59,337 nucleotides of DNA from an uncultured archaeon. Lineage in GTDB: Archaea; Nanobdellota; Nanobdellia; Pacearchaeales; GW2011-AR1. Below are positions 1 through 59,337 of this stretch, piece by piece. The translations under genes and the position numbers were made by a program. The notes beneath the pieces are model-generated. The model searched no databases. It saw only the letters and a list, made by a program, of their open reading frames with translations, and was not told where the DNA came from. The stretch is taken from positions 1 through 59,337 of the forward strand of contig CBDUAR010000001.1 in assembly GCA_965365175.1 (NCBI GenBank), in the 5' to 3' direction. Each line of letters starts with the position of its first letter. Within the stretch, counting starts at the first letter, position 1.

Positions 1-2
1 AG

Positions 3-467
3 TTAAATAATATTATCTAACTCTCCGCTGATATCTTTTACATTCTCTACAATATAAGTGTGAAGTTGTTGAATAATTAAGTTTTGCATTTCCTCTTTTA
101 ACACTCCGTGACATCTTGCAATATCAGATTCTGGAGCAACAGCACTTCCTAATGGAAGAAGACAATCCATATCTTTACCTTCCAATTTTTGTTTAGTAGC
201 ACTACCCTTCTTAATATTGAGCACTTTAACATTAACTAGGCATGAATCTCCTTCCCTACCTTTTATTAAATACTCCCAAGTTGTGTCCGTTTTATCATTA
301 ATGAAAGTAGTTCTTGCACATTTCTCTTGATGAGCATAAAAACAAGATAGATCATCACAAGTATAAGTAAAGAAATATAGAAAATAACCAGTAATTAAAA
401 CTAATACAATAATAGCAATAGTCAGATATGCTTTCCAATTATCCCTCTTTTTCAAAGTGATACCCAT
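3..467 (-). CDS. hypothetical membrane-anchored protein (N-terminal TM helix, six Cys)
   Basis: Complete 154-aa ORF; hydrophobic stretch AYLTIAIIVLVLITGYFLYFF near the N-terminus; no family recognised. Confidence 0.45.
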   Translation of the reverse strand: MGITLKKRDNWKAYLTIAIIVLVLITGYFLYFFTYTCDDLSCFYAHQEKCARTTFINDKTDTTWEYLIKGREGDSCLVNVKVLNIKKGSATKQKLEGKDMDCLLPLGSAVAPESDIARCHGVLKEEMQNLIIQQLHTYIVENVKDISGELDNII

Positions 468-503
468 AATATAAATTATAATGCACTATATTTAAAGGTT
501 TTT

Positions 504-534
504 AAAAAAATAAAAAAAGAGGCCCGAAGGCCCA
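504..534 (-). terminator. intrinsic-terminator-like hairpin (GGCC-UUCG-GGCC) followed by a U-run, just after the dnaG stop
   Basis: Minus strand reads UAAUUUUAAUGGGCCUUCGGGCCUCUUUUUUUAUUUUUUU; GC stem with a UUCG tetraloop in an AT-rich spacer. Confidence 0.5.
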
Positions 535-540
535 TTAAAA

Positions 541-1683
541 TTATAGACTAAGTAATTGCATACTTGTGTCAGTTGTAGAAAAGTTTTGAGCTACCACAAC
601 TTGACAACCCGCTTCTTCTGCAGCATGGATTAAACCATTAGTTGCAATACCATCGATTACAATTATTGAAGGCCTATTTCTAATTCTTCTCAAAGTTCCA
701 CTTAAAGCTTTAGCTTGAACCGATTTTATTTCTTCTAAATTTTCATCTAAAAGAATTGCTTTATCAGTTCCCTTATTTCCTTTTGAAATTTCTTTAAGTT
801 TGGCTTTATCATCTTCGCTCAGTTCTACTTTCTTAACTTCTTTTGGAGCAGAGGATCTTGAAGTACTTCTCTTACCAAGATATTCGTCAGCCTTAACTTT
901 TTTTCTAAGGTTCATCAATATCTCTTTACCAGTAAGCTCTTCTACTTCTTTTCCATCTGGTGCCATAGCAATGTACTTAATGTTTGCATTATCAGTGACA
1001 TTTTGAATAATTAACTTTCCTCCTCTATCACCATCAACGAATAAAGTAATTTCTTTAGTCTTACCTAATTCACCAATTGCTTCAGGAAGCTTTGTACCAT
1101 TCATAGCTATAACATTTTTTACACCATTTCTCATTAAGTTTAGAACGTCCGCTCTACCTTCAACAACAATAACTTCATTACCCGAAAGGTCTCCACAAGG
1201 TAAATTCTCTTTACCATATGAACTAACTTCTCCCATTCTTGAAGATTCCTTAATTTCCTTAGAAATTTCTCTAGAATCTGTAGAACCTTGTATCTGACTC
1301 ATAAGCTTTTTAGCTCTTTCAAGGATGTAATCTCTCTTACTTCCTCTAACGTCTTCAATTTGTTCAACTTCAATTTGGGCATCGCTAGGTCCAATTCTTT
1401 CAATAGTCTCAATTGCCGCAGCAATTAGAGTTGTTTCAGATTGATCCAAAGCAGTAGGTATCATTATTTTACCAGTAGTTTGTTTACCATTTCTGCTAAC
1501 TTCTACTTCTATTCTACCTATTTTTCCTTCTTTTTGAAGTTCTCTCATCTCTAGATCAGCACCAAGTAAACCTTCAGTCTGTCCGAAAACAGCCCCTATA
1601 ATATCAGGTTTTTCTAGTGCACCTTCGGCTACAAAAGTTGCATGTATCATATACTTAATTGATACTGGACTTATTTTTGCCAT
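541..1683 (-). CDS. dnaG: archaeal DnaG-type primase (Toprim domain protein)
   Basis: N-terminus MAKISPVSIKYMIHATFVAEGALEKPDIIGAVFGQTEGLLG is typical of archaeal DnaG; Toprim segment VIVVEGRADVLNL...LFVDGDRGG. Confidence 0.9.
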   Translation of the reverse strand: MAKISPVSIKYMIHATFVAEGALEKPDIIGAVFGQTEGLLGADLEMRELQKEGKIGRIEVEVSRNGKQTTGKIMIPTALDQSETTLIAAAIETIERIGPSDAQIEVEQIEDVRGSKRDYILERAKKLMSQIQGSTDSREISKEIKESSRMGEVSSYGKENLPCGDLSGNEVIVVEGRADVLNLMRNGVKNVIAMNGTKLPEAIGELGKTKEITLFVDGDRGGKLIIQNVTDNANIKYIAMAPDGKEVEELTGKEILMNLRKKVKADEYLGKRSTSRSSAPKEVKKVELSEDDKAKLKEISKGNKGTDKAILLDENLEEIKSVQAKALSGTLRRIRNRPSIIVIDGIATNGLIHAAEEAGCQVVVAQNFSTTDTSMQLLSL

Positions 1684-1881
1684 TTTTTTATATTTCCTTA
1701 TTTAATTTTTTTGAAATCAATGATTTCATTTAGAAAAATATCTTTTAGGGATTACTTCTCCCTATCTTTACTAATCGTAGTTTTACACTAAAATTAAGCG
1801 TGATCGTGAATTGAAATAATAATATCTAATGATACTTTTCTAATACTTAATATAGAAGTCTAGAGTATATAAATTTTCGTA

Positions 1882-2265
1882 TTATGCTGCTGCTTCTAAA
1901 AACTTATCCGCAATATCTCTCAATCCACCTTCTTCTTTTGGCTCAAAAACTCCTTCCATACCAAAATTTAAGAAATGACTAAGTTCCAATGATCTATCCT
2001 CAAGCATTTCAACAGATGGCTGCCCCTCACCTAATTTAACTTTAAAAACATCAACATCATTCAAAACAACTCCTTCTTCGTTCTCCGAAACTCTTGAATC
2101 AGGACCAATTCTAAATCCTCTAATAGATCCATTATTTTTAGCGAAATAAACACCAGTCCCTAGCTGATCAGCGCCCATAAGTTGTACACCATTCATATGA
2201 AGGTATTCCAAATGAGAAGGAACTCCTTGCGCTAATCTCTTATTTACATACGTATCATTAATCAT
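1882..2265 (-). CDS. hypothetical protein
   Basis: 127-aa ORF sitting where rps10 usually follows tuf; not S10-like; no motif recognised. Confidence 0.4.
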   Translation of the reverse strand: MINDTYVNKRLAQGVPSHLEYLHMNGVQLMGADQLGTGVYFAKNNGSIRGFRIGPDSRVSENEEGVVLNDVDVFKVKLGEGQPSVEMLEDRSLELSHFLNFGMEGVFEPKEEGGLRDIADKFLEAAA

Positions 2266-2289
2266 TTTAAAAATATTGGGAAAACTTAA

Positions 2290-3573
2290 TTATTTCTTCT
2301 TAGTAATCTCAGTACACATACCAGCTGCTACAGTAGCACCAGCATCTCTTACTGCGAACTTACTCATATAAGGATTATCTCCTTGAGCTTCCAACACTAA
2401 GTTTCCGATAGGTTTAATTCTCACCTTAGCAGTGTCCCCATTCTTCAAGAAATCAGGGTTTGCTTTAATAACTTCACCAGTAGCAGGATTAATTTGTTCA
2501 ATTAATTCTATAAACTGACATGGAATTTGAGCGGTGTGAATGTGGAATACAGGAGTATATCCTTTAGCTAATACGGTAGGATGGTTAATTACAGTAATAG
2601 TACCGATAAACTCTTCTACTATTGGACATGGAGCTGCTGCATCACAGATAACATCTCCTCTTGCAATATCTTTTTTACCTACTCCTCTAATATTAACACC
2701 AACGTTATCTCCAGCATCTGCAGAAGGTAATACTTCATGGTGAGCTTCAATAGTCTTAATTTCACCTTCGATACCTTCACCAGTTCTACCTGGAAGTACT
2801 TTAACTTTCATACCTTGTTTCATAATACCAGTTTCAACTTTTCCTACAGGAACAGTTCCGATACCAGTAATTTCATATACGTCTTGAACAGGCATTCTCA
2901 TTGGCAAGTTAGTTGGTAATTCTGGAGCAGGGAATAAATCCATTTGCTCTAAAATTGTTGGCCCTTTGTACCAAGCCATTTTATCTGATTTCTTAACAAT
3001 ATTATCTCCTTGTAATCCTGAACAAGCAACAAAAGCAGTAGTTTCAGGGTTGATTCCAACACCTTTCAATAACTTTCCTACATCTTCTTTAACTTGATTG
3101 AATTTGTCTTCAGCGTATTCAACAGCGTCCATCTTGTTAACAGCTACTGCAATATTCTTTACACCCATAGTCCTTAATAACCATAAGTGTTCAGTTGTTT
3201 GTGGTTGAACTCCTGAAGGAGCCGCAATCACTAAGAATGCTGAATCAGCTTGTGAAGCACCAGTAATCATGTTCTTAACAAAGTCTCTGTGACCAGGTGC
3301 ATCGATGATTGTAATTTGATATTTTTGAGTCATTAACTTCTTATAAGATAAGTCAATAGTAACTCCTCTTTCTCTTTCTTCTTTAATATTATCCATAACA
3401 TAAGCGAATTCGAATCCAGCCTTACCGTGTTTTTGAGCTTCCTCTTTGAACTTAGCCATTTGCTGTTCAGATACTGCTCCACCGTCGAACATCATTCTAC
3501 CTACACATGTCGATTTTCCTGCATCAACGTGTCCAACGAACACAACATTCATGTTTGGTTTTTCTTTTGCCAT
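2290..3573 (-). CDS. tuf: translation elongation factor EF-1alpha
   Basis: GHVDAGKST, DAPGHRDF and NKMD GTPase motifs; full-length 427 aa. Confidence 0.97.
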   Translation of the reverse strand: MAKEKPNMNVVFVGHVDAGKSTCVGRMMFDGGAVSEQQMAKFKEEAQKHGKAGFEFAYVMDNIKEERERGVTIDLSYKKLMTQKYQITIIDAPGHRDFVKNMITGASQADSAFLVIAAPSGVQPQTTEHLWLLRTMGVKNIAVAVNKMDAVEYAEDKFNQVKEDVGKLLKGVGINPETTAFVACSGLQGDNIVKKSDKMAWYKGPTILEQMDLFPAPELPTNLPMRMPVQDVYEITGIGTVPVGKVETGIMKQGMKVKVLPGRTGEGIEGEIKTIEAHHEVLPSADAGDNVGVNIRGVGKKDIARGDVICDAAAPCPIVEEFIGTITVINHPTVLAKGYTPVFHIHTAQIPCQFIELIEQINPATGEVIKANPDFLKNGDTAKVRIKPIGNLVLEAQGDNPYMSKFAVRDAGATVAAGMCTEITKKK

Positions 3574-3703
3574 TTGATTAATATATTTAACCTCGTAATC
3601 TTACTACAGAAAAAACCCTTTATAAACTTTTCTATGATTGATTTTTATCGTCGATAAAGCTCTTTTTCAAAAGATATTTATATGTGAGTTTCATAATTTT
3701 TTG

Positions 3704-4507
3704 ATGGAACTTACACTAATTCAATACTTAATTTTAGGATTAATTCAAGGAATAACCGAATGGTTACCAATTAGTTCTTCAGGCATGATTACTCTAGTAG
3801 TTTCTAATTTTTTTGGAATAACAAACATTTCAGAAATTTTACACATTGCATTATTTTTTCATTTAGGAACTTTTTTTGCAGCACTAATTTATTTCAGAAA
3901 AGAAGTTACAGAATTATTTGTTGCTCTATTTAACTATAAAAAATCAGATTCAGAAACAAAGAAAGTTTTGAAATTTTTAATAATAGCGACGGTAATTTCA
4001 GGAATTATTGGAATTATTTTAATGAAGTTTATTTCTAATTTAGATTTAAATTTAACTGGAAAAACAATAACTTTTGCAATTGGAGTTTTATTATTAGTAA
4101 CGGCATTCTTACAATTAACTTCTAAAACAAGAGGATTAAGATCTCTTTCAGAAATAAAAAATTCGGATAGTTTACTTTTAGGAGGAGTTCAAGGTCTTTC
4201 AACTTTACCTGGAATTTCTAGATCTGGAATAACTGTTTCAACTTTATTATTAAAAAAGTTCGACGATACAACTGCATTAAAATTATCTTTCTTAATGTCT
4301 TTACCAATTATTCTTTTAGGAAATATTTTGTTGAACATAGGAGACATTGCTCAAACATTTGCAACAGCGTCGATATATGGGTTATTAACTTCCTTTATTT
4401 TTGGACTACTAACAATACATGCTTTGATCAAATTATCAAAGAGAATTAACTTTGGTTGGTTTGTTTTGGTATTTGCAATATTAATGATGTTAAGTGTTTT
4501 AATCTGA
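3704..4507 (+). CDS. uppP: undecaprenyl-diphosphate phosphatase (BacA/UppP family)
   Basis: LIQGITEWLPISSSGM and PGISRSG motifs, polytopic membrane protein; start moved to the ATG at 3704 (MELTLIQ), the ORF-track start at 3638 is an extension. Confidence 0.85.
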   Translation: MELTLIQYLILGLIQGITEWLPISSSGMITLVVSNFFGITNISEILHIALFFHLGTFFAALIYFRKEVTELFVALFNYKKSDSETKKVLKFLIIATVISGIIGIILMKFISNLDLNLTGKTITFAIGVLLLVTAFLQLTSKTRGLRSLSEIKNSDSLLLGGVQGLSTLPGISRSGITVSTLLLKKFDDTTALKLSFLMSLPIILLGNILLNIGDIAQTFATASIYGLLTSFIFGLLTIHALIKLSKRINFGWFVLVFAILMMLSVLI

Positions 4508-5248
4508 TTTTTTTCTTTCAGCAGTTAATATTCTACTGACCAATTTAGATTTTATCACAACAATTCCATCATGAAATAATCTATTAACTTCTTCAGCAAT
4601 TTTACCCGTCTTAAATCTCACTCCTCTCTGATAAATAGGGTCTTCCGATAATTTAATTATAGTTTTTCTTTCTTCATCAGATAATGTTCTTCTAGTTTCA
4701 TAAGGAGAAGGCCTAAACCTACCTAGTAACAATGAAATTGCTTTTGAGGTCCTATCTCTTCCGTATTTTTGATTAATATATGCAGCAATTTCTCCCGTTT
4801 TCACTCTACTTCCATGTTGATAATTTGGATCTTGGGAGAGTCTTAGTATATCTTCAACTTCATCAACATCATAGGTTATACGACCTAGTTTCCTTTGAGT
4901 TTTCTTTCCGGCCCTACTACTAACAGAAGATCTTTTTTCTTCACTTAATCCAAAAGCACCTCTCCCTTCTCTTTGCAATCTTTTACCATGATTACTATTA
5001 TGTCTTCTCCCGTGTTTTTGTTTTTCTTCTTTTTCAAGTAATATATCTAACGCCCTATGAACAGCACTATTAGCATTAGCAGAATTACCTCCATACCTAT
5101 TAGGAACATCATATTTTTCAGCTATTTGTGCGGCAGTCATATCCCGAGTCCAATCATCTACAATTCCAGGGAAATCTCTCGCTAGTTGTTCACCATTTTT
5201 CTTACTTAGTGCAATTGCAGTAGCTGCTCTGTAATCAAATTTTTCCAT
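4499..5248 (-). CDS. hypothetical protein with three HTH-like modules (two clear tandem repeats)
   Basis: Repeat pair EDILRLSQDPNYQHGSRVKTGEIAAYINQKYG / KTIIKLSEDPIYQRGVRFKTGKIAEEVNRLFH; basic linker; no family recognised. Confidence 0.5.
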   Translation of the reverse strand: MEKFDYRAATAIALSKKNGEQLARDFPGIVDDWTRDMTAAQIAEKYDVPNRYGGNSANANSAVHRALDILLEKEEKQKHGRRHNSNHGKRLQREGRGAFGLSEEKRSSVSSRAGKKTQRKLGRITYDVDEVEDILRLSQDPNYQHGSRVKTGEIAAYINQKYGRDRTSKAISLLLGRFRPSPYETRRTLSDEERKTIIKLSEDPIYQRGVRFKTGKIAEEVNRLFHDGIVVIKSKLVSRILTAERKKSD

Positions 5249-5278
5249 AAAATTCGCAACTAGAATTAATTTTTAAAC

Positions 5279-6199
5279 CTATTGATTCTCAGCCAAACCT
5301 TTTCTATCTCTAATCTTCTTAATAACTTCAGTTTGTATGCTCATAGGAATCGGTTCAAATAACTGATCTTTCAATGAAGAAGTTCCTCTACCTTCACTAG
5401 CTGATCTTAAATCATTACTCCAACCAATCATTTCTGAAACTGGAATCTTAGCTTCCATTTCTGCATTAGTTCCTTCTTGTTGAACATCTAACATTTGACC
5501 TCTCTTTCCACCAATCAGTTTAGTCATAGCTCCCAAGAAACTATCTGGAATATCAATTAAATGTATCTGTAATGGTTCTAATAAGGTAGGGCTAGCCTTT
5601 CTCATAGCACCAGTAATAGATTCTCTAACCGCAGGATAAACCTGAGCAGGACCTCTGTGGATAGCATCTTCGTGAAGTTTAATATCCATCAATGAGAATT
5701 TCATCTTAGTACAAGGCTCTCTTGCCAAAGGACCTTGGTTCATAACCATTTCAAAAGCATCTAAGATCATTTCAATAACTTCATTCATGTGAACCTCTCC
5801 ACGAGTTTCATCCATGAAAATATTTCCTTTGTAAACATCTCTAATATTTCTAATTTGATCACCGCTCCAACCATACTTAGATAATATATCTGCCATCTCT
5901 GTAGATTTTTTCTTTATTCTTCCTTCAGGAATATCTCCAGCTTGAATAGCTTCATAGATATCCTCTTCTAAAGGTTCAACTTTGATAAAGAAACTATTGT
6001 GTTTATTAGGAGAACGTCCTTCAGTAGCATCTGAACTCTTATTAACAGTTTCTCTATAAACAATAATTGGAGGAGAAGTCTTAACTTCCAAACCCTTCTC
6101 TGACCTAATTCTATTTTCTATAATTTCTAAGTGTAATTCTCCCATACCAGACATTAAAGATTCACCGGTCTGATCATTAATTTCAATCTTCCTTACCAA
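5279..6199 (-). CDS. fusA: elongation factor EF-2, C-terminal segment (domains III part, IV, V), in the +1 frame relative to the N-terminal segment
   Basis: QTGESLMSGMGELHLEI, PIIVYRETV, and HEDAIHRGPAQV (diphthamide His loop); the only upstream start is a TTG without an SD. Confidence 0.85.
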   Translation of the reverse strand: MVRKIEINDQTGESLMSGMGELHLEIIENRIRSEKGLEVKTSPPIIVYRETVNKSSDATEGRSPNKHNSFFIKVEPLEEDIYEAIQAGDIPEGRIKKKSTEMADILSKYGWSGDQIRNIRDVYKGNIFMDETRGEVHMNEVIEMILDAFEMVMNQGPLAREPCTKMKFSLMDIKLHEDAIHRGPAQVYPAVRESITGAMRKASPTLLEPLQIHLIDIPDSFLGAMTKLIGGKRGQMLDVQQEGTNAEMEAKIPVSEMIGWSNDLRSASEGRGTSSLKDQLFEPIPMSIQTEVIKKIRDRKGLAENQ

Positions 6200-7421
6200 T
6201 TTGTCTCAATATTTCAACAAGCTTAGGCAAGTCAGCAGCCTTAGTAGCTTCAATTGATTTTGTAACAACAGGATCGAATAAGTGTTTAATAGCCTCGAAT
6301 GGTTCAATTGGATTCTTTGAAACTGTTTCACCAGCGAATACATCTTTCAAACCAACTACTCCAACAACATTTCCTGCAGTAACTTGATCAACAACAACTC
6401 GATTAGCACCTTTGTAAACAGATACCTGTTGAATTCTTGTCGGTCTCTTACCAAGATTCATATAAACATCATCACCTTGTTTCAATGTTCCTGAAAACAT
6501 TCTACCTGCAGCGATTTCACCTGCGTGTTTATCTACAACAATCTTAATTGGAACAAAAACAGGTTCTCCATTTGGATCACAGTCAACAAGGTTCTTACCT
6601 AAAGGAGTATCTTTATCTCCGTGCCATATTTTTGGAATTCTATATTTTTGAGCATCAACAGGATTTGGATGGTGTTTAATACTCATATTCAAAACAACTT
6701 CGTGTAATGGAGCTTTCTTTGCTAGTTCTTTATGATTGTCGCTTTGATAGGCATCAATAATATCTTTGAAACTGATGTTATTTGCCTTCATGTAAGGAAA
6801 ACTCAAGGCCCAATTATGAAATGCACTTCCAAATGCAACTGTACCTTCACCAACACCAACTTTCCATTTCTCCTTGTACCCTTCTGGAGCAATAGCTTCA
6901 ATAAGTTTGTTAACGTGATCAATAATTTTGATAAACTTAGCTTGCATATCTTCAGGAGTTAATTTAACTTCGTTGATTAATCTATCAACTTTGTTAATGA
7001 ATAATACTGGTTTAACTAATTCTTTTAGGGCTTGTCTAACAACAGTTTCAGTCTGGGGCATAACACCCTCAACAGCACAAGAAAGAATAACACATCCATC
7101 AACAGCTCTCATAGCTCTTGTAACGTCCCCACCAAAGTCAACATGTCCCGGAGTATCAATTAAATTAATTAAATAATCTTCACCACCAACTTTGTGAATC
7201 ATAGATACCGAAGCCGAATCAATAGTAATACCTCTTGACGCTTCATCTTCGTGGAAATCTAAGGCTCTTTGTTTACCTGCAGTTTCTTCGGAAAGCATAC
7301 CTGCACCAGCCAAAAGATTATCTGAGAATGTAGTTTTACCGTGATCAATATGTGCAGCTATAGCTATATTTCTAATCTTATCTTGCTGCTTCATTAATTT
7401 TGCAATGTCTCCCTCTGCCAT
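6183..7421 (-). CDS. fusA: elongation factor EF-2, N-terminal segment (G domain, domain II, start of III), ends at a TGA
   Basis: AHIDHGKTT, DTPGHVDF and NKVDR motifs; ends ...DLPKLVEILRQIGKED*, where EF-2 normally continues. Confidence 0.9.
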   Translation of the reverse strand: MAEGDIAKLMKQQDKIRNIAIAAHIDHGKTTFSDNLLAGAGMLSEETAGKQRALDFHEDEASRGITIDSASVSMIHKVGGEDYLINLIDTPGHVDFGGDVTRAMRAVDGCVILSCAVEGVMPQTETVVRQALKELVKPVLFINKVDRLINEVKLTPEDMQAKFIKIIDHVNKLIEAIAPEGYKEKWKVGVGEGTVAFGSAFHNWALSFPYMKANNISFKDIIDAYQSDNHKELAKKAPLHEVVLNMSIKHHPNPVDAQKYRIPKIWHGDKDTPLGKNLVDCDPNGEPVFVPIKIVVDKHAGEIAAGRMFSGTLKQGDDVYMNLGKRPTRIQQVSVYKGANRVVVDQVTAGNVVGVVGLKDVFAGETVSKNPIEPFEAIKHLFDPVVTKSIEATKAADLPKLVEILRQIGKED

Positions 7422-7477
7422 CTTGAATATTAGTTAATTGAAAAATTGGTTTATAAAGTTTCTGTAAAAAATTAGAA

Positions 7478-8083
7478 TTAACGAGCTGAATCTGCCTGAG
7501 CTTCAGTTTCTTTCTTTTTCTTTATAGCAAAACTCTCCCCATTTTCCTCATAAGTCATAATTATCTCATCAGTCAATGCCTGAGTAATTGTTTTTTTCTT
7601 ATTGAATGATTTATCTGATGCACCATGAATCAAATATTTTAGTGCAAGGTTAACTCTTCTTAAAGGTGAAACATCAACTGCTTGAGGATATCTAGCACCA
7701 CCATACTCAATAACAGTAACTTCATCTCTTGGAGCTGCTTTTTCAATTGCAGTAACCAAAACTTGAACTGGATTTTTACTAGTTCTTTTTTCAACTGCTG
7801 CTAAAGCATCCAAAATAATTTTCATGTTCTTAGAATATTTCCCACTTGAATGACCTTGTTCAATCTTATGTTTCTTACCTCTATGTCCACCAGTAGCAAG
7901 CTTGTTCATTAATCTCTCAACAACATTAACTTTTGTTTGTCCTAATTTTTGAACATTTCTTCCATGAGTTTTCAAAGCCAATAGAGGTTTCAAATTTATA
8001 GCTGTCTTTAATCCAGGATCTTCAATTTGAACTTCAGTAACGTCATATAAATCAAAAATTTTGAACGGAGCTAATTCAGCCAT
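7478..8083 (-). CDS. rps7: 30S ribosomal protein S7 (uS7)
   Basis: S7 family sequence; start set at MAELAPF (ATG 8083), which forms a TAAAATG junction with S12. Confidence 0.9.
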   Translation of the reverse strand: MAELAPFKIFDLYDVTEVQIEDPGLKTAINLKPLLALKTHGRNVQKLGQTKVNVVERLMNKLATGGHRGKKHKIEQGHSSGKYSKNMKIILDALAAVEKRTSKNPVQVLVTAIEKAAPRDEVTVIEYGGARYPQAVDVSPLRRVNLALKYLIHGASDKSFNKKKTITQALTDEIIMTYEENGESFAIKKKKETEAQADSAR

Positions 8084-8084
8084 T

Positions 8085-8507
8085 TTATCTTCTACCCTTC
8101 TCAATCTTACCAGACCACAATCTGTGTAACGGTTGATCATTTACTTGAATAACTTGAAATCTAACACCTGGAATGTCTCCTTTTGTTCTTCCTTGCTTTC
8201 CACCAATTCTTTCAATCATAACTTCGTCGTGTTCATCAATATATTTTTGTGCCAAGTTTCCAGGAATAAAAGCTGTAACAGTCTTACCATTTTTAGTAAG
8301 CTGAACTCTGCAACACTTTCTCATCGCTGAGTTTGGCTGCTTAGCTTCTTTTTGAACTTTAGCAAGAACAAGACCTTTAGCTTGACTAGCACCTTCTAAA
8401 GGATCAGACTTAGCGTACAGACCTAAAGCTCTAGCTTTATACTTTCTGCTGCTCCATCTAAATTTCTTTCTTTCCTTTACTTTTTTTAATGCGCTTTTTA
8501 ATCCCAT
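8085..8507 (-). CDS. rps12: 30S ribosomal protein S12 (uS12)
   Basis: [15 protein letters not shown]...VTAFIPG motif block; start set at MGLKSALKK (8507). Confidence 0.9.
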
Positions 8508-8559
8508 TTTATCGACTAATGAATAAATATCTGTAATAAAATTAGTTTTTAAAGGTTTC

Positions 8560-8982
8560 TTAAACAATTCTAAATTCTTTTCCAAAGAAATCCTTAACAA
8601 TCTTCTGCATCTCTAAAAGCCTTCTTTTATTCCTCCCTAATAGAGCGGCTTTGTTTCTAGATCCTGCAGTCAAAATCATTTCATCACCTTTTACTTCAAG
8701 ATCATTAAATTCAACCGGATGAACAATAGCTTTGATAAAATCCTTAGCATGTTCTATTCCTTTTGGTATAGGAATAACTTTAATCCTTCTTCCAAGAATA
8801 CTGCTCATCTTTCTCAAGTTCTCACCCTTATCTCCAAGAGCTTTTGAAATTAAATTTTTAGGAACACAAAAAATAATCATATCATTATATTTTAGAACAT
8901 GTCTCGTACTTATTTTTGTAGTTCTACCAAATAGATTTAGATATCTTAAATCTTGCATATCAATTGTACCGGCTAACATCAT
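8560..8982 (-). CDS. nusA: archaeal NusA-like transcription factor (two KH domains)
   Basis: 140 aa, [20 protein letters not shown] and [12 protein letters not shown]-type motifs; canonical position between rpoA and rps12. Confidence 0.8.
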
Positions 8983-9032
8983 ATAATTTTTTTAGAAGAA
9001 TCCTTTTATAAATCTATGCTATTTCTCGAGAG

Positions 9033-11045
9033 TTATTTATTAGTTTCTTTAACAACGTCTTTCTTGGCAGTCTTTTTATCTTCTTCTTTTTTAATCAAAG
9101 GACCAATAACTTTAACCAATAAACCAGGTAGACCAGTACCAACAGGGATTGGTTGATTCAAGATTATATTCTCAATTACCGACGATAATTTGTCTCCAGT
9201 CCCCTTAACTGAAGCGTTCACAAACTGCTTAACAGGAGTTTCGAAAGTAGCTCTAGCAAGTATAGATGATTTATCTGCAATAATTCCCATTCTTGTAACA
9301 CCCTTAACTATTCCTGTATTTGTCATAGCATCAGCAACCAACTTTAAGTGTCTCATATCAATATTAAGACCCTGTGTTGTTAATGTTTCTGAAATTTCAT
9401 TAATAATTAATTGTCTTGCAACTTCAATACCAAACACTCCAGCCATTTCATAGAAATCATTTGATATCGTCTTATCTCCATTAACTTCTTTCAATGCTAG
9501 AACATCAGAAAGATTTGTTCCTAAGGTCATAATTATGTAATCTTTATTTCTCTTTACAACAAGAATTTGCTCAACGCCTTTAATACCTGAAATAATAGTT
9601 TCTTTTAATTTTTCTTTAAGCTTATAGATTTGTCTAAAGTTATATTCGCCAGCATTAATAATTAAACCATTTGCTCCTTCCTTTGTTTTATATCCTAAAT
9701 CATTTAATCTCTCTACAACAGTCTTAGCAGACATATGCGTTTGTCTCAATCCCTTAGGATCAATCTTGATTTCAATCTTTTTATCACTAAAGTTCAAATT
9801 AATTTCTGAAGCAATTTCTTTTAATGTAACTTCTTTAATCTTTTCTGCTAATACTCTAGCATCTTTTTCATTATTATATTGACTGTTCAAATAAATCTCC
9901 ATCTTAGGTGAAGAAGGATTCTTTCTGGCATCAAAAATTTCTATAAGTCTTGGTAGACCCATGGTAACCTGCATCTCAGCTACACCTGCCATATGGAAAG
10001 TATTCAATACCATCTGTGTTGAACTTTCACCGAACGATTGAGCAGCAACAATACCTATTGCTTCACCAGAATCTAATTCTCCATTTGTATGCAATTTAGT
10101 AACGTCCATACCATCATCTCCATATCGGAATTGAATAACATGATTATTACTATCTCTAATTGTTCCATCATATTCTTTTCTAATATCTTGAAGTGCATTA
10201 GCCAATCTTCTATACAAATAACCTGATTTAGGAGTTCTTAGAGCAGTATCCATAAGTGAATCTCTACCAGTAATAGCCTGGAAGAAAAATTCATCCGGTC
10301 TTAGTCCTTTAATAAACGGACTCTTAATGAATCCTCTTGATTTAGGAGAAAGGTCTCCCTTTTCGAAGAATGATAGTGTTCTTTGAGTATAACCAATGTC
10401 AATTCTTCCACCCATGAACGCCTGTTGACCTACAGCTGATGCCATCTGAGTAATATTAAGGATATTACCTCCACCACCTGACTTAATCATATTACTTACA
10501 GGATTATTTTCAGGGAATTCTTTCTTAACTATTGAACCAATCTTAGTTCTAACTTCATTTAATACTTGTAAGATCTTAATTTCTCTTGATTCTTCCAATG
10601 TTTTACCTGGAATAATTTCAAGAGTACCGTCGTTATAGCTATCAATTAATTCTTTTGTCTTTTCTTCAGCCTTCTTAATAACTTCATCACCCATAGCAAT
10701 AACTTCTGGCTTCAAATCTAAATCTTCAACAGAAATTGTAATACCTCTGTTTGAAATATAATTAACACCAAGCTGGAATGCTTTTCTAATAGCATCAAAT
10801 GTTTCAGTTCTTCCAAACTTCTTATCAATAGCCTTAATTATTTCACCATCTTCTTCACCAAATGAACTCTTATCAATAATTCCTTTTTGGACTTGACCAT
10901 CTTTAATCTTAATAACATCATTTGAGAAATCAATCTTAGGTAATAACTCTGAAAAGATTTCTAAACCAGTAACACTTTTCTTAGTAATAACCTTATCAAT
11001 TCCGGACTTATGTAATAATTGAATTGCATAATCTCCAGAAAATTG
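9033..11045 (-). CDS. rpoA: RNA polymerase largest subunit, continuation after the in-frame TAA (rest of the A' region fused directly to the A'' region)
   Basis: Same frame as 11046..12521. Codons 10716-11045 encode conserved sequence (TGLEIFSELLP...) but contain no ATG/GTG/TTG. Bridge-helix block GRDSLMDTALRTPKSGYLYRRL and trigger-loop block GEAIGIVAAQSFGESSTQM lie in one ORF. Confidence 0.75.
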   Translation of the reverse strand, partial: QFSGDYAIQLLHKSGIDKVITKKSVTGLEIFSELLPKIDFSNDVIKIKDGQVQKGIIDKSSFGEEDGEIIKAIDKKFGRTETFDAIRKAFQLGVNYISNRGITISVEDLDLKPEVIAMGDEVIKKAEEKTKELIDSYNDGTLEIIPGKTLEESREIKILQVLNEVRTKIGSIVKKEFPENNPVSNMIKSGGGGNILNITQMASAVGQQAFMGGRIDIGYTQRTLSFFEKGDLSPKSRGFIKSPFIKGLRPDEFFFQAITGRDSLMDTALRTPKSGYLYRRLANALQDIRKEYDGTIRDSNNHVIQFRYGDDGMDVTKLHTNGELDSGEAIGIVAAQSFGESSTQMVLNTFHMAGVAEMQVTMGLPRLIEIFDARKNPSSPKMEIYLNSQYNNEKDARVLAEKIKEVTLKEIASEINLNFSDKKIEIKIDPKGLRQTHMSAKTVVERLNDLGYKTKEGANGLIINAGEYNFRQIYKLKEKLKETIISGIKGVEQILVVKRNKDYIIMTLGTNLSDVLALKEVNGDKTISNDFYEMAGVFGIEVARQLIINEISETLTTQGLNIDMRHLKLVADAMTNTGIVKGVTRMGIIADKSSILARATFETPVKQFVNASVKGTGDKLSSVIENIILNQPIPVGTGLPGLLVKVIGPLIKKEEDKKTAKKDVVKETNK

Positions 11046-12521
11046 TTATAGTCCTAACAAATAATTTCCAGTTATGGCATCACCAATACAACCGATTAAG
11101 TTTGTGTTGTTCTTTGGAGAGATTAAATTTCTCTTAACATCTAATAGTATCTTAGCTTCTGATCTTGCTTCTTCATTTTGTGGAGAGTGAATATTCATCT
11201 CATCACCGTCGAAGTCTGCATTATATGGAGCAGCTGCAGCAGGATGAACTCTGAATGTTCTACCTGGAATAACTTTTACAAAGTGGGCCATTAAACTTCC
11301 TCTGTGTAGACTTGGATGTCTATTGAATAAAACAATATCCCCATCTTGCAAGTGTCTTTCAACTTTATAACCAACTTCTAATTCAGAAATAATTTCTTCC
11401 TTTAGCTCTTCAGTAATTTTCTTTCTTTTTCCATCAGGTCTAATCACATAATTTGCACCCGGATAAACTTCTGCCTCTTTGATAACTTTCTTCAATTTTT
11501 CAATATTAAGATCATTAACAGTCTCTGAAACTGTAACAGTTTTAGCAATCTCGAATGGAACACCAATTTCATTAATAGCAATATATGGATCTGGAGATAC
11601 AACGGTTCTTGCAGAATAATTAACTCTCTTCCCTGCCAAGTTCTTTCTAATTCTACCTTCTTTACCTTTAATTCTTTCAGTAATAGTTTTCAAAGGTTGT
11701 CCCGATCTATGTCTTGCAGGAGGAACTCTACTAACAGTATTATCAAAGAAAGTTGTAACATGATATTGTAATAGATCCCATAAGTCTTCAATAATAACTT
11801 CCGGAGCACCAGCATTCAAATTCTCCCAAAGTCTTTGATTAGCTCTAATAATATCAGATAACTTATGAGTTAAATCATCTTCTGATCTTTCACCAGATTC
11901 TAAAATAATACTCGGTCTTACAGTTACAGGAGGAACTAAAAGAGAAGTCAAAATTGCCCATTCTGGTCTACAAGTTTGAGCATCAACTCCAATTTTTCTT
12001 AATTCTTCATCAGGAATGTTTGTCAAAATTTCTCTAATTTCCGTAGGGAAAAGTCTCTTTCTTCCGATAAAGAAGCTAGTTGGTTTGTCTAACTTAACCT
12101 TTTCATGAACTGCATTACAATAAGGACATTTTTTCTGATCCTTAGCTTTTTTAGCTCTTTCACTTTTTGAATATTTTTCTAATTTCTTTTCATCTAATAG
12201 TAATTTACCACAATCGTGACAGAATGATCTTAGTCCGATTTCAATTAATGGGATATATTTCAAATGAATAACTGCTCTTGCCAAGTCAATACTACCTGGG
12301 TGACCTAAACATTCTTTTATTCTTCCACCACAAGTTCTACATCTTACACCAGGATCAACAGCACCTAATCTTAAATCCATCAAACCACCATCTACAGGAT
12401 AACCATCGATATCATAAAGTTCCGGAGTTACAATTTTAGCTGATGAAACTTTCTTAATCTGTTCAGGACTAAGTAAACTGAATCTAATTTCTCCGATTTT
12501 TTTCTTAACTAATTTTTTCAT
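11046..12521 (-). CDS. rpoA: RNA polymerase largest subunit, N-terminal 491 codons ending at TAA 11046-11048
   Basis: Zn motifs CRTCGG...C and the catalytic YNADFDGDEMNIH; start at MKKLVKKKIGEIRF (ATG 12521), which overlaps the upstream ORF stop (ATGA). Confidence 0.9.
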   Translation of the reverse strand: MKKLVKKKIGEIRFSLLSPEQIKKVSSAKIVTPELYDIDGYPVDGGLMDLRLGAVDPGVRCRTCGGRIKECLGHPGSIDLARAVIHLKYIPLIEIGLRSFCHDCGKLLLDEKKLEKYSKSERAKKAKDQKKCPYCNAVHEKVKLDKPTSFFIGRKRLFPTEIREILTNIPDEELRKIGVDAQTCRPEWAILTSLLVPPVTVRPSIILESGERSEDDLTHKLSDIIRANQRLWENLNAGAPEVIIEDLWDLLQYHVTTFFDNTVSRVPPARHRSGQPLKTITERIKGKEGRIRKNLAGKRVNYSARTVVSPDPYIAINEIGVPFEIAKTVTVSETVNDLNIEKLKKVIKEAEVYPGANYVIRPDGKRKKITEELKEEIISELEVGYKVERHLQDGDIVLFNRHPSLHRGSLMAHFVKVIPGRTFRVHPAAAAPYNADFDGDEMNIHSPQNEEARSEAKILLDVKRNLISPKNNTNLIGCIGDAITGNYLLGL

Positions 12522-12745
12522 TTTTCTTGTTCTAAATGTATTAATTGCATAATACAATATTTTCCTCCATCTATACATTCTTCTTGGAATCTATCTGGAT
12601 TTCTAGATCCAGGACAATGATTTGCATATTCACAGATATTTTGATATCCCGCGCTTAATTCTGTTTTTTTAACCGATTCTCTAGCACCACTACAACCAAC
12701 AAGGCCACCTTCCTGTAGATCTCTCATAAAACATCCGCCAACCAT
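12518..12745 (-). CDS. hypothetical 75-aa Cys-rich protein encoded between rpoB and rpoA
   Basis: ORF fills the spacer exactly: TAAAATG junction with the rpoB stop, ATGA overlap with the rpoA start; six Cys, none in a CxxC pair; locally GC-richer. Confidence 0.6.
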   Translation of the reverse strand: MVGGCFMRDLQEGGLVGCSGARESVKKTELSAGYQNICEYANHCPGSRNPDRFQEECIDGGKYCIMQLIHLEQEK

Positions 12746-12746
12746 T

Positions 12747-15700
12747 TTATTCGTATTTGTTCTTTAAATTTAAATTTGAGTGAATATGTAATCCTTGTAA
12801 TTCTTCCATTAATAGTTTGAATGCATATGAAACTTCAATATGTTCTACACTTTCACTTCCACACATAGGACATGATATCTTATCCTTAATGAAATCATCA
12901 ATTCCAACTGATCCACATTGCGAACAAACTGGAAGTATAATTTTATCTGAATCATATCTTTCCTTTAATAATAGACTAGCACCGTGTGCAACTAATGCTT
13001 GCTGCTCCATCTCTCCTAATCTTAAAGCACCACCACGAGCTCTACCTTCAACTGGCTGCCTTGTCAATAAAGCAACCTTACCAGAAGCTCTACCGTGAAT
13101 CTTATTAGCTACCATATACTTTAATTTCAAGTAATATAAGTTACCAACAAAAATCTTAGATTCCATCTTCTTTCCAGTAATACCATTATACATTGTTTCC
13201 TTACCATCATATCTAAATCCAAGTTGTTTTAATTGATCTTCAAGATCTTTCTTACTTTCACCAGAGAATGAAGTACCATCGATAATTTCACCTTTCAAAC
13301 ATCCCACTTTACCTGCAAGTAATTCTAACAAATAACCTACTGTCATACGACTTGGTAGACCGTGAGGATTGAAAATTACATCTGGTTTAATACCATTTGA
13401 AGTAAAAGGAACATCAGCTTCGGGAATAATAGCACCAACAACACCTTTCTGACCATGTGCTGTAGCGAACTTATCTCCTAATTCAGGGATTCTATGATTT
13501 CTAGTTTTAATCTGAACAATCTTATTTCCTTCTTCGTCTTCTGTAACAAATACTGAGTCAACAGTTCCGTGCTCTTCTTGTCTCATTGTAACTGAAGATT
13601 CTTTCTTAGTTCTAACCGAAATTTCTCTAGCTTCTGACAAGAATTTAGGAGGTGACATCTTACCAATCAATACTTCACCTTCATTAACATTAGCTTCAGG
13701 ATATACAACACCATCGCTTTCTAAGAATCTATAACTTGATTCTAATTTATATCCAGAACTATCTTTTTCAGGAACAGCAATCTCATCCTTTAACCCACCA
13801 GCGTAATTCATCTCAACTGCAGAATAAGGTCTGAAATAGAAACTTCGTCCAACACCTCTCTGAACACTTCCTTTATTGAAAACCAAAGCGTCTTCCATAT
13901 TATAACCTTCATGAGTCATAATAGCAACGATTAAATTTTGTCCAGCAGGATAAGTATTCAAAGTATCATAAACAAAACTTCTTACAATTGGTTTTTGAGG
14001 ATATTCCAAAACACTAACATCTGTATCTAATCTACATAAATAGTTAGCAGCATATAATCCTAATGCTTGCTTCTGTGTCTTTGAACCTCTATTTAATCTT
14101 GAACTCTGATCGTGATTACCATACGGAACTAAAGAAGTAACAACACCAAATAAATCCATAGAGTCAATTTCTAAGTGAGTATGTTGTGGAGTTAATTCTT
14201 CCTCATATAATGCAACCAAAGCATCTTCTTCTTCTGCAGCATCTAAATACTCAATAATTCCTTGTTCAATTAACTTATCCCAATTTAATTGTCCTTGTTC
14301 AATTTGGATTAAATGTTCATTCTTTAATTTAGAAACGCCTTGTTCAACAACAATAGCAGGTCTTAAAGCTCTTCCAGGTTCAGTCGAAATTGAAATATTT
14401 TGTAAATCTTTATCTTCTCTTATATTAAGTTGAATAGGTAATTGATTTGATCTTCTCTTCTCTCTTATATGATTTACGAATTCGTCAGGATTTTTTACAA
14501 CTCCAATGAATCTTCCGTTAAAGAAAACATCAACACCTTCTACACCTTCTTTTTCCAATCCATCTACTTCAAGTTCTTTTAAGAATTTGTTTTCATCTAA
14601 ATCAACTCTTGTAGAAATCTTACTTAATACAGCAAGATTTTTTCTTAAACCAATTTCAGTTCCTTCAGGAGTTTCAATTGGACAGAATCTTCCGTAGTGA
14701 GTAGGATGTAATGTTCTTGCTAAAAAGTTTTCTTGATCTGAAGGCAACATACTTGAAACTCTCTGCAATTGTGAAATTGTAGCCAAATAGTTTGTCTTAT
14801 CCATATTTTGTGTAACACCAGTTCTTTCACCAGTCCATGAACCAGTAGCAATAGCAGATTCAACTCTATGCGAGAACAAAGTAGACTTAGCAATTGTCTT
14901 AATTGAATAAAATTTCTTTCTCTTAGAAGATTTTTGTAATGAGTATTGAATATCTCTAAATAAAATACCTAAGTTGATTCTAAATAGACTAGATAATAAA
15001 TCTCCTGAAAGTCTAACTCTCTTGTTAGCATAATGATCTTTATCAGTTTTTATCTTAGGATTTTCCTTAGCAATTAAATATTGTTTCATCAATTTACATA
15101 ATGTAATTGCTTTCTTCGTTCTATCTTCTCTCTTTCCACCAATATGGGGGAAAAGGTAAGAATCAATTCTTTGTTTAACTCTATCTAAAATTTCTTTTTT
15201 AGTACCTTGAAGATTTGTAGTTTCAGCGATATACATCATTGCATCTTCAGGAGTAGCAATATTAACGAAGTCATAAAGATTAACAATAACGCTATCAGTT
15301 TCACTTCCAATATATTTTGCAATATCTGATTCCTTACTAAGTCCCAAGGCCTTCAATATAACAATTGCTGGAATTTCTCTAAATCTAGAGAAAGATAATT
15401 CAAAAATACCTTCTTTGTTTTCTTTTAATACAGTAGGAATTCTATAAGTTCCTCTTAATGAAAATACTCTTAAAATTAATTCACCCTTCTTGTTCTTTTC
15501 AATGAATGGTTGATTTTCAGCCAAATCTTCAGCCATAACCATAACTCTTTCATTACCATTAATAATAAAGTAACCACCAGTATCTAATGGATCAATATAG
15601 TTTTCAACTAATTCTTCTTTAGACATAGAATTTGTATTACAAATATTACTCTTAACCATAACCGGAATCTTTCCAATATCTACAATTTCAGAATCAACTT

Positions 15701-16004
15701 GATCATCCTTCTTTACAGTTAGTTCCAATTTTATTGGAGCAGAATAAGTTAAATTTCTTAATCTAGCTTCAGCAGGAGTTAATAATGATGAACTACCATC
15801 AGCTTCAATAACCTGAGGTTTTCCAACTTCTATTTTTCCTAAGTTAATTTCAAAATCATCGTTCTGAATATTTTCAGAAATTTCACTAACGATTTCTTGA
15901 AGTCTTTGTTCAATAAAGTTGTTAAAAGAAGTAATATTCGATTCAACTAGCGAGTGATTCTTTAAATAATTCTTAACTACCAAATGTTTATTGTCTTTAA
16001 CCAT
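12747..16004 (-). CDS. rpoB: RNA polymerase subunit B (unsplit, 1085 aa)
   Basis: Conserved blocks GRFCPIETPEG, ATAHGQKGV, LGEMEQQAL and a C-terminal Zn ribbon CSQCG...CPMCG. Confidence 0.97.
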   Translation of the reverse strand: MVKDNKHLVVKNYLKNHSLVESNITSFNNFIEQRLQEIVSEISENIQNDDFEINLGKIEVGKPQVIEADGSSSLLTPAEARLRNLTYSAPIKLELTVKKDDQVDSEIVDIGKIPVMVKSNICNTNSMSKEELVENYIDPLDTGGYFIINGNERVMVMAEDLAENQPFIEKNKKGELILRVFSLRGTYRIPTVLKENKEGIFELSFSRFREIPAIVILKALGLSKESDIAKYIGSETDSVIVNLYDFVNIATPEDAMMYIAETTNLQGTKKEILDRVKQRIDSYLFPHIGGKREDRTKKAITLCKLMKQYLIAKENPKIKTDKDHYANKRVRLSGDLLSSLFRINLGILFRDIQYSLQKSSKRKKFYSIKTIAKSTLFSHRVESAIATGSWTGERTGVTQNMDKTNYLATISQLQRVSSMLPSDQENFLARTLHPTHYGRFCPIETPEGTEIGLRKNLAVLSKISTRVDLDENKFLKELEVDGLEKEGVEGVDVFFNGRFIGVVKNPDEFVNHIREKRRSNQLPIQLNIREDKDLQNISISTEPGRALRPAIVVEQGVSKLKNEHLIQIEQGQLNWDKLIEQGIIEYLDAAEEEDALVALYEEELTPQHTHLEIDSMDLFGVVTSLVPYGNHDQSSRLNRGSKTQKQALGLYAANYLCRLDTDVSVLEYPQKPIVRSFVYDTLNTYPAGQNLIVAIMTHEGYNMEDALVFNKGSVQRGVGRSFYFRPYSAVEMNYAGGLKDEIAVPEKDSSGYKLESSYRFLESDGVVYPEANVNEGEVLIGKMSPPKFLSEAREISVRTKKESSVTMRQEEHGTVDSVFVTEDEEGNKIVQIKTRNHRIPELGDKFATAHGQKGVVGAIIPEADVPFTSNGIKPDVIFNPHGLPSRMTVGYLLELLAGKVGCLKGEIIDGTSFSGESKKDLEDQLKQLGFRYDGKETMYNGITGKKMESKIFVGNLYYLKLKYMVANKIHGRASGKVALLTRQPVEGRARGGALRLGEMEQQALVAHGASLLLKERYDSDKIILPVCSQCGSVGIDDFIKDKISCPMCGSESVEHIEVSYAFKLLMEELQGLHIHSNLNLKNKYE

Positions 16005-16006
16005 CT

Positions 16007-16213
16007 TTATACAACCACACGATAATATAAGTTAACTTTATCGTCTTCCTTTCTCTCTATTTTAATTACATCACCAACGTTACATCCTTCGGGAAGTGCA
16101 ACATCTGTAGAATTTATTCTCGGTAATTGTGATCTAGAAATATTTAATTTAGCTAACAGCTCTTCAGTCTCTTTCTCGCTCATCTTAGAATGTTTGGGTT
16201 GTAGAATGTGCAT
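16007..16213 (-). CDS. rpoH: RNA polymerase subunit H (Rpb5 C-terminal domain homologue)
   Basis: PKHSKMSEKETEELLAKLNI..QLPRI...GDVIKIER...YYRVVV; directly upstream of rpoB. Confidence 0.85.
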   Translation of the reverse strand: MHILQPKHSKMSEKETEELLAKLNISRSQLPRINSTDVALPEGCNVGDVIKIERKEDDKVNLYYRVVV

Positions 16214-16347
16214 TTTGGATAGTACTAATTGTTAAAATAAATTAACAACTATTGAATAATAAAAAGTGCTAAAATTGGTTTAAAAACCTTTTGCTTTTTC
16301 GCATTTTAGTGCAATAATCATTAAAAACGCAGAAATTCTATAATTTC

Positions 16348-16596
16348 ATGCCAGAGATAAAAACTTATGGAGAATTGTTAGAAATGTTAAGAGATCCTAT
16401 GAGTGAATTAGGAAATTTACGTCAGTCTCCAGAAAAAAATGAGCTTGAAAGAGAGCTTGCAGGAGTACGTAGAGGACTTGAAGATTTATCTCCGCAAGGG
16501 CAAAGGATTCCACATGACACTCTTCTAACTCCGCAACTTATTGATGCAGGTTATAAGGCGAGAGAAATTTATGATAAACATTTTAGCAAGAAATAA
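16348..16596 (+). CDS. hypothetical protein
   Basis: 82-aa ORF, no motif recognised. Confidence 0.35.
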   Translation: MPEIKTYGELLEMLRDPMSELGNLRQSPEKNELERELAGVRRGLEDLSPQGQRIPHDTLLTPQLIDAGYKAREIYDKHFSKK

Positions 16597-16603
16597 TTCT
16601 AAA

Positions 16604-16678
16604 TGGCCCCGAGGGGATTTGAACCCCCGACACCTAGCTTAAAAGGCTAGTGCTCTAACCAGGCTGAGCTACGGAGCC
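16604..16678 (-). tRNA. tRNA-Lys (anticodon UUU)
   Basis: Manual cloverleaf: acceptor GGCUCCG/CGGGGCC, D arm GCUC..GAGC, anticodon stem CUAGC/GCUAG with loop CUUUUAA, T arm GGGGG-UUCAAAU-CCCCU. Confidence 0.85.
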
Positions 16679-16718
16679 GTAAAAATTATTAGAGAAATCA
16701 GTTTAAAAAGGCTTTTAT

Positions 16719-17006
16719 TTATTGAGCAGACAACTTCTTAACAAGATCTTTTGAAACATTATATTCTCTATCCCTAATGTGAACTACTGTTGTCTCTCCC
16801 TCACATTGTGTTCTCAAATCAAACATTAGTTTACTTCGTCTACAGCCATTAATTTGAATAACTTGTCCAACATTTTCAGATCCACAATAAAGTAAATCTG
16901 GAAGACCAGAATTTTTAATCCAGTAGTTTGCAAGTCCCACAGCACTATATTTTCCAGGAATACTTATTATTCTTGTAGGATCTAGTGGACCCTGCTGCTT
17001 ATCCAT
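16719..17006 (-). CDS. hypothetical protein
   Basis: 95-aa ORF, 1 nt downstream of the thioredoxin stop (likely co-transcribed). Confidence 0.4.
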   Translation of the reverse strand: MDKQQGPLDPTRIISIPGKYSAVGLANYWIKNSGLPDLLYCGSENVGQVIQINGCRRSKLMFDLRTQCEGETTVVHIRDREYNVSKDLVKKLSAQ

Positions 17007-17007
17007 T

Positions 17008-17340
17008 TTACAATAACTTGTTCAACTTTTCTTCAATGTCTTCTTCAGTCATTGAACCAATAAATTGTTCCACCATCTTACCATCCTTGAAAACGGTAAA
17101 GTTAGGAATAGAACTAACATTAAATTTTTGAGCAAGTGCTTGGCCTCCTTCGCCAACATTTACTTTACCAAACTTCACCTTCCCTTTCAATTTTTCACTA
17201 AGATCATCAATAATAGGAGACATCATCATACATGGCATACACCATTCAGCAAAAAAGTCAATAAGCACAACACCCTCTTTAGTGAAATCATCGAATTCTG
17301 CTGCACTGCTCAATTCAGGAACTTTATCATTATCTGTCAT
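17008..17340 (-). CDS. trx: thioredoxin
   Basis: Active site FFAEWCMPC (WCxxC), thioredoxin fold length; start set at MTDNDKV (17340). Confidence 0.85.
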   Translation of the reverse strand: MTDNDKVPELSSAAEFDDFTKEGVVLIDFFAEWCMPCMMMSPIIDDLSEKLKGKVKFGKVNVGEGGQALAQKFNVSSIPNFTVFKDGKMVEQFIGSMTEEDIEEKLNKLL

Positions 17341-17362
17341 GATTTTAATTACTAATGCCAAT

Positions 17363-17662
17363 TTATAAGTTTTTGGTTTGGACACCTCTACCCCTTCCAT
17401 TCCCCTTTCCAATATAAATATATTCTCTCATAGATTTTGAAAATCTTAATGTAACTTGATCTCCCTCTTCTATTACATAAGTTTCGTTTCCCTCTTTTAA
17501 TGAAAGACTAGTAGGATAAAAGACAAGTGTTCCAGCAATTTTTGGTATATTGATTTTTCTAAGATCTCTCTTTTTCTTTAACCATATTGAATCTCCCAAC
17601 ATTCCAATCAATTTTGAATAGCCAATTGTTGCTTTTTCTTTAACTCTTCCAGCCATTTTCAT
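17363..17662 (-). CDS. hypothetical protein
   Basis: 99-aa ORF upstream of trx; no motif recognised. Confidence 0.35.
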   Translation of the reverse strand: MKMAGRVKEKATIGYSKLIGMLGDSIWLKKKRDLRKINIPKIAGTLVFYPTSLSLKEGNETYVIEEGDQVTLRFSKSMREYIYIGKGNGRGRGVQTKNL

Positions 17663-17693
17663 TTATCCTCGTACTTAGATTAAAAAATACTTT

Positions 17694-17993
17694 TTAAGAA
17701 TTATTATACTCTAACCAACCTTTTATTCCCTTATCAACTCTTTCAATATTATATCCTTTTTTTCTCAGTTCTTTTGCTACTATTCCACTTCTACTTCCAT
17801 ATAAACACACAACAACAATCTTTTTTCTTTTAGGAAGCTTCTTCAAAGAACTCATTAGGAAAACTTTTCCCATAGGAATATTTTTAGCACCTTTTACTTT
17901 TTCCTTACTCTTCTTATATTCATCAGCCTCTCTAACATCAATAATCAAGGCACCCTTTTTCTTCAACACCTCTGCAAGTTGCTTTGGTTTCAT
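17694..17993 (-). CDS. single-domain rhodanese-like sulfurtransferase
   Basis: IIDVREADEY ... VVVCLYGSRSGIVA active-site Cys loop. Confidence 0.75.
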   Translation of the reverse strand: MKPKQLAEVLKKKGALIIDVREADEYKKSKEKVKGAKNIPMGKVFLMSSLKKLPKRKKIVVVCLYGSRSGIVAKELRKKGYNIERVDKGIKGWLEYNNS

Positions 17994-18024
17994 TAATCTA
18001 ATAAGAAAATATTATTTTAATAGT

Positions 18025-18258
18025 TTATCTTTTTGGGGTATCTAACAAATCTCTTCCTCTTTCAAACAATAGAGGAACCTTGCTTCTCAAAACAACCTGA
18101 TAATTAGGTTCTAAATCTAATGCCTGTCTAGCATATCCTCTGGCTTCTCTAAAATCTCCTAAGATAGCAAATGCTGCAGCCGCTTGTACATAAATTAAAG
18201 GATTAGTGGGATCTTTTCTAATTCTCGCATCCACGATTTCTTTTAATTCATCGCACAT
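18025..18258 (-). CDS. small TPR-like repeat protein
   Basis: AAAAFAILGDFREARGYARQALDLEPNY is a TPR-type helix pair. Confidence 0.45.
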   Translation of the reverse strand: MCDELKEIVDARIRKDPTNPLIYVQAAAAFAILGDFREARGYARQALDLEPNYQVVLRSKVPLLFERGRDLLDTPKR

Positions 18259-18325
18259 TTTAGGTTATTTCTCAAAACTGCTAGCACTTTATAAGAATTA
18301 TTGTGATGTTCTTGCAGGACGTTTA

Positions 18326-18613
18326 TTACTTTTTTTTGTAGTATTGGACTGCTATAGAATAATGTTTATTTATTGACTCAAAACCAGGGGTTGATCTAAC
18401 ATGAAGAATATCTCCAATATCATAAGCAACTGAATTTGCAGGAGCATGTTTGATTAAATGAGAATACGCTTTTACCTCTTTTTTAGTAACTCTAGAAGGT
18501 TTTATAATTTGAAAAACTACTGGACCCTGATTTCTAGTTAATTCTGCAAATTCTTTATCAGTCATTTCAGTGATATCTTTTAATTTTGATTCAGCCATTG
18601 TTCTTTTACCCAT
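18326..18613 (-). CDS. hypothetical protein
   Basis: 95-aa ORF; followed by the conserved post-stop motif. Confidence 0.4.
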   Translation of the reverse strand: MGKRTMAESKLKDITEMTDKEFAELTRNQGPVVFQIIKPSRVTKKEVKAYSHLIKHAPANSVAYDIGDILHVRSTPGFESINKHYSIAVQYYKKK

Positions 18614-18708
18614 TGTATTTTCTCAGAATTATGCTTCTGAGGTGCAAACACCTCTAAAATTAGATATTCTGTTTATTTATAAAACTAACGAACGCTCTTG
18701 CAGGGCGT

Positions 18709-19047
18709 TTACTCAGAACTTTCTTCAGAGTCACCTTTATGCGCAAATCCACCTTTTCTAAATGCTGGAGCCATACTTAACTCTCCAAAAACAATATTAT
18801 TCAATCCTTTTAGTGCTCCCCTAACATTTTCACTCAATGTATCACTATTTGTGCTTGTTACACCTATCCTAACATCTCTTATTTCATCTCCATAATCATG
18901 ATGTCTTACTTCACCAGAGCCTTCAAATCTTAAAGAATCATTTTCTTCCACAAATTTCATTGCTTCAGTATAAATTCTCATAGGCATTGAATCATAAACT
19001 ATTCCGTTTCCGCCAAACAAACTCTGTTTCCTTTCTTCATCATCCAT
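18709..19047 (-). CDS. hypothetical protein
   Basis: 112-aa ORF; followed by the conserved post-stop motif. Confidence 0.4.
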   Translation of the reverse strand: MDDEERKQSLFGGNGIVYDSMPMRIYTEAMKFVEENDSLRFEGSGEVRHHDYGDEIRDVRIGVTSTNSDTLSENVRGALKGLNNIVFGELSMAPAFRKGGFAHKGDSEESSE

Positions 19048-19137
19048 AAATTAAATATCATTAAACCCTTTATAAGAATTATTATACTAAAAAACATCTC
19101 TCTAAGATAATAAAATACTGTGTGTCCTTGCGGGGCG

Positions 19138-19836
19138 TTATACTCTAACCTCAACTTTTCCAAAATACCCATCAAGAATCTCTTTGAGTTCATTTAGATA
19201 CTCTTCTGAGATATCTTTTTTCTTACCAAATTCAGGATCAACAAATTTTTCCTTATTCTTAAAACCTTGAAGAGCAAATTTTCTCGGTTTACCTGCACAT
19301 AATGTATTCAACCATTGTGCAATCTCTTCCATATCTTTTACATCGTGATCAACAATAGTGGTTCTAAACTCATAATAATTTAACAGCGAAGAAATAACTT
19401 TAATGCTCTTTTCAATTTTGTTAATATCTACTTCACAATTTGCGACTTCAGGATATTTATCTTTAGAAGTTTTAATATCCATAGAAACATAATCAATCAA
19501 TCCTTTCTTAATCAATTCTTCAAGTAGTTCCGGAAAACTTCCGTTGGTATCAATCTTGATAGAATAACCTAAATCTTTTATTTTTTTTAAGAAATTAACA
19601 TCAATAGTCATTAGAGGCTCACCACCAGTAATACAAACTCCTTCCAATTGACCTTTTCTTTTTTCTAGAAATTTTAAGATTTCTGCTTCAGAATGTTCCT
19701 CTCCCATTGGAGCCAGGACTAATTCTGGATTATGGCAGAAACCACATCGGAAATTACAGCCAAATAAAAATAAAGTACAGGCTATTTTCCCCGGGTAGTC
19801 TACTAGCGTCAGCTCTTGAAGACCTTGAATTTTCAT
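19138..19836 (-). CDS. nrdG: anaerobic ribonucleotide reductase activating enzyme (radical SAM)
   Basis: LVDYPGKIACTLFLFGCNFRCGFCHN (CxxxCxxC); last gene of the nrd operon. Confidence 0.9.
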   Translation of the reverse strand: MKIQGLQELTLVDYPGKIACTLFLFGCNFRCGFCHNPELVLAPMGEEHSEAEILKFLEKRKGQLEGVCITGGEPLMTIDVNFLKKIKDLGYSIKIDTNGSFPELLEELIKKGLIDYVSMDIKTSKDKYPEVANCEVDINKIEKSIKVISSLLNYYEFRTTIVDHDVKDMEEIAQWLNTLCAGKPRKFALQGFKNKEKFVDPEFGKKKDISEEYLNELKEILDGYFGKVEVRV

Positions 19837-19838
19837 CT

Positions 19839-19964
19839 TTAAGCAGCTGAAGCTTCAAACATTACTCTATCATCCCATTCACACTGCTTACCTTCATTCC
19901 ATTGTTGTTTGGGTCTAATATAACCACACACCCTTGAATACACTTCACATTTAGTTCTTTTCAT
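19839..19964 (-). CDS. 41-aa stand-alone glycyl-radical peptide matching the C-terminus of NrdD
   Basis: My translation: MKRTKCEVYSRVCGYIRPKQQWNEGKQCEWDDRVMFEASAA, containing the RVxGY glycyl-radical motif. GGAGG lies 11 nt upstream of the ATG; the stop is 2 nt from the nrdG ATG. Confidence 0.7.
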   Translation of the reverse strand: MKRTKCEVYSRVCGYIRPKQQWNEGKQCEWDDRVMFEASAA

Positions 19965-19984
19965 TTTTTGTTTTTCCTCCTTTT

Positions 19985-22111
19985 TTAATAAACCTCCGCA
20001 GGAGAATCCTGCGTAATTTCTTTTACTTCCATTCCCTTAACAGCATCAATCGTCTGAGCTCTATTTGCCATTCTCAACTCATTAACTTCTGTCTCTTGCT
20101 CTTTATCAAATCCATTTTCTAAGTCACACTTTGGACAGTAAACATGTTCACCAGCCAAATATCCGTGTTTAGGACAAATAGAGAATGTTGGAGTAATAGT
20201 GAAATAAGGTAAGTGATAACCTTCAGCAATTTTCTTTACCATCTTTTTAACCCCTTCTTTAGTCAGTTTTTCACCAATAAAACCATGAAGAACAGTTCCA
20301 CCTGTATACTGAATTTGCAATTCATCTTGAAGATCAAGAGCTGCAAACAAATCCGGAGTGTAATCTACTGGCAATTGAGTAGAGTTAGTATAATATGGTT
20401 TAGCACCTTCTTCTCTTACTGCTTTCTCGTTTGCCACAAGAATTCTACCAAATCTCTTTTTGTCATTTCTAGCGAATCTATAAGTTGTACCTTCTCCAGG
20501 AGTTGCTTCTAAGTTGTAAATATTTCCAGTTTCCTCTTGGAATTCTTCTAACTTGCTTCTCATAAATTTTAACACATTTAATGCGAATTCTTTTCCTCTT
20601 TCAGTTGCAATAGTTTCTCCTGGCATGAAATTCATTATAGCCTCATTCATTCCCAATAACCCAATAGTACCAAAATGATTTTTCCAATACTCTCCAGTTC
20701 TAGACTTAACACTTCTTAAGTAAAATCTTGAATAAGGATAAAGTCCCTTCTCTGTAAATTTCTCAATAGATTTTCTCTTAATTTCTAAACTCTCTTTAGC
20801 CAATTCCATTAATCTTCCTAATCTAGACAGGAAATCCTCCTCAGTTAAACAAGTAAACCCTAATCTTGGCATATTAATTGTAACAACACCAATACTTCCA
20901 GTTAAAGGATTTGAACCAAATAATCCTCCTCCCCTCTTTCTCAGTTCTGTCTGATCTAACCTTAACCTACAACACATACTTCTAGCATCCTCTGGTTTCA
21001 TATCCGAATTAATAAAATTAGAAAAATAGGGAATACCATATTTTGCAGTCATGTCCCAAATAGTATCATATTCTGGATTATCCCAATCGAAATCTTTTGT
21101 AATATTATAAGTTGGAATAGGAAATGTAAACACTCTTCCATCAGCATCTCCCTCAATCATAGCTTCAGCAAATGCCTGGTTAATCATTATCATTTCTTTT
21201 TTGAATTCTTTATATGTTTCAGGCATAGGTTTCCCTCCAATAATAACTGGCTCATCTTTCATATATGTTGGAACTTCTAAGTCCATTGTTATATTTGTAA
21301 ATGGAGTCTGAAAACCAACTCTAGTAGGAACAGCAAGGTTAAACAAAAATTCTTGCATAGCCTGTTTAACTTCTTTGTAATCTAAATCATCATATCTAAC
21401 AAAAGGTGCCAATAAAGTATCAAAATTAGAGAAAGCCTGAGCTCCTGCAGTTTCACCTTGTAATGTATAAAAGAAATTTACTAGTTGTCCCAATGCAGTT
21501 CTAAAATGTTTTGGAGGTTTTGAAGCCACTTTTCCAGCAACTCCTTTAAATCCAGTCAACAAAACATCTTTCAAATCCCATCCAACACAATACGCTCCCA
21601 AGGTGCCAAGATCATGAATGTGTAGATCACTAGCTTCATGCGCTTGTCTTATAGCCTCGGGATAAACTCTTCTTACCCAGTAATTATTAATTATTTTAGT
21701 AGCAATATAATTATTCAAACCTTGCAATGAAAATCCCATATTTGAATTTTCCTTAACCATCCAATCATTTAAACCAATGTAATCATCAACAACTTCAATT
21801 GTATCAAACAAACCTTTAACATTTCTTAATTCTTCATGACTCTTTCTGTAAAGAATATATGCCTTAGCTACTTTAGCATGACCTTCTTCAATTAATAATT
21901 TTTCAACAGAATCTTGAACATCTTCTACTTCCGGAATTCCTGTCTCTCCGAATCTTTCGTCAAGAATTTTCATTAATTTTTCAGACAACACTTGAGATCT
22001 TTCTCTATCTTTTCCTCCAACTGCTTTTGCAGCTTTCCAAATAGCCTCACTAATTTTATCCTTCTCAAAAGGAACTACACTTCCATCTCTCTTTCTAATT
22101 TTCCTTACCAT
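19985..22111 (-). CDS. nrdD: anaerobic (class III) ribonucleoside-triphosphate reductase large chain lacking the glycyl-radical loop
   Basis: N-terminal ATP-cone, RSMCCRL thiyl-Cys loop, and PYFTITPTFSICPKHGYLAGEHVYCPKCD Zn site. No RVxGY; the C-terminal 45 aa look non-conserved. Confidence 0.92.
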   Translation of the reverse strand: MVRKIRKRDGSVVPFEKDKISEAIWKAAKAVGGKDRERSQVLSEKLMKILDERFGETGIPEVEDVQDSVEKLLIEEGHAKVAKAYILYRKSHEELRNVKGLFDTIEVVDDYIGLNDWMVKENSNMGFSLQGLNNYIATKIINNYWVRRVYPEAIRQAHEASDLHIHDLGTLGAYCVGWDLKDVLLTGFKGVAGKVASKPPKHFRTALGQLVNFFYTLQGETAGAQAFSNFDTLLAPFVRYDDLDYKEVKQAMQEFLFNLAVPTRVGFQTPFTNITMDLEVPTYMKDEPVIIGGKPMPETYKEFKKEMIMINQAFAEAMIEGDADGRVFTFPIPTYNITKDFDWDNPEYDTIWDMTAKYGIPYFSNFINSDMKPEDARSMCCRLRLDQTELRKRGGGLFGSNPLTGSIGVVTINMPRLGFTCLTEEDFLSRLGRLMELAKESLEIKRKSIEKFTEKGLYPYSRFYLRSVKSRTGEYWKNHFGTIGLLGMNEAIMNFMPGETIATERGKEFALNVLKFMRSKLEEFQEETGNIYNLEATPGEGTTYRFARNDKKRFGRILVANEKAVREEGAKPYYTNSTQLPVDYTPDLFAALDLQDELQIQYTGGTVLHGFIGEKLTKEGVKKMVKKIAEGYHLPYFTITPTFSICPKHGYLAGEHVYCPKCDLENGFDKEQETEVNELRMANRAQTIDAVKGMEVKEITQDSPAEVY

Positions 22112-22563
22112 TATAATGCACTAATCTCCTTTCTAAAATCTTTAATATCTTGAAAGTCTCTATAAACAGAAGCAAATCTAATGTAGGCAACATTATCAAT
22201 TTTCTTTAACTTTTTCATAATTAATTCACCAATAGTAGAACTCTTCAATTCTCTCTTCCCTTTTTTTCTTAATTGTTCTTCAATTTCGTTTATCATCTTA
22301 TCAATTTTTTCTTTTGGTATAGGACGCTTCTCAAAAGCTTTCTGGATTCCTCCTTTCAGCTTTTCTGAATCAAACGTTTCCCTCTTACCATCTTTCTTTA
22401 TTACATACAATCCATCCTTACTCACTCGCTCATAAGTGGTATATCTCTTGTTGCATTTCAGGCATTCTCTACGCCTTCTCACGCCCTCTGGAGAGCTTCT
22501 TTTATCTGTAACTTTTGATGTTTTATTTGAGCAATATGGACAGTCCACAATTTCTACAAACAT
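22111..22563 (-). CDS. nrdR: NrdR transcriptional repressor (Zn ribbon + ATP-cone)
   Basis: CPYC...RRRRECLKCNKRYTTYE and VAYIRFASVYRDFQDIKDF closely match bacterial NrdR; the stop overlaps the nrdD ATG (TAATG). Confidence 0.92.
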   Translation of the reverse strand: MFVEIVDCPYCSNKTSKVTDKRSSPEGVRRRRECLKCNKRYTTYERVSKDGLYVIKKDGKRETFDSEKLKGGIQKAFEKRPIPKEKIDKMINEIEEQLRKKGKRELKSSTIGELIMKKLKKIDNVAYIRFASVYRDFQDIKDFRKEISAL

Positions 22564-22578
22564 ACAATATATTGTATG
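22561..22578. promoter_or_regulatory. NrdR-box-like perfect 18-bp palindrome overlapping the nrdR start codon
   Basis: CATACAATATATTGTATG; the 16-bp core ATACAATATATTGTAT matches the published NrdR-box consensus acaCwAtATaTwGtgt at 14 of 16 positions (consensus recalled from memory). Confidence 0.65.
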
Positions 22579-22592
22579 TCTATTCCTCCTTT

Positions 22593-22618
22593 ATTACTAT
22601 TACTTGTAGAATAGTAAT
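22593..22618. promoter_or_regulatory. 9-bp inverted repeat ATTACTATT-N8-AATAGTAAT in the nrdR leader/promoter
   Basis: Perfect arms, located between a TATA-like TTTAAATA (minus strand, about 22634-22641) and the GGAGG at 22585-22590. Confidence 0.35.
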
Positions 22619-22752
22619 CAGAATCATAAAAAGTATTTAAACATTTATGACCATCAAAAGAAGGTAACACACTCTTCCAATATTTACCTATTTTTTCTAT
22701 TATTTTTAAGGATTTATGTGGTCAAATAAGCCCTTTCAAAACATTTATAAAC

Positions 22753-22794
22753 TATAGAGTCTATATTAATTATAACTGACATGGTGTCTATAGA
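22753..22794. promoter_or_regulatory. paired palindromic operator-like sites (TATAGAGTCTATA and TCTATAGA) in front of the small RHH-like ORF
   Basis: Palindromes at 22753-22765 and 22787-22794 share the TCTATA half-site; TTTATAA at 22744-22750; the second site abuts the ATG at 22795. Confidence 0.4.
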
Positions 22795-22905
22795 ATGGAG
22801 AGAACTAGCATACAAGTATCAAGAGAGTTTAAGGATTGGCTTGAAGCTCAAGGAAAGAAAAACGAAAGCTACGAACAAATAATTAAAAGATTAATCAAAA
22901 AATGA
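22795..22905 (+). CDS. 36-aa ribbon-helix-helix-like small protein (candidate)
   Basis: My translation: MERTSIQVSREFKDWLEAQGKKNESYEQIIKRLIKK, a beta-strand/helix pattern typical of CopG/RHH proteins; below the ORF-track cutoff. Confidence 0.4.
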   Translation: MERTSIQVSREFKDWLEAQGKKNESYEQIIKRLIKK

Positions 22906-22961
22906 GGATCATACTCTTAACAACAAAAGGATTTGGTTTTTTTATTTAGTGCAAAAAGGGG

Positions 22962-22995
22962 AAAAATAGGGCTTTAATTCTTGAGCCCTATTTTT
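22962..22995 (+). terminator. 12-bp perfect hairpin AAAAATAGGGCT-N10-AGCCCTATTTTT
   Basis: Perfect inverted repeat ending in a T-run, downstream of the small ORF; could act in either direction. Confidence 0.5.
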
Positions 22996-23031
22996 AATAA
23001 TGTTTTTAAACTATCTTCTGTAGAATATAAT

Positions 23032-23334
23032 ATGGCTTTTGGATTTGAAGGAATGGCTGCGGAGATAGGAATGAATGCTTGGCTATTTGGATTTATAATG
23101 ATATGGTCTATAGCATGGAAACTTGCAGCACTTTGGAAAGCAGCTAGACACGGATCATTATTTTGGTTTATAGCATTAGGATTGATTAATACTGTAGGAA
23201 TATTAGAAATACTTTATATCTTTGTTTTCTCAAAGATGGAATCTACAAGATTGGTTAGACATAGAAAAGTTAAACCTGAAGTAGCACTTTTAGATAAGAA
23301 ACCTAAGAAGAGAAAGAAATCTAGGAAGAAATAA
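23032..23334 (+). CDS. small two-TM membrane protein with a Lys-rich tail (resembles DUF5652-type proteins, from memory)
   Basis: WKLAALWKAARHGSLFWFIALGLINTVGILEILYIF; start moved to the ATG at 23032 because the ORF-track start lies inside the terminator hairpin. Confidence 0.55.
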   Translation: MAFGFEGMAAEIGMNAWLFGFIMIWSIAWKLAALWKAARHGSLFWFIALGLINTVGILEILYIFVFSKMESTRLVRHRKVKPEVALLDKKPKKRKKSRKK

Positions 23335-23379
23335 TTCTATATACAAATATTTATAAGCCAGCCATTTATTTGTTTTAAC

Positions 23380-23769
23380 ATGGCAGAAACACTCCAATCA
23401 AGAGGGTTATGGCACGTAACGCTAATAGAAAGGGATCTTATCGAACAAGCAGGACTAAATCCTGCAGATTTTAGGCAAGAATTTGGATGCTTTAGATATA
23501 GGGATAAACCAGTAATAGTTTCTCATATTGTAGGGAGAGAACTAGTTGTTAGCAGAGAGGGTTGGGATGACAATGATTTGGCTCAATTGGTTAATGGTTT
23601 TTCTAAAGTTGTGGAATACAACCCATTTTGTAAATATCTTTTAAAATTGGAGTTGCCAGGTAAAAATATTCCCGGCCTAACAACTTATGAATGGGATAAA
23701 ATTAATCCTGAAGCAAGATTTAAAGAATTGAGTGAAACACCCAGCGTTACTAATTTAGTCAGGATTTAA
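23380..23769 (+). CDS. hypothetical protein
   Basis: 129-aa ORF; no motif recognised. Confidence 0.4.
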   Translation: MAETLQSRGLWHVTLIERDLIEQAGLNPADFRQEFGCFRYRDKPVIVSHIVGRELVVSREGWDDNDLAQLVNGFSKVVEYNPFCKYLLKLELPGKNIPGLTTYEWDKINPEARFKELSETPSVTNLVRI

Positions 23770-24585
23770 TTATAATTGCATCAAACTACATTTCTTACAC
23801 AACTTATTTCTAGAAGGTTCGTTACACATTTCACAATAAGCAATCTCACCCTGTCTTGTCATTTGCAATCTATCGTACAATTTTTCAAAATTCTTAATCA
23901 CATTCCATCTATCTTTATGAGATAAGGTATCAACAAATTTTCTGACCTGAATTCTGTATGAATCTAATGCACAAGGACAACTATCATAAACAACAGGAAG
24001 TTTTTTCTTCTTTGCAAACTTTCTAACTTCATCTTCCGGAATGTAATAAAGTGGCTTTATTCTAGGAATAAATTTTTTATCAGAAACATTTCTAGTTATA
24101 GGACCAAGGTTAGCACTTAACTGGGGACTTCCTTTAAACATATTCATTAAGAATGTCTGAACCTCATCATCCAAATTATGTCCTGTAGCAATTTTATCAG
24201 AACCTATTTCTCTAACTCTCTTATTAATTATCCATTTTTTTATAACTCCACAAATTGCACAATTCTTTATTGTACCCTTAGATCTGGATTGAATTCCACT
24301 TCTCAAATAACACATAGAACTTCCCATCTCTTTTTTGATATCATAAGTATACAAAGGAATCTTCAAATCATCACAAAGCTTTCTAACTGCTTGTAGACAA
24401 TCTTCACTATATTTTCCAATCTTCAAATCAATATGGAATCCTTCGATATTATAACCTAATTTTTTTAACAAATAAGCAGTAACTGTAGAATCTTTTCCTC
24501 CAGACAGAGCTACCATTATCTTTTCTTTTTTATTTCCTAACTTCCATTTCTTTATAGTTTCCTTAACTTTTGCTTCAACATCCAT
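23770..24585 (-). CDS. PP-loop ATPase, tRNA 2-thiolation enzyme of the TtuA/NcsA/TtcA family
   Basis: SGGKDS PP-loop, GHNLDDEVQTF, cluster-ligand-like Cys (NCAICG, SCPC), C-terminal CEMC...CKKC Zn finger. Confidence 0.8.
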   Translation of the reverse strand: MDVEAKVKETIKKWKLGNKKEKIMVALSGGKDSTVTAYLLKKLGYNIEGFHIDLKIGKYSEDCLQAVRKLCDDLKIPLYTYDIKKEMGSSMCYLRSGIQSRSKGTIKNCAICGVIKKWIINKRVREIGSDKIATGHNLDDEVQTFLMNMFKGSPQLSANLGPITRNVSDKKFIPRIKPLYYIPEDEVRKFAKKKKLPVVYDSCPCALDSYRIQVRKFVDTLSHKDRWNVIKNFEKLYDRLQMTRQGEIAYCEMCNEPSRNKLCKKCSLMQL

Positions 24586-24609
24586 ATTATATCAATTAAG
24601 AATTAGTTT

Positions 24610-26784
24610 TTATATCTTTTTTCTTCTCAATAGATTAGCGTTTGTTACAACAGTAATTGAAGATAATGCCATAGCAATTTCCGCAACTACTGGATTCAGT
24701 AAACCTGCAATGGCCAAAGGAATAGCTACAGTATTATAGAAGAATGCCCAAAATAAATTCTGTTTAATCTTAGAAAATGTGGCCTTAGACAAATTAATTG
24801 CCTGCACAACACCCATAAGAGAACCTTTAGCTAATACAATATCTCCTGCCTCTATAGCGATATCTGTTCCAGTACCCATGGCAATACCCACATTAGATTG
24901 TTTTAATGCAGGAGCATCGTTTATACCGTCTCCTACGAAGGCTACAAAACCATACCTCTGCAATTCTTCAACTTTCTTAGACTTATCTTCAGGTAAGACT
25001 TTAGCAATAACTTCATGTATTCCAACCTGCCTAGCTATAGCCTTAGCAGTCAATTCATTATCTCCGGTGATCATTACAGTCTTATACCCTTGCATATTCA
25101 ACTGATTTATTGCCATAACGGAATCTTCTTTTATTGCATCTGCAACTCCAATAAGTCCAATTATTTTTTTACCTTCTGCAATAATCATAGTAGTCTGCCC
25201 TTGAGATTCAAACTCAAACATCTTATCCTTAACTTTAGTTATAGAAATTTTATTATCTTTCATTAATGCTTCATTCCCAATAATAATTTTTTTCTTATTT
25301 ATTACTCCTTCAAGACCCTTTCCACGAATAATTTTGAATTTTGTAACTTTCTTGTATGTTTTAAGATTAGCTCTTTTAACTATTGCCTTTGAAAGAGGAT
25401 GCTCACTTAATTTTTCTAAGCTTCCAGAAATCTCGAATAATTTCTTTTCAGTAATCTTAGGAGTGGTGTAGAAATTAACAACTTCAGGTTTACCTTTTGT
25501 TATTGTTCCGGTTTTATCAAAAACAATTGTCTTAATCTCTTTCATGGTTTGGATAGCCTCACCTTTCCTAATCAAGATACCTCTCTTGGCTCCCATACCA
25601 CTTCCTACAGTTAAGGATATAGGAACAGCAAGACCCAATGCACAAGGACATGCAATAACAAGAACAGAAATAGCAACACCAATAGTTCTACCTAAGGGAG
25701 CACCAATAATAAATAACCATGAGAAGAAAGTTAGCAAAGATAACGTTAAAATTACTGGAACAAAAACATTTGTAACTTTATCCGCAACTTCTTGGATAGG
25801 AACTTTAGTTCCTTGAGCTTCTTCAACTAATTTAATAATATGTGACAAGAAAGTGTCTTTTCCAATTTTTGTAGCCTTAATATATAATATTCCATCTTGA
25901 TTAATTGTAGCTCCAATTACAGGACTCTTAATTGTTTTATCTACCGGTAAACTCTCTCCAGAGATCATAGATTCATCAACACTACTAGAGCCTTTTATAA
26001 CAATTCCATCAGTGGGTATTTTTTCTCCAGGCCTAATAACAAGAACATCATTAATTTCAACTTCATTAATCGGAATTTCAACTTCTTCCTTATTTCGAAG
26101 AACCCTTGCCTTTTTAGCACCCAGCTCAAGAAGCTTTCTTATTTCACTTGTAGCTCTTCCTTTAGCTTTGGTCTCAATATATTTTCCAGTTATAAAAATA
26201 GTCATAATCATACCAGAAACTCCAGCAAAACTAGTAATTTCCATATAGAAACTTAATATTCCTGTTAGATACGCAACAAGAGTACCCAATGCAATAAGGG
26301 AATCCATAGTAAAATAAAATTTGTAGAATCCTCTCAAACCACTCCTAATTGTATTAAATCCAAAAATGAATAAGATAGGGAAACTTAAAATAAGCATAAG
26401 AGGAGTCATAACATTCATAGGAACTAACGATCCTCCAAAAATATACTCCCAATACATAATAATCATAATCTGAATTGTAAATGCCCAAGTACCAATTAAT
26501 TTAACTTTCCACATACTAATTTCTCTTTCTTCTTTTCCATCTTTTGGTTTAGAAGCAGGACCTGTATCAAACTCAACAGATACAGGTTTATATCCAGCTT
26601 CAATTACAGCATCTTTGATTTGTTTTTCACTTACGCTGTCATCAATATCAACAAAAGCCTTACCAGTAACGGCATTAACTTTGCTTGATTTGATTCCGGG
26701 AACTTTTGCGAAGTTCATTTCAACAATCTTTGAACAACTAGCACAATGCATTCCTTCAATATCTACGGTTACTTTTTTTGTCAT
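24610..26784 (-). CDS. copA: copper-translocating P1B-type ATPase
   Basis: N-terminal HMA GMHCASC, the CPC transmembrane motif (IACPCALG), [13 protein letters not shown]; start at the ATG at 26784, preceded by GGAGG. Confidence 0.93.
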
Positions 26785-26820
26785 TTTTCCTCCCATTAAT
26801 TTAATAGACAAGAACTTTAT

Positions 26821-28245
26821 TTAACCTCCACATCCGCCACAGCCACATCCCCCCGAAGCCTTAGGCGCCGCAGATTCTATCTCTTGAGAGCTTGCCTCTC
26901 CAGAATCAGTTACAATGAAACTTCCCGGAATCATCCCCATCCAACAACTCCATCTAATAGTACCTGTTTTGTCAGGAGTAAACTCTACAACATTCATGCC
27001 TTTCTCTAGTTTGATATCTAGTCCGTAATCCTTAACATAAATTTCATTATTACATCCAGTAAGTTCCTTAACATCAATATTCCATTTAACAGGAATTCCC
27101 TTCTTTAACACAAATGAATTTGGTTCCCAACCAGATCTATAAACCTCCATATTAATTTCTTGATAATCTCCAACAATTTTAACTTGTTCAGACTCAACTC
27201 CTATAATTTTATCTTTAAGGGTGTCTAGAGTAATTGAACTTCCAGTTATAGTTAGTCCCCGATTCAACATGATTAATCCCAAGATTAGAACTATAACCGC
27301 AGAAATTTTCAATATCTTTTTAGTAGTATTTTTACTAATCACTGTTGCCAAACTTCCAAAACCAAACATTACTGGTAGAGTCCCCAAACCAAATGCCGCT
27401 AAGGCGCTAAGACCAGAAAAGAAATTTCCAGTTCCTGCAGCATATAGGTACATAGCTTGTAATGGACCACATGCAATGAATAATCCGCTCAATGCACCAG
27501 TCACAAAAGGTCCCTTGTAAGGTCCCTTAGCACTCATAGAAGCCTTAGAAGAAAATTTTGACAAAAACTTAGGATTAAATTGAAATCTTCTAAAGAATTT
27601 AACCCCCATCATACTTAATGAGAAAAAGATCATAAACAAACCAGCAATAATTGCAACAGCTCCTCTAAGACCCACGCTAAATGCAAAGAATCCTCCAATC
27701 AACCCAAAGATACCCCCAATAAGAGCGTAAGAAAATACTTTAGAAGCACCATAGACCAAGTGTTGTCCAAATCCTTTATAGCCATTTATAGCATTTTTTG
27801 TAGTATAAGATAGAACAAAAGCCCCACACATTGAAACACAATGGAAACCAGTGAGGATTCCAGCAAGGAATAATAAGAATAATCCAGAACCTTCACCAAT
27901 AGCGGGAATACCTATATTTAATCCTCCTAGATAATTATATAGATAATATCCAATACCAATTAATCCCAATGCAATTATAATAAACGGGATGTAATCTACT
28001 TTATTCTTTTTGGAAGTAGTTTTTTCTTCAGTAATCTTATCTCCCCCAATTTCGTAACCACTATCTCTAATTATATCTTTTATTTGTTCAGAGGAAATTT
28101 TTTCAGGATCATACTCAATTTCAGCAATACCCTTAGAATAACTAACAGTAACGTGTTTAACTTTATCTTTTAATGACTCTTCAATAACTCTTTCACACGA
28201 GTTACAATGCATTCCTTCAATATGAATTATCTTTTTAGCCATCAC
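26821..28245 (-). CDS. HMA domain / DsbD_2-type membrane domain / cupredoxin-like domain fusion with a Cys-Gly tail
   Basis: GMHCNSC; polytopic core with GFHCVSMCG; C-terminal beta domain ...TGTIRWSCWMGMIPGSFIV; ends GGCGCGGCGG. Confidence 0.7.
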   Translation of the reverse strand: MMAKKIIHIEGMHCNSCERVIEESLKDKVKHVTVSYSKGIAEIEYDPEKISSEQIKDIIRDSGYEIGGDKITEEKTTSKKNKVDYIPFIIIALGLIGIGYYLYNYLGGLNIGIPAIGEGSGLFLLFLAGILTGFHCVSMCGAFVLSYTTKNAINGYKGFGQHLVYGASKVFSYALIGGIFGLIGGFFAFSVGLRGAVAIIAGLFMIFFSLSMMGVKFFRRFQFNPKFLSKFSSKASMSAKGPYKGPFVTGALSGLFIACGPLQAMYLYAAGTGNFFSGLSALAAFGLGTLPVMFGFGSLATVISKNTTKKILKISAVIVLILGLIMLNRGLTITGSSITLDTLKDKIIGVESEQVKIVGDYQEINMEVYRSGWEPNSFVLKKGIPVKWNIDVKELTGCNNEIYVKDYGLDIKLEKGMNVVEFTPDKTGTIRWSCWMGMIPGSFIVTDSGEASSQEIESAAPKASGGCGCGGCGG

Positions 28246-28290
28246 TTTTCTAGAAAAATATGTTATATAACTACTTAGGTGAAACTAGTT

Positions 28291-28758
28291 TCATTTCAAA
28301 ACCACGACGTTATTCATTCCTCTTCTCTTTCTTTCAACAATATCTTTTGACTCTAACTTATCTAATATTCTAGTCATTCCAACTTTTCCAACATCTAATT
28401 TTTCCATCAATGTTCTCTGAAAAATAGCTCCTTCCTTCTGCAGCATCTTCACAACTTCTTTTTCTCTAATATTCAAGCCTTTCAAATCTATTTTCTTTTT
28501 CTTAGCTTTAATCTTTTTAACAACTATTCTTTCTTTAGGCTTCATAAACATGATAACTAAACCAATAACTAATATAACTGCCGCAATAGCCAAACTAATA
28601 TAAGTTTGAACAGCAATAGTATCAAACATAGTACAAGTAGGACCGTGAGTACAAGTCTCTCCAACAATACTCTTTAATCCACTATTAAATATTAATATTA
28701 TAATTCCAATTACAATAGCAATTCCAACAATTAACCAACCAACATGTTTATTTTCCAT
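28291..28758 (-). CDS. membrane-tethered winged-helix (MarR/ArsR-like) regulator
   Basis: Two TM helices flank the loop GETCTHGPTCTMFD; C-terminal REKEVVKMLQKEGAIFQRTLMEKLDVGKVGMTRILDKLESKDIVERKR. Confidence 0.6.
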   Translation of the reverse strand: MENKHVGWLIVGIAIVIGIIILIFNSGLKSIVGETCTHGPTCTMFDTIAVQTYISLAIAAVILVIGLVIMFMKPKERIVVKKIKAKKKKIDLKGLNIREKEVVKMLQKEGAIFQRTLMEKLDVGKVGMTRILDKLESKDIVERKRRGMNNVVVLK

Positions 28759-29128
28759 CTTCGTAATTCTTGATTGCCTTTTTCAAAGCCTCTATTCCTA
28801 GAACAGAACAGTGAACCTTTATGTTAGGCATTCCTTTTAATTTTTTAATAATATCTGTTTTATTAATTTTTTTGGCATCTTTAATACTTTTTCCTTTAGC
28901 TATTTCACATACAGCATCTGAAGCGGCAATGGCAGCAGCACATCCGAATGTTTTAAACCCGATGTCTTTTATTTTTTCAGTTTTGGGATCAACTTTAATC
29001 TCAAGGTGCATTATATCTCCACAAGCAACATTTCCAACCTCTCCAATCCCATTAGCATCTTTAACATCTTTTACAAATTTGGGATTCTTGAAGTGTTTCA
29101 TTAACTCTTTTGAATATTCTAATGTCAT
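28748..29128 (-). CDS. iscU: IscU/NifU-type Fe-S scaffold
   Basis: [15 protein letters not shown] and KVHCS scaffold Cys motifs; ATGA overlap with the arsM stop. Confidence 0.88.
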
Positions 29129-29922
29129 TTTGAACAACAGCACACACGAACTTTTTTAATAGGATTGAAATTCAAATTCTTAGTAATTTCTAATTTTAAA
29201 CTCATAAGATCAATTCCATTATATTGTTCTTTACTTATTTTTCTATCTTCATTTAATATTTTATATTTTAATCCAGAATCTTCCAATATTTTTAGATAGT
29301 CTTCTTTTAGTAATGCTCCTCCCACACAACCACATAATAATTTTTCATCTTTTCTTTTACTTTCATTTAATTCTTTAAGTAAAACTATATCCGATACAAA
29401 CATCTTTCCCGAATCTTTCATAACTCTTCTAGCTTCACTAAACACCCTATCTTTATTTGGAGCAAGATTGATTACACAATTACTGATTATAATATCAATA
29501 CTCTTATCCTCTAAAGGAATGTTTTCAATATCTCCTAATTTAAATTCAACATTTTTATATCCATATTTTTTAGCCAACTTTTTGGATTTGTTAATCATTT
29601 CCTCAGTTATATCAACTCCAATAACTTTACCTTTATTCCCAATTTTTTTAGCAGCTAAAAATGCATCAAATCCTGCCCCACTTCCAAGATCTAAAACAAT
29701 GTCGCCTTCATTAATATTAGCAAGTGCGATAGGATTTCCACATCCTAATCCTAAATTTGCTTCAGGAACATTTTCTATTTCTTCTTCACTGTAACCTATG
29801 GATTTAGAAATATGCTCGTTTGTTTTTGAATTATCGCAGGCACATTTACTTCCACAACATCCTTTTTTAGATATCTCTTTATATCCTTTTTTTACTATTT
29901 CCTTAATTTCTTCCTCTTTCAT
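29125..29922 (-). CDS. arsM: ArsM-like SAM-dependent (arsenite) methyltransferase
   Basis: [19 protein letters not shown] (SAM motif I), CGCVGGA; Cys-rich termini. Confidence 0.75.
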
Positions 29923-30113
29923 TTGTTCAATTTCCCTACCAATTTTTCAATATCTTTTTCATCTACCCCATGGGCCAAACATCCATCTTCAATAGATTCC
30001 ATCTGAGCCATCGGACATCCAACACAACCCATTCCAGCATCCATCAAAAGTTGAGCAGCTTCTGGTTTTTTCTCAAGCAATTCCCCTATCTTAGTGTCTT
30101 TAGTTATTTTCAT
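29919..30113 (-). CDS. DUF1858-type small redox-disulfide protein
   Basis: 64 aa with GMGCVGCP (CxxC) in the pattern I recall for hybrid-cluster-protein-associated redox disulfide domains. Confidence 0.6.
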
Positions 30114-31249
30114 TTTAATGGGCTGATTCTCCTTAATCTTTCAACAGTACTTTTAATTTCTTTAATAGCATAATCAACTTCTTCTCTAGTAGTATATTTG
30201 CTCAAACTCAATCTAATTGAACTATTAGCTTCTAAGGGGTTTAAACCTAATGCAAGTAAAACATGACTTGGATCTAATGATTTTGAACTACATGCAGAAC
30301 CTGTTGAAGTAAATATTCCCTTAGCATTCAAAAATGAACCAATAGCCTCACCCTCAATATTATGAAATGAAATATTGATATTATTACAAAGTCTATCTGC
30401 ACCTTTAGGCCCATTTAATTTAGTATTAGGAATTTCCAATAATTTATCAACAAAATAATCTCTTAATTTTCTCATCTTTCTCAAACTTAACCATCCATAG
30501 ACCTTTGTAGCTTTAGCAAATCCAACAATGCCGGCAACATTTTCTGTAGAACTTCTTATCTTCATCTCTTGACCTCCTCCATGAAGTAACGGAGTAATCT
30601 TAATTCCAGATCTTATGTAAAGAGCCCCCACTCCCTTAGGACCATGAATTTTATGAGCATTCAACGTCATTAAATCAATATTATCTTTATCAATATTAAT
30701 CGGAACTTTAGTAAAACTTTGACATGCATCAGTATGAAATAAAACTTTTTTCTTTCTACAAACTGCACCTATTGCTCTAATATTTTGAATAGTACCTACT
30801 TCATTATTTCCATGAATAACAGAAACCAAGAAGGTTTCACTTGTAATGGCCTTTTCTACATCTTTTGGATCAACAAAACCTTTTTCATCAACATCCAGAT
30901 AAGTAACTTTACAACCTTGTGTCTTAAGCCATTTACAAGCATTTAATACACAATCATGTTCTATTTTGGTAGTAATGATATGTTTCTTGCCAGAACTAAA
31001 GAATAATCCTTTAATAGCCAAATTATTTGCTTCGGTTCCACTTCCAGTAAAAATAATATTATTATATTTAGCACCTATTGCACTTGCGATTGTTGTTCTA
31101 GCCTCCTCCATAAGTCTCTTTGCTTCTTGTCCTTTCAAATGTAATGAAGAAGGATTACCATACTTCAAATTATAAACAGGAACCATTGCCTCAACAACCT
31201 TGTCATCAACTCTTGTTGTTGCAGCGTTATCTAAATAAACTTCCTTCAT
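30110..31249 (-). CDS. iscS: cysteine desulfurase (IscS/NifS class)
   Basis: YLDNAATT, LNAHKIHGPKG (PLP Lys), SSGSACSS active-Cys loop; ATGA overlap with the arsR stop. Confidence 0.92.
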   Translation of the reverse strand: MKEVYLDNAATTRVDDKVVEAMVPVYNLKYGNPSSLHLKGQEAKRLMEEARTTIASAIGAKYNNIIFTGSGTEANNLAIKGLFFSSGKKHIITTKIEHDCVLNACKWLKTQGCKVTYLDVDEKGFVDPKDVEKAITSETFLVSVIHGNNEVGTIQNIRAIGAVCRKKKVLFHTDACQSFTKVPINIDKDNIDLMTLNAHKIHGPKGVGALYIRSGIKITPLLHGGGQEMKIRSSTENVAGIVGFAKATKVYGWLSLRKMRKLRDYFVDKLLEIPNTKLNGPKGADRLCNNINISFHNIEGEAIGSFLNAKGIFTSTGSACSSKSLDPSHVLLALGLNPLEANSSIRLSLSKYTTREEVDYAIKEIKSTVERLRRISPLK

Positions 31250-31557
31250 GCGCATCTCCCCTTGCAATGGCAGATACCCTTACAAAATGTTTTAGAATGT
31301 TTTTCAATTAATTTTAACATAGGAACAATTGTATTCTTATTCAATAAATATATTCTCTGCTTTCCACTTTGCTTAACTTTTACAATATTGCAACATCTCA
31401 ATGAAGATAGAGCGTGAGAAATTTTACTCTGCTCAACATTTAACTCTTTAGATAATTCAGTAACGTTTTTTTCCTTATTTTTCAAACTAAGTATAATATC
31501 TATCCTCAATTTATTCGCCAGATTTGTAAAGAATACATGATATGTTTGATTTTTCAT
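31246..31557 (-). CDS. arsR: ArsR/SmtB-family metalloregulator with a Cys-rich tail
   Basis: wHTH LSKELNVEQSKISHALSSLRCCNIV; C-terminal FCKGICHCKGRCA. Confidence 0.8.
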   Translation of the reverse strand: MKNQTYHVFFTNLANKLRIDIILSLKNKEKNVTELSKELNVEQSKISHALSSLRCCNIVKVKQSGKQRIYLLNKNTIVPMLKLIEKHSKTFCKGICHCKGRCA

Positions 31558-31588
31558 ATGAAATGCAATTCATACAAGTTTATAAAGA

Positions 31589-32020
31589 TTATTGTTTCTC
31601 TTTTCCAACCCTCATAAGCATATCAAAAACAAAATGATTATATCTATCATATTTTTTCTTAAGTTCTTCCGGGTCATGGCCCAAATCGAATAGTTCGCTT
31701 AAAGCCATAGCAACAGCAGGAGATCTGTTTTCCCCCCTACTGCAATGAACTAAAAGAGCCTCCACTCCTTCCATATTTTGCCTAAAATCTTCAACTATCT
31801 TTCTAGCAGTGCCTTCATCTAGCCATTTATCTCCTCCTTTAATAATGAACGGATGAGTATCATTATCATCAAAAGTATATTCTGAAACTTTTTTATACAA
31901 TGAAGATTCTTGTAGAGGCTGGGCATCAATTTTATAACTAGAAAATATTCTTATCGCATAGGTAGGCTTATCTGGGACATGTGCAGCTGCATCCCACCAA
32001 GACATAATATGCAAATCCAT
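31589..32020 (-). CDS. small CX5R protein-phosphatase-like protein
   Basis: LVHCSRGENRS matches the HCX5R(S/T) phosphatase P-loop. Confidence 0.6.
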   Translation of the reverse strand: MDLHIMSWWDAAAHVPDKPTYAIRIFSSYKIDAQPLQESSLYKKVSEYTFDDNDTHPFIIKGGDKWLDEGTARKIVEDFRQNMEGVEALLVHCSRGENRSPAVAMALSELFDLGHDPEELKKKYDRYNHFVFDMLMRVGKEKQ

Positions 32021-32065
32021 GAAAGATGAGAACTACTTAACTATATAAGGATTATTGAGATGAAA

Positions 32066-34768
32066 TTACTTTTTCTTCTTTCCTTCAAAAACAAGAAATG
32101 CTACAATGAGAATTACTAGTCCAATAGCACTTCCAACAATTATCTTCAATGTTGTAGGACCAAATGAAAGAACTGAACCATTACTCTCCATAGTTTCATT
32201 AGCAGTAACATTTCCTTCAGAAATTTGTCTTGTTCCAACCGCTTCATAAATTTCCTTAAGGGTTATTCTAGCATAAGTTGTCTTATATTCACTATATTTA
32301 ACTTCCAATTCATAGAAATTATCGTTGTCTATATCAACTTTTTTAGTTTCATTAAGACCAATATTTACTGTTACTGGATCACTAGATATAACCACTTCAA
32401 TAGAATTTGCACTAAATGTATCCAATTCTAATATATGTTCTAATGATTTCAAATTAAATTTAACCTTATCATTATTCATCATAGATTTTGTATAACCTTC
32501 AGCCATTTGAACATCGCTAATAAAATGTATTGTCTCTTCAGGAGTTGTAGTAGTTGTAGTAGTTGTGGTAGTTGTAGTACTGCTAGAAGAAGTATCTTCA
32601 CTACTATCGTCCGAGCTAGTTGTAGAAGTCGCAGTAACTGTTAATTCTATTGTAGATGAAGTTCCAGAATTTCCTAGATCATCGTAACATTTTATATACC
32701 AGTCATAACTTCCATCAGAAGTATCAAAAGTTATCGTCTGAGTTGTATCTTTTGTAATGCTAGTATCTGTGCTTTCTAAATCTCCATCCAAGTATAAACT
32801 ACAATTCTCAACATCAACTAAATCAGTAACACTAAATTGGTAATCGATGTCTCCCTCTTCTAAACTATCCTGATCCTCTGGTTCAATCAAAGTTATAATC
32901 GGACCAGTTTTGTCGTAAGTCAAAGTATAATTAGAGCCTGCAAAAATTGAGTTTCCATCCTCATCGCTAGCAAAACAATTCCATTCATTAGTATCTTCAA
33001 CAGAAATATTATAATCAAAAGAACTAGAATTAGAATTTCCAGTTATGTTATTTGTGGTGTTATAAATTAAACCGGTAGAATTCCAAACCTTCAAAGTAAC
33101 ATTTGTAAGATTAGCGATAGTAGAATTTACAGAGCAATTAAATGTAGTATTATTTGTTGTTGAATAAGTATTATCACTCGGAGAGTTTAAATTCATTGAA
33201 GCAATTCCAATTTTTATAGTATAATTAGATGAGGAAAAATTAGAATTACTTTTATTATCTTCACTAAGACAATTCCAAATATAAGTTCCATTGTTTAATG
33301 TTATATTTAAAGAAAGTTCCAGATTATTTGAAGTGGCATTTAATGTTGTTTCATTGATTACGCTACCTGTTGAGTTCCATAAATAAAAAGTTAAGTTGGC
33401 CAATTGTATTGGATCTTCAGCACTACAATTAAATGTCTGATTGACATTTGAGCTTAAGGTATCATCTGAAGGAGAATTTAGTGTAACTTCAGGAGCTTCA
33501 ATGTCAATATCTAATAATGTTTGATAAATTTGAATTCTAGAAAAATCCAATCCACTTCCAGCATCATTTATTACTTTTCCACTATCATTTAAGGCATCCT
33601 CAATTTCAGAAGGCAACATAACAGAACTTCCAACTAATCTTCTGTATTGGTTTATCAAAGCGAAAGCTCCAGCAACGTGAGGCGTAGACATCGAGGTTCC
33701 AGAGGAAGTAGCATAACCCCCATTTAAATAACTAGAGTTAATATTTACCCCTGGAGCTAATAATAAAACCAAAGAATTTCTATTTCCTCCCAAATACATT
33801 GCATCACTCTTATTTGTTCCTCCAACAGGAGTGGCATTTTCAACACAAGCAGGTCCGGATATTTGTGTAGTACTTCCCTCATTTCCTGCAGCAACAATTA
33901 CAGAAATATTAGCAGCAACAGCATTGTTTATTTCATTAGCAAGAGGATCAGCAGGACAATAAGTAGAAGATGAACCTCCTCCAAGGCTCATACTAATGAC
34001 ACTAATATTATATGTATCTTTATTTGCAACACACCAATCAATTGCTTTTTCAATATCATCATCCCAGAAAGTACCTGTAGCATTAGCAGCTTTTATTATT
34101 GCCAAATTTGCACCTGGCGCAACCCCTGTAAGAGAACCGCTTGCTGCGATAGTTCCCGCAACATGTGAACCATGTCCATGTTGATCATCAGGAGCAGAAT
34201 CTTCAGTAGTACAATTAACATCATCAGCACAATAATCGTATCCTGCGATCATTTTATATCCCCCTCCAAAACCTCCTCCAAGAGCAGGGTGGTCTAAATC
34301 CGCACCGGTATCAATAACACAAACAGTCTCTCCAATTCCAGTCAAATTAATTCCATTTGATTGCAAACTCCAAACAGGAGTGGCATTAATTATTAGAACA
34401 CTATCTTGCATATCAATTGTTCTCATCCGTACAGGCTCAACGAGGTCAACTTTATTATCCTTCTGCAGCATATCTAATTCCTCTTGGGAAATCATTGCAG
34501 AAACTCTTCCTTCATCATCAAAAGTATGTTTTATTTTGGAATTCAAATCCTTTTTAATTTTTTTAATATCCTTTTTATCTTTCAATTGAATGTTTACTCT
34601 AACAGTTTTATTTTCTTTAACTGATTCAATAATACTACTTTCAACTTTAACTCCTTCTTCAGAAACAGCATAACCTGTTATAGTATATCCAGTATTCTTG
34701 CTAATACTCCCAAAAATAAAACTAATTAATACTACTATAGCAATTAAAAAATATACCTCTTTTCTCAT
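32066..34768 (-). CDS. cell-surface subtilisin-like (S8) serine protease with tandem Ig-like repeats, a poly-Thr stalk and a C-terminal TM anchor
   Basis: Catalytic triad motifs VIDTGAD, HGHGSHVAG, GTSMSTPHVAG; signal anchor; three repeats of about 95 aa; T11 run; C-terminal LKIIVGSAIGLVILIVAFLVF-KKKK. Confidence 0.9.
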   Translation of the reverse strand: MRKEVYFLIAIVVLISFIFGSISKNTGYTITGYAVSEEGVKVESSIIESVKENKTVRVNIQLKDKKDIKKIKKDLNSKIKHTFDDEGRVSAMISQEELDMLQKDNKVDLVEPVRMRTIDMQDSVLIINATPVWSLQSNGINLTGIGETVCVIDTGADLDHPALGGGFGGGYKMIAGYDYCADDVNCTTEDSAPDDQHGHGSHVAGTIAASGSLTGVAPGANLAIIKAANATGTFWDDDIEKAIDWCVANKDTYNISVISMSLGGGSSSTYCPADPLANEINNAVAANISVIVAAGNEGSTTQISGPACVENATPVGGTNKSDAMYLGGNRNSLVLLLAPGVNINSSYLNGGYATSSGTSMSTPHVAGAFALINQYRRLVGSSVMLPSEIEDALNDSGKVINDAGSGLDFSRIQIYQTLLDIDIEAPEVTLNSPSDDTLSSNVNQTFNCSAEDPIQLANLTFYLWNSTGSVINETTLNATSNNLELSLNITLNNGTYIWNCLSEDNKSNSNFSSSNYTIKIGIASMNLNSPSDNTYSTTNNTTFNCSVNSTIANLTNVTLKVWNSTGLIYNTTNNITGNSNSSSFDYNISVEDTNEWNCFASDEDGNSIFAGSNYTLTYDKTGPIITLIEPEDQDSLEEGDIDYQFSVTDLVDVENCSLYLDGDLESTDTSITKDTTQTITFDTSDGSYDWYIKCYDDLGNSGTSSTIELTVTATSTTSSDDSSEDTSSSSTTTTTTTTTTTTPEETIHFISDVQMAEGYTKSMMNNDKVKFNLKSLEHILELDTFSANSIEVVISSDPVTVNIGLNETKKVDIDNDNFYELEVKYSEYKTTYARITLKEIYEAVGTRQISEGNVTANETMESNGSVLSFGPTTLKIIVGSAIGLVILIVAFLVFEGKKKK

Positions 34769-34811
34769 TTTAAACTAATAGTTTATATAACTACATATCT
34801 TTTAAATATTT

Positions 34812-35102
34812 ATGTATAAGATAATAAAATATAAGAATAAAAAAGTAAAAGCTAAGGTTTGCAATTGGTTTCAAAAAATTTCTGGCCTAATGTTTAAGAG
34901 TAGAAAAACTGAACCCCTGTTATTTGAATTTTCAAAACCTGCAAGAAGAGCAATACATTCATACTTTGTATTTTTTCCATTTATTGCAGTTTGGTATAAT
35001 AAAAATAAAATAGTTGAAGTAAAAAAAGTTAAACCTTTCACATTACACGTAAAACCAAAAAAACCTTTCACAAAACTTTTAGAAATTCCCCTAAAATCCT
35101 AG
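34812..35102 (+). CDS. DUF192-like small protein
   Basis: ISGLMFKSR...FVFFPFIAVWYNKN resembles the DUF192 (COG1430) core, from memory. Confidence 0.5.
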   Translation: MYKIIKYKNKKVKAKVCNWFQKISGLMFKSRKTEPLLFEFSKPARRAIHSYFVFFPFIAVWYNKNKIVEVKKVKPFTLHVKPKKPFTKLLEIPLKS

Positions 35103-35648
35103 ACAATCTCTGTAACCAATAATACTTTTATATTTCCAACCAAGGGACACAGTAGATTTCTCAGTTTCCATAGCAAAATCTCCGTTTCTTTGTGCACTTT
35201 GAATAATTTCACAGAAATTATCTCCTTTTAATAACGGAAGATTTCTAGAATGCATAATTAAAGCCATATCAACTTCTGAAAGTGAAGCTTCACCTTGAAT
35301 AGCATTTCCTGTTGTTAATATGTAAGTTCTTTCCCATTCTCTTGAACCTGAATTAAAATTAAAAAAACTTAATTTAATTCTAGCAGATTCGGGGAGTAAT
35401 TGAATAATTTCGTTCTGAGGAAGAATTTCTTCTAATCTTTGGTAGTCCTCCTCCGATGCAGTTACAATTTCTTTCGGAACAACTACTTCCTGTCTTGAAG
35501 GAGATTTTTCACTTTGTTGGGATTGACTAGAAATAGCCTCAGAAGATATATTTTCATTACTAAAATAAATATTGCCAAGATAAAATCCTAAAAGAATAAC
35601 CATAATCAAAATCAGTGCAATGTTATATTTGGTTAATTTTCTTACCAT
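35091..35648 (-). CDS. hypothetical membrane-anchored protein
   Basis: 185-aa ORF; N-terminal TM IALILIMVILLGFYLGNIYF; no family recognised. Confidence 0.45.
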   Translation of the reverse strand: MVRKLTKYNIALILIMVILLGFYLGNIYFSNENISSEAISSQSQQSEKSPSRQEVVVPKEIVTASEEDYQRLEEILPQNEIIQLLPESARIKLSFFNFNSGSREWERTYILTTGNAIQGEASLSEVDMALIMHSRNLPLLKGDNFCEIIQSAQRNGDFAMETEKSTVSLGWKYKSIIGYRDCLGF

Positions 35649-35658
35649 TTTATAAAAA

Positions 35659-35729
35659 TGGGCGCGGAGGGAATTGAACCCCCTTCTCTCGGGCTGGAGC
35701 CGAGTATAATACCAGTATACGACGCACCC
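35659..35729 (-). tRNA. tRNA-Trp (anticodon CCA)
   Basis: Manual fold: acceptor GGGUGCG/CGCGCCC, anticodon stem CUCGG/CCGAG with loop CUCCAGC, T arm GGGGG-UUCAAUU-CCCUC; short D arm. Confidence 0.75.
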
Positions 35730-35762
35730 TATATATTAGTTAGAAATTTCCTATTTTTAAAC

Positions 35763-36449
35763 TTATTTCAAGTTCTTTATATCCTTAATCTCTTCATCAG
35801 ATATAGAACATCCCTTAAATTTCAAAGCATAGAGTAATGCGTCTAGAACAGTTCTGCCATCTTTTAATTTTGTCAAACCTTTTTTCCAGGCAACATAAAT
35901 TAACTCCGTTGATCTAATAAATCTAAATCCCCTAAAATATTTGAAGTCCTGCTTCTGAAGTTTTACTTTAGTATGCATTTTTCTTTCTAACAATTCTTTC
36001 AGGTTTTCTGGTTTTTCTCCCAACATTCTAATAGTTCTTTCATCAACAGCAATAACGTGAGGAATTTTTTTATCTAGAAGAATTCTACTTAATGCTAAAC
36101 ATGATGCTTCACCAGAATGAATTAAATTAATATTTCCTTTATATCCAACGAACATACTATTGGCAATTTCAACCATCTTGTTTTTCTTTGATACAATCTC
36201 ACTATTTTTTATCCCAAGAGAATCTGGCAATTCCAAAACTTTCTCATCAAATAATTTTCTTAACCTTAAAGCTTCCAATTCAAATCTTTTTACAGTAAGG
36301 GGTCTATCTATAATCTCATACTTAACATCTTCAGTTATCAAAAATTTACCCTCAAAAACATCCTTCAATTTCACAACTTCATCTAACAAACCATTCATAG
36401 AAAAACTAATCAAAGTACTTGCGTCAAAGATTATTGCCCCTTCCATCAT
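35763..36449 (-). CDS. PIN-like domain protein (conserved archaeal hypothetical)
   Basis: N-terminal AIIFDASTLISF acidic-residue pattern typical of PIN folds; 4-nt overlap with the upstream gene. Confidence 0.4.
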   Translation of the reverse strand: MMEGAIIFDASTLISFSMNGLLDEVVKLKDVFEGKFLITEDVKYEIIDRPLTVKRFELEALRLRKLFDEKVLELPDSLGIKNSEIVSKKNKMVEIANSMFVGYKGNINLIHSGEASCLALSRILLDKKIPHVIAVDERTIRMLGEKPENLKELLERKMHTKVKLQKQDFKYFRGFRFIRSTELIYVAWKKGLTKLKDGRTVLDALLYALKFKGCSISDEEIKDIKNLK

Positions 36450-37006
36450 CCAAACATATCCATCGCCAATTTAATTCTAGTTTTAGCATCCATTGTCCTT
36501 GCAACAGGAACGTCGGGAATACCTGTCTTACCTGCATAATCTGCTAGCTCAAACATCGTAATTCCTAATAGTTCTGCGGTTTGTTCCATCGAAACACCAT
36601 GTTCATATAATCTTGAAGCTTTGTTAATACTGGCTTTTCTAAAAACTTCTTGGATATATCTCTTCAACTTTCCAGATAATTTGTTAATAGATTTTCTAAT
36701 CATCTCAAAATCTTTTCTGAATCCTTTCTCATCATCCTTTTCGATATCTTTTATAGATTCATCTAAAAAAACAGCAACATTTCTATAAAATGTATTCCAA
36801 CCCCTTAGCGATTGATAACAACTTCTTTCTAGAATCTTACCAATAGAATAAACAATAACGGCAACCATAATATTATCTGGATCCTGGGTTAATGAAGCAG
36901 TATTAGTCGTCTGATTACTCAATAGTTTAATTTTAGTAGCATCACACTTTTTCATAGCTTCTTTTGTCTCTTTCAGAATTCTCAAAACATTCTCACGCTC
37001 TTTCAT
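36446..37006 (-). CDS. hypothetical protein with a C-terminal HTH
   Basis: SMEQTAELLGITMFELADYAGKTG is an HTH-like segment; coupled to the PIN-like gene. Confidence 0.4.
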   Translation of the reverse strand: MKERENVLRILKETKEAMKKCDATKIKLLSNQTTNTASLTQDPDNIMVAVIVYSIGKILERSCYQSLRGWNTFYRNVAVFLDESIKDIEKDDEKGFRKDFEMIRKSINKLSGKLKRYIQEVFRKASINKASRLYEHGVSMEQTAELLGITMFELADYAGKTGIPDVPVARTMDAKTRIKLAMDMFG

Positions 37007-37056
37007 AAATTAATTAAGAAAAAAGATTATTTAAACCTTAATATATTCAATAAAAT

Positions 37057-37428
37057 ATGAAACAAGTGGTATTAGATACAAGTTTTATTTTAACTGCAAT
37101 AAAAAATAGAATAGATTTCATAGAAGGAATAACTTTCTTAGGTTTAACTCCAACAGTTCCAATACAAGTAATCTATGAATTGAAAAATATTGTAGAATCA
37201 AGTAAGAAATTAAAGTTTAGAGATGATGCAATATTAGGATTAAAGATTCTTTCAAGAAAAAAAGTAAAAAAGATTGACCTAAAAAATTATTATGTAGATA
37301 ATGGATTGATTAGTTATGCTAAAGGTAATAAGTCAGCAATTATCGCAACAATGGACAAAGAACTCAAATCTAAGATACCAAATCAAAAATTAGTTATTAG
37401 AGCCAAAAAACGGCTAGAATTGATTTAA
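37057..37428 (+). CDS. PIN-domain protein of the Fcf1/Utp24-like archaeal group
   Basis: VVLDTSFIL ... IATMDKEL; conserved position upstream of rpoE'. Confidence 0.65.
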   Translation: MKQVVLDTSFILTAIKNRIDFIEGITFLGLTPTVPIQVIYELKNIVESSKKLKFRDDAILGLKILSRKKVKKIDLKNYYVDNGLISYAKGNKSAIIATMDKELKSKIPNQKLVIRAKKRLELI

Positions 37429-37473
37429 TGATAAGCTTTAAAAACCAATTTTTACTCTATTTTTTAATACAAA

Positions 37474-38070
37474 ATGTTCTATTTAACAGAAGTTGAAGAC
37501 TATGTAAGAGTAGACCCAAAGTTGTTTGGTTTACCGACAGGTGAAGCAGTTGAAAAGCAACTTAGAGAAACTTACGCAAATTATTATGATAAAGAATTAG
37601 GAAAGGTAGTTGCAGTTATAGAGATTATGAATGTTGGTGAAGGAGTTATTATTCCAGGAGACGGAGCTGCATACTATAGTTCAAAGTTCAAAATCTTAGC
37701 TTGGAAACCAGAACTTCAAGAATTAGTTCACGGAGTGATTTCAGAGATCACAACATTCGGTGCTTTCATTGATATGGGAATGATGAGAGGAATGATTCAT
37801 ATTAGTCAAACAATGGATGATTATGTAAGTTTCAATAAAGCAAACTCTTTAACTGGTAAAGCTTCAAAAAGAACCTTGAAGTCAGGAGATCAATGCATTG
37901 CTAGAGTTGTAGCAGTTAGTCACAAAGGTAATGAACCAAAGATTGGTTTAACAATGAGACAACCCGGATTAGGAAAAATTGAATGGGTTAAAGAAGATCA
38001 AGCTAAAAAATTAAAAGATGCAGCAAAGGCATTAAAAGCTGAAGAAAAAGCTGCAAAAGGTAAAAAATGA
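37474..38070 (+). CDS. rpoE: RNA polymerase subunit E' (Rpo7), S1 domain
   Basis: N-terminal Rpb7-like fold followed by the S1 motif GVISEITTFGAFIDMG. Confidence 0.88.
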   Translation: MFYLTEVEDYVRVDPKLFGLPTGEAVEKQLRETYANYYDKELGKVVAVIEIMNVGEGVIIPGDGAAYYSSKFKILAWKPELQELVHGVISEITTFGAFIDMGMMRGMIHISQTMDDYVSFNKANSLTGKASKRTLKSGDQCIARVVAVSHKGNEPKIGLTMRQPGLGKIEWVKEDQAKKLKDAAKALKAEEKAAKGKK

Positions 38071-38258
38071 GCAAACCAAAAGCATGTAAAATATGTAACA
38101 CAATCGTTGAGCATGGAGAGAAGTGTCCTAAATGTGATTCTAAAGAATTAACTGAAGGATTCAAGGGAAGGATAGTTGTTCTAAATCCAGAAAAATCTGA
38201 AATAGCTCCAAAATTAAATCTAAAAGACAAGGGTAACTTTGCTATTAAGACAAGATAA
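38067..38258 (+). CDS. spt4: Spt4 / RNA polymerase subunit E''
   Basis: Zn ribbon CKIC...CPKC, then GRIVVLNPEKSEIA. Confidence 0.85.
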   Translation: MSKPKACKICNTIVEHGEKCPKCDSKELTEGFKGRIVVLNPEKSEIAPKLNLKDKGNFAIKTR

Positions 38259-38259
38259 A

Positions 38260-38730
38260 ATGGAACTTAAAATTCTTAAAGAGAGTCAAAATCCTTTATT
38301 TAATAGAAAGGAAGTTTTTGCGTCTGTAGAAGCAAAAGTTAGTCCAACTAATGAGGAGGTATTAACTGCTTTATCTAAAAAATATTCTGTAGAAAAAAAT
38401 GCAATAAGAGTAAATGGAATTCATGGTAGTTTTGGATCACCAGAATTCACAATAACTGCAAACGTTTATCCTTCAAATGAAGAAAGAGACAATGTTGAAA
38501 AATTAACTAAAAAAGAAAAGGAAACTGAAAAGAAAGCAGCTGAAGAAGCAGCTAAACCTGTTGAAGAAGAAAAGCCAGCTGAACCTTCTGAGACACCTAG
38601 TGCAGAACCAATTCCAGCAGTAGAAGAAACTGGAAGCAATCCTGTTCAAGAAGCTAAAGAAGCCGAAGTTGAAAAAGCTGAAGAAGATAAAAAAGAAAAA
38701 GACAAAACTCCTGAGGAAAAACAAGCTTAA
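38260..38730 (+). CDS. rps24e: 30S ribosomal protein S24e with an acidic/Lys low-complexity C-terminal extension of about 60 aa
   Basis: MELKILKESQNPLFNRKEV...; TAAAATG junction with spt4. Confidence 0.85.
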   Translation: MELKILKESQNPLFNRKEVFASVEAKVSPTNEEVLTALSKKYSVEKNAIRVNGIHGSFGSPEFTITANVYPSNEERDNVEKLTKKEKETEKKAAEEAAKPVEEEKPAEPSETPSAEPIPAVEETGSNPVQEAKEAEVEKAEEDKKEKDKTPEEKQA

Positions 38731-38735
38731 TAAAA

Positions 38736-38987
38736 ATGGCAAAAAAAGAATCAAAAGGAAAAAAAGCAAAGAAGAATAAAAAAACTAGTAAGAAATATTC
38801 TAAGTATAAAATAGAAGGCGACAAAGTTACTAGACATAGATCTTGTCCTAGATGTGGTCCAGGTATTTTTTTAATGGACGCTAAGACTAGAAAGTATTGT
38901 GGTAAATGTCATTACGCTGAATTCGAAACTCAAGGAGATAAGAAAGAAGAAAAGAAAGAAGCTCCTAAAGAAGAGAAGAAAGAATAA
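38736..38987 (+). CDS. rps27ae: 30S ribosomal protein S27ae
   Basis: Zn ribbon CPRCGPGIFL...CGKCHY; Lys-rich N-terminus. Confidence 0.85.
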   Translation: MAKKESKGKKAKKNKKTSKKYSKYKIEGDKVTRHRSCPRCGPGIFLMDAKTRKYCGKCHYAEFETQGDKKEEKKEAPKEEKKE

Positions 38988-39254
38988 TTATTCTTGGTTT
39001 ATCAAAAATGTTGGACATTGCTTATAATTAGAATAGCCACAAAATGATTTAATGGTCTGTCTTAAATTTCTTTGAGCCTCTTTGGCCTTTTCTGCTCGTT
39101 CAGATCCTTCTCTAAATGAACATCCTTCCACAATAATTTTTGTCAATCCAGCAATAAATTCACACTGATTTTCATGTTTTTCGTAATAGGGGCAAATAGT
39201 GGGAGTTTTTTCTTCTCTCTTTTCTAAATTTTTTGGAGTTATTCGTGGAAACAT
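38988..39254 (-). CDS. hypothetical Cys-rich protein
   Basis: 88-aa ORF with six Cys (ICPYYEKHENQCEF, EGCSF, FCGY, KQCP). Confidence 0.4.
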   Translation of the reverse strand: MFPRITPKNLEKREEKTPTICPYYEKHENQCEFIAGLTKIIVEGCSFREGSERAEKAKEAQRNLRQTIKSFCGYSNYKQCPTFLINQE

Positions 39255-39587
39255 TTTGTTATATAATTTGAATATTAATTGGGCAAAACTCTATCATTTT
39301 ACTAAGCCCACACATCACTTTTTAATTAATGATTATAAAACCCTAAGAGAGTTTTCAAGTCAAACAAATAGTACGACCTGAACGCTCTCCTGGGCAAAAA
39401 GAGGTGATATAATATAGAGGTTGCATCACTATATAAATGTTTTGGTTCTGTTACTTCTGAAGAATGACAAGACTTAGTCAACATAAAGTGACAATGAACA
39501 TTTTTAAAGGAATTATCTCCTTTAGTAACTACATATATCTATTAGTCACTACATCATTTTTATAAACCCCTTTTCATATAGAGAAAT

Positions 39588-40469
39588 ATGGAAGAGGATA
39601 AGAATTCTGTAAAACAAGAGCAAATTCACGACCTTTTATTTAGTCGGGAGATTGGATGGCAAGAAATTATTTATGATTTAATTAATACTGAGCAATTAAA
39701 CCCGTGGGATATCAATGTTTCAATACTAACAGAAAAATATCTAATAAAAATACAAGAATTAGAAGAAGCAGATTTCTTTATTTCGAGCAAAGTACTTCTA
39801 GCTGCATCGCTTCTAATAAGAATCAAATCAGAAATTTTACTTAACAGATACATAAAGAGCATAGATGATATTTTATTCGGTAAGAAAGAAGAAAAAACTT
39901 ACAAGATGGAAAGAATAGAATTGGACGAAGAAATTCCAGAACTTATTCCTAGATCTCCAATTCCAAGATTTAAGAAAGTAACCTTAAAAGAATTAATAGA
40001 ATCATTAAACAAAGCAATATCAACTGAAAATAGAAGAATAAAGAAGGAAATAATAAACAGAAATGCACTAAGAGAAACTTCTATTTCATTACCAAAAAAG
40101 AGATTTAGTATTAAAGATAAAATAAAGGAAATTTTTACAAGATTGACTTCTCACTTTACAACAAACAAAGGCCACAAAAAAATAACTTTTACAGAATTCA
40201 TCGGAAAAGATAGAGACGAAAGAATAATTTCATTCTACCCATTATTACAATTAGAAAATCAAAAGAAAGTTTGGTTAGACCAACCAGAGCATTTTGAAGA
40301 AATTGATATATGGTTAAAGAAAGTTTATCTAAAACATAACCCTGATCCTTTTGCAGATCTCAAAAAAGAATTAGAAGAAGAAATGAATAAATTGGATGAA
40401 CCAAAAAGAAAACGTATAAAAGAAATTAACAAAGATTTTGAAAATCCAATCGGTGACGAGTTTGAATGA
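39588..40469 (+). CDS. scpA: segregation and condensation protein A (kleisin)
   Basis: LNPWDINVSILTEKYL...ADFFISSKVLLAASLLIRIKSEILL is typical of ScpA. Confidence 0.8.
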   Translation: MEEDKNSVKQEQIHDLLFSREIGWQEIIYDLINTEQLNPWDINVSILTEKYLIKIQELEEADFFISSKVLLAASLLIRIKSEILLNRYIKSIDDILFGKKEEKTYKMERIELDEEIPELIPRSPIPRFKKVTLKELIESLNKAISTENRRIKKEIINRNALRETSISLPKKRFSIKDKIKEIFTRLTSHFTTNKGHKKITFTEFIGKDRDERIISFYPLLQLENQKKVWLDQPEHFEEIDIWLKKVYLKHNPDPFADLKKELEEEMNKLDEPKRKRIKEINKDFENPIGDEFE

Positions 40470-40489
40470 ACATAGTCTTCAGAACATAA

Positions 40490-40789
40490 TTAATTTCTAT
40501 TTGAAATTGGAATATCATTAAGCAAAGTTGAGTGAGTCTTACCATATTCCCCATAAAACTTTTCTTCGATCCTTAAATATTCTTTATTCATCCTATCTGC
40601 TGTTTCCGGATCAATTAATCCTCTCTCTAAATAAATAAGCATTCTTCTACTCTGGTTAGCAATATTCTCTGTCATCGCTTGCGCCGATGCAGAACTAGTA
40701 TCTCCCGATTCTAATATTTTTTTGGCTTCTTTGAGACCTCTCTCTAAGATTGAAACTGCTCTTTCTCTTGCGGGTTTAGTTTTTGCCAT
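40490..40789 (-). CDS. hypothetical protein
   Basis: 99-aa helical ORF; no motif recognised. Confidence 0.35.
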   Translation of the reverse strand: MAKTKPARERAVSILERGLKEAKKILESGDTSSASAQAMTENIANQSRRMLIYLERGLIDPETADRMNKEYLRIEEKFYGEYGKTHSTLLNDIPISNRN

Positions 40790-40849
40790 AAAATCCCCAC
40801 TAATTTACCCTTTTTAAAGATTTATATACCTCTCAAATTAATTATTTTT

Positions 40850-41512
40850 ATGAAAACTGCAGTGTTATTTTCAGGTGGAAAGGATTCATGCTTCTCAGCA
40901 TACTTAGCGAAGCAACAAGGAAATGAATTGATTTGTTTAATAACAATGCACTCCGAAAACCCTGATTCTTATATGTTCCATACGCCAAGCATAGAAAAAA
41001 CAAAAGCTCAAGCAGATACAATGGAATTACCTCTAATAGTTCACACAACAAAAGGAGAAAAAGAAAAAGAACTAGTTGATTTGGAAGATGCAATTAAGAA
41101 AGCAATAGATCAATATCAAGTTGAAGCCTTGGTAACAGGAGCATTGCATAGTGAATATCAAGCTTCTAGAATACAAAAGATATGCGATAAATTAAATATT
41201 AAATGCATTAATCCATTATGGCACAAAGATGAAAAGCAATACTTGCAAGAATTAATTGATAACAAATTCAAGGTTACGATTATTGGGGTTGCTGCTTACC
41301 CTTTAGATCAAACTTGGTTAGGAAGAATAATCGATGAGCAATTCATTAAGGAAGTTACTGAATTAAAAGTTAAAATTCATGTTGCAGGCGAAGGTGGAGA
41401 ATTTGAAACCTTTGTATTAGATTGCCCCTTATTCAAAAAACCTCTAGAAGTAAAAGACTTTAAAGATTCTGGAAAAGATAATGCCTGGAGAAGAGAAATA
41501 GAAGTTATTTAA
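40850..41512 (+). CDS. PP-loop ATP-binding protein of the MJ0570/Dph6 family (diphthine-ammonia ligase-like)
   Basis: VLFSGGKDS, GALHSEYQ, AGEGGEFETFVLDCP. Confidence 0.8.
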   Translation: MKTAVLFSGGKDSCFSAYLAKQQGNELICLITMHSENPDSYMFHTPSIEKTKAQADTMELPLIVHTTKGEKEKELVDLEDAIKKAIDQYQVEALVTGALHSEYQASRIQKICDKLNIKCINPLWHKDEKQYLQELIDNKFKVTIIGVAAYPLDQTWLGRIIDEQFIKEVTELKVKIHVAGEGGEFETFVLDCPLFKKPLEVKDFKDSGKDNAWRREIEVI

Positions 41513-42647
41513 TTTTAACTTTAGTTAAAACCAATTTTTTCTGCTTACCTGTTTTCATATCTTTAACCATAAATACTTTTTTCTTGACTTCTTTCTTACC
41601 AACAAATACCACTTTATTATACCTATACGAGTTAGCATAATTCAAAGCTTTAGAGGGTTTACCATAAAATACTGAAACAATTTTACCCTGAATTCTCAAC
41701 TTTTGTGCAAGATCAACAGATTTCTTATCTTCATTAAGAGATACAATCAATATCTTGTCTCTACTATCTTTTATTCTAGCTAAACTCAATAGTCTATCTA
41801 ATCCAAATGAGATTCCAGTAGATTGAACTCCTTCAAACATATAACTACCTCCTGCGGTAATTGTTTCTTTTGTTCCGGGAGATTTTATTTCAAAAACAGT
41901 TCCATTATAGTAACTTAATCCTCTCATCAAAGTAGGCGAAAATTCTGCCTTAACTTTATAATAATTCAAATATTTTTTTAATTCTTTAATCTCAGAATAA
42001 GCATCATACTTTTCAAAATAACTTTCAGGTTTCTTAAAGATAGTTAAAATCTTTTCATCTTTTCCTAGATTATTCTTAATCTCTTTCTCAGGAATCTTAT
42101 CTAATTTATCCAATTCTCTCATAACTTTATCTTTATCCTTAATACCTTCTTTTTCAAGAATTTCATTAACCAACTTTCTATTATTAAAGTAAAGAACATA
42201 TTTAATACCAAGATTTCCTAGGATATTTTTAGCCAAAGACATAACCTCTGCTTCATCCTTGATATCAGAACCAACAACATCAGCATCAGCCTGAAAGAAC
42301 TGTCTAAATCTATTTGCACTAATGGGTTCATCTCTAAATACTGGGCCTATTTGGTATCTCTTGAAGGGTAATTTTTGATTATTCATAAGTCTCTTTAACT
42401 GAAATGTAAATTCATATCTTAGTGCAAGCTTTCTTTCACCTTTATCTTGTAGTTTAAAGATATCCGAAACAGCTTCATCCTTCTCATTATCTCCTTTTAC
42501 AAAATCTTCATACTCTATAATAGGAGTCTCAATTGGAAGAAAGCCATATCTCTCAAATAAATTTGCGACAACTCTCTTTATTGCTTCTTTCTTCTGAGCA
42601 TCTTCGCCAGTAATATCCTTAAATCCTTTTACTGTTTCTGTGTTCAT
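41505..42647 (-). CDS. hisS: histidyl-tRNA synthetase
   Basis: Class II motifs (FRDEP, GGSY..GISFGLDR) and an anticodon-binding tail; start set at MNTETVKGFKD (42647) because the longer ORF runs into tRNA-His. Confidence 0.9.
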   Translation of the reverse strand: MNTETVKGFKDITGEDAQKKEAIKRVVANLFERYGFLPIETPIIEYEDFVKGDNEKDEAVSDIFKLQDKGERKLALRYEFTFQLKRLMNNQKLPFKRYQIGPVFRDEPISANRFRQFFQADADVVGSDIKDEAEVMSLAKNILGNLGIKYVLYFNNRKLVNEILEKEGIKDKDKVMRELDKLDKIPEKEIKNNLGKDEKILTIFKKPESYFEKYDAYSEIKELKKYLNYYKVKAEFSPTLMRGLSYYNGTVFEIKSPGTKETITAGGSYMFEGVQSTGISFGLDRLLSLARIKDSRDKILIVSLNEDKKSVDLAQKLRIQGKIVSVFYGKPSKALNYANSYRYNKVVFVGKKEVKKKVFMVKDMKTGKQKKLVLTKVKIK

Positions 42648-42663
42648 TTTCTCTTTTTTGAAG

Positions 42664-42736
42664 GGCGGAAGGAGGGAATCGAACCCTCGTTTCCCGGACC
42701 ACAACCAGACGTAATAGCCACTATACGACAACCGCC
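42664..42736 (-). tRNA. tRNA-His (anticodon GUG) with a genome-encoded G-1
   Basis: Manual fold: G-1 opposite C73, anticodon stem UCUGG/CCGGG with loop UUGUGGU, T arm GAGGG-UUCGAUU-CCCUC; acceptor GCGGUUG/CUUCCGC contains two U-U oppositions. Confidence 0.7.
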
Positions 42737-42892
42737 ATTATTTAATTGAGTTGAAATAGGTATAAAAAAGTTCTGATAAGCACAGCTAGAAAAATTATTG
42801 CCCTTACGCGTGATGGGGACAACCCCAAATTTTAGCTGTCATAGATTTGGAGGAGTAACAGAATTTTTAAACTTAACTATTTTCATTAATTT

Positions 42893-44059
42893 ATGAAATA
42901 CGAACTATTGGCCCCAGTAGGAGATTTTCCAATGTTAGTAGCTGCTATAAGTGCCGGAGCAGATGCAGTCTACTTTGGATTACAAGAATTTTCTATGAGA
43001 TACGGTTCAAAGAACTTCACAATAAAGGATCTTGACAAAATAAAAAAAATATGTGGAAAGGTAAAGAAATACTTAACTCTAAACACAATAATTTATGATG
43101 AAGAACTAACAAAATTGGAAAAATTAATCAAAAAAATAAAAGGGAAGGTAGATGCAGTGATATGTTGGGATCTATCAGTAATCCAATTATGCAAAAAACA
43201 TAAAATTCCTTTTCATATTTCAACTCAAGCTTCAGTTTCAAATGCAAAAGCAGCAGAGTTTTATAAAAAATTAGGAGCTAAAAAAGTAGTCCTTGCAAGA
43301 GAACTAAATCTCAAACAAATAAAGAAAATATCTAAGGTTTTACCTGTTGAAACTTTCGCTCACGGAGCAATGTGTGTCTCAGTTTCAGGAAGATGTTTTA
43401 CTTCACAATTTTTATTTGGAAAATCCGCAAATAGGGGACAATGCTTACATCCTTGTAGGAGAAGTTACATAGTAAAAGATAAACAAGAAGGATATGAATT
43501 AGAATTAAAAAATGATAAGGTAATGTCTGCAAAAGATCTATGCACTCTTCCATTTTTAGACAAAATGAAGAAAGCAGGAATAACAAGTTTCAAAATTGAG
43601 GGCCGTAATAGAGATCCAAGATATGTGGATGCAGTGGTTAGAGCATATAGAAAAGCCTTAGATAAAAAATTATCAGAAGAAGAGCTTGAATCAGAAATTG
43701 AAAAACTAAAGAACGTTTACAATAGAGAATTCTCTTCAGGATTTTATTTAAAACTTCCAACTTCAGATGATTTTGCAACTGTAGAACACAGTGCTTCAAA
43801 AGAATACAAACATTTTGTAGGAAAAGTTACTCACTATTTTGATAAAATTGGAGTTGCAACGGTAAAGCTAGTTTCAGATTTAAAAACCGGAGATAAGATA
43901 GCAGTAATAGGAAAGACAACGGGATTAATTTATTCAGATATAGATTCTTTAGAGATAAAAAACAAATCAATTTCAAAAGGAAAAAAAGGCGATGAAGTAG
44001 GAATTAAGATTCAAAGAGTTAGAAAGAATGATGAAGTTTACGTTATCAAAACTAGATAG
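42893..44059 (+). CDS. peptidase U32 family protein
   Basis: MKYELLAPVGDFPMLVAAISAGADAVYFG is a U32 N-terminal signature; 388 aa. Confidence 0.8.
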   Translation: MKYELLAPVGDFPMLVAAISAGADAVYFGLQEFSMRYGSKNFTIKDLDKIKKICGKVKKYLTLNTIIYDEELTKLEKLIKKIKGKVDAVICWDLSVIQLCKKHKIPFHISTQASVSNAKAAEFYKKLGAKKVVLARELNLKQIKKISKVLPVETFAHGAMCVSVSGRCFTSQFLFGKSANRGQCLHPCRRSYIVKDKQEGYELELKNDKVMSAKDLCTLPFLDKMKKAGITSFKIEGRNRDPRYVDAVVRAYRKALDKKLSEEELESEIEKLKNVYNREFSSGFYLKLPTSDDFATVEHSASKEYKHFVGKVTHYFDKIGVATVKLVSDLKTGDKIAVIGKTTGLIYSDIDSLEIKNKSISKGKKGDEVGIKIQRVRKNDEVYVIKTR

Positions 44060-44282
44060 TTAAATCTCCGTGATCAATTAGCATCCTAATAATTCTATGC
44101 CCAGTAACTTCCCTGCTCCTATCTCCTCTTTTAAATTGAGCTTCTCTCATTAAAGCCTCATGATAATCTGGGCAAATTGGTTCGCCTTTGTCATACTTCC
44201 TACAGGAATCCTTAATACTAAAGTCTAGTTTTTTCATTCTATTGAAACATTCATAACATCTTTTGTCTTGTTCTCTTGCCAT
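44052..44282 (-). CDS. hypothetical small Cys-containing protein
   Basis: 76-aa ORF (CYEC...C...CPDYH). Confidence 0.35.
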   Translation of the reverse strand: MAREQDKRCYECFNRMKKLDFSIKDSCRKYDKGEPICPDYHEALMREAQFKRGDRSREVTGHRIIRMLIDHGDLTI

Positions 44283-44283
44283 T

Positions 44284-44583
44284 TTAATCTAATCGAGCCC
44301 TCCTTCTAGCAATAACTTCTTCTAAACATGGAGGATTCCCTTCAGACCCAAATTTAATTATCATACCTCCTTTGGGCTTTAATGCTCTTAAATAACCTTC
44401 CTTACCAATATTACCATCTATAAAAGTCCTACATTTTACTTCAACATTATCTGGAAAATCTTTTGGGCAATATGCACAGGTAGGCATACCGCCATATTCT
44501 GTTGTGGTTCCGCCACCCCGATATACCCTTCCGAATACGCATTCTTGTACCATTTTATTGTTTACAACTGAAATAAAAACCAT
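44284..44583 (-). CDS. hypothetical small Cys-containing protein
   Basis: 99-aa ORF, 1 nt upstream of the previous gene. Confidence 0.35.
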   Translation of the reverse strand: MVFISVVNNKMVQECVFGRVYRGGGTTTEYGGMPTCAYCPKDFPDNVEVKCRTFIDGNIGKEGYLRALKPKGGMIIKFGSEGNPPCLEEVIARRRARLD

Positions 44584-44644
44584 TTATAAGACCTTCGGTT
44601 AAGAGTAAAAAATAAGAAATAGTATAAAAATAAAAAAAATAAAT

Positions 44645-45094
44645 TTATGCAATAGTTGCACTTATAATCTGAGAACAGTAGAACAAATCACCTTCAGTCT
44701 TATTGAAATAAACCCTTGCATCAACTCTTATAGGAGTCTCATCCAACTTGTGATCTTCATTACTCTTAGTAGAAGCAGCAGCAATATTACCTTCGATTAA
44801 AACTTCATCCCCAGTCTCACTAGCAGTACTAAAACTTAAAGAAAGACCATCAATAGGAGCTCCAGCAGAACCTACTTTTCTACTCACAGTAAAATTACAT
44901 ACATCTGCATCACAATCCAAATTTTTAATATCAAGACTAATCCCTAAGCATTTTTCTGAATATTCTACCGTTTCAGTTTGGCCTTCAAGCAATCCAGAGA
45001 TAACAGTCCAAACAATACCAACCGCTACAAGAACTAAACCAATCATGATTATAGTCATAACAATAGCAGATAGACCTTTTTTGTTTTTTAACAT
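44645..45094 (-). CDS. archaeal type IV pilin-like protein (class III signal peptide)
   Basis: MLKNKKG/LSAIVMTIIMIGLVLVAVGIVW; AGGAGG lies 8 nt upstream of the ATG at 45094. Confidence 0.65.
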   Translation of the reverse strand: MLKNKKGLSAIVMTIIMIGLVLVAVGIVWTVISGLLEGQTETVEYSEKCLGISLDIKNLDCDADVCNFTVSRKVGSAGAPIDGLSLSFSTASETGDEVLIEGNIAAASTKSNEDHKLDETPIRVDARVYFNKTEGDLFYCSQIISATIA

Positions 45095-45148
45095 TTTTAA
45101 CCTCCTTTCATCCTCCTTTAACATATATAAGTTAGACAATTTGCTTAT

Positions 45149-46336
45149 TTAAACTTTATTAAACTCGTCTAGTAGTTTAAAAAAGTCTTTTTTGTCTAGA
45201 GTTTTATCAACTTCACTCAACCCAATATGTTCTGCCATTTTCCAAAACGCTTCTGGCCTATACTTTTGTTTTCTTAATGAAATAAGTGTTGGAAGTTTAG
45301 GATCATCCCATCCCTTATATTTTCCAGATTCGATCTCTTTTCTAAATAAAGAAGTTGATATTTCCATATCCTTAAAATGATATCTTCCCAAAAATCCTGT
45401 CCAAGGATATTTTTTCCCTAATGTTTCAAAAATTAATTCCTGTCTTTTAGCATTGTCCCGATGATCCTTACCTCTAATAATATGAGTCATTTTCATTTCA
45501 ATGTCATCTACCGAAACTGCCAAATTCATTAAAGGCCAAACCCTATATTTTTTCTTCTGTCTTGGATGAGATGTTTCATTAATTCTAGCTAGGGGAAAAT
45601 CTCTCATTGCAGGATTTTTGTGTTTCATATCTGATTTAAATCTTAAAACTGCTTCTCCTTCTTTAAATCCTTTAAACATTTTTTTCCATCTTTCCGATTG
45701 ATCCTTAAGATCTCTACAAGGACAATCTTTTTTATTTTCTGCCAGCTCTTTAAATTCTTCAGAAGAACAAGTACAAACATAAGCAGCTCCCTTTTTAATC
45801 AATTTTTCAGCATACTTATAATATAATTCCATTCTATCTGACTGTATCGCAACAATCGCCTTATCTTTTGTTAACCATTTAGCATCTTCTTCAATCATCT
45901 TATATGCTTTAGGATCAATATTCTCTGGATTTGTATCTTCAATTCTAACATAAAATTTTCCACCATACTCTCGAACATAATCAAAACTTAAAGAAGCATT
46001 AACTCCATGAAATAAATGCATCGGACCTGAAGCACTTGGGGCAATTCTCATAACAACACCTTTTCCAGCGTTTGGTAATTCGGGTAAACCTTCTCTTTCT
46101 TCTCTTTCACTCAAAAGATCCTTAACTTTTTCAAACTCGCTTTTCTGTTCATCAGGTGTCATTAAATTTACCGCCTTAACAATTTCAGAAATCTTCTTCC
46201 CATAAGTCTTCATATCTTCTTTTTTCAAACCTTCGTTAAATAAAGCAGAAATAACACTTCCTTGTTGAGCTTTACCTTCATAAGTTATAGCATTTTTTAA
46301 CGCATAACCTCTTATTTTTTTATCATCTATTTTCAT
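45149..46336 (-). CDS. gltX: glutamyl-tRNA synthetase-like protein (N-terminal helical domain + catalytic domain), lacking the anticodon-binding domain
   Basis: VVMRIAPSASGPMHLFH (HIGH region), FYVRIEDTNPE, THIIRGKDH, EISTS...GWDDPKLPTL; ends after about 395 aa. Confidence 0.75.
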   Translation of the reverse strand: MKIDDKKIRGYALKNAITYEGKAQQGSVISALFNEGLKKEDMKTYGKKISEIVKAVNLMTPDEQKSEFEKVKDLLSEREEREGLPELPNAGKGVVMRIAPSASGPMHLFHGVNASLSFDYVREYGGKFYVRIEDTNPENIDPKAYKMIEEDAKWLTKDKAIVAIQSDRMELYYKYAEKLIKKGAAYVCTCSSEEFKELAENKKDCPCRDLKDQSERWKKMFKGFKEGEAVLRFKSDMKHKNPAMRDFPLARINETSHPRQKKKYRVWPLMNLAVSVDDIEMKMTHIIRGKDHRDNAKRQELIFETLGKKYPWTGFLGRYHFKDMEISTSLFRKEIESGKYKGWDDPKLPTLISLRKQKYRPEAFWKMAEHIGLSEVDKTLDKKDFFKLLDEFNKV

Positions 46337-46370
46337 AAACTAATTAATTAAGAACTATTAATAAAGGTTT

Positions 46371-46712
46371 TTAGTATCTGTGTCCGTCTTTTTTCTCAAG
46401 AACTTCAATTCTTTGTTGTAAGTGGTAAATTTGATTAGATAAATCTTCAATTTTATCTGTCATAGCCATAATTCTCCTAGCCAATTTTCTTCTCTTTTCA
46501 TCAGGATCAGAACTTTCAACGCTTGGAGTACTAGAAGTGGTAGTTGTACTAGACATACCAAAAATACCAAAGCCAGTAGGCTGAGAAGTTTCTGCAGGCT
46601 TTTCAATCTCTATAGTATCTTGAGCAACTTTAGCTGCTTGTTGTTTCTTATACCTCTCAGTTAAATCAATAACGTTGTCGTTTTTTTTCCCAAATAACCA
46701 TCCCATAATCAA
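46371..46712 (-). CDS. hypothetical coiled-coil protein with an amphipathic N-terminus
   Basis: MGWLFGKKND..., Ser/Thr linker, C-terminal heptad region KIEDLSNQIYHLQQRIEVLEKK. Confidence 0.45.
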   Translation of the reverse strand: MIMGWLFGKKNDNVIDLTERYKKQQAAKVAQDTIEIEKPAETSQPTGFGIFGMSSTTTTSSTPSVESSDPDEKRRKLARRIMAMTDKIEDLSNQIYHLQQRIEVLEKKDGHRY

Positions 46713-46802
46713 AATAATACTGTTCTCTTTTTAAACTTAGTTGTTCTGAAGACATACAAACATTTTTTAAACATCTCTTCATAATATTCTTATATAAAAA
46801 AG

Positions 46803-48248
46803 ATGGCAGAAATAAAGACTGTTCACGAGATTATTGAAGAAATTAGTCCATATTATGCTAGCAGAGTCAAAGCTAAAGAATCAGGGAAGATATCTTATGT
46901 ACCTGAAGCAGAACATAAATTAGTTTACGAGACCTATTCCGAAACATTAGAACCAATATACTATTTTGTACTTGATTTAATGGAAGATTTCGGTTTAAGG
47001 CCAGAAAAACTTATTGATAATTTTTCACCTTCTCCTGGGTCAACACAATTTGGAGAGATGGGTCAGAGAGCTTCACTAATGCAACAACATGCCCAAAGAA
47101 TTTTAGGAGATGTTAACACCGTATTGCGAAGTGTTCTAAATATTATTTATGATTTAAAGGATTTCAAAATAAGATTACAGTCTTATGATGATCTTCATTC
47201 AAGCGACGGAGTAATAAAAAATGCAGCTCGTTTATCATTGAAACAAATATGGATGGACAAAGTAGACATAAACAAAGGAAATTCGAGTATTAAGGCAATG
47301 GCAGTTCAAGGAGGGTTTCCAACATTAATCAATGCTTTTCTAGCTGCAAATAGCGTTCATGATGTAACTAAGCCAGTATCGGAAGGAGGCCTAGATTTAA
47401 ACGATGTTGTGAAAAGAGTTATCATTCCTAGAATTCAAGAATTCGAACAGTGGATAGTTCAATCAGAACAAGCATTAAGAAAGAGATATCAATTAGAAAA
47501 GACATATCTTAGAAGTCAAGCAAATAGTTTAAAGCTTTATTCAAGATGGGCAAAACCTTATTTGATTGCTGCTCAAAAATTAGAGCAAAAAACATCAAAA
47601 AATGCAGCTCTTGTTAATGTATTTAATAGAACAATATTGGAACTAACACTATTGGGAAAACACGGACTAAAAGTTAAAGATGCAGCAATAGAAGGAAAGC
47701 TTCCAAAAGAATTCCAGAATGAAAGATTCATAAAAAAATTAAGAAGAGGATATAATAGTTGTATTCTAGTTGATTTTTCTTTTAGAGCAGTCCCCCAACA
47801 GGGATCATACCTTGGGAGAGTTGATGTAACATTCAGAGGATATGCACTAAGTGACGATGAATTAGCAAAACTTAAACAAGAAATGGACAAATCAGATGTT
47901 AGTGATGCTCTAAATCTTATAGAAGGAACTACAGACGAAAGTATCTCCCAATTACAAGAAGACATTAACAGTTTCTTAGAAGAAAAAGATGAAGAAGAAG
48001 TTAAGGCCAAAGAGGCAGAAGAAAAAGATGTTAATCCTTTTTTAGCATTACTTGGAATTGGTGGAAAGAAAGAAGAGAAAAAAGAAAAGAAAGACGCAAA
48101 GAAAGAAGTGAAAGAAATCATTGTGCCAAAAGATAACTGGATAGAAAAAAATCATCTGAGAAAATTAGCAGCCGCGAATGCAGGAGATGTTGGATTCACA
48201 TTATTTGATATTTACAAAAAAGCCCATGGAATGGTAAGTTATACCTAA
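46803..48248 (+). CDS. hypothetical 481-aa protein
   Basis: Long uninterrupted ORF, largely helical, acidic/Lys linker near the C-terminus; no family recognised. Confidence 0.5.
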   Translation: MAEIKTVHEIIEEISPYYASRVKAKESGKISYVPEAEHKLVYETYSETLEPIYYFVLDLMEDFGLRPEKLIDNFSPSPGSTQFGEMGQRASLMQQHAQRILGDVNTVLRSVLNIIYDLKDFKIRLQSYDDLHSSDGVIKNAARLSLKQIWMDKVDINKGNSSIKAMAVQGGFPTLINAFLAANSVHDVTKPVSEGGLDLNDVVKRVIIPRIQEFEQWIVQSEQALRKRYQLEKTYLRSQANSLKLYSRWAKPYLIAAQKLEQKTSKNAALVNVFNRTILELTLLGKHGLKVKDAAIEGKLPKEFQNERFIKKLRRGYNSCILVDFSFRAVPQQGSYLGRVDVTFRGYALSDDELAKLKQEMDKSDVSDALNLIEGTTDESISQLQEDINSFLEEKDEEEVKAKEAEEKDVNPFLALLGIGGKKEEKKEKKDAKKEVKEIIVPKDNWIEKNHLRKLAAANAGDVGFTLFDIYKKAHGMVSYT

Positions 48249-48317
48249 TTATACCACTTTTAAGTTACAGTAAACAACAAGATTTATAAAGAATTTTACC
48301 TATTTCTTAAGACTAAA

Positions 48318-48974
48318 ATGGATAGAAAAATATTCGGAGATGAAGTAATGTTTGGGAGAAATGGTAAAATAAATAAAGGTCAAACCCCTCTACATAATAT
48401 GGATTCTGATGGAAGATATGCGGGACTAGGAGAAGGATTGGGCGAATTAGATACTGGGGAGTTTGATACAACTTCTGACGGATCTAAAAAAACTCCAAGA
48501 TATCAAAGACCCTCCACTTCGCCAAAAAGGGGAGTTAGTGGGAAATTAGAATATTATCCCGGATCAGACAACAGTAATGGATATTTAGGAAGATTCAGAG
48601 AAGAATTGGCAAGAGCAACAAGAGAAACGGAGGAAATTGATCCTTATTCTACAGATCCCTTGAGTGACATAAACCGAAGATTAGACACTTTCCTTTTGAG
48701 ACATGCTGGAAAAACATTCAGAGAGTTTGTAAGTGGAGTGGATTATTCTAAAATTAATGGAGATGATTATGGATCTTTAGGAAAGAGAGGGATAAAAATG
48801 AAATTATTTGAACACAGATCAACACTCTATCTTTTGGCATTAGAGGCATGCGAGAGAAGAGGAATCGATATAAAAGGATTACTAGAAGAAGCACAATCTG
48901 CACAATTTCCAAATTTAAAAAGAGATGAAAAAGAGCCAACATTAGAAGAGATTAAAGAGGCTTTAATAGAATAA
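48318..48974 (+). CDS. hypothetical protein
   Basis: 218-aa ORF; disordered Gly/Ser/Pro-rich N-half, helical C-half. Confidence 0.4.
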   Translation: MDRKIFGDEVMFGRNGKINKGQTPLHNMDSDGRYAGLGEGLGELDTGEFDTTSDGSKKTPRYQRPSTSPKRGVSGKLEYYPGSDNSNGYLGRFREELARATRETEEIDPYSTDPLSDINRRLDTFLLRHAGKTFREFVSGVDYSKINGDDYGSLGKRGIKMKLFEHRSTLYLLALEACERRGIDIKGLLEEAQSAQFPNLKRDEKEPTLEEIKEALIE

Positions 48975-48978
48975 TTTT

Positions 48979-49851
48979 TTATTTTGTTTTGTATTTAGCG
49001 CCACCAGTTGCTTCCTTCCATCCAACCTTTTTCATAAAATATTCAAAAACATTCTTTCCCTGCTGATTAAATCCGGGAATATCTTTTAAATCAACATAAT
49101 GTCCTGATGCGGCATTAAACCATTTAACTTTTCCTCCCTCAATAAAAACTTCTCCCGAACCATAAACTTTTTTTCCTCTTGCAAGAGTAGAATGGGGGAG
49201 TTTATGCAATCTATGGGAAAGATCTATCTTCTCTTTTTTCATTTGAGGCATTTCATGGAGAAATGTTTTTCTATTCGCAGCAATAAAATTTCCATCTTCA
49301 TCAACTACCCACAAATAAGTGGCATTTGCAGGTTGTCCAAAATGAACTAGTTTTCCTTTATTTTTCCCCTTAAGAGGAATATGGCTGGCTACATCAAGTA
49401 CTCTTCCTCCCTGAGATGCATGGCCCTCATAAAATTGTTCTTCATATGTAGCGCTTTTATTAGGTTTATCTTTGATAGGGCGCCATCCCCCAGTTATTGC
49501 CTTTTCAATTCTTTTCTGTATCGGAGTTCTTTCTTCTGGGGCCTCTAATGTTAGGTATTCTTGTTCAATATCTTGTACTATTGACCTCCAATTTATATCA
49601 TATTTTTTTAATGCATAGGGGGCACCCATTTTTTTCAAATCGTCTTCAATTGCCATGCCTTCTAATCCTCCTTCCCCACCTGATAACATCAGACCAATTC
49701 CTCCAGCAAGTAAAACAAGTCCAAGAATAAAACTAACAGAACTTCCAATCGAAGTAGATATTACTGCCCCGGTTATTTTACCATCTAATAAAAATGCAAT
49801 TCCCAAAATAATAAGACTAGCCCCAAGAACTCTCCTCTTTTTCATATTCAA
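48979..49851 (-). CDS. hypothetical membrane-anchored protein with a conserved-looking C-terminal globular domain
   Basis: Two N-terminal TM helices; C-terminal ...HSTLARGKKVYGSGEVFIEGGKVKWFNAASGHYVD. Confidence 0.5.
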   Translation of the reverse strand: MNMKKRRVLGASLIILGIAFLLDGKITGAVISTSIGSSVSFILGLVLLAGGIGLMLSGGEGGLEGMAIEDDLKKMGAPYALKKYDINWRSIVQDIEQEYLTLEAPEERTPIQKRIEKAITGGWRPIKDKPNKSATYEEQFYEGHASQGGRVLDVASHIPLKGKNKGKLVHFGQPANATYLWVVDEDGNFIAANRKTFLHEMPQMKKEKIDLSHRLHKLPHSTLARGKKVYGSGEVFIEGGKVKWFNAASGHYVDLKDIPGFNQQGKNVFEYFMKKVGWKEATGGAKYKTK

Positions 49852-49897
49852 CGTAGAAAAGAGATATTTTTATATATTTCTCTAGTCAATAAATAGT

Positions 49898-50464
49898 ATG
49901 CCAAAAAAGAAAGAAAAAGAAGAAGTTGAAGAATCTGAACTTGAAGAAGAACTTGAAGAAGAACCAGAAATTGATGTAGAAAAGTTAAACGAATTATTAG
50001 AATCTCAAGTAAAAAAAGAACCGGAAGTAGTTGAAGAAACACCAATTGTACGAAGAGGATCTCCTTCATTAGAAAAGGTTGAGATAGCAAGAGGACCTAA
50101 CTTTTCTCTAGAACAAGGAGTAGAATTAGAAACTCCGAGTATTGGAAAAAAAGAAGATACAAAATACGAAACAATAAAAGATCCTTCCGAGGATTACGAA
50201 AGAAATCCAAATAAAAAAGAAAACATACAATATGAGGGAGAACCAGAAGCAATTTCTGCATCATCTAATATTGATATGACAAATGTTGGAAGGGGACCAG
50301 AGAGAATGGGACAAGAATTCCACATGAGAACACCTGACGAATTAGGAAAGACTCCTGAAAGTGTAAGAAATTATGAAGCTATTCAGGCAAAGAGGAGTGA
50401 AGAGTTTAAAGGAGAAAAAACTGCTTTCCAAGAACAGATGGAAAGAAAGTACGAAAGAAGATAA
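49898..50464 (+). CDS. hypothetical acidic protein
   Basis: 188-aa ORF, Glu-rich N-terminus, probably disordered. Confidence 0.4.
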   Translation: MPKKKEKEEVEESELEEELEEEPEIDVEKLNELLESQVKKEPEVVEETPIVRRGSPSLEKVEIARGPNFSLEQGVELETPSIGKKEDTKYETIKDPSEDYERNPNKKENIQYEGEPEAISASSNIDMTNVGRGPERMGQEFHMRTPDELGKTPESVRNYEAIQAKRSEEFKGEKTAFQEQMERKYERR

Positions 50465-50497
50465 ATCTTTATTAATCCCCCATATTATTTCTAAGAG

Positions 50498-50971
50498 ATG
50501 GTAGATACGAGAAGACTAACTTTAAGAGAAGTGTTTTTTGAACAATATGAATCTGCACGGAGACATTTTTACCCCCAGATTGGCCTTGTAGGAGATAGTC
50601 CCGAAAGAGGATTTGCAAGAATTAGAGATAGTATTGGACATAGAGATGTAGCATTTTTATTGAAATGTTTTAGGTCTAATAGGTTTGCAAAAAAGGCTTC
50701 AATAGAAGACAGGAAAAGAGAATTAATTGCAATAGATAAGGATGATCTGAGTGATTCAGTAGTAAAAAATCTTTCTGAAATATATAATAGAGCTTCAGAT
50801 ACTGTTTACCTTAATCTTGGAGGGAATGTTGGCAATATGAGAATTGGATTCAGAAATATGGCTGGAAGAATGGAAAGTGTGCATGTTAGAGCCTCATTTA
50901 AGCTACAGGGAAAATCTTATACTTGGCAAGGTAGAGAAGGCTTTTACGAAGTTCATGCATTAAACTTCTAG
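50498..50971 (+). CDS. hypothetical protein
   Basis: 157-aa ORF; no motif recognised. Confidence 0.4.
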   Translation: MVDTRRLTLREVFFEQYESARRHFYPQIGLVGDSPERGFARIRDSIGHRDVAFLLKCFRSNRFAKKASIEDRKRELIAIDKDDLSDSVVKNLSEIYNRASDTVYLNLGGNVGNMRIGFRNMAGRMESVHVRASFKLQGKSYTWQGREGFYEVHALNF

Positions 50972-51622
50972 AGTATAATGAAACACTTTATCATAAGGAA
51001 TAAACCAACCTACTGTATTTTTTATTGATGCTTTCTCCCAAATCTTTCTGAATAATCTTATTGAATTACCATGAGCAGAAATTGCAACGTTTACTTTTTC
51101 CTTTTTCATAAACTTAATTAAATTTTTAATAAAAACTTTAACTCTTTCTTCTACCATCTTAAAACTTTCACCATGTGGAGGAGGATTATTCCACCCTCGA
51201 TGAATAATATTATATTCCTTCTCTCCCAAGAATCTCTGAACTTTCTTTCTTAATTGAGGATCAAGATTTTCAATAGCATCACCCTCTTTCTTTAAATCGT
51301 ACTCCCTTCTACCCATTTTAGTAATAAATGATTCATGAGTCTGCCCTTCTAGATCACCATAACTTCTTTCAATCATCCTATTAGCAGTAATTATTTCTTG
51401 ACATTCGGGATGGAATTTTAATACTTCTTTTAGAGTATCCTTACTTCTAGAAAGTTTAGTTTGGAATGCAACATCTATTTTTTTACCTTTTAGTTTCTTA
51501 GCAATAATCTTAGCATGCTTTATTCCTTCTTTTGTTAATTTAGAATCCTTCCAACCCGTAAAAATACCTTTAGTATTGTAAACAGTCTTTCCATGTCTGA
51601 ATAAATATATGTTTAGTTTCAT
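50960..51622 (-). CDS. histidine phosphatase family protein (phosphoglycerate mutase-like)
   Basis: LFRHGKT (RHG motif) and ISAHGNSIR (second His motif). Confidence 0.8.
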   Translation of the reverse strand: MKLNIYLFRHGKTVYNTKGIFTGWKDSKLTKEGIKHAKIIAKKLKGKKIDVAFQTKLSRSKDTLKEVLKFHPECQEIITANRMIERSYGDLEGQTHESFITKMGRREYDLKKEGDAIENLDPQLRKKVQRFLGEKEYNIIHRGWNNPPPHGESFKMVEERVKVFIKNLIKFMKKEKVNVAISAHGNSIRLFRKIWEKASIKNTVGWFIPYDKVFHYTLEV

Positions 51623-51664
51623 CCTCTCTTTAATCTATCAAAGAATCAAATATTATAAACTTAA

Positions 51665-51949
51665 CTAAGCAGCTTCACTTATTTTTATAACATAACCTCG
51701 TGCAATTCCTTCAGATCCTTTTCGCACATGACTTTCATTAAATTGCATTGTATCCCTAATTCCTGGAAAATATGAAGCGACTTCAATGTGACTAGCATTT
51801 TTGTGATCTGCCATTTGTCTACCCCTACAATCAGATAGATGAAAGTCATATTTTTTATTAGGGTCTAGCAAGATTAAAACATTCAATTCAAATGGGGGGA
51901 TTTCTCTACGTTTACCATTCTCTTCTAATATTGCTTTTAATCTTTCCAT
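51665..51949 (-). CDS. hypothetical protein
   Basis: 94-aa ORF; no motif recognised. Confidence 0.35.
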   Translation of the reverse strand: MERLKAILEENGKRREIPPFELNVLILLDPNKKYDFHLSDCRGRQMADHKNASHIEVASYFPGIRDTMQFNESHVRKGSEGIARGYVIKISEAA

Positions 51950-52048
51950 GAGAAGTAATCCACATTAAGGAATCCTTTTAAAGCTTTGGTTTAACAGTGT
52001 GAGGCAACCCTACGCAAACTATATAAATTATTTTTTACTACTTAAAAC

Positions 52049-53833
52049 ATGGTAAAAGAGAGTGATTATAGGATAAATGATTTCTATCAGGGAGGCTATT
52101 CTACTTTTAAGCCGGACTATTCTGCAGAGGGAATTTATACTGGAGCTCAAATTCCAGCATCACAGCTAGGAGCCCCAACAAAACCAGATACTGCAAACCA
52201 AATTGCGCAGGTAAGCATGCTTCTTAACCAAGGTATAGTTCCAATTGAAGTAGGAGCGCTAAGCCCAGAAGTTTTTGATCAAATTCCAAAACAACATTTT
52301 AAAGAAATAAATAGAATGGCTAAACTAGCAGGTTCAGACATTTCAGTTCATGCACCAATAATTGAAGCTTCAGGAATAGGAGATCAAGGATATAGTGAAT
52401 CTGCAAGAAAATTAGCAGAAGAACAATTTAAAGGAGTAATCGATAAAACAGCACCAATGAATGAAGCGGGGGGGATGTCAATCACAATTCACGGAGCTGC
52501 AAAGATTCCTGGAAAAGAATACAAAATAGATGAACACGGAAAAAAAGTAGTAGAAAAGATCTACGTTGTAAACAGAGAGACTGGAAAGGTTTCATCTGCG
52601 TTTGAAGAAGAAAAGAAATTTTATCCTTCAACAAAAGATTGGGAAAAAGGAACAGTACACTCTCCAGAAATACAGATAGATATACTAAATCATACTGAGT
52701 GGGATAATTCAATTTCACAATTAATGCATCATAAGGAAGATGCTGAATCTCGTATCAATGAAAATCTGGGATTAATTCCCGAAGAGTTAATGGGAAAGAT
52801 TCTCCAAGAAGCTCGAGAGGGAAAGAGCGATACAATTCGATTGTTGGGACCAACACAAAGAGAAGCTTACAGTAGGATAACCGCAGCACAACAATTCTTA
52901 GGTGACACTCAACAGAGTTTAAGCGGATTATTTAACAAGGCCTATAAGTTTGGATCAGATGATGATAGAGAAACACTGAAAAAAGCTTCTGAAAAATTTA
53001 AGGAAGATGCAAAACAAGGATTCTTAATTGGAGAAGCGAAAGCAGTTGAAAACATGCTAGTAACATTAAAGAGTATGCAACCAGAAGTATATCAGGATGT
53101 AGAAAAATTTGCCATCGATAAATCTGCAGACACTTTTGCAAACATAGCTCTTCACGCAGTAAATGAATACAAGGATAAAGCACCAACAATAAATGTTGAA
53201 AATTTATTTCCTGGAATGGCTTTCTCTCACGGAGAGGAGTTGGATAATTTAATCAAAACAAGTAGAAAGAAATTTGTTGAGAGAGCAACAGCACAAGGAG
53301 TATCACAATCAAAAGCAGAAGAACAAGCAGAAAAGGTAATAGGAGTTACATTAGATGTGGGACATCTAAACATTGCAAAAAAGAAAGGTTTCAAAGATAA
53401 GGATTTGTTGAAAGAAATGGAACAAATTGCAAAGCACGTAAAACACGTTCACTTAACAGACAATTTTGGTTATTCGGATTCACATTTATCCCCTGGAATG
53501 GGTAATGTTCCAATAAAAGAAATTTTAGAAAGATTAGAAAAAGAAGGATATGAAGGAAAAAAGATTGTAGAGGCTGGAGGATTAGTACAACATTTCGGAA
53601 AATCTCCATTACCTTATATGTTAGAGGCTTTTGGATCTCCAATATATCAAGGAGGCCCACAATGGAATCAGGCGATAGGATTATATCAATCATACTCTGG
53701 AGGATTTGGGCAGATGTTACCCTCGATAAATTATGAAACCTTTGGAGCAGGATGGTCAAACTTACCAGCAGAACTAGGAGGTTCAAGAGCTGGCGCACAA
53801 GGAAGTAGAATGAGTGGAAAAGGTATGGAGTAA
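52049..53833 (+). CDS. xylose-isomerase-like TIM-barrel protein carrying a helical insertion of about 250 aa
   Basis: The N-part SVHAPI...ITIHGA and the C-part LDVGHLN...HVHLTDNFGYSDSHLSPGMG resemble the AP-endonuclease-2/sugar-phosphate-isomerase barrel; the middle is coiled-coil-like. Confidence 0.55.
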   Translation: MVKESDYRINDFYQGGYSTFKPDYSAEGIYTGAQIPASQLGAPTKPDTANQIAQVSMLLNQGIVPIEVGALSPEVFDQIPKQHFKEINRMAKLAGSDISVHAPIIEASGIGDQGYSESARKLAEEQFKGVIDKTAPMNEAGGMSITIHGAAKIPGKEYKIDEHGKKVVEKIYVVNRETGKVSSAFEEEKKFYPSTKDWEKGTVHSPEIQIDILNHTEWDNSISQLMHHKEDAESRINENLGLIPEELMGKILQEAREGKSDTIRLLGPTQREAYSRITAAQQFLGDTQQSLSGLFNKAYKFGSDDDRETLKKASEKFKEDAKQGFLIGEAKAVENMLVTLKSMQPEVYQDVEKFAIDKSADTFANIALHAVNEYKDKAPTINVENLFPGMAFSHGEELDNLIKTSRKKFVERATAQGVSQSKAEEQAEKVIGVTLDVGHLNIAKKKGFKDKDLLKEMEQIAKHVKHVHLTDNFGYSDSHLSPGMGNVPIKEILERLEKEGYEGKKIVEAGGLVQHFGKSPLPYMLEAFGSPIYQGGPQWNQAIGLYQSYSGGFGQMLPSINYETFGAGWSNLPAELGGSRAGAQGSRMSGKGME

Positions 53834-53896
53834 TCACTCTCATTTGATGAATTAATTAAATTTAAAAACCGAAAATACTATATAAAGGAAAGAAAG

Positions 53897-54772
53897 ATGG
53901 TGAAAAAGACGAAATCTAAAAAAGCTAAGAAGAAACCTATGAAGGCTAAGAAGAAAAAATTCAAAGTAATAAAAGAGCAAGATATTCCTACATTACAATT
54001 AAAAAAAGAGTATGACATTGCTTTAGACTTTGCAACAAAAGCATATAAGAAGTTTGAAAAGTCAATAAAATCAATTGTTCTTTTTGGTTCTAGTGTTAAG
54101 GAATCAGCAGTTGTTGGATCAGATGTAGATATAATAATTGTTATAGATGATGTTTCAATAAAATGGGATCAAGAAATGATTGCTTGGTACAGAGAAGAGT
54201 TAGATAAAATTCTAAGGGCTAATCCTTACCAAAAAGGTTTACATCTTAACACAGTAAAGTTAAGCACATGGTGGAATGATCTATTAAACGGCGATCCAGT
54301 AGTAATTAATATTTTAAGATACGGTGAATCTTTAATTGACTTGGGTGGTTTCTTTGAACCTCTAAAATATTTATTAATTGAAGGAAAGATAAAACCAAGT
54401 CCTGAAGCAATTTACAACTCATTACAAAGAGCACCATTACATATACAGAGAAGTAAACAAGCAGAATTAAGTTCTATAGAAGGATTGTACTGGGGAATGG
54501 TTGATGCATCACAAGGAGCATTAATTGCAGCAAATGTAAATCCTCCTTCACCTGAACACATTCCTGCAGATTTAAAACAAACTTTCGTTGATAGAGGAAT
54601 GTTAAATGGAAAATATGTTGACTGGTATAGAGATCTATTAATATTACATAAAAAAATAATACACGGAGAAATAAAAGAACTAAAAGGAATAGTAATTGAT
54701 GATTGGCAAGCAAGAGCAGAAGAATATCTTAAGGTAATGGTTTGTTTAGTAAAAGATATAACAACTAATTAA
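53897..54772 (+). CDS. nucleotidyltransferase (MNT-type) domain fused to a HEPN-like helical domain
   Basis: LFGSSVKESAVVGSDVDIIIVIDD (GS...DxD) and the C-terminal YRDLLILH (Rx5H). Confidence 0.65.
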   Translation: MVKKTKSKKAKKKPMKAKKKKFKVIKEQDIPTLQLKKEYDIALDFATKAYKKFEKSIKSIVLFGSSVKESAVVGSDVDIIIVIDDVSIKWDQEMIAWYREELDKILRANPYQKGLHLNTVKLSTWWNDLLNGDPVVINILRYGESLIDLGGFFEPLKYLLIEGKIKPSPEAIYNSLQRAPLHIQRSKQAELSSIEGLYWGMVDASQGALIAANVNPPSPEHIPADLKQTFVDRGMLNGKYVDWYRDLLILHKKIIHGEIKELKGIVIDDWQARAEEYLKVMVCLVKDITTN

Positions 54773-54884
54773 GTCTTCCTCTAAAAACACTAATTTCTTT
54801 AGAAGTATTAAGTATTCTTTGGTCATATTCACTTAAATCATTATATTCTTCAGAAGTTTCTTCCTCAGAGTTAACCTCTGACAT
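54765..54884 (-). CDS. 39-aa acidic mini-ORF (candidate)
   Basis: My translation: MSEVNSEEETSEEYNDLSEYDQRILNTSKEISVFRGRLN; TAAAATG junction with the upstream gene; overlaps the convergent gene end by 8 nt. Confidence 0.3.
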   Translation of the reverse strand: MSEVNSEEETSEEYNDLSEYDQRILNTSKEISVFRGRLN

Positions 54885-54885
54885 T

Positions 54886-55389
54886 TTAAGCAGCCTCACA
54901 GAACATTTTTTCTAATCCACCAGCTAATTCAGCATTTTCTCCTTCCAATGCCATAACTGCAAAGGCGTTAGTTGATGAATTAACATAAGCAGTAACTACT
55001 CCCTTTACTTGTTCATCTTTTAAGTCTGAAACATACTTTCCATCATAGTCACTTGAAAGTCCTTTCTTAACTCCCATTCTTTTAATAACATCTGCAACTT
55101 CGCTAGAAACTACTGATTCTTGGACAACCTTTGCTGCCTTCTTCATTATTATCGGTCTTGTTAGAACTCCATCTTCAGATTGTACTTCAACCTTAAATAC
55201 ATTATTCCAAGTATTTTGATTTGGAGCATCCTCAGTAACAGTATCATAAAGCCCAGTTAATATAGTCCCGTATCTATCAGTAGATTTACCTTGATATGCA
55301 GCTGCAAGAGCACCAAGATATTTATCATTAAGATTGATTTTTGCAATTTCTGCCATCTTCTTTTTTAATTCTTGATTATCGTTTGTCAT
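54886..55389 (-). CDS. hypothetical protein, paralogue of 55760..56371
   Basis: Shared blocks with the paralogue: YLGALAAA..RYGTILTGLYD..DAPN, DGKYVSDL, GLEKMFC; start set at MTNDNQ (55389), TAAAATG junction. Confidence 0.55.
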   Translation of the reverse strand: MTNDNQELKKKMAEIAKINLNDKYLGALAAAYQGKSTDRYGTILTGLYDTVTEDAPNQNTWNNVFKVEVQSEDGVLTRPIIMKKAAKVVQESVVSSEVADVIKRMGVKKGLSSDYDGKYVSDLKDEQVKGVVTAYVNSSTNAFAVMALEGENAELAGGLEKMFCEAA

Positions 55390-55390
55390 T

Positions 55391-55696
55391 TTAGAATTTT
55401 GCCCCCGTTCCTTTTGCACTAACATAACTTCCTTGAGTATAATTACATTTCATAGAACTCATTTCTCTTTCAGTTTCCATTTTTCTATATGAATCAAATA
55501 ATTTATCTAATCTTTCCTTTAATGTAGCAGCTTCTGCAAATTCATCTCTTCCTCCATTTCTTCCTCCACATGCTACCACTTCAACACTTGGGGTTTCAAC
55601 TGGAGTAAAATCACTTGGTTTGATAGCAAATCCTAGCGTACCACACGCTAAGGCTAAAATTTTTCTGATCCCTAGTTTACCTTTATCTTTTCTCAT
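55391..55696 (-). CDS. hypothetical secreted/lipoprotein-like small protein
   Basis: Signal-like KILALACGTLGF with a lipobox-like ALAC. Confidence 0.45.
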   Translation of the reverse strand: MRKDKGKLGIRKILALACGTLGFAIKPSDFTPVETPSVEVVACGGRNGGRDEFAEAATLKERLDKLFDSYRKMETEREMSSMKCNYTQGSYVSAKGTGAKF

Positions 55697-55759
55697 ATAA
55701 TATTAGAGTGATTTTACTTTATAAATCTTTCTATTGTTGTTTCTTAGAAGTAGTGACAA

Positions 55760-56371
55760 TTATTTCTTTCCTTTACTCTTTTTAGCAGCTTTCTTCTTTT
55801 TCTTTGGAGAAGCCTTCTTTTTAACAGGAGGTCTTCTTCTAGGTTTTGAAGGGCTTTGAGGAGATCTAGGCGGTTGTGGAGGTCTTCGAGTGCTACAGAA
55901 AGCACGTTCTAATCCTTTAGCTATTTTTCCTCTTTGATCGTCTAATGCCTCAATAGCATATTGATGAGTACTTGCATCTATATATCCCTTTTCCATTTGA
56001 GCTTTTTGATCAGCAGTTAATTCTCCAACGTATTTTCCATCGTGTTCTTGAGAAGGATCTTTCATAACTCCAGAACGTCTAAGAACTTCAGCAACCTCTG
56101 CATCATTTACAGCTCTTTTAACAGCCTCTGCAGCTTTAGCTTGCAATCTAGGCATATTTAGGAAATCACTTTTAGATTTTATAGCATCTCTAAATAATAG
56201 TCTATAAGCATGTGGATTTGGAGCAGCATCTGTAGCATGATCATACATTCCAGATAAAATCTCTCCATATCTTTGTTCAGTACCAAATTCACTAGCAGCA
56301 ACAGCACCAACATAATCATTATCTAGAACTTTAGCAGCTTCTTTTGCTTTACTTTTCCTTGTCCTTGCCAT
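55760..56371 (-). CDS. hypothetical protein, paralogue of 54886..55389, with a Pro/Lys-rich SPKK-like tail
   Basis: YVGAVAAS..RYGEILSGMYD..AAPN, DGKYVGEL, GLERAFC, then RRPPQPPRSPQSPSKPRRRPPVKKKASPKKKKKAAKKSKGKK. Confidence 0.55.
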   Translation of the reverse strand: MARTRKSKAKEAAKVLDNDYVGAVAASEFGTEQRYGEILSGMYDHATDAAPNPHAYRLLFRDAIKSKSDFLNMPRLQAKAAEAVKRAVNDAEVAEVLRRSGVMKDPSQEHDGKYVGELTADQKAQMEKGYIDASTHQYAIEALDDQRGKIAKGLERAFCSTRRPPQPPRSPQSPSKPRRRPPVKKKASPKKKKKAAKKSKGKK

Positions 56372-56425
56372 AATAATTCGTAATGCTTGGACTTTATAAA
56401 TCTTGTTAATTTAGAAGTGGTAACA

Positions 56426-56950
56426 CTATTTCAACTTTTCATAAACAGTTCTCATCTTACAAGGCATCTTAGACTTAATTTGTTTAATGATTTTTCTAAA
56501 CAATCTTAAACCTTTTTCCCCCTCAACTTCAGCCACGTAAATTGGAGAATCTTTCTTAACAATAGCAGCCTTACCTACAGACTTACCATAAGATAATTGC
56601 ATACCAGTCTGCATACGATCAGCACCTGCACCAGTAAGCATTTTGTTTTCTCTTTGAATATGATGTGGGAAAGGAACAACCTTGAATATATAGTTTCCAG
56701 CTAATCCTCTATCCAGCTGTTTATTTACAAACTGTCTGCAAGCCTCAAGAGCGTGATCTCTAATTTGACACTTTTCAGCTGAAACAACTGTCAATCTATG
56801 AGCGAACTTCTTCTTTGTAGCACCCATGTGGAACTTAACAATTTTCTGAGGAGGAACAGTCTTAATATATGACTTACCCTTCTTCTTACTAATCCTTGTA
56901 AAAGGAGTAACCTTTCTTTTTGAATATGCAGCTGCTTTTCTCAATCCCAT
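56426..56950 (-). CDS. rpl10e: 50S ribosomal protein L10e (uL16)
   Basis: MGLRKAAAYSKR...KFHMG...GAGADRM, typical L10e. Confidence 0.9.
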   Translation of the reverse strand: MGLRKAAAYSKRKVTPFTRISKKKGKSYIKTVPPQKIVKFHMGATKKKFAHRLTVVSAEKCQIRDHALEACRQFVNKQLDRGLAGNYIFKVVPFPHHIQRENKMLTGAGADRMQTGMQLSYGKSVGKAAIVKKDSPIYVAEVEGEKGLRLFRKIIKQIKSKMPCKMRTVYEKLK

Positions 56951-56951
56951 C

Positions 56952-57212
56952 TTATTTTATCTCCACTTTAGTTGTAATAGCTTGACCAGGTAAACCCTTT
57001 TCAAAGATAGATCTTACAACACCTTTATTTCCATGAGCACCAGATATTTTACCTTTGATAACTTTTCCAGAAGGCGATTTCCAAACAACTTCCTTACCAA
57101 CATATTTTTCAGCCTTAGCTCTACTGTCAGAACCTTCTATTTCAATTAAGTAATGTTTTTCAGTTATAGTTTTCTTTCCTCTTCTAAACTGAACAATTTT
57201 TGCATTAACCAT
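56952..57212 (-). CDS. rpl35ae: 50S ribosomal protein L35Ae
   Basis: AKIVQFRRGKKT...GKISGAHGNKGVVRS...; start set at MVNAK. Confidence 0.8.
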   Translation of the reverse strand: MVNAKIVQFRRGKKTITEKHYLIEIEGSDSRAKAEKYVGKEVVWKSPSGKVIKGKISGAHGNKGVVRSIFEKGLPGQAITTKVEIK

Positions 57213-57247
57213 AATAAATATCAATAAAATTAGTTTAAAAAGGTTAC

Positions 57248-57685
57248 TTATTCCTTCCTTTTTAATGTATGTTTAGCTTTGAGTATAATATTCTCTCCAA
57301 TGTGTTTTATATCCTTATAATCAATCCTATAATGTCCATCAACCAATTTATTACTCTTAATAATAAAATTTTCTATTTTCCCATCATCGGCAATAATATG
57401 TTTAACTTTACCGATAATTTTTCCTCCTTCTGTTAATACCTGAAGTCCTTTATATCTCTCATGAGGAACCTTACTCAACAAAACACTATCTTTTCCAAAG
57501 TTTTTGATATATTTAGAACCAATAAACAAGTCGGGTTTTAGTAAACCCATATCTATAGTTATTCCAGTAACCTTGAAGGTCTTAGTATCAATGTGAACTT
57601 TAGTCGCAGTACCTAAAATAGCTCCTTCAGGATCAATCGCTTCCTTTCCTAAAATATCATCGCTGGTTATATCTTCTTTTTTCAT
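57248..57685 (-). CDS. PRC-barrel domain protein (two barrel-like halves)
   Basis: ILGKEAIDPEGAILGTATKVHID and the second half GLQVLTEGGKIIGKVKHIIAD. Confidence 0.65.
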   Translation of the reverse strand: MKKEDITSDDILGKEAIDPEGAILGTATKVHIDTKTFKVTGITIDMGLLKPDLFIGSKYIKNFGKDSVLLSKVPHERYKGLQVLTEGGKIIGKVKHIIADDGKIENFIIKSNKLVDGHYRIDYKDIKHIGENIILKAKHTLKRKE

Positions 57686-58131
57686 AGTTCACTCTTCAAT
57701 ATAATATTCTTTTTAGCAACAGAAATATCTTCTTTTGGAATAGTAAATCTTCTTCTGAATATAGATTTTTTAATAACCAATTCCGTAAAAGTATTTGCAT
57801 TAGTTTTTCTTTTAATATCTACAACCCTTCCAATTTTCTTACCTGTAGAATCATAAACTAATTTTCCAATCAAAGAAACAATAGGATCAATACTCAAGAC
57901 AAAAGCTTTATCGGACTCATGCTCAAAGAACTCTTTGCTAATAAATAATTTTCTTTTTCCTTTCACTAAGATACCTTCGATAACATTCCCCTTAAATAAA
58001 GCATCTTTAACATGACCAAGTAAATCTCCATTCTTAGAATAAACTCTTTTTCCAATATAAGATTTTAAACTGCTTAGACTATCTAAATTTTTTACCTTTC
58101 CCGAAATAATATCAGTTCTTTTTCTAAACAT
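57682..58131 (-). CDS. PRC-barrel domain protein (two barrel-like halves)
   Basis: YIGKRVYSKNGDLLGHVKDALF and LIGKLVYDSTGKKIGRVVDIK; 4-nt overlap with the downstream paralogue. Confidence 0.65.
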   Translation of the reverse strand: MFRKRTDIISGKVKNLDSLSSLKSYIGKRVYSKNGDLLGHVKDALFKGNVIEGILVKGKRKLFISKEFFEHESDKAFVLSIDPIVSLIGKLVYDSTGKKIGRVVDIKRKTNANTFTELVIKKSIFRRRFTIPKEDISVAKKNIILKSEL

Positions 58132-58156
58132 TTTTCCCTCTTTGTAAACAAATCAT

Positions 58157-58783
58157 TTAGAATATATAAAGATATCCCAGTGTGATTAAAGTTAATTTGA
58201 TTCCTTGACCCAAAATTGACATCGAATAAAATTTTGCTTTGTTATATTTGAAAACACCTAATAAAGCAGCAAACGGTTGAGCAGGTAGTGGTAATACATT
58301 AAATCCTAACACTGCAAAAGCCCCGTATTTATTTAGTTTAACTTTCATATTATAGAATTTTTTATATCCAATAAGTTTTTTAGAAAATCCACTTAATCTT
58401 TCACCAACCCAATAATCAACTGTGAATGAAATTATCATACCAATAAGGAATAATCCAATCACAATGAATGGATTTATCATTCCTGAAGTTAGATACGCTA
58501 TAAAAGTTATTTCTATAGGTATCGGAATAAAAAATAGTCCTCCAAATGTTGTTGTATAGAAAGCACCTAATGGAGTCAAATTAAAGATGTTAGCAGAGAT
58601 ATGTTTAACAAAAACATTTATAGCTTTGATAAGAAAAAAGTTAGAATGTCTCAACTTAGTAACATAAAAAGTGATAAATAAGATCACAATAACTGATATT
58701 AATATGGTGTAAAAAATAAATTTAGATTTCTTATCTTCATTATATGCAAATATTCTATCTCTCTCAAATGCCTTCTTTTTCAT
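58157..58783 (-). CDS. DedA/VTT-like integral membrane protein
   Basis: Polytopic 208-aa ORF; YGAFAVLGFNVLPLPAQPFAALLG resembles the SNARE-associated/VTT core. Confidence 0.5.
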   Translation of the reverse strand: MKKKAFERDRIFAYNEDKKSKFIFYTILISVIVILFITFYVTKLRHSNFFLIKAINVFVKHISANIFNLTPLGAFYTTTFGGLFFIPIPIEITFIAYLTSGMINPFIVIGLFLIGMIISFTVDYWVGERLSGFSKKLIGYKKFYNMKVKLNKYGAFAVLGFNVLPLPAQPFAALLGVFKYNKAKFYSMSILGQGIKLTLITLGYLYIF

Positions 58784-59211
58784 TTCAACCTCTTACCCAA
58801 TATGACAACGTCTTTACTTTTTTTAAATTTCAGCTTTTCATAAAATTTTACTGCAGGTATTTTTTTTCTAGTTGTTAAATAGATTAAGTAAACATCCTTT
58901 GATTTAGCATAATCTTCAATTTTTTTTATCAACTTCTTTCCTATACCTCTTTTTTGATATTTTGAATCAACTCCAAGACCCTCAATAACCATAGCAAATC
59001 CCTCACCAATAGCCTCTATTCTTCCAATAACAAAACCAACAACTTTTTTGTCTTCTTCAGCAACGTAAATAGTAGCAATTTTATCAAAATATTTTACAAA
59101 ATTAAGTGAAGTAGAATCAGTCCACTTTTCACGGAATATTCTGTTAAATTCTTTTTCAACAATTTGAGATATTTGTTTAAAATCTTTCTTGGTAGCTTTT
59201 CTTATTTTCAT
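58780..59211 (-). CDS. GNAT-family N-acetyltransferase
   Basis: GVDSKYQKRGIGKKLIKKIEDYA (Q/RxxGxG acetyl-CoA motif). Confidence 0.8.
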   Translation of the reverse strand: MKIRKATKKDFKQISQIVEKEFNRIFREKWTDSTSLNFVKYFDKIATIYVAEEDKKVVGFVIGRIEAIGEGFAMVIEGLGVDSKYQKRGIGKKLIKKIEDYAKSKDVYLIYLTTRKKIPAVKFYEKLKFKKSKDVVILGKRLK

Positions 59212-59238
59212 ATATTAACCTAGAATTTAATACTTATA

Positions 59239-59337
59239 TTATTTACTCAAAACAAATATTTCTCTTCCAACAACTTGTTTCTCTCTATATTCTGGAAATG
59301 GTCCTTCAACTAATTTTAATCCAGTCCTTTTGGTAAT
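59239..59337 (-). CDS. 3' end of an unidentified CDS truncated by the window edge
   Basis: Open frame from the window edge: ...ITKRTGLKLVEGPFPEYREKQVVGREIFVLSK*. Confidence 0.4.
   Translation of the reverse strand: MTKRTGLKLVEGPFPEYREKQVVGREIFVLSK

Follow-up and report, generated by a model that had tools for sequence, protein, structure and literature searches.

Splits of the large RNA polymerase (RNAP) subunits are tolerated in nature (PMC5484517; PMC7289017), and a secondary fusion of rpoA has been described in Pacearchaeota (Da Cunha et al., 2017; PMC5484517). In phylogenetic work on Archaea, Cyanobacteria and giant viruses, large-subunit splits serve as markers of a rare kind. The gene analyzed here lies on a 59,337-nucleotide stretch of contig CBDUAR010000001.1 (hereafter the window), whose source organism is Pacearchaeota-like, with nearest genomes labelled Pacearchaeota or Nanoarchaeota. 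The canonical split between A' (Rpo1N) and A'' (Rpo1C) is absent from it, the A' and A'' models matching one continuous frame here as in all Pacearchaeota-like relatives. The window gene is thus the fused rpoA known from Pacearchaeota, apart from an extra, non-conserved TAA; the fusion is the background state of the clade and already published, and the TAA interruption is additional to it. In this study, we concluded that the TAA is probably a genuine, young and strain-specific nonsense substitution, neither conserved nor programmed, and we tentatively propose that it is tolerated as a nascent gene split with a non-canonical translational restart.

The interrupted rpoA frame and its setting

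The frame running from 12521 to 9033 on the reverse strand encodes fused archaeal RpoA (A' plus A'') in 1162-1163 codons, begins with an ATG and closes with its own TAA (Table 1); the best PDB matches of the protein are Thermococcales Rpo1N. As the original prediction held, the frame is broken by a single in-frame TAA, which is its sole internal stop, flanked by residues LLGL-X-QFSGDYAIQLLHK. The distance from the catalytic motif NADFDGDE to this stop, first given as 45 codons, is actually 50, the motif occupying residues 434-441 within the proximal part. This part matches positions 4-511 of 883 in the NCBIfam A' model; in two contigs, gene calling yields it as protein P0001 of 491 aa. The distal part comprises Rpb1 domains 3-5, that is, the remainder of A' fused to A'', and matches A' positions 585-872 and A'' positions 32-361 in one polypeptide, with Pfam PF04983, PF05000 and PF04998 all downstream of the TAA. 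There is no in-frame ATG, GTG or TTG between the TAA and codon 603; the predicted run of 110 start-less codons ending at the TTG at 10715 was exact, and its existence supports the claim that the distal part cannot be produced by normal initiation. The gene caller begins a 553-aa distal product at the ATG of codon 610.

Table 1. Coordinates of the interrupted rpoA and of neighbouring features in the window.
Feature	Position	Strand	Remarks
rpoH	16007-16213	(-)	operon, upstream of rpoA
rpoB	12747-16004	(-)	operon, upstream of rpoA
75-aa ORF, unknown	12518-12745	(-)	tightly coupled to rpoA
Proximal rpoA part	11049..12521	(-)	491 codons; Rpb1 domains 1-2; Pfam PF04997, PF00623
In-frame TAA, rpoA codon 492	11046..11048	(-)	same TAA in ENA scaffold_49
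Distal rpoA part	9033..11045	(-)	in frame with the proximal part; 670 codons, then the true stop TAA (9033-9035)
CAA, codon 493	11043..11045	(-)	C at +4 after stop; context TAA-CAA-TTT
Predicted RNA hairpin	11000..11040	(-)	begins 5 nt after stop; not significant
GGAG, candidate SD-like element	11033..11036	(-)	within GGA GAT, codons 496-497; 8 nt upstream of ATT
ATT, codon 500, candidate restart	11022..11024	(-)	first in-frame near-cognate start after stop
First canonical in-frame starts after stop	10692..10715	(-)	TTG 10715-10713 (codon 603), ATG 10694-10692 (codon 610)

The gene sits in an rpoH-rpoB-rpoA-(nusA)-S12-S7-EF2 cluster, and its ATG overlaps the TGA of the 75-aa ORF upstream (ATGA). 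Most first genes in the window appear to lack a leader and carry a TATA-like box some 25 nt upstream. TAA is an ordinary stop elsewhere in the window, as predicted: it terminates 51 of the 69 long ORFs, rpoA itself, rpoB and ribosomal protein genes among them, which rules out reassignment of this codon. The decoding of TAA as an amino acid, whether by reassignment or by a dedicated suppressor tRNA, has nothing more in its favour than the in-frame stop itself and is highly improbable. The tRNAs of the window are Lys-UUU, Trp-CCA and His-GUG only (Rfam reported these three alone), none of them a suppressor, and no other conserved gene in the window was found to contain an in-frame TAA, so that a systemic readthrough signal is missing there. 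Two further pairs, GluRS plus pilin and an ATPase pair, were considered as interrupted genes and rejected, each consisting of separate genes.

Within the protein, the TAA falls in a two-residue linker between helices of the AlphaFold model, with a local pLDDT of about 84 in a model of moderate overall pLDDT (63) used for local secondary structure only. The surrounding stretch, with which the pore-1 domain opens, is poorly conserved and shortened, and in the alignment to Thermococcales Rpo1N the stop coincides with an indel near residue 517. The position is permissive and lies where the active-site region borders on the pore-1 region. The original claim that recognizably conserved RNAP sequence follows the stop directly holds against close relatives, to which the alignment around and after the stop is ungapped and collinear (with dN/dS of 0.083 just downstream), but not against family HMMs, whose matches resume only 21-41 residues past the TAA.

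Relatives, assemblies and the reality of the stop

About 180 relatives were compared in total across three independent collections, and the stop is shared by none of them (0/36 GTDB species-representative loci, 0/31 metagenome contigs and 0/~110 protein clusters, all of which read through). With no relative carrying the stop, sequence comparison rules out recoding of any conserved or programmed type. The Pacearchaeota-like relatives all have a single ORF of ~1135-1187 codons, and the window frame is collinear with its homologue P0121 at 94% identity. The alignment with orthologues that had been suggested as a check shows a hypervariable column at the stop (E32 N19 D17 G12 H12 K9 in 113 relatives) and AAA in the closest relative, the TAA being one base away from AAA or GAA. 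Truncated N-terminal homologues of ~491 aa (P0011, P0014, P0029, P0046 and others) were rejected as parallels; they end elsewhere, at contig ends or after frameshifts. The frameshifted rpoA of locus L084 was likewise rejected as a recurrent split and is uninformative because the closest relative with an intact gene belongs to another species.

The remainder of the gene is clean. The window sequence deviates at only 4 of the 591 columns with conservation of 95% or more, and the sole radical deviation among these four in the whole protein is N500I, eight codons after the stop. A cluster of lineage-specific substitutions following the stop first gave P of about 0.001 and was weakened by closer relatives, with which G496 and Y498 are no longer unique; E493Q and N500I remain. 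Against relative L082, dN/dS is 0.044 upstream of the stop, 0.083 for codons 501-602 and 0.063 from codon 603 to the end, a measure that is blind to very recent inactivation or relaxed selection. On the measurable timescale, these ratios indicate strong purifying selection still acting on the distal part, in which there are no further lesions; where a pseudogene would show several lesions and relaxed selection, this frame has one lesion and low dN/dS.

The identical TAA is present in scaffold_49 of the ENA assembly SHIN18-1 (ERZ23498577). Between scaffold_49 and the window there are isolated SNPs, two of them synonymous and within rpoA (12345 and 12297), as well as divergent patches, which indicate a strain-mixed population, and the EF-2 gene of the window bears a 14-nt deletion and frameshift from which the ENA assembly is free. 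A common sample is the probable source of both assemblies, which may share reads, so that their agreement is not fully independent; yet they differ on the EF-2 lesion while agreeing on the TAA, and are therefore independent enough to disagree about lesions, which makes a simple assembly error unlikely. We would thus expect the TAA to be carried by the underlying reads. Comparing alternative assemblies of one sample in this way sorts lesions fast, the EF-2 frameshift having failed and the rpoA stop having passed.

An error of sequencing, consensus or assembly, or the choice of a minority allele by the assembler, would restore AAA or GAA and an intact rpoA, and we consider it unlikely. Such an error would be easy to make, since 5.5% of all possible single-base substitutions in rpoA yield a stop, and one nonsense codon is for the same reason an easy mutation; the oddity of the TAA is its occurrence in an essential gene in two assemblies. 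An artefact would accord with the intact state of all relatives, with the nearest one base off, with the common sample and strain mixture of the two assemblies, with the EF-2 patch present in one of them, and with another public Pacearchaeota contig carrying a lone rpoA frameshift, from which broken rpoA genes would occur in assemblies at roughly 1 in 100. It is opposed by the agreement of two assemblies at the TAA base in spite of disagreement elsewhere, by the clean remainder of rpoA, and by E493Q and N500I, which lie within 26 nt of the stop and which a single base-call error would not explain. Moreover, contigs 52-59 kb long would point to adequate coverage, and a majority substitution error should then be very improbable.

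A genuine TAA might also mark a defective allele, an explanation absent from the original prediction, which had offered only error, readthrough and a new split. Of these options error has become less likely, and readthrough as a conserved or programmed event is ruled out, as is TAA reassignment. The mutation would then be recent and deleterious, complemented or transient, with the distal part unexpressed from this allele, the possible routes being a polyploid heterozygote with an intact allele on another chromosome copy, a second, intact rpoA at another place in the genome, or chance sampling of a short-lived lineage. Only one sample has yielded the species, the lesion occurs in no relative, very recent relaxation of selection is missed by dN/dS, and the 110 start-less codons leave rescue routes that are all inefficient as far as they are known. 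These points keep a defective allele in consideration, and still we judge it improbable. The canonical operon location (rpoH-rpoB-rpoA-nusA-S12-S7-EF2) argues that this rpoA is the primary copy; in the small genomes of DPANN archaea, a second rpoA would be unusual. A search of about 15 billion proteins returned no intact rpoA allele from this species. Both assemblies picked the TAA despite having different alleles at other polymorphic sites, which argues that it is the majority or fixed allele, and a lethal majority allele cannot persist. Searches for further alleles and same-strain contigs added little: an exact-pattern scan of JGI metagenomes, with N at the first base of the stop, gave no match to the same or an alternative allele, the 491-aa, 553-aa and rpoB products, looked up as exact sequences, led back to just the same ENA scaffold, and neither the EF-2 fragment nor either of two further window proteins gave a match in look-ups. 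If the TAA should prove an artefact or a defective allele, the lesson would be that single in-frame stops in essential genes of metagenome-assembled genomes need read-level confirmation.

Proposed routes past the stop: restart or readthrough

Considering the above results, we have proposed a model in which the 491-residue proximal piece would carry the clamp together with the catalytic aspartates, non-canonical initiation at or near the AUU of codon 500 would yield a distal piece of ~663 residues, and the two pieces would assemble into an active enzyme, like the naturally split large subunits found elsewhere. The original suggestion of a new split with non-canonical reinitiation has thereby gained a concrete candidate, the ATT of codon 500 with GGAG 8 nt upstream. 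This ATT stands 21 nt past the TAA and was created by an AAT to ATT change at a column where 108 of 113 relatives have N and none (0/113) has I, a change that makes a near-cognate start. A fuller and likewise tentative reading is that of a new catalytic-subunit split at birth in a lineage that had re-fused A' and A'', its distal half made from the newly created AUU; in that reading, the break may lie at a position used by no known organism.

Several observations temper the case for restart. The G of the GGAG column is found in 14 of 113 relatives and so is not unique, about 4% of in-frame ATT codons carry an SD-like motif by chance, and the predicted hairpin would sequester both GGAG and AUU. 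Shine-Dalgarno use is weak in this genome, SD-like motifs being scarcely enriched at gene starts in the window (5/55 genes, against a 4.7% background). Ile or Val is normal at the position equivalent to N500 in Woesearchaeota (A-I-D-L-L), so N500I could be a mere tolerated change. Archaeal aIF1 discriminates against non-canonical starts, and AUU is a poor initiator (PMC6237735); in Haloferax and E. coli, a distance of about 20 nt all but eliminates termination-reinitiation (PMC10666635). Established splits differ in two respects, for here there is no canonical start near the break and the break is absent from relatives, so that a working split at this site has no evolutionary validation.

Readthrough, by which full-length RpoA would be made from a genuine TAA by a near-cognate tRNA (Gln, Lys, Glu or Tyr) in a weak termination context, would require no new start codon, and the column of the stop accepts almost any residue. 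The release factor of archaea, aRF1, is a homologue of eRF1. The context TAA-CAA-TTT fits 4/5 key positions of the CAA UUA leaky context of eRF1-type termination (PMC9272376), and the codon after the stop is itself a departure from relatives, being E in 92 and Q in 1 of 113, with a first base of G in 29, A in 6 and C in 1 of 36. These context rules are eukaryotic, however, and UAA is the least leaky stop, with readthrough of 0.5% in a standard and 5.6% in a weak context in a release-factor-free mammalian system (PMC9272376). The hairpin of -12.1 kcal/mol that begins 5 nt downstream of the TAA would fit readthrough but is ordinary, since 17 of 131 relatives (13%) fold at least as well and z is -2.1 for the 135-nt stretch. 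The window offers no suppressor tRNA and uses TAA to end most of its ORFs, N500I would remain in the protein at a 96% conserved position, and low-level readthrough would leave a large excess of truncated catalytic fragment. As for a programmed event, no relative has the stop and CAA stands at codon 493 in 1/113. Readthrough therefore seems to us somewhat unlikely, and we retain the nascent split with a restart near codon 500 as our tentative reading.

Comparison with known split and recoded genes

To our knowledge, documented translation restarts use AUG, GUG or UUG. The proposed restart resembles those of lacI and T4 rIIB and the coupling of termination to reinitiation (Huber et al., 2019, 2023), in which a ribosome resumes near a premature stop and yields a C-terminal fragment. 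Such coupling collapses at about 20 nt (PMC10666635), whereas here the sole candidate is an AUU at 21 nt. The TMV-type leaky stops of the form stop-CAA-UUA share with our locus a C at +4, a CAA after the stop and a release factor of the eRF1/aRF1 type, but they use UAG or UGA, whereas here the stop is UAA, the +9 position is mismatched and the feature is absent from relatives; leaky stops of this type are not known from archaea. If either route is real, it would be a rare case of a non-canonical restart or of UAA readthrough sustaining an essential archaeal gene.

Essential proteins made in assembling pieces are also found in reduced archaeal genomes, as in the split genes of Nanoarchaeum and other DPANN. 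The window holds a mature split gene of its own, an NrdD glycyl-radical mini-ORF preceded by AAGGAGG and opening with ATG, which has hundreds of stand-alone homologues. Established split genes come with a start codon of their own and frequently with an SD sequence, whereas the rpoA break is without a canonical start or a homologous precedent.

The cyanobacterial and plastid division into gamma/RpoC1 and beta'/RpoC2 is likewise a secondary split shortly after the NADFDGD region, and it demonstrates that the subunit can function when broken between active-site module and funnel. Its site is not homologous to ours and lies about 55 residues downstream of the TAA equivalent: the proximal part ends at position 520/626 of the rpoC1 model, and position 15 of rpoC2 aligns to residue 69 after the stop. 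The cyanobacterial split is ancient and conserved, and its rpoC2 has a normal start codon, features that the TAA break does not share. The canonical archaeal A'/A'' split yields two polypeptides from neighbouring frames of one orientation within the rpoH-rpoB-rpoA operon, as would be the case here; it is placed ~370 residues further downstream, near position 880 of the A' model, its A'' has its own ATG and it is conserved across phyla, whereas the TAA is confined to one population. Should the stop be real and the enzyme work, a break directly after the catalytic loop would be tolerated, and the locus would offer a natural snapshot of large RNAP subunits becoming split, an early step that the A'/A'', B'/B'' and rpoC1/rpoC2 splits would once have passed.

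Identity of the rpoA gene and its in-frame TAA

The fused gene for the largest RNA polymerase subunit, rpoA, comprises 1163 codons with one internal stop, the TAA at codon 492 (Table), and the lone in-frame TAA of the original prediction was thus borne out. The catalytic NADFDGDE motif occupies residues 434-441, placing the TAA 50 codons past it and not 45 as first counted, whereas the TTG named as the first possible start after the TAA was found as described. TAA also proved to be a normal stop elsewhere in the window, terminating 51 of the 69 long ORFs (TGA 11, TAG 7), which excludes its reassignment. The window encodes only tRNA-Lys(UUU), tRNA-Trp(CCA) and tRNA-His(GUG), and decoding of the TAA by a suppressor tRNA is highly improbable.

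The segment 5' of the TAA carries Rpb1 domains 1-2 and covers positions 4-511 of the archaeal A' model, which has 883 positions. The 3' segment matches A' positions 585-872 and A'' positions 32-361, and since the two models overlap on one polypeptide, A' and A'' are fused. The surrounding gene order is canonical (rpoH, rpoB, a 75-aa ORF, rpoA, a NusA-like gene, S12, S7, EF-2). The nearest genomes are labeled Pacearchaeota, Nanoarchaeota or Woesearchaeota; rpoA is single and uninterrupted in 36 Pacearchaeota-like species representatives (1134-1187 codons), and Woesearchaeota-like relatives keep the split with a canonical A' of ~850-868 codons. A secondary fusion in Pacearchaeota has already been published (PMC5484517). 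The fused gene was seen clade-wide (the window and loci L001-L037 and L088-L111), unlike in the sister Woesearchaeota. Compared with Thermococcales Rpo1N, the clade is also ~30-45 residues shorter where the pore-1 domain begins.

The uncharacterized 75-aa ORF between rpoB and rpoA gave no Pfam match. Its start codon comes after the rpoB stop (TAAAATG), and at its other end the TGA shares bases with the rpoA ATG. The relatives L082, L083 and L085 have small ORFs of variable length in this slot (66, 130 and 58-59 aa), and none was found there in the Pacearchaeota-like locus L084.

Coordinates and substitution rates of features in the window (dN/dS vs L082, the closest relative)
Feature	Position	Strand	Remark
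rpoA frame	12521-9033	-	ATG at 12521, stop at 9035-9033
Internal TAA	11048-11046	-	codon 492 of rpoA
ATT, candidate restart codon	11024-11022	-	codon 500
TTG, first in-frame ATG/GTG/TTG after TAA	10715	-	codon 603
In-frame ATG following that TTG	10694	-	codon 610
rpoA upstream of TAA			dN/dS 0.044
rpoA codons 493-500 (8 codons)			dN/dS 1.8
rpoA codons 501-602			dN/dS 0.083
rpoA codons 603 to end			dN/dS 0.063
75-aa ORF	12518-12745	-	between rpoB and rpoA
EF-2	5279-7421	-	412-aa and 306-aa ORFs
EF-2 discrepancy	around 6190-6212		30-nt patch
Strain-variable junction	7605-7766		S7/EF-2 region
NrdD	19839-22111	-	two ORFs, 708-aa body and mini-ORF
NrdD mini-ORF	19839-19964		41 aa
Glutamyl-tRNA synthetase	45149-46336	-	395 aa
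Pilin- or archaellin-like ORF	44645-45139		
TTTATAAA/TTTATATA box examples	8983-9010, 31558-31585, 55697-55725, 56372-56400		

Distribution of the TAA among relatives and assemblies

Alignment with orthologues gave no support for a shared stop: TAA was absent at the codon 492 column from all 36 GTDB loci, from 31 additional metagenome loci and from ~110 full-length protein clusters (1146-1172 aa). Shorter N-terminal homologues were rejected as instances of the same break, as they had other end points (contig ends, frameshifts). The closest relative, protein P0121 of locus L082 (from a Logan assembly; identity 94% at the amino-acid and 90% at the nucleotide level), is 1162 aa long and gaplessly collinear with the window, reading NYLLGL-K-EFS with AAA in place of TAA. 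The column is hypervariable among 113 close relatives (E32, N19, D17, G12, H12, K9). Programmed recoding is excluded because the TAA is not conserved; the stop is present in the sequence, restricted to one population and not programmed.

The 491-aa product was found on two contigs, the window and scaffold_49 (51.7 kb) of ENA assembly ERZ23498577, which has an identical TAA and flanks. The two differ by four isolated SNPs over 14.2 kb, two of them synonymous inside rpoA, and by a divergent 120-nt end. EF-2, continuous in relatives at the corresponding point, is split in the window into two ORFs in different frames, and scaffold_4660 of the ENA assembly carries an intact EF-2 of 718 aa, 99% identical to that of the window. 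The discrepancy is a 30-nt patch in which the window shows nine mismatches and has lost 14 nt, and the window's break is probably a local misassembly or minor haplotype. The assemblies thus disagree on one lesion and agree on the TAA. The other conserved window genes tested were all full length, and the window departs at 4 of 591 rpoA columns of at least 95% conservation. The species was found in no other sample searched. Considering these results, the dominant genotype probably carries the TAA in its DNA, although the two assemblies are likely to share a sample of origin, and an artefact is correspondingly unlikely.

The ENA assembly separates into two scaffolds at a strain-variable junction that the window's assembler bridged, with a 160-nt overlap bearing 14-17 mismatches to the window.

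rpoA is also broken in L084 (ENA ERZ27297473 k141_884407, 204 kb), by a 1-nt deletion (GAG[G]AA; L084 6340-6380) eight codons past NADYDGDEMNIH. The shifted frame stops at a TGA overlapping an in-frame TTG (TTGA), where a 686-aa distal ORF opens. The break may reflect either an error or another young split, the nearest intact relative of L084 being a different species. With L084 counted, lone breaks in rpoA occur at roughly 1 in 100 across public assemblies.

Possible routes to the distal part

In the alignment to Thermococcus and Pyrococcus Rpo1N, the TAA column falls at an indel of two residues near residue 517, and in the AlphaFold model of a relative (local pLDDT ~84, overall 63) it corresponds to a linker of two residues joining helices 480-491 and 494-506. 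The family HMM match is lost at the TAA and resumes 21-41 residues downstream, and the window's clade carries a shortened segment where the pore-1 domain begins. The TAA most likely arose as a recent nonsense mutation at a permissive site, and rpoA is possibly a nascent split. A real and dominant allele would still require production of the distal part; a defective allele, complemented or transient, is about as unlikely as an artefact.

A seemingly significant cluster of window-specific changes after the TAA was weakened, with G496 and Y498 not unique among closer relatives, leaving E493Q and N500I. Codon 493 is E in 92 and Q in 1 of the 113 relatives, and the change converts the +4 base after the TAA from G or A to C. 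This C favors readthrough, as does a CAA context fitting four of the five key positions of the leaky CAA UUA context (PMC9272376); however, UAA is the tightest stop, and we consider readthrough rather unlikely. If it occurred, the peptide across the junction would be LLGL-X-QFSGDYAIQLLHK.

Codon 500 is N in 108 and I in none of the 113 relatives, making N500I the only radical change in the whole protein at a column of high conservation; Ile or Val is normal at this position in Woesearchaeota. Through this change (AAT to ATT) the frame gains its first near-cognate start after the TAA, located 8 nt past a GGAG. Restart at this AUU, which would yield the distal piece and an enzyme in two pieces, is the favored, though tentative, possibility and draws on N500I, on the permissive linker at the TAA and on published natural precedents for split large subunits (PMC5484517, PMC7289017). 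Against it, reinitiation collapses at ~20 nt (PMC10666635), and non-canonical starts are disfavored by aIF1 (PMC6237735). GGAG or GAGG precedes 5 of 55 window starts (background 4.7%) and, by chance, ~4% of in-frame ATT codons. A predicted hairpin, not itself unusual, would sequester both the GGAG and the ATT.

Many window start codons have TTTATAAA/TTTATATA boxes ~22-28 nt upstream and no Shine-Dalgarno motif, which suggests that first cistrons are mostly leaderless; SD-like GGAG or GAGG is limited to a few internal genes.

Comparison with split genes

In the anaerobic ribonucleotide reductase NrdD of the window, the body is followed by a mini-ORF in another frame that bears the glycyl-radical motif RVCGY, an arrangement also present in the ENA contig. 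A library search (E up to 0.001) returned about 1,960 representative homologues of the mini-ORF, the best 150 of which are almost all 41-125 aa; with homologues so many and mostly small, this split appears widespread and natural.

The glutamyl-tRNA synthetase of the window matches archaeal gltX models at 7-397 of 567 and lacks the anticodon-binding C-terminal domain; a neighboring ORF was rejected as the missing domain, being type IV pilin or archaellin-like.

If real and functional, the rpoA of the window would be a split RNAP large subunit. Secondary splits have been stressed as rare, known only from Cyanobacteria and Mimiviridae (PMC5484517). The cyanobacterial rpoC1/rpoC2 junction maps ~55 residues downstream of the window's TAA, and the mature NrdD split of the same genome, with AAGGAGG preceding the ATG of its mini-ORF, looks unlike the break in rpoA.

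What the first reader, a model, noticed from the sequence alone, without database searches (positions are those of the whole stretch)
19839..20140. Class III ribonucleotide reductase in pieces: glycyl-radical loop on a separate 41-codon ORF between nrdD and nrdG
The 708-aa NrdD has an ATP-cone, the thiyl-Cys loop and the Zn site ...FSICPKHGYLAGEHVYCPKCD. It lacks the RVxGY glycyl-radical motif. After CPKCD come 45 unconserved residues ending ...DSPAEVY*.

Twenty nucleotides later a separate ORF encodes MKRTKCEVYSRVCGYIRPKQQWNEGKQCEWDDRVMFEASAA.
- This is the canonical NrdD C-terminus (EVYSRVxGY.RP..WN.GK..E..DR).
- GGAGG (19976-19980) sits 11 nt before its ATG.
- Its stop is 2 nt from the nrdG ATG.
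- The two ORFs are in different frames (offset 2 mod 3), so simple readthrough cannot fuse them.
- The large ORF ends in AEVY and the peptide's conserved part begins CEVY, as if the C-terminus had been duplicated or disrupted by an insertion.

There are two functional readings. One is a two-chain RNR whose radical domain docks non-covalently and is activated by NrdG. The other is a stand-alone radical peptide comparable to GrcA/YfiD, the spare part for pyruvate formate-lyase. I do not know of a described NrdD with this arrangement.
Basis: partly seen in the sequence, partly recalled or inferred. Interest (0 to 1): 0.7.

Follow-up and report, generated by a model that had tools for sequence, protein, structure and literature searches.

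The report
Two-piece anaerobic ribonucleotide reductase
In this tiny-celled archaeon, and in dozens of related species, the enzyme that makes DNA building blocks without oxygen keeps its radical-carrying glycine on a separate 41-amino-acid protein, an arrangement I could not find described for this enzyme class.

Summary
The minus strand carries an operon nrdR, nrdD-large (708 aa), a 41-codon ORF and nrdG. The large ORF matches Pfam NRDD profile positions 1-530 and stops after the zinc site. The small ORF matches positions 531-562, which hold the radical glycine.

It is neither an error nor a decaying remnant.
- Among 83 relatives' loci, 61 are split and every one keeps the small ORF.
- The small ORF always starts with ATG, usually after a GGAGG/GAGGT site, and lies upstream of nrdG.
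- It occurs in all three relative frames, from overlaps to a 132-nt gap.
- It is under purifying selection (pN/pS 0.165, against 0.117 for the barrel and 0.395 for the large-ORF tail).
- Split and fused forms interleave on the tree.

This rules out frameshift, readthrough, ribosome hopping and pseudogene readings. The AEVY/CEVY echo is lineage-specific and is probably a footprint of a ribosome-binding site.

The best reading is a two-chain class III RNR, widespread in DPANN archaea and some CPR bacteria, whose radical peptide docks non-covalently and is activated by NrdG. I found no published description.

Side finding: many viral contigs carry orphan NrdD-type radical peptides with no nrdD nearby.

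The parts
22111..22563 (-). nrdR (Zn-ribbon plus ATP-cone repressor), first gene of the operon. Its stop overlaps the nrdD start.
   Evidence: NCBIfam TIGR00244, E 1e-56. Gene call in the ENA copy of the contig. Present upstream of nrdD in most DPANN loci.
19985..22111 (-). nrdD large chain, 708 aa: ATP-cone, 10-stranded barrel and Zn site, with no glycyl-radical loop.
   Evidence: Pfam PF13597 profile positions 1-530 of 562 and PF03477. NCBIfam NF006126, 1037 bits. AF2 model with a confident barrel.
21830..22102 (-). ATP-cone domain (residues 4-94).
   Evidence: Pfam PF03477, E 4.5e-21.
20960..20980 (-). Finger loop SMCCRLR (residues 378-384) carrying the thiyl-radical cysteine; double-Cys type.
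   Evidence: Invariant S378 M379 C380 C381 R382 L383 R384 in 73 homologues.
20126..20176 (-). Zn site C646-P-K-H649 ... C659-P-K-C662, the last conserved element of the large chain.
   Evidence: Invariant columns C646, H649, C659 and C662. Aligns to the Zn ribbon of P. copri and T. maritima NrdD.
19988..20122 (-). Variable 45-residue tail (residues 664-708) ending AEVY. It contains the semi-conserved ANRAQTIDAV helix and a DSP motif.
   Evidence: Tails in relatives are 8-89 aa with little conservation; 42 of 111 have the ANRAQxI-like motif. AF2 gives low confidence except for a helix at 684-691. pN/pS is 0.395.
19965..19984 (-). 20-nt spacer with the Shine-Dalgarno GGAGG (19976-19980), 11 nt before the small-ORF ATG.
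   Evidence: Read from the sequence. A 5-mer SD core precedes an in-frame ATG in 49 of 61 split loci, against 3.1% of background ATGs. The spacer is 17 and 15 nt in the closest relatives.
19839..19964 (-). nrdD small chain, 41 aa: the glycyl-radical loop RVCG14Y and the C-terminal segment. The Gly14 codon is at 19923-19925.
   Evidence: Pfam NRDD profile positions 531-562. Present in 61 of 61 split loci. pN/pS 0.165. C6, S10, R11, G14, Q21-K26 and E29 are invariant in 59 peptides.
19138..19836 (-). nrdG, the radical-SAM activase. Its ATG is 2 nt after the small-ORF stop.
   Evidence: NCBIfam TIGR02495 NrdG2, E 1.7e-57. Downstream of the radical segment in all 83 cellular loci.

Best explanation
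This is a naturally split, two-chain class III (anaerobic) ribonucleotide reductase. The large chain provides the ATP-cone, the catalytic barrel with the thiyl-cysteine finger loop, and the zinc site. A separately translated 41-residue peptide provides the radical glycine (Gly14 in RVCGY) and the C-terminal segment that follows it in ordinary NrdD.

Shown here:
- The peptide has its own ribosome-binding site and ATG.
- It is conserved and under purifying selection.
- It always accompanies a truncated large chain and always precedes nrdG.
- The split lies exactly in the variable linker between the last zinc-site cysteine and the strand leading into the glycine loop.
- Split and fused forms have interconverted several times.

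Inferred:
- The peptide inserts non-covalently into the barrel of the large chain, placing Gly14 next to the finger-loop cysteine.
- NrdG abstracts the glycine hydrogen, either on the free peptide or on a flipped-out docked peptide.
- Catalysis then proceeds as in single-chain NrdD.

Why the split persists is unresolved. It may be a neutral fission tolerated because the radical domain is already a mobile, self-docking module. Alternatively it may be useful because an oxygen-cleaved radical peptide can be replaced cheaply without remaking a 708-residue enzyme.
For: - Complementary Pfam coverage: positions 1-530 and 531-562 of one profile.
- About 110 of the 120 closest NrdD homologues (75-100% identity) end shortly after CPxC and lack the RVxGY motif.
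- Of 83 loci (80 species-representative genomes, two close relatives and the window), 61 are split and 22 are fused. Every split locus has a downstream small ORF with the motif.
- In the 55 loci parsed automatically, the start codon is always ATG, frame offsets 0/1/2 occur 12/22/21 times, and the median peptide is 43 aa. The gap is typically -23 to +70 nt. The -137 and -131 values in the table come from the script picking an upstream ATG.
- An SD 5-mer precedes an in-frame ATG in 49 of 61 split loci, against 3.1% of background ATGs.
- Pooled pN/pS is 0.165 for the small ORF, 0.117 for the barrel and 0.395 for the tail.
- nrdG lies downstream of the radical segment in all 83 loci.
- Natural fused relatives read ...SKRTKCEVYSRVVGY..., so the peptide's N-terminus is homologous to the linker end of fused enzymes.
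- On an NJ tree, split and fused states need at least 6 changes, including one fused gene (L004) nested in the split clade.
- In a profile search of 1.84 billion cluster representatives, 149 of the 150 best hits are small proteins of 41-149 aa. None carries zinc-site residues upstream of the motif.
- Published cryo-EM and HDX work on P. copri NrdD shows the glycyl radical domain is highly mobile and behaves as a rigid body (PMC11226230).
- From my own knowledge, not checked here: PFL activase accepts short glycine-loop peptides as substrates, and GrcA can carry a glycyl radical on its own.
Against: - There is no biochemical, transcript or proteomic evidence. Nothing here shows that the peptide binds the large chain or carries a radical.
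- Only the 59-kb window and ±3 kb flanks of relatives were examined. A second, divergent full-length nrdD elsewhere in these genomes is not excluded.
- AF2 could not be run on the two chains together. The fused-relative model gave only pLDDT 46-62 for the radical segment, so docking is not supported structurally.
- The tree is a simple NJ tree without support values.
- A 41-residue peptide holding a stable radical in a non-covalent complex has no precedent in RNR.
Confidence: 0.8

Rival explanations
1. The small ORF is only a spare part, like GrcA/YfiD for pyruvate formate-lyase. It would repair an oxygen-damaged full-length NrdD encoded elsewhere, and the truncated large ORF here would be non-functional or do something else.
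For: Orphan NrdD-type radical peptides with no nrdD nearby do exist on viral contigs, so trans-acting use of such peptides is plausible. Only part of each genome was inspected.
Against: The large chain is under strong purifying selection (pN/pS 0.117) and keeps all catalytic motifs. Truncated large chain and peptide co-occur in 61 of 61 loci, next to nrdG and under nrdR. The window has no second nrdD. The 80 best genome loci came from 80 different assemblies. The peptide matches Pfam NRDD and not the PFL-type Gly_radical family.
Confidence: 0.05
2. Recoding or RNA processing joins the two ORFs into one chain. Candidates are translational bypassing (TAT-TAA take-off and a TAT landing codon 47 nt downstream, as in T4 gene 60), a frameshift, stop-codon readthrough, or removal of a small intron.
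For: In the window, a TAT codon followed by TAA ends the large ORF, and a TAT lies exactly 47 nt downstream. Joining them would recreate EVY|SRVCGY. A 7-bp hairpin sits just 5' of the stop.
Against: The spacer is 17 and 15 nt in the 93% and 90% relatives, which changes both distance and frame. The AEVY ending is limited to three close relatives. Across split loci all three frames, all three stop codons, overlaps and gaps up to 132 nt occur. An own ATG and SD are conserved. The junction RNA folds no better than shuffles, z = -0.05. Rfam finds no intron or other RNA family in the window. No intein motifs are present, since the whole 41-aa peptide is NrdD-homologous.
Confidence: 0.03
3. Pseudogene or assembly artefact: a broken nrdD decaying in a reduced genome.
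For: DPANN genomes are reduced and many are fragmentary metagenome bins. The small ORF is not annotated in the NCBI copy of this contig: the 41-aa protein is listed only from Logan and ENA sources.
Against: Two independent assemblies give the same sequence. There are 61 split loci from different species and samples. The peptide is under purifying selection. SD, ATG and nrdG coupling are conserved.
Confidence: 0.02

Closest known systems
Canonical single-chain class III RNR NrdD with NrdG (phage T4 1H78/1H7A, T. maritima 4COI/4U3E, P. copri 8P23)
   Same: The same family (NF006126/PF13597) and the same domain order: ATP-cone, barrel, finger-loop cysteine, Zn site, then the glycine loop SRVxGY and a C-terminal segment. 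The same adjacent NrdG2 activase.
   Different: In every characterised NrdD, the Zn site and the radical glycine are on one polypeptide. Here the chain ends after the Zn site plus a variable tail. The glycine loop is a separately initiated 41-aa protein.
GrcA/YfiD of E. coli and Y06I of phage T4 (autonomous glycyl radical cofactors for pyruvate formate-lyase)
   Same: A small stand-alone protein that carries the radical glycine motif of a glycyl radical enzyme and acts in trans on a large barrel protein.
   Different: GrcA is PFL-type (Pfam Gly_radical) and about 127 aa. It supplements a PFL that has its own radical domain, after oxygen damage. The peptide here is NrdD-type and 41 aa, and it is the only radical loop available to its partner. 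A 2026 review states that formate lyases are the only GRE class with identified spare-part proteins (PMC13450708).
Split class II RNR NrdJa/NrdJb of Pseudomonas aeruginosa
   Same: An RNR catalytic subunit encoded as two consecutive genes that must associate to be active. It is cited in PMC9669993.
   Different: It belongs to a different class (B12-dependent, no glycyl radical). The split is at a different place, and the second piece is a large domain rather than a roughly 40-aa radical peptide.
Split protein genes of Nanoarchaeota/DPANN (e.g. Nanoarchaeum equitans reverse gyrase, alanyl-tRNA synthetase; from my own knowledge, not checked here)
   Same: The same kind of organisms and the same phenomenon of gene fission at a domain linker.
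   Different: Those split genes are usually dispersed in the genome. Here the pieces are adjacent, translationally coupled with the activase gene, and the split also occurs in CPR bacteria.

Membership tests
Class III ribonucleotide reductase NrdD (PF13597 / NF006126) | Barrel with finger-loop thiyl cysteine | tested here: met
   Pfam NRDD E 1e-178 and NF006126 1037 bits. SMCCRLR is invariant.
Class III ribonucleotide reductase NrdD (PF13597 / NF006126) | C-terminal structural Zn site | tested here: met
   C646, H649, C659 and C662 are invariant and align to the Zn ribbon of solved NrdDs. Metal binding itself was not tested.
Class III ribonucleotide reductase NrdD (PF13597 / NF006126) | Radical glycine motif RVxGY on the same polypeptide as the barrel | tested here: not met
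   The large ORF stops before the motif. The motif is on the separate ORF 19839-19964. The system as a whole has the motif; the single chain does not.
Class III ribonucleotide reductase NrdD (PF13597 / NF006126) | Dedicated radical-SAM activase NrdG encoded alongside | tested here: met
   TIGR02495 E 1.7e-57, 2 nt downstream of the small ORF. Adjacent in all 83 loci.
Class III ribonucleotide reductase NrdD (PF13597 / NF006126) | Glycyl radical formed and NTP reduced | not testable with these tools
   Needs EPR and an activity assay.
GrcA/YfiD autonomous glycyl radical cofactor | PFL-type glycyl radical domain (Pfam Gly_radical PF01228) | tested here: not met
   The small ORF hits only NRDD at E <= 0.01.
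GrcA/YfiD autonomous glycyl radical cofactor | Partner enzyme has its own radical domain that the small protein replaces after damage | tested here: not met
   The large chain lacks the radical loop in 61 of 61 split loci.
Programmed translational bypassing (T4 gene 60 type) | Matched take-off and landing codons at a conserved distance | tested here: not met
   TAT...47 nt...TAT occurs in the window only. The distance is 44 and 42 nt in the closest relatives, and the take-off context is absent at 86% identity.
Programmed translational bypassing (T4 gene 60 type) | Downstream part lacks independent initiation signals | tested here: not met
   ATG in every locus parsed for a start codon, and an SD 5-mer in 49 of 61 loci.
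Split intein / protein trans-splicing | N-intein at the end of the first ORF and C-intein at the start of the second | tested here: not met
   Tails are 8-89 aa, variable and without intein domains. The small ORF is NrdD-homologous from residue 4. Inteins seen in some relatives sit inside the barrel, not at the junction.

The most novel reading that the evidence does not exclude
The NrdD radical loop is an exchangeable, diffusible 'radical cartridge'. NrdG would charge the free 40-residue peptide, which then plugs into the large chain and is swapped out after oxygen cleavage or under dATP inhibition. Viruses of anaerobes would exploit the same principle by encoding orphan NrdD-type radical peptides or whole radical domains. 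Examples are the ORF between the terminase and portal genes in L087 and the 144-aa 'nrdD' of ANMV-1. These would recharge or commandeer the host's reductase during infection. That would extend the GrcA spare-part idea to ribonucleotide reduction and make it the default architecture in DPANN and CPR organisms.
Probability: 0.3. Interest if true: 0.85.

Novelty: new variant of a known kind. Interest (0 to 1): 0.72.

Why it matters
In every glycyl radical enzyme characterised so far, the radical glycine sits on the same chain as the active-site barrel. The one known exception is the GrcA rescue protein for PFL. A class III RNR whose radical glycine is on a separate 40-residue peptide as its normal state would change several things.

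- It would be a natural minimal substrate for an NrdG activase.
- It would allow direct study of how the radical loop enters and leaves the barrel, which is an open problem in GRE activation.
- It suggests a cheap repair route for an essential, oxygen-sensitive enzyme in ultra-small symbionts that live at oxic-anoxic interfaces.
- It matters for annotation. The 41-aa ORF is missing from some records, so these genomes can be scored as having a truncated or dead NrdD. Large RNR phylogenies that discard sequences under 400 aa will not see it (PMC9531940).
- The viral orphan peptides hint at a new class of auxiliary gene.

Tried and rejected
- **Translational bypass (my own idea from the TAT-TAA...47 nt...TAT spacing).** Rejected because the spacer length and frame change in the closest relatives, and AEVY is lineage-specific.
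- **Frameshift or readthrough.** Rejected because all three frames, all three stop codons and overlaps occur.
- **Intron or structured RNA at the junction.** Rfam found only tRNAs in the window, and the junction fold has z = -0.05.
- **Duplication or insertion origin of AEVY/CEVY.** Rejected. EV-containing endings recur as in-frame SD footprints.
- **AF2 of the large chain alone and of a natural fused relative.** The barrel is confident, but the radical segment and tail have low confidence, so nothing can be said about docking. The tool cannot model two chains and returns no coordinates, so the idea that peptide Cys6 joins the Zn site could not be tested.
- **First regex passes.** They missed four loci with RVVGF or RSVGY variants and one mis-picked ORF. 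All were resolved as split.
- **The nrdG regex.** It failed in many loci and was replaced by tblastn.
- **L029 in the NJ tree.** It sits on an artefactually long branch, probably from wrong segment extraction, and should be ignored.
- **Literature searches** for a split NrdD, for RNR spare parts, and for DPANN or CPR NrdD found no description.
Full report
**1. What is in the window**

The finding lies on the minus strand. Reading 5' to 3' on that strand there are four tightly packed genes.
- nrdR: 22111-22563, TIGR00244.
- A 708-codon nrdD: 19985-22111.
- A 41-codon ORF: 19839-19964.
- nrdG: 19138-19836, TIGR02495.

The large ORF has an ATP-cone (residues 4-94), the finger loop SMCCRLR and the zinc site C646-x2-H649...C659-x2-C662. 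Then come 45 non-conserved residues ending AEVY and a TAA stop. Twenty nucleotides later, 11 nt after a GGAGG, the small ORF begins. It encodes MKRTKCEVYSRVCGYIRPKQQWNEGKQCEWDDRVMFEASAA, and its stop is 2 nt from the nrdG ATG.

Pfam gives the cleanest statement of the split. The large ORF covers NRDD profile positions 1-530 of 562, and the small ORF covers 531-562. Rfam finds only three tRNAs in the window. The window has no second nrdD or radical segment.

**2. It is not an error**

The identical large protein is recorded from two sources. The identical small ORF was called on an independent ENA assembly of the same contig. Relatives at 93% identity (Logan run SRR26786792) and 90% identity (JGI 3300060480) have the same nrdR, large, 41-aa and nrdG layout.

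**3. It is a clade-wide architecture**

Named relatives are Pacearchaeota and Nanoarchaeota, so the organism is a DPANN archaeon. Among the 120 closest NrdD homologues (75-100% identity), about 110 end 8-89 residues after CPxC and lack RVxGY.

I fetched DNA for 80 species-representative genomes. With the two close relatives and the window, that gives 83 loci: 61 split and 22 fused. Every split locus has a small ORF downstream with the motif xRTKCEVYSRVVGYLRPVxQWNEGKxAEFxDR. Four loci that first looked empty have minor variants (RVVGF, RSVGY).

The split occurs in these groups, by record title:
- Pacearchaeota, Woesearchaeota and Nanoarchaeota;
- Aenigmatarchaeota;
- Micrarchaeota;
- one bin labelled Thermoplasmatales;
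- CPR bacteria (Parcubacteria and Falkowbacteria).

Fused forms are found in Bathyarchaeota, in Firmicutes of the Thermovenabulum and Thermosediminibacter group, and in some other archaeal bins.

**4. The small ORF is translated on its own**

In the 55 loci parsed automatically, the start codon is always ATG. The relative frame is 0, 1 or 2 in 12, 22 and 21 loci, and the median peptide length is 43 aa. The junction runs from overlaps to a 132-nt gap, typically -23 to +70 nt. All three stop codons end the large ORF.

A 5-mer Shine-Dalgarno core precedes an in-frame ATG in 49 of 61 split loci, against 3.1% of all ATG triplets in the same DNA. In the three closest genomes the spacer is 20, 17 and 15 nt, so even the frame relation is not conserved among near-identical relatives.

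This pattern fits independent initiation only. It excludes frameshifting, readthrough and a fixed-distance ribosome hop.

I had raised the hop idea myself. In the window a TAT-TAA ends the large ORF and a TAT lies exactly 47 nt downstream, the geometry of T4 gene 60. The relatives show this is a coincidence. The junction RNA is no more structured than shuffled sequence (z = -0.05).

**5. The small ORF is under selection**

I ran Nei-Gojobori comparisons on 17 pairs of related loci. Pooled pN/pS values are:
- small ORF, 0.165;
- 400 barrel codons, 0.117;
- large-ORF tail, 0.395.

In an alignment of 59 stand-alone peptides, C6, S10, R11, G14, Q21-K26 and E29 are invariant. The peptide is therefore a maintained coding gene, not a decaying remnant.

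**6. How the split arose**

Natural fused relatives with a linker read ...CPTCDKENNYKEGNAESASKRTKCEVYSRVVGY... (P0039). The peptide's N-terminus (M-KRTKCEVY) is therefore the end of a variable linker between the zinc site and the glycine loop. In a few genomes (L003, L007, L011, L052) the long variable stretch sits at the N-terminus of the small ORF instead of the C-terminus of the large one. The break point wanders within the linker.

On an NJ tree of the barrel region, the Pace/Woese/Nanoarchaeota clade is split throughout, apart from one nested fused gene (L004, linker reduced to D-V-RTRC). In deeper branches split and fused forms interleave, and parsimony needs at least six changes. That tree has no support values and one artefactual branch (L029), so the count is indicative only. 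The two architectures appear functionally interchangeable.

**7. The AEVY/CEVY echo**

Only the window and its two closest relatives end in AEVY. The relative at 86% identity ends IRLS, and others end ARIN, ARAM and so on. Nineteen of 61 truncated ORFs have EV in their last eight residues. This is mostly because the SD for the small ORF (GGAGGT or GAGGT) lies in frame and reads Glu-Val, as in KEVIY* and KEVLY*. In the window the codons are GCG GAG GTT TAT TAA, which contain GGAGGT. I read the echo as a by-product, not as evidence of duplication or insertion.

**8. Where the cut lies in the structure**

The best solved relatives are P. copri NrdD (8P23), T. maritima NrdD (4COI, 4U3E) and T4 NrdD (1H78). 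In P. copri the glycyl radical domain has three parts: a structural Zn site, then the buried loop with the radical glycine, then a tail across the surface. That domain is highly mobile, behaves as a rigid body and becomes invisible under dATP inhibition (PMC11226230).

The split here falls inside that domain. The Zn site stays with the large chain. The glycine loop and the following segment form the peptide.

AF2 of the large chain alone gives a confident barrel. The tail has low confidence apart from a short helix at 684-691, the semi-conserved ANRAQTIDAV motif. AF2 of a fused relative gave only pLDDT 46-62 for the radical segment and says nothing about docking.

**9. Mechanism**

Shown: two separately translated chains, both under selection, always together and always with nrdG.

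Inferred: the peptide docks non-covalently into the barrel so that Gly14 faces the finger-loop cysteine. NrdG generates the radical on the free or flipped-out peptide, and catalysis then follows the normal class III route.

Two facts make the inference reasonable. Activases are known to accept short glycine-loop peptides (from my own knowledge, not checked here). The radical domain is also already a mobile module in single-chain enzymes.

Whether the split is adaptive or a neutral fission in small genomes is open. The adaptive version would be cheap replacement of an oxygen-cleaved radical loop.

**10. Novelty**

Full-text searches found no description of a split NrdD or an RNR spare part. [quoted passage not shown] The large RNR phylogeny of 2022 removed sequences under 400 residues (PMC9531940), which would hide the peptide.

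The family is not rare. A profile search of 1.84 billion cluster representatives returned 4806 hits at E <= 0.001. Of the best 150, 149 are small proteins of 41-149 aa, and none has zinc-site residues upstream of the motif. Pipelines that name them use the generic label 'anaerobic ribonucleoside-triphosphate reductase'.

The library I could search lacks most subscription journals, so a prior description cannot be fully excluded.

**11. Side finding: orphan radical peptides on viral contigs**

Scanning IMG/VR with the peptide alignment gave 174 relatives. Of the best 80, 63 carry the NrdD-type radical segment in an ORF of 39-160 aa. A profile search found a large nrdD within ±3.5 kb in only 14 loci and nrdG in only 3.
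- In L087 the ORF sits between the large terminase and a P22-like portal gene. L084 carries RusA.
- The archaeal virus ANMV-1 has a 144-aa ORF annotated as anaerobic RNR. It contains only a CxxC...CPKC ribbon and CEMYSRIVGYLRPVNQWNKGK.
- The ANMV-1 paper lists this ORF as nrdD without comment (PMC4372165).

These are true orphans and fit the GrcA-like reading. They also show that NrdD radical loops are used in trans in more than one setting.

**12. Verdict**

The best explanation is a conserved two-chain class III RNR (confidence 0.8 that it is a real, selected, separately translated system working with the large chain). It is a new variant of a known kind. It would interest RNR and radical-enzyme specialists and can be tested directly by co-expression and EPR.

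Noticed in passing
L084-L163 (IMG/VR viral contigs); L164:3686-4120 (ANMV-1 virus KP703175): 63 of the 80 best viral matches carry an NrdD-type glycyl-radical segment in a 39-160 aa ORF. Most have no large nrdD or nrdG within ±3.5 kb: nrdD was found in 14 of 80 loci and nrdG in 3 of 80. In L087 the ORF sits between the terminase and portal genes. The 144-aa 'nrdD' of ANMV-1 is only a Zn ribbon plus the radical loop. These are possible viral spare parts for the host NrdD.
   Followed up: partly
window 19127-19139, 18697-18709, 18311-18323 (minus-strand sense AAACGYCCYGCAAG): A 13-nt motif occurs exactly three times (0.02 expected). Each copy lies directly after the stop codon of one of three consecutive genes downstream of nrdG. 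Each is followed by a TATA-like TTATAAA before the next ATG. It may be a shared terminator or regulatory box.
   Followed up: partly
window 22111-22563 (-): An NrdR repressor (typically bacterial) lies directly upstream of nrdD and overlaps it in this archaeon. It is present in most DPANN loci examined. NrdR boxes were not searched for.
   Followed up: no
window 19988-20122 (-); tails of P0001-P0120: The otherwise variable tail of the truncated large chain carries a semi-conserved A-N-R-A-Q-x-I-D-A motif in 42 of 111 relatives, often followed by DSP. AF2 predicts a short helix there (residues 684-691). Its function is unknown; it might contact the peptide or NrdG.
   Followed up: partly
window 19947-19949 (-), Cys6 of the small ORF: The cysteine in RTKCEVY is invariant in 59 stand-alone peptides and conserved in fused relatives of this subfamily. 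The equivalent residue is Ile or Val in P. copri and T. maritima NrdD. It could be an extra Zn or redox ligand bridging the two chains. This could not be tested without coordinates.
   Followed up: no
P0012, P0013, P0015, P0045, P0055, P0066, P0092; L058: Several close NrdD relatives are 1004-1110 aa, and five of them (P0013, P0015, P0055, P0066, P0092) carry intein or LAGLIDADG domains inside the barrel. L058 has both a large insertion in nrdD (1037 aa) and the split radical peptide.
   Followed up: no
window 17008-17412 (-) and 17694-17993 (-): Thioredoxin and rhodanese genes lie about 1-2 kb downstream of the nrd operon on the same strand. The finger loop is the double-cysteine MCCR type, so this enzyme may use thioredoxin rather than formate as its reductant.
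   Followed up: no
P0185, P0188, P0194 (small-peptide cluster representatives): Three stand-alone peptides contain an internal tandem duplication of the radical motif (e.g. ...CEVYSRVVGYLSPVSHWNEGKKEEWEVYSRVVGYLSPVSHWNEGKKEEW...). These are either assembly artefacts or real duplications.
   Followed up: no
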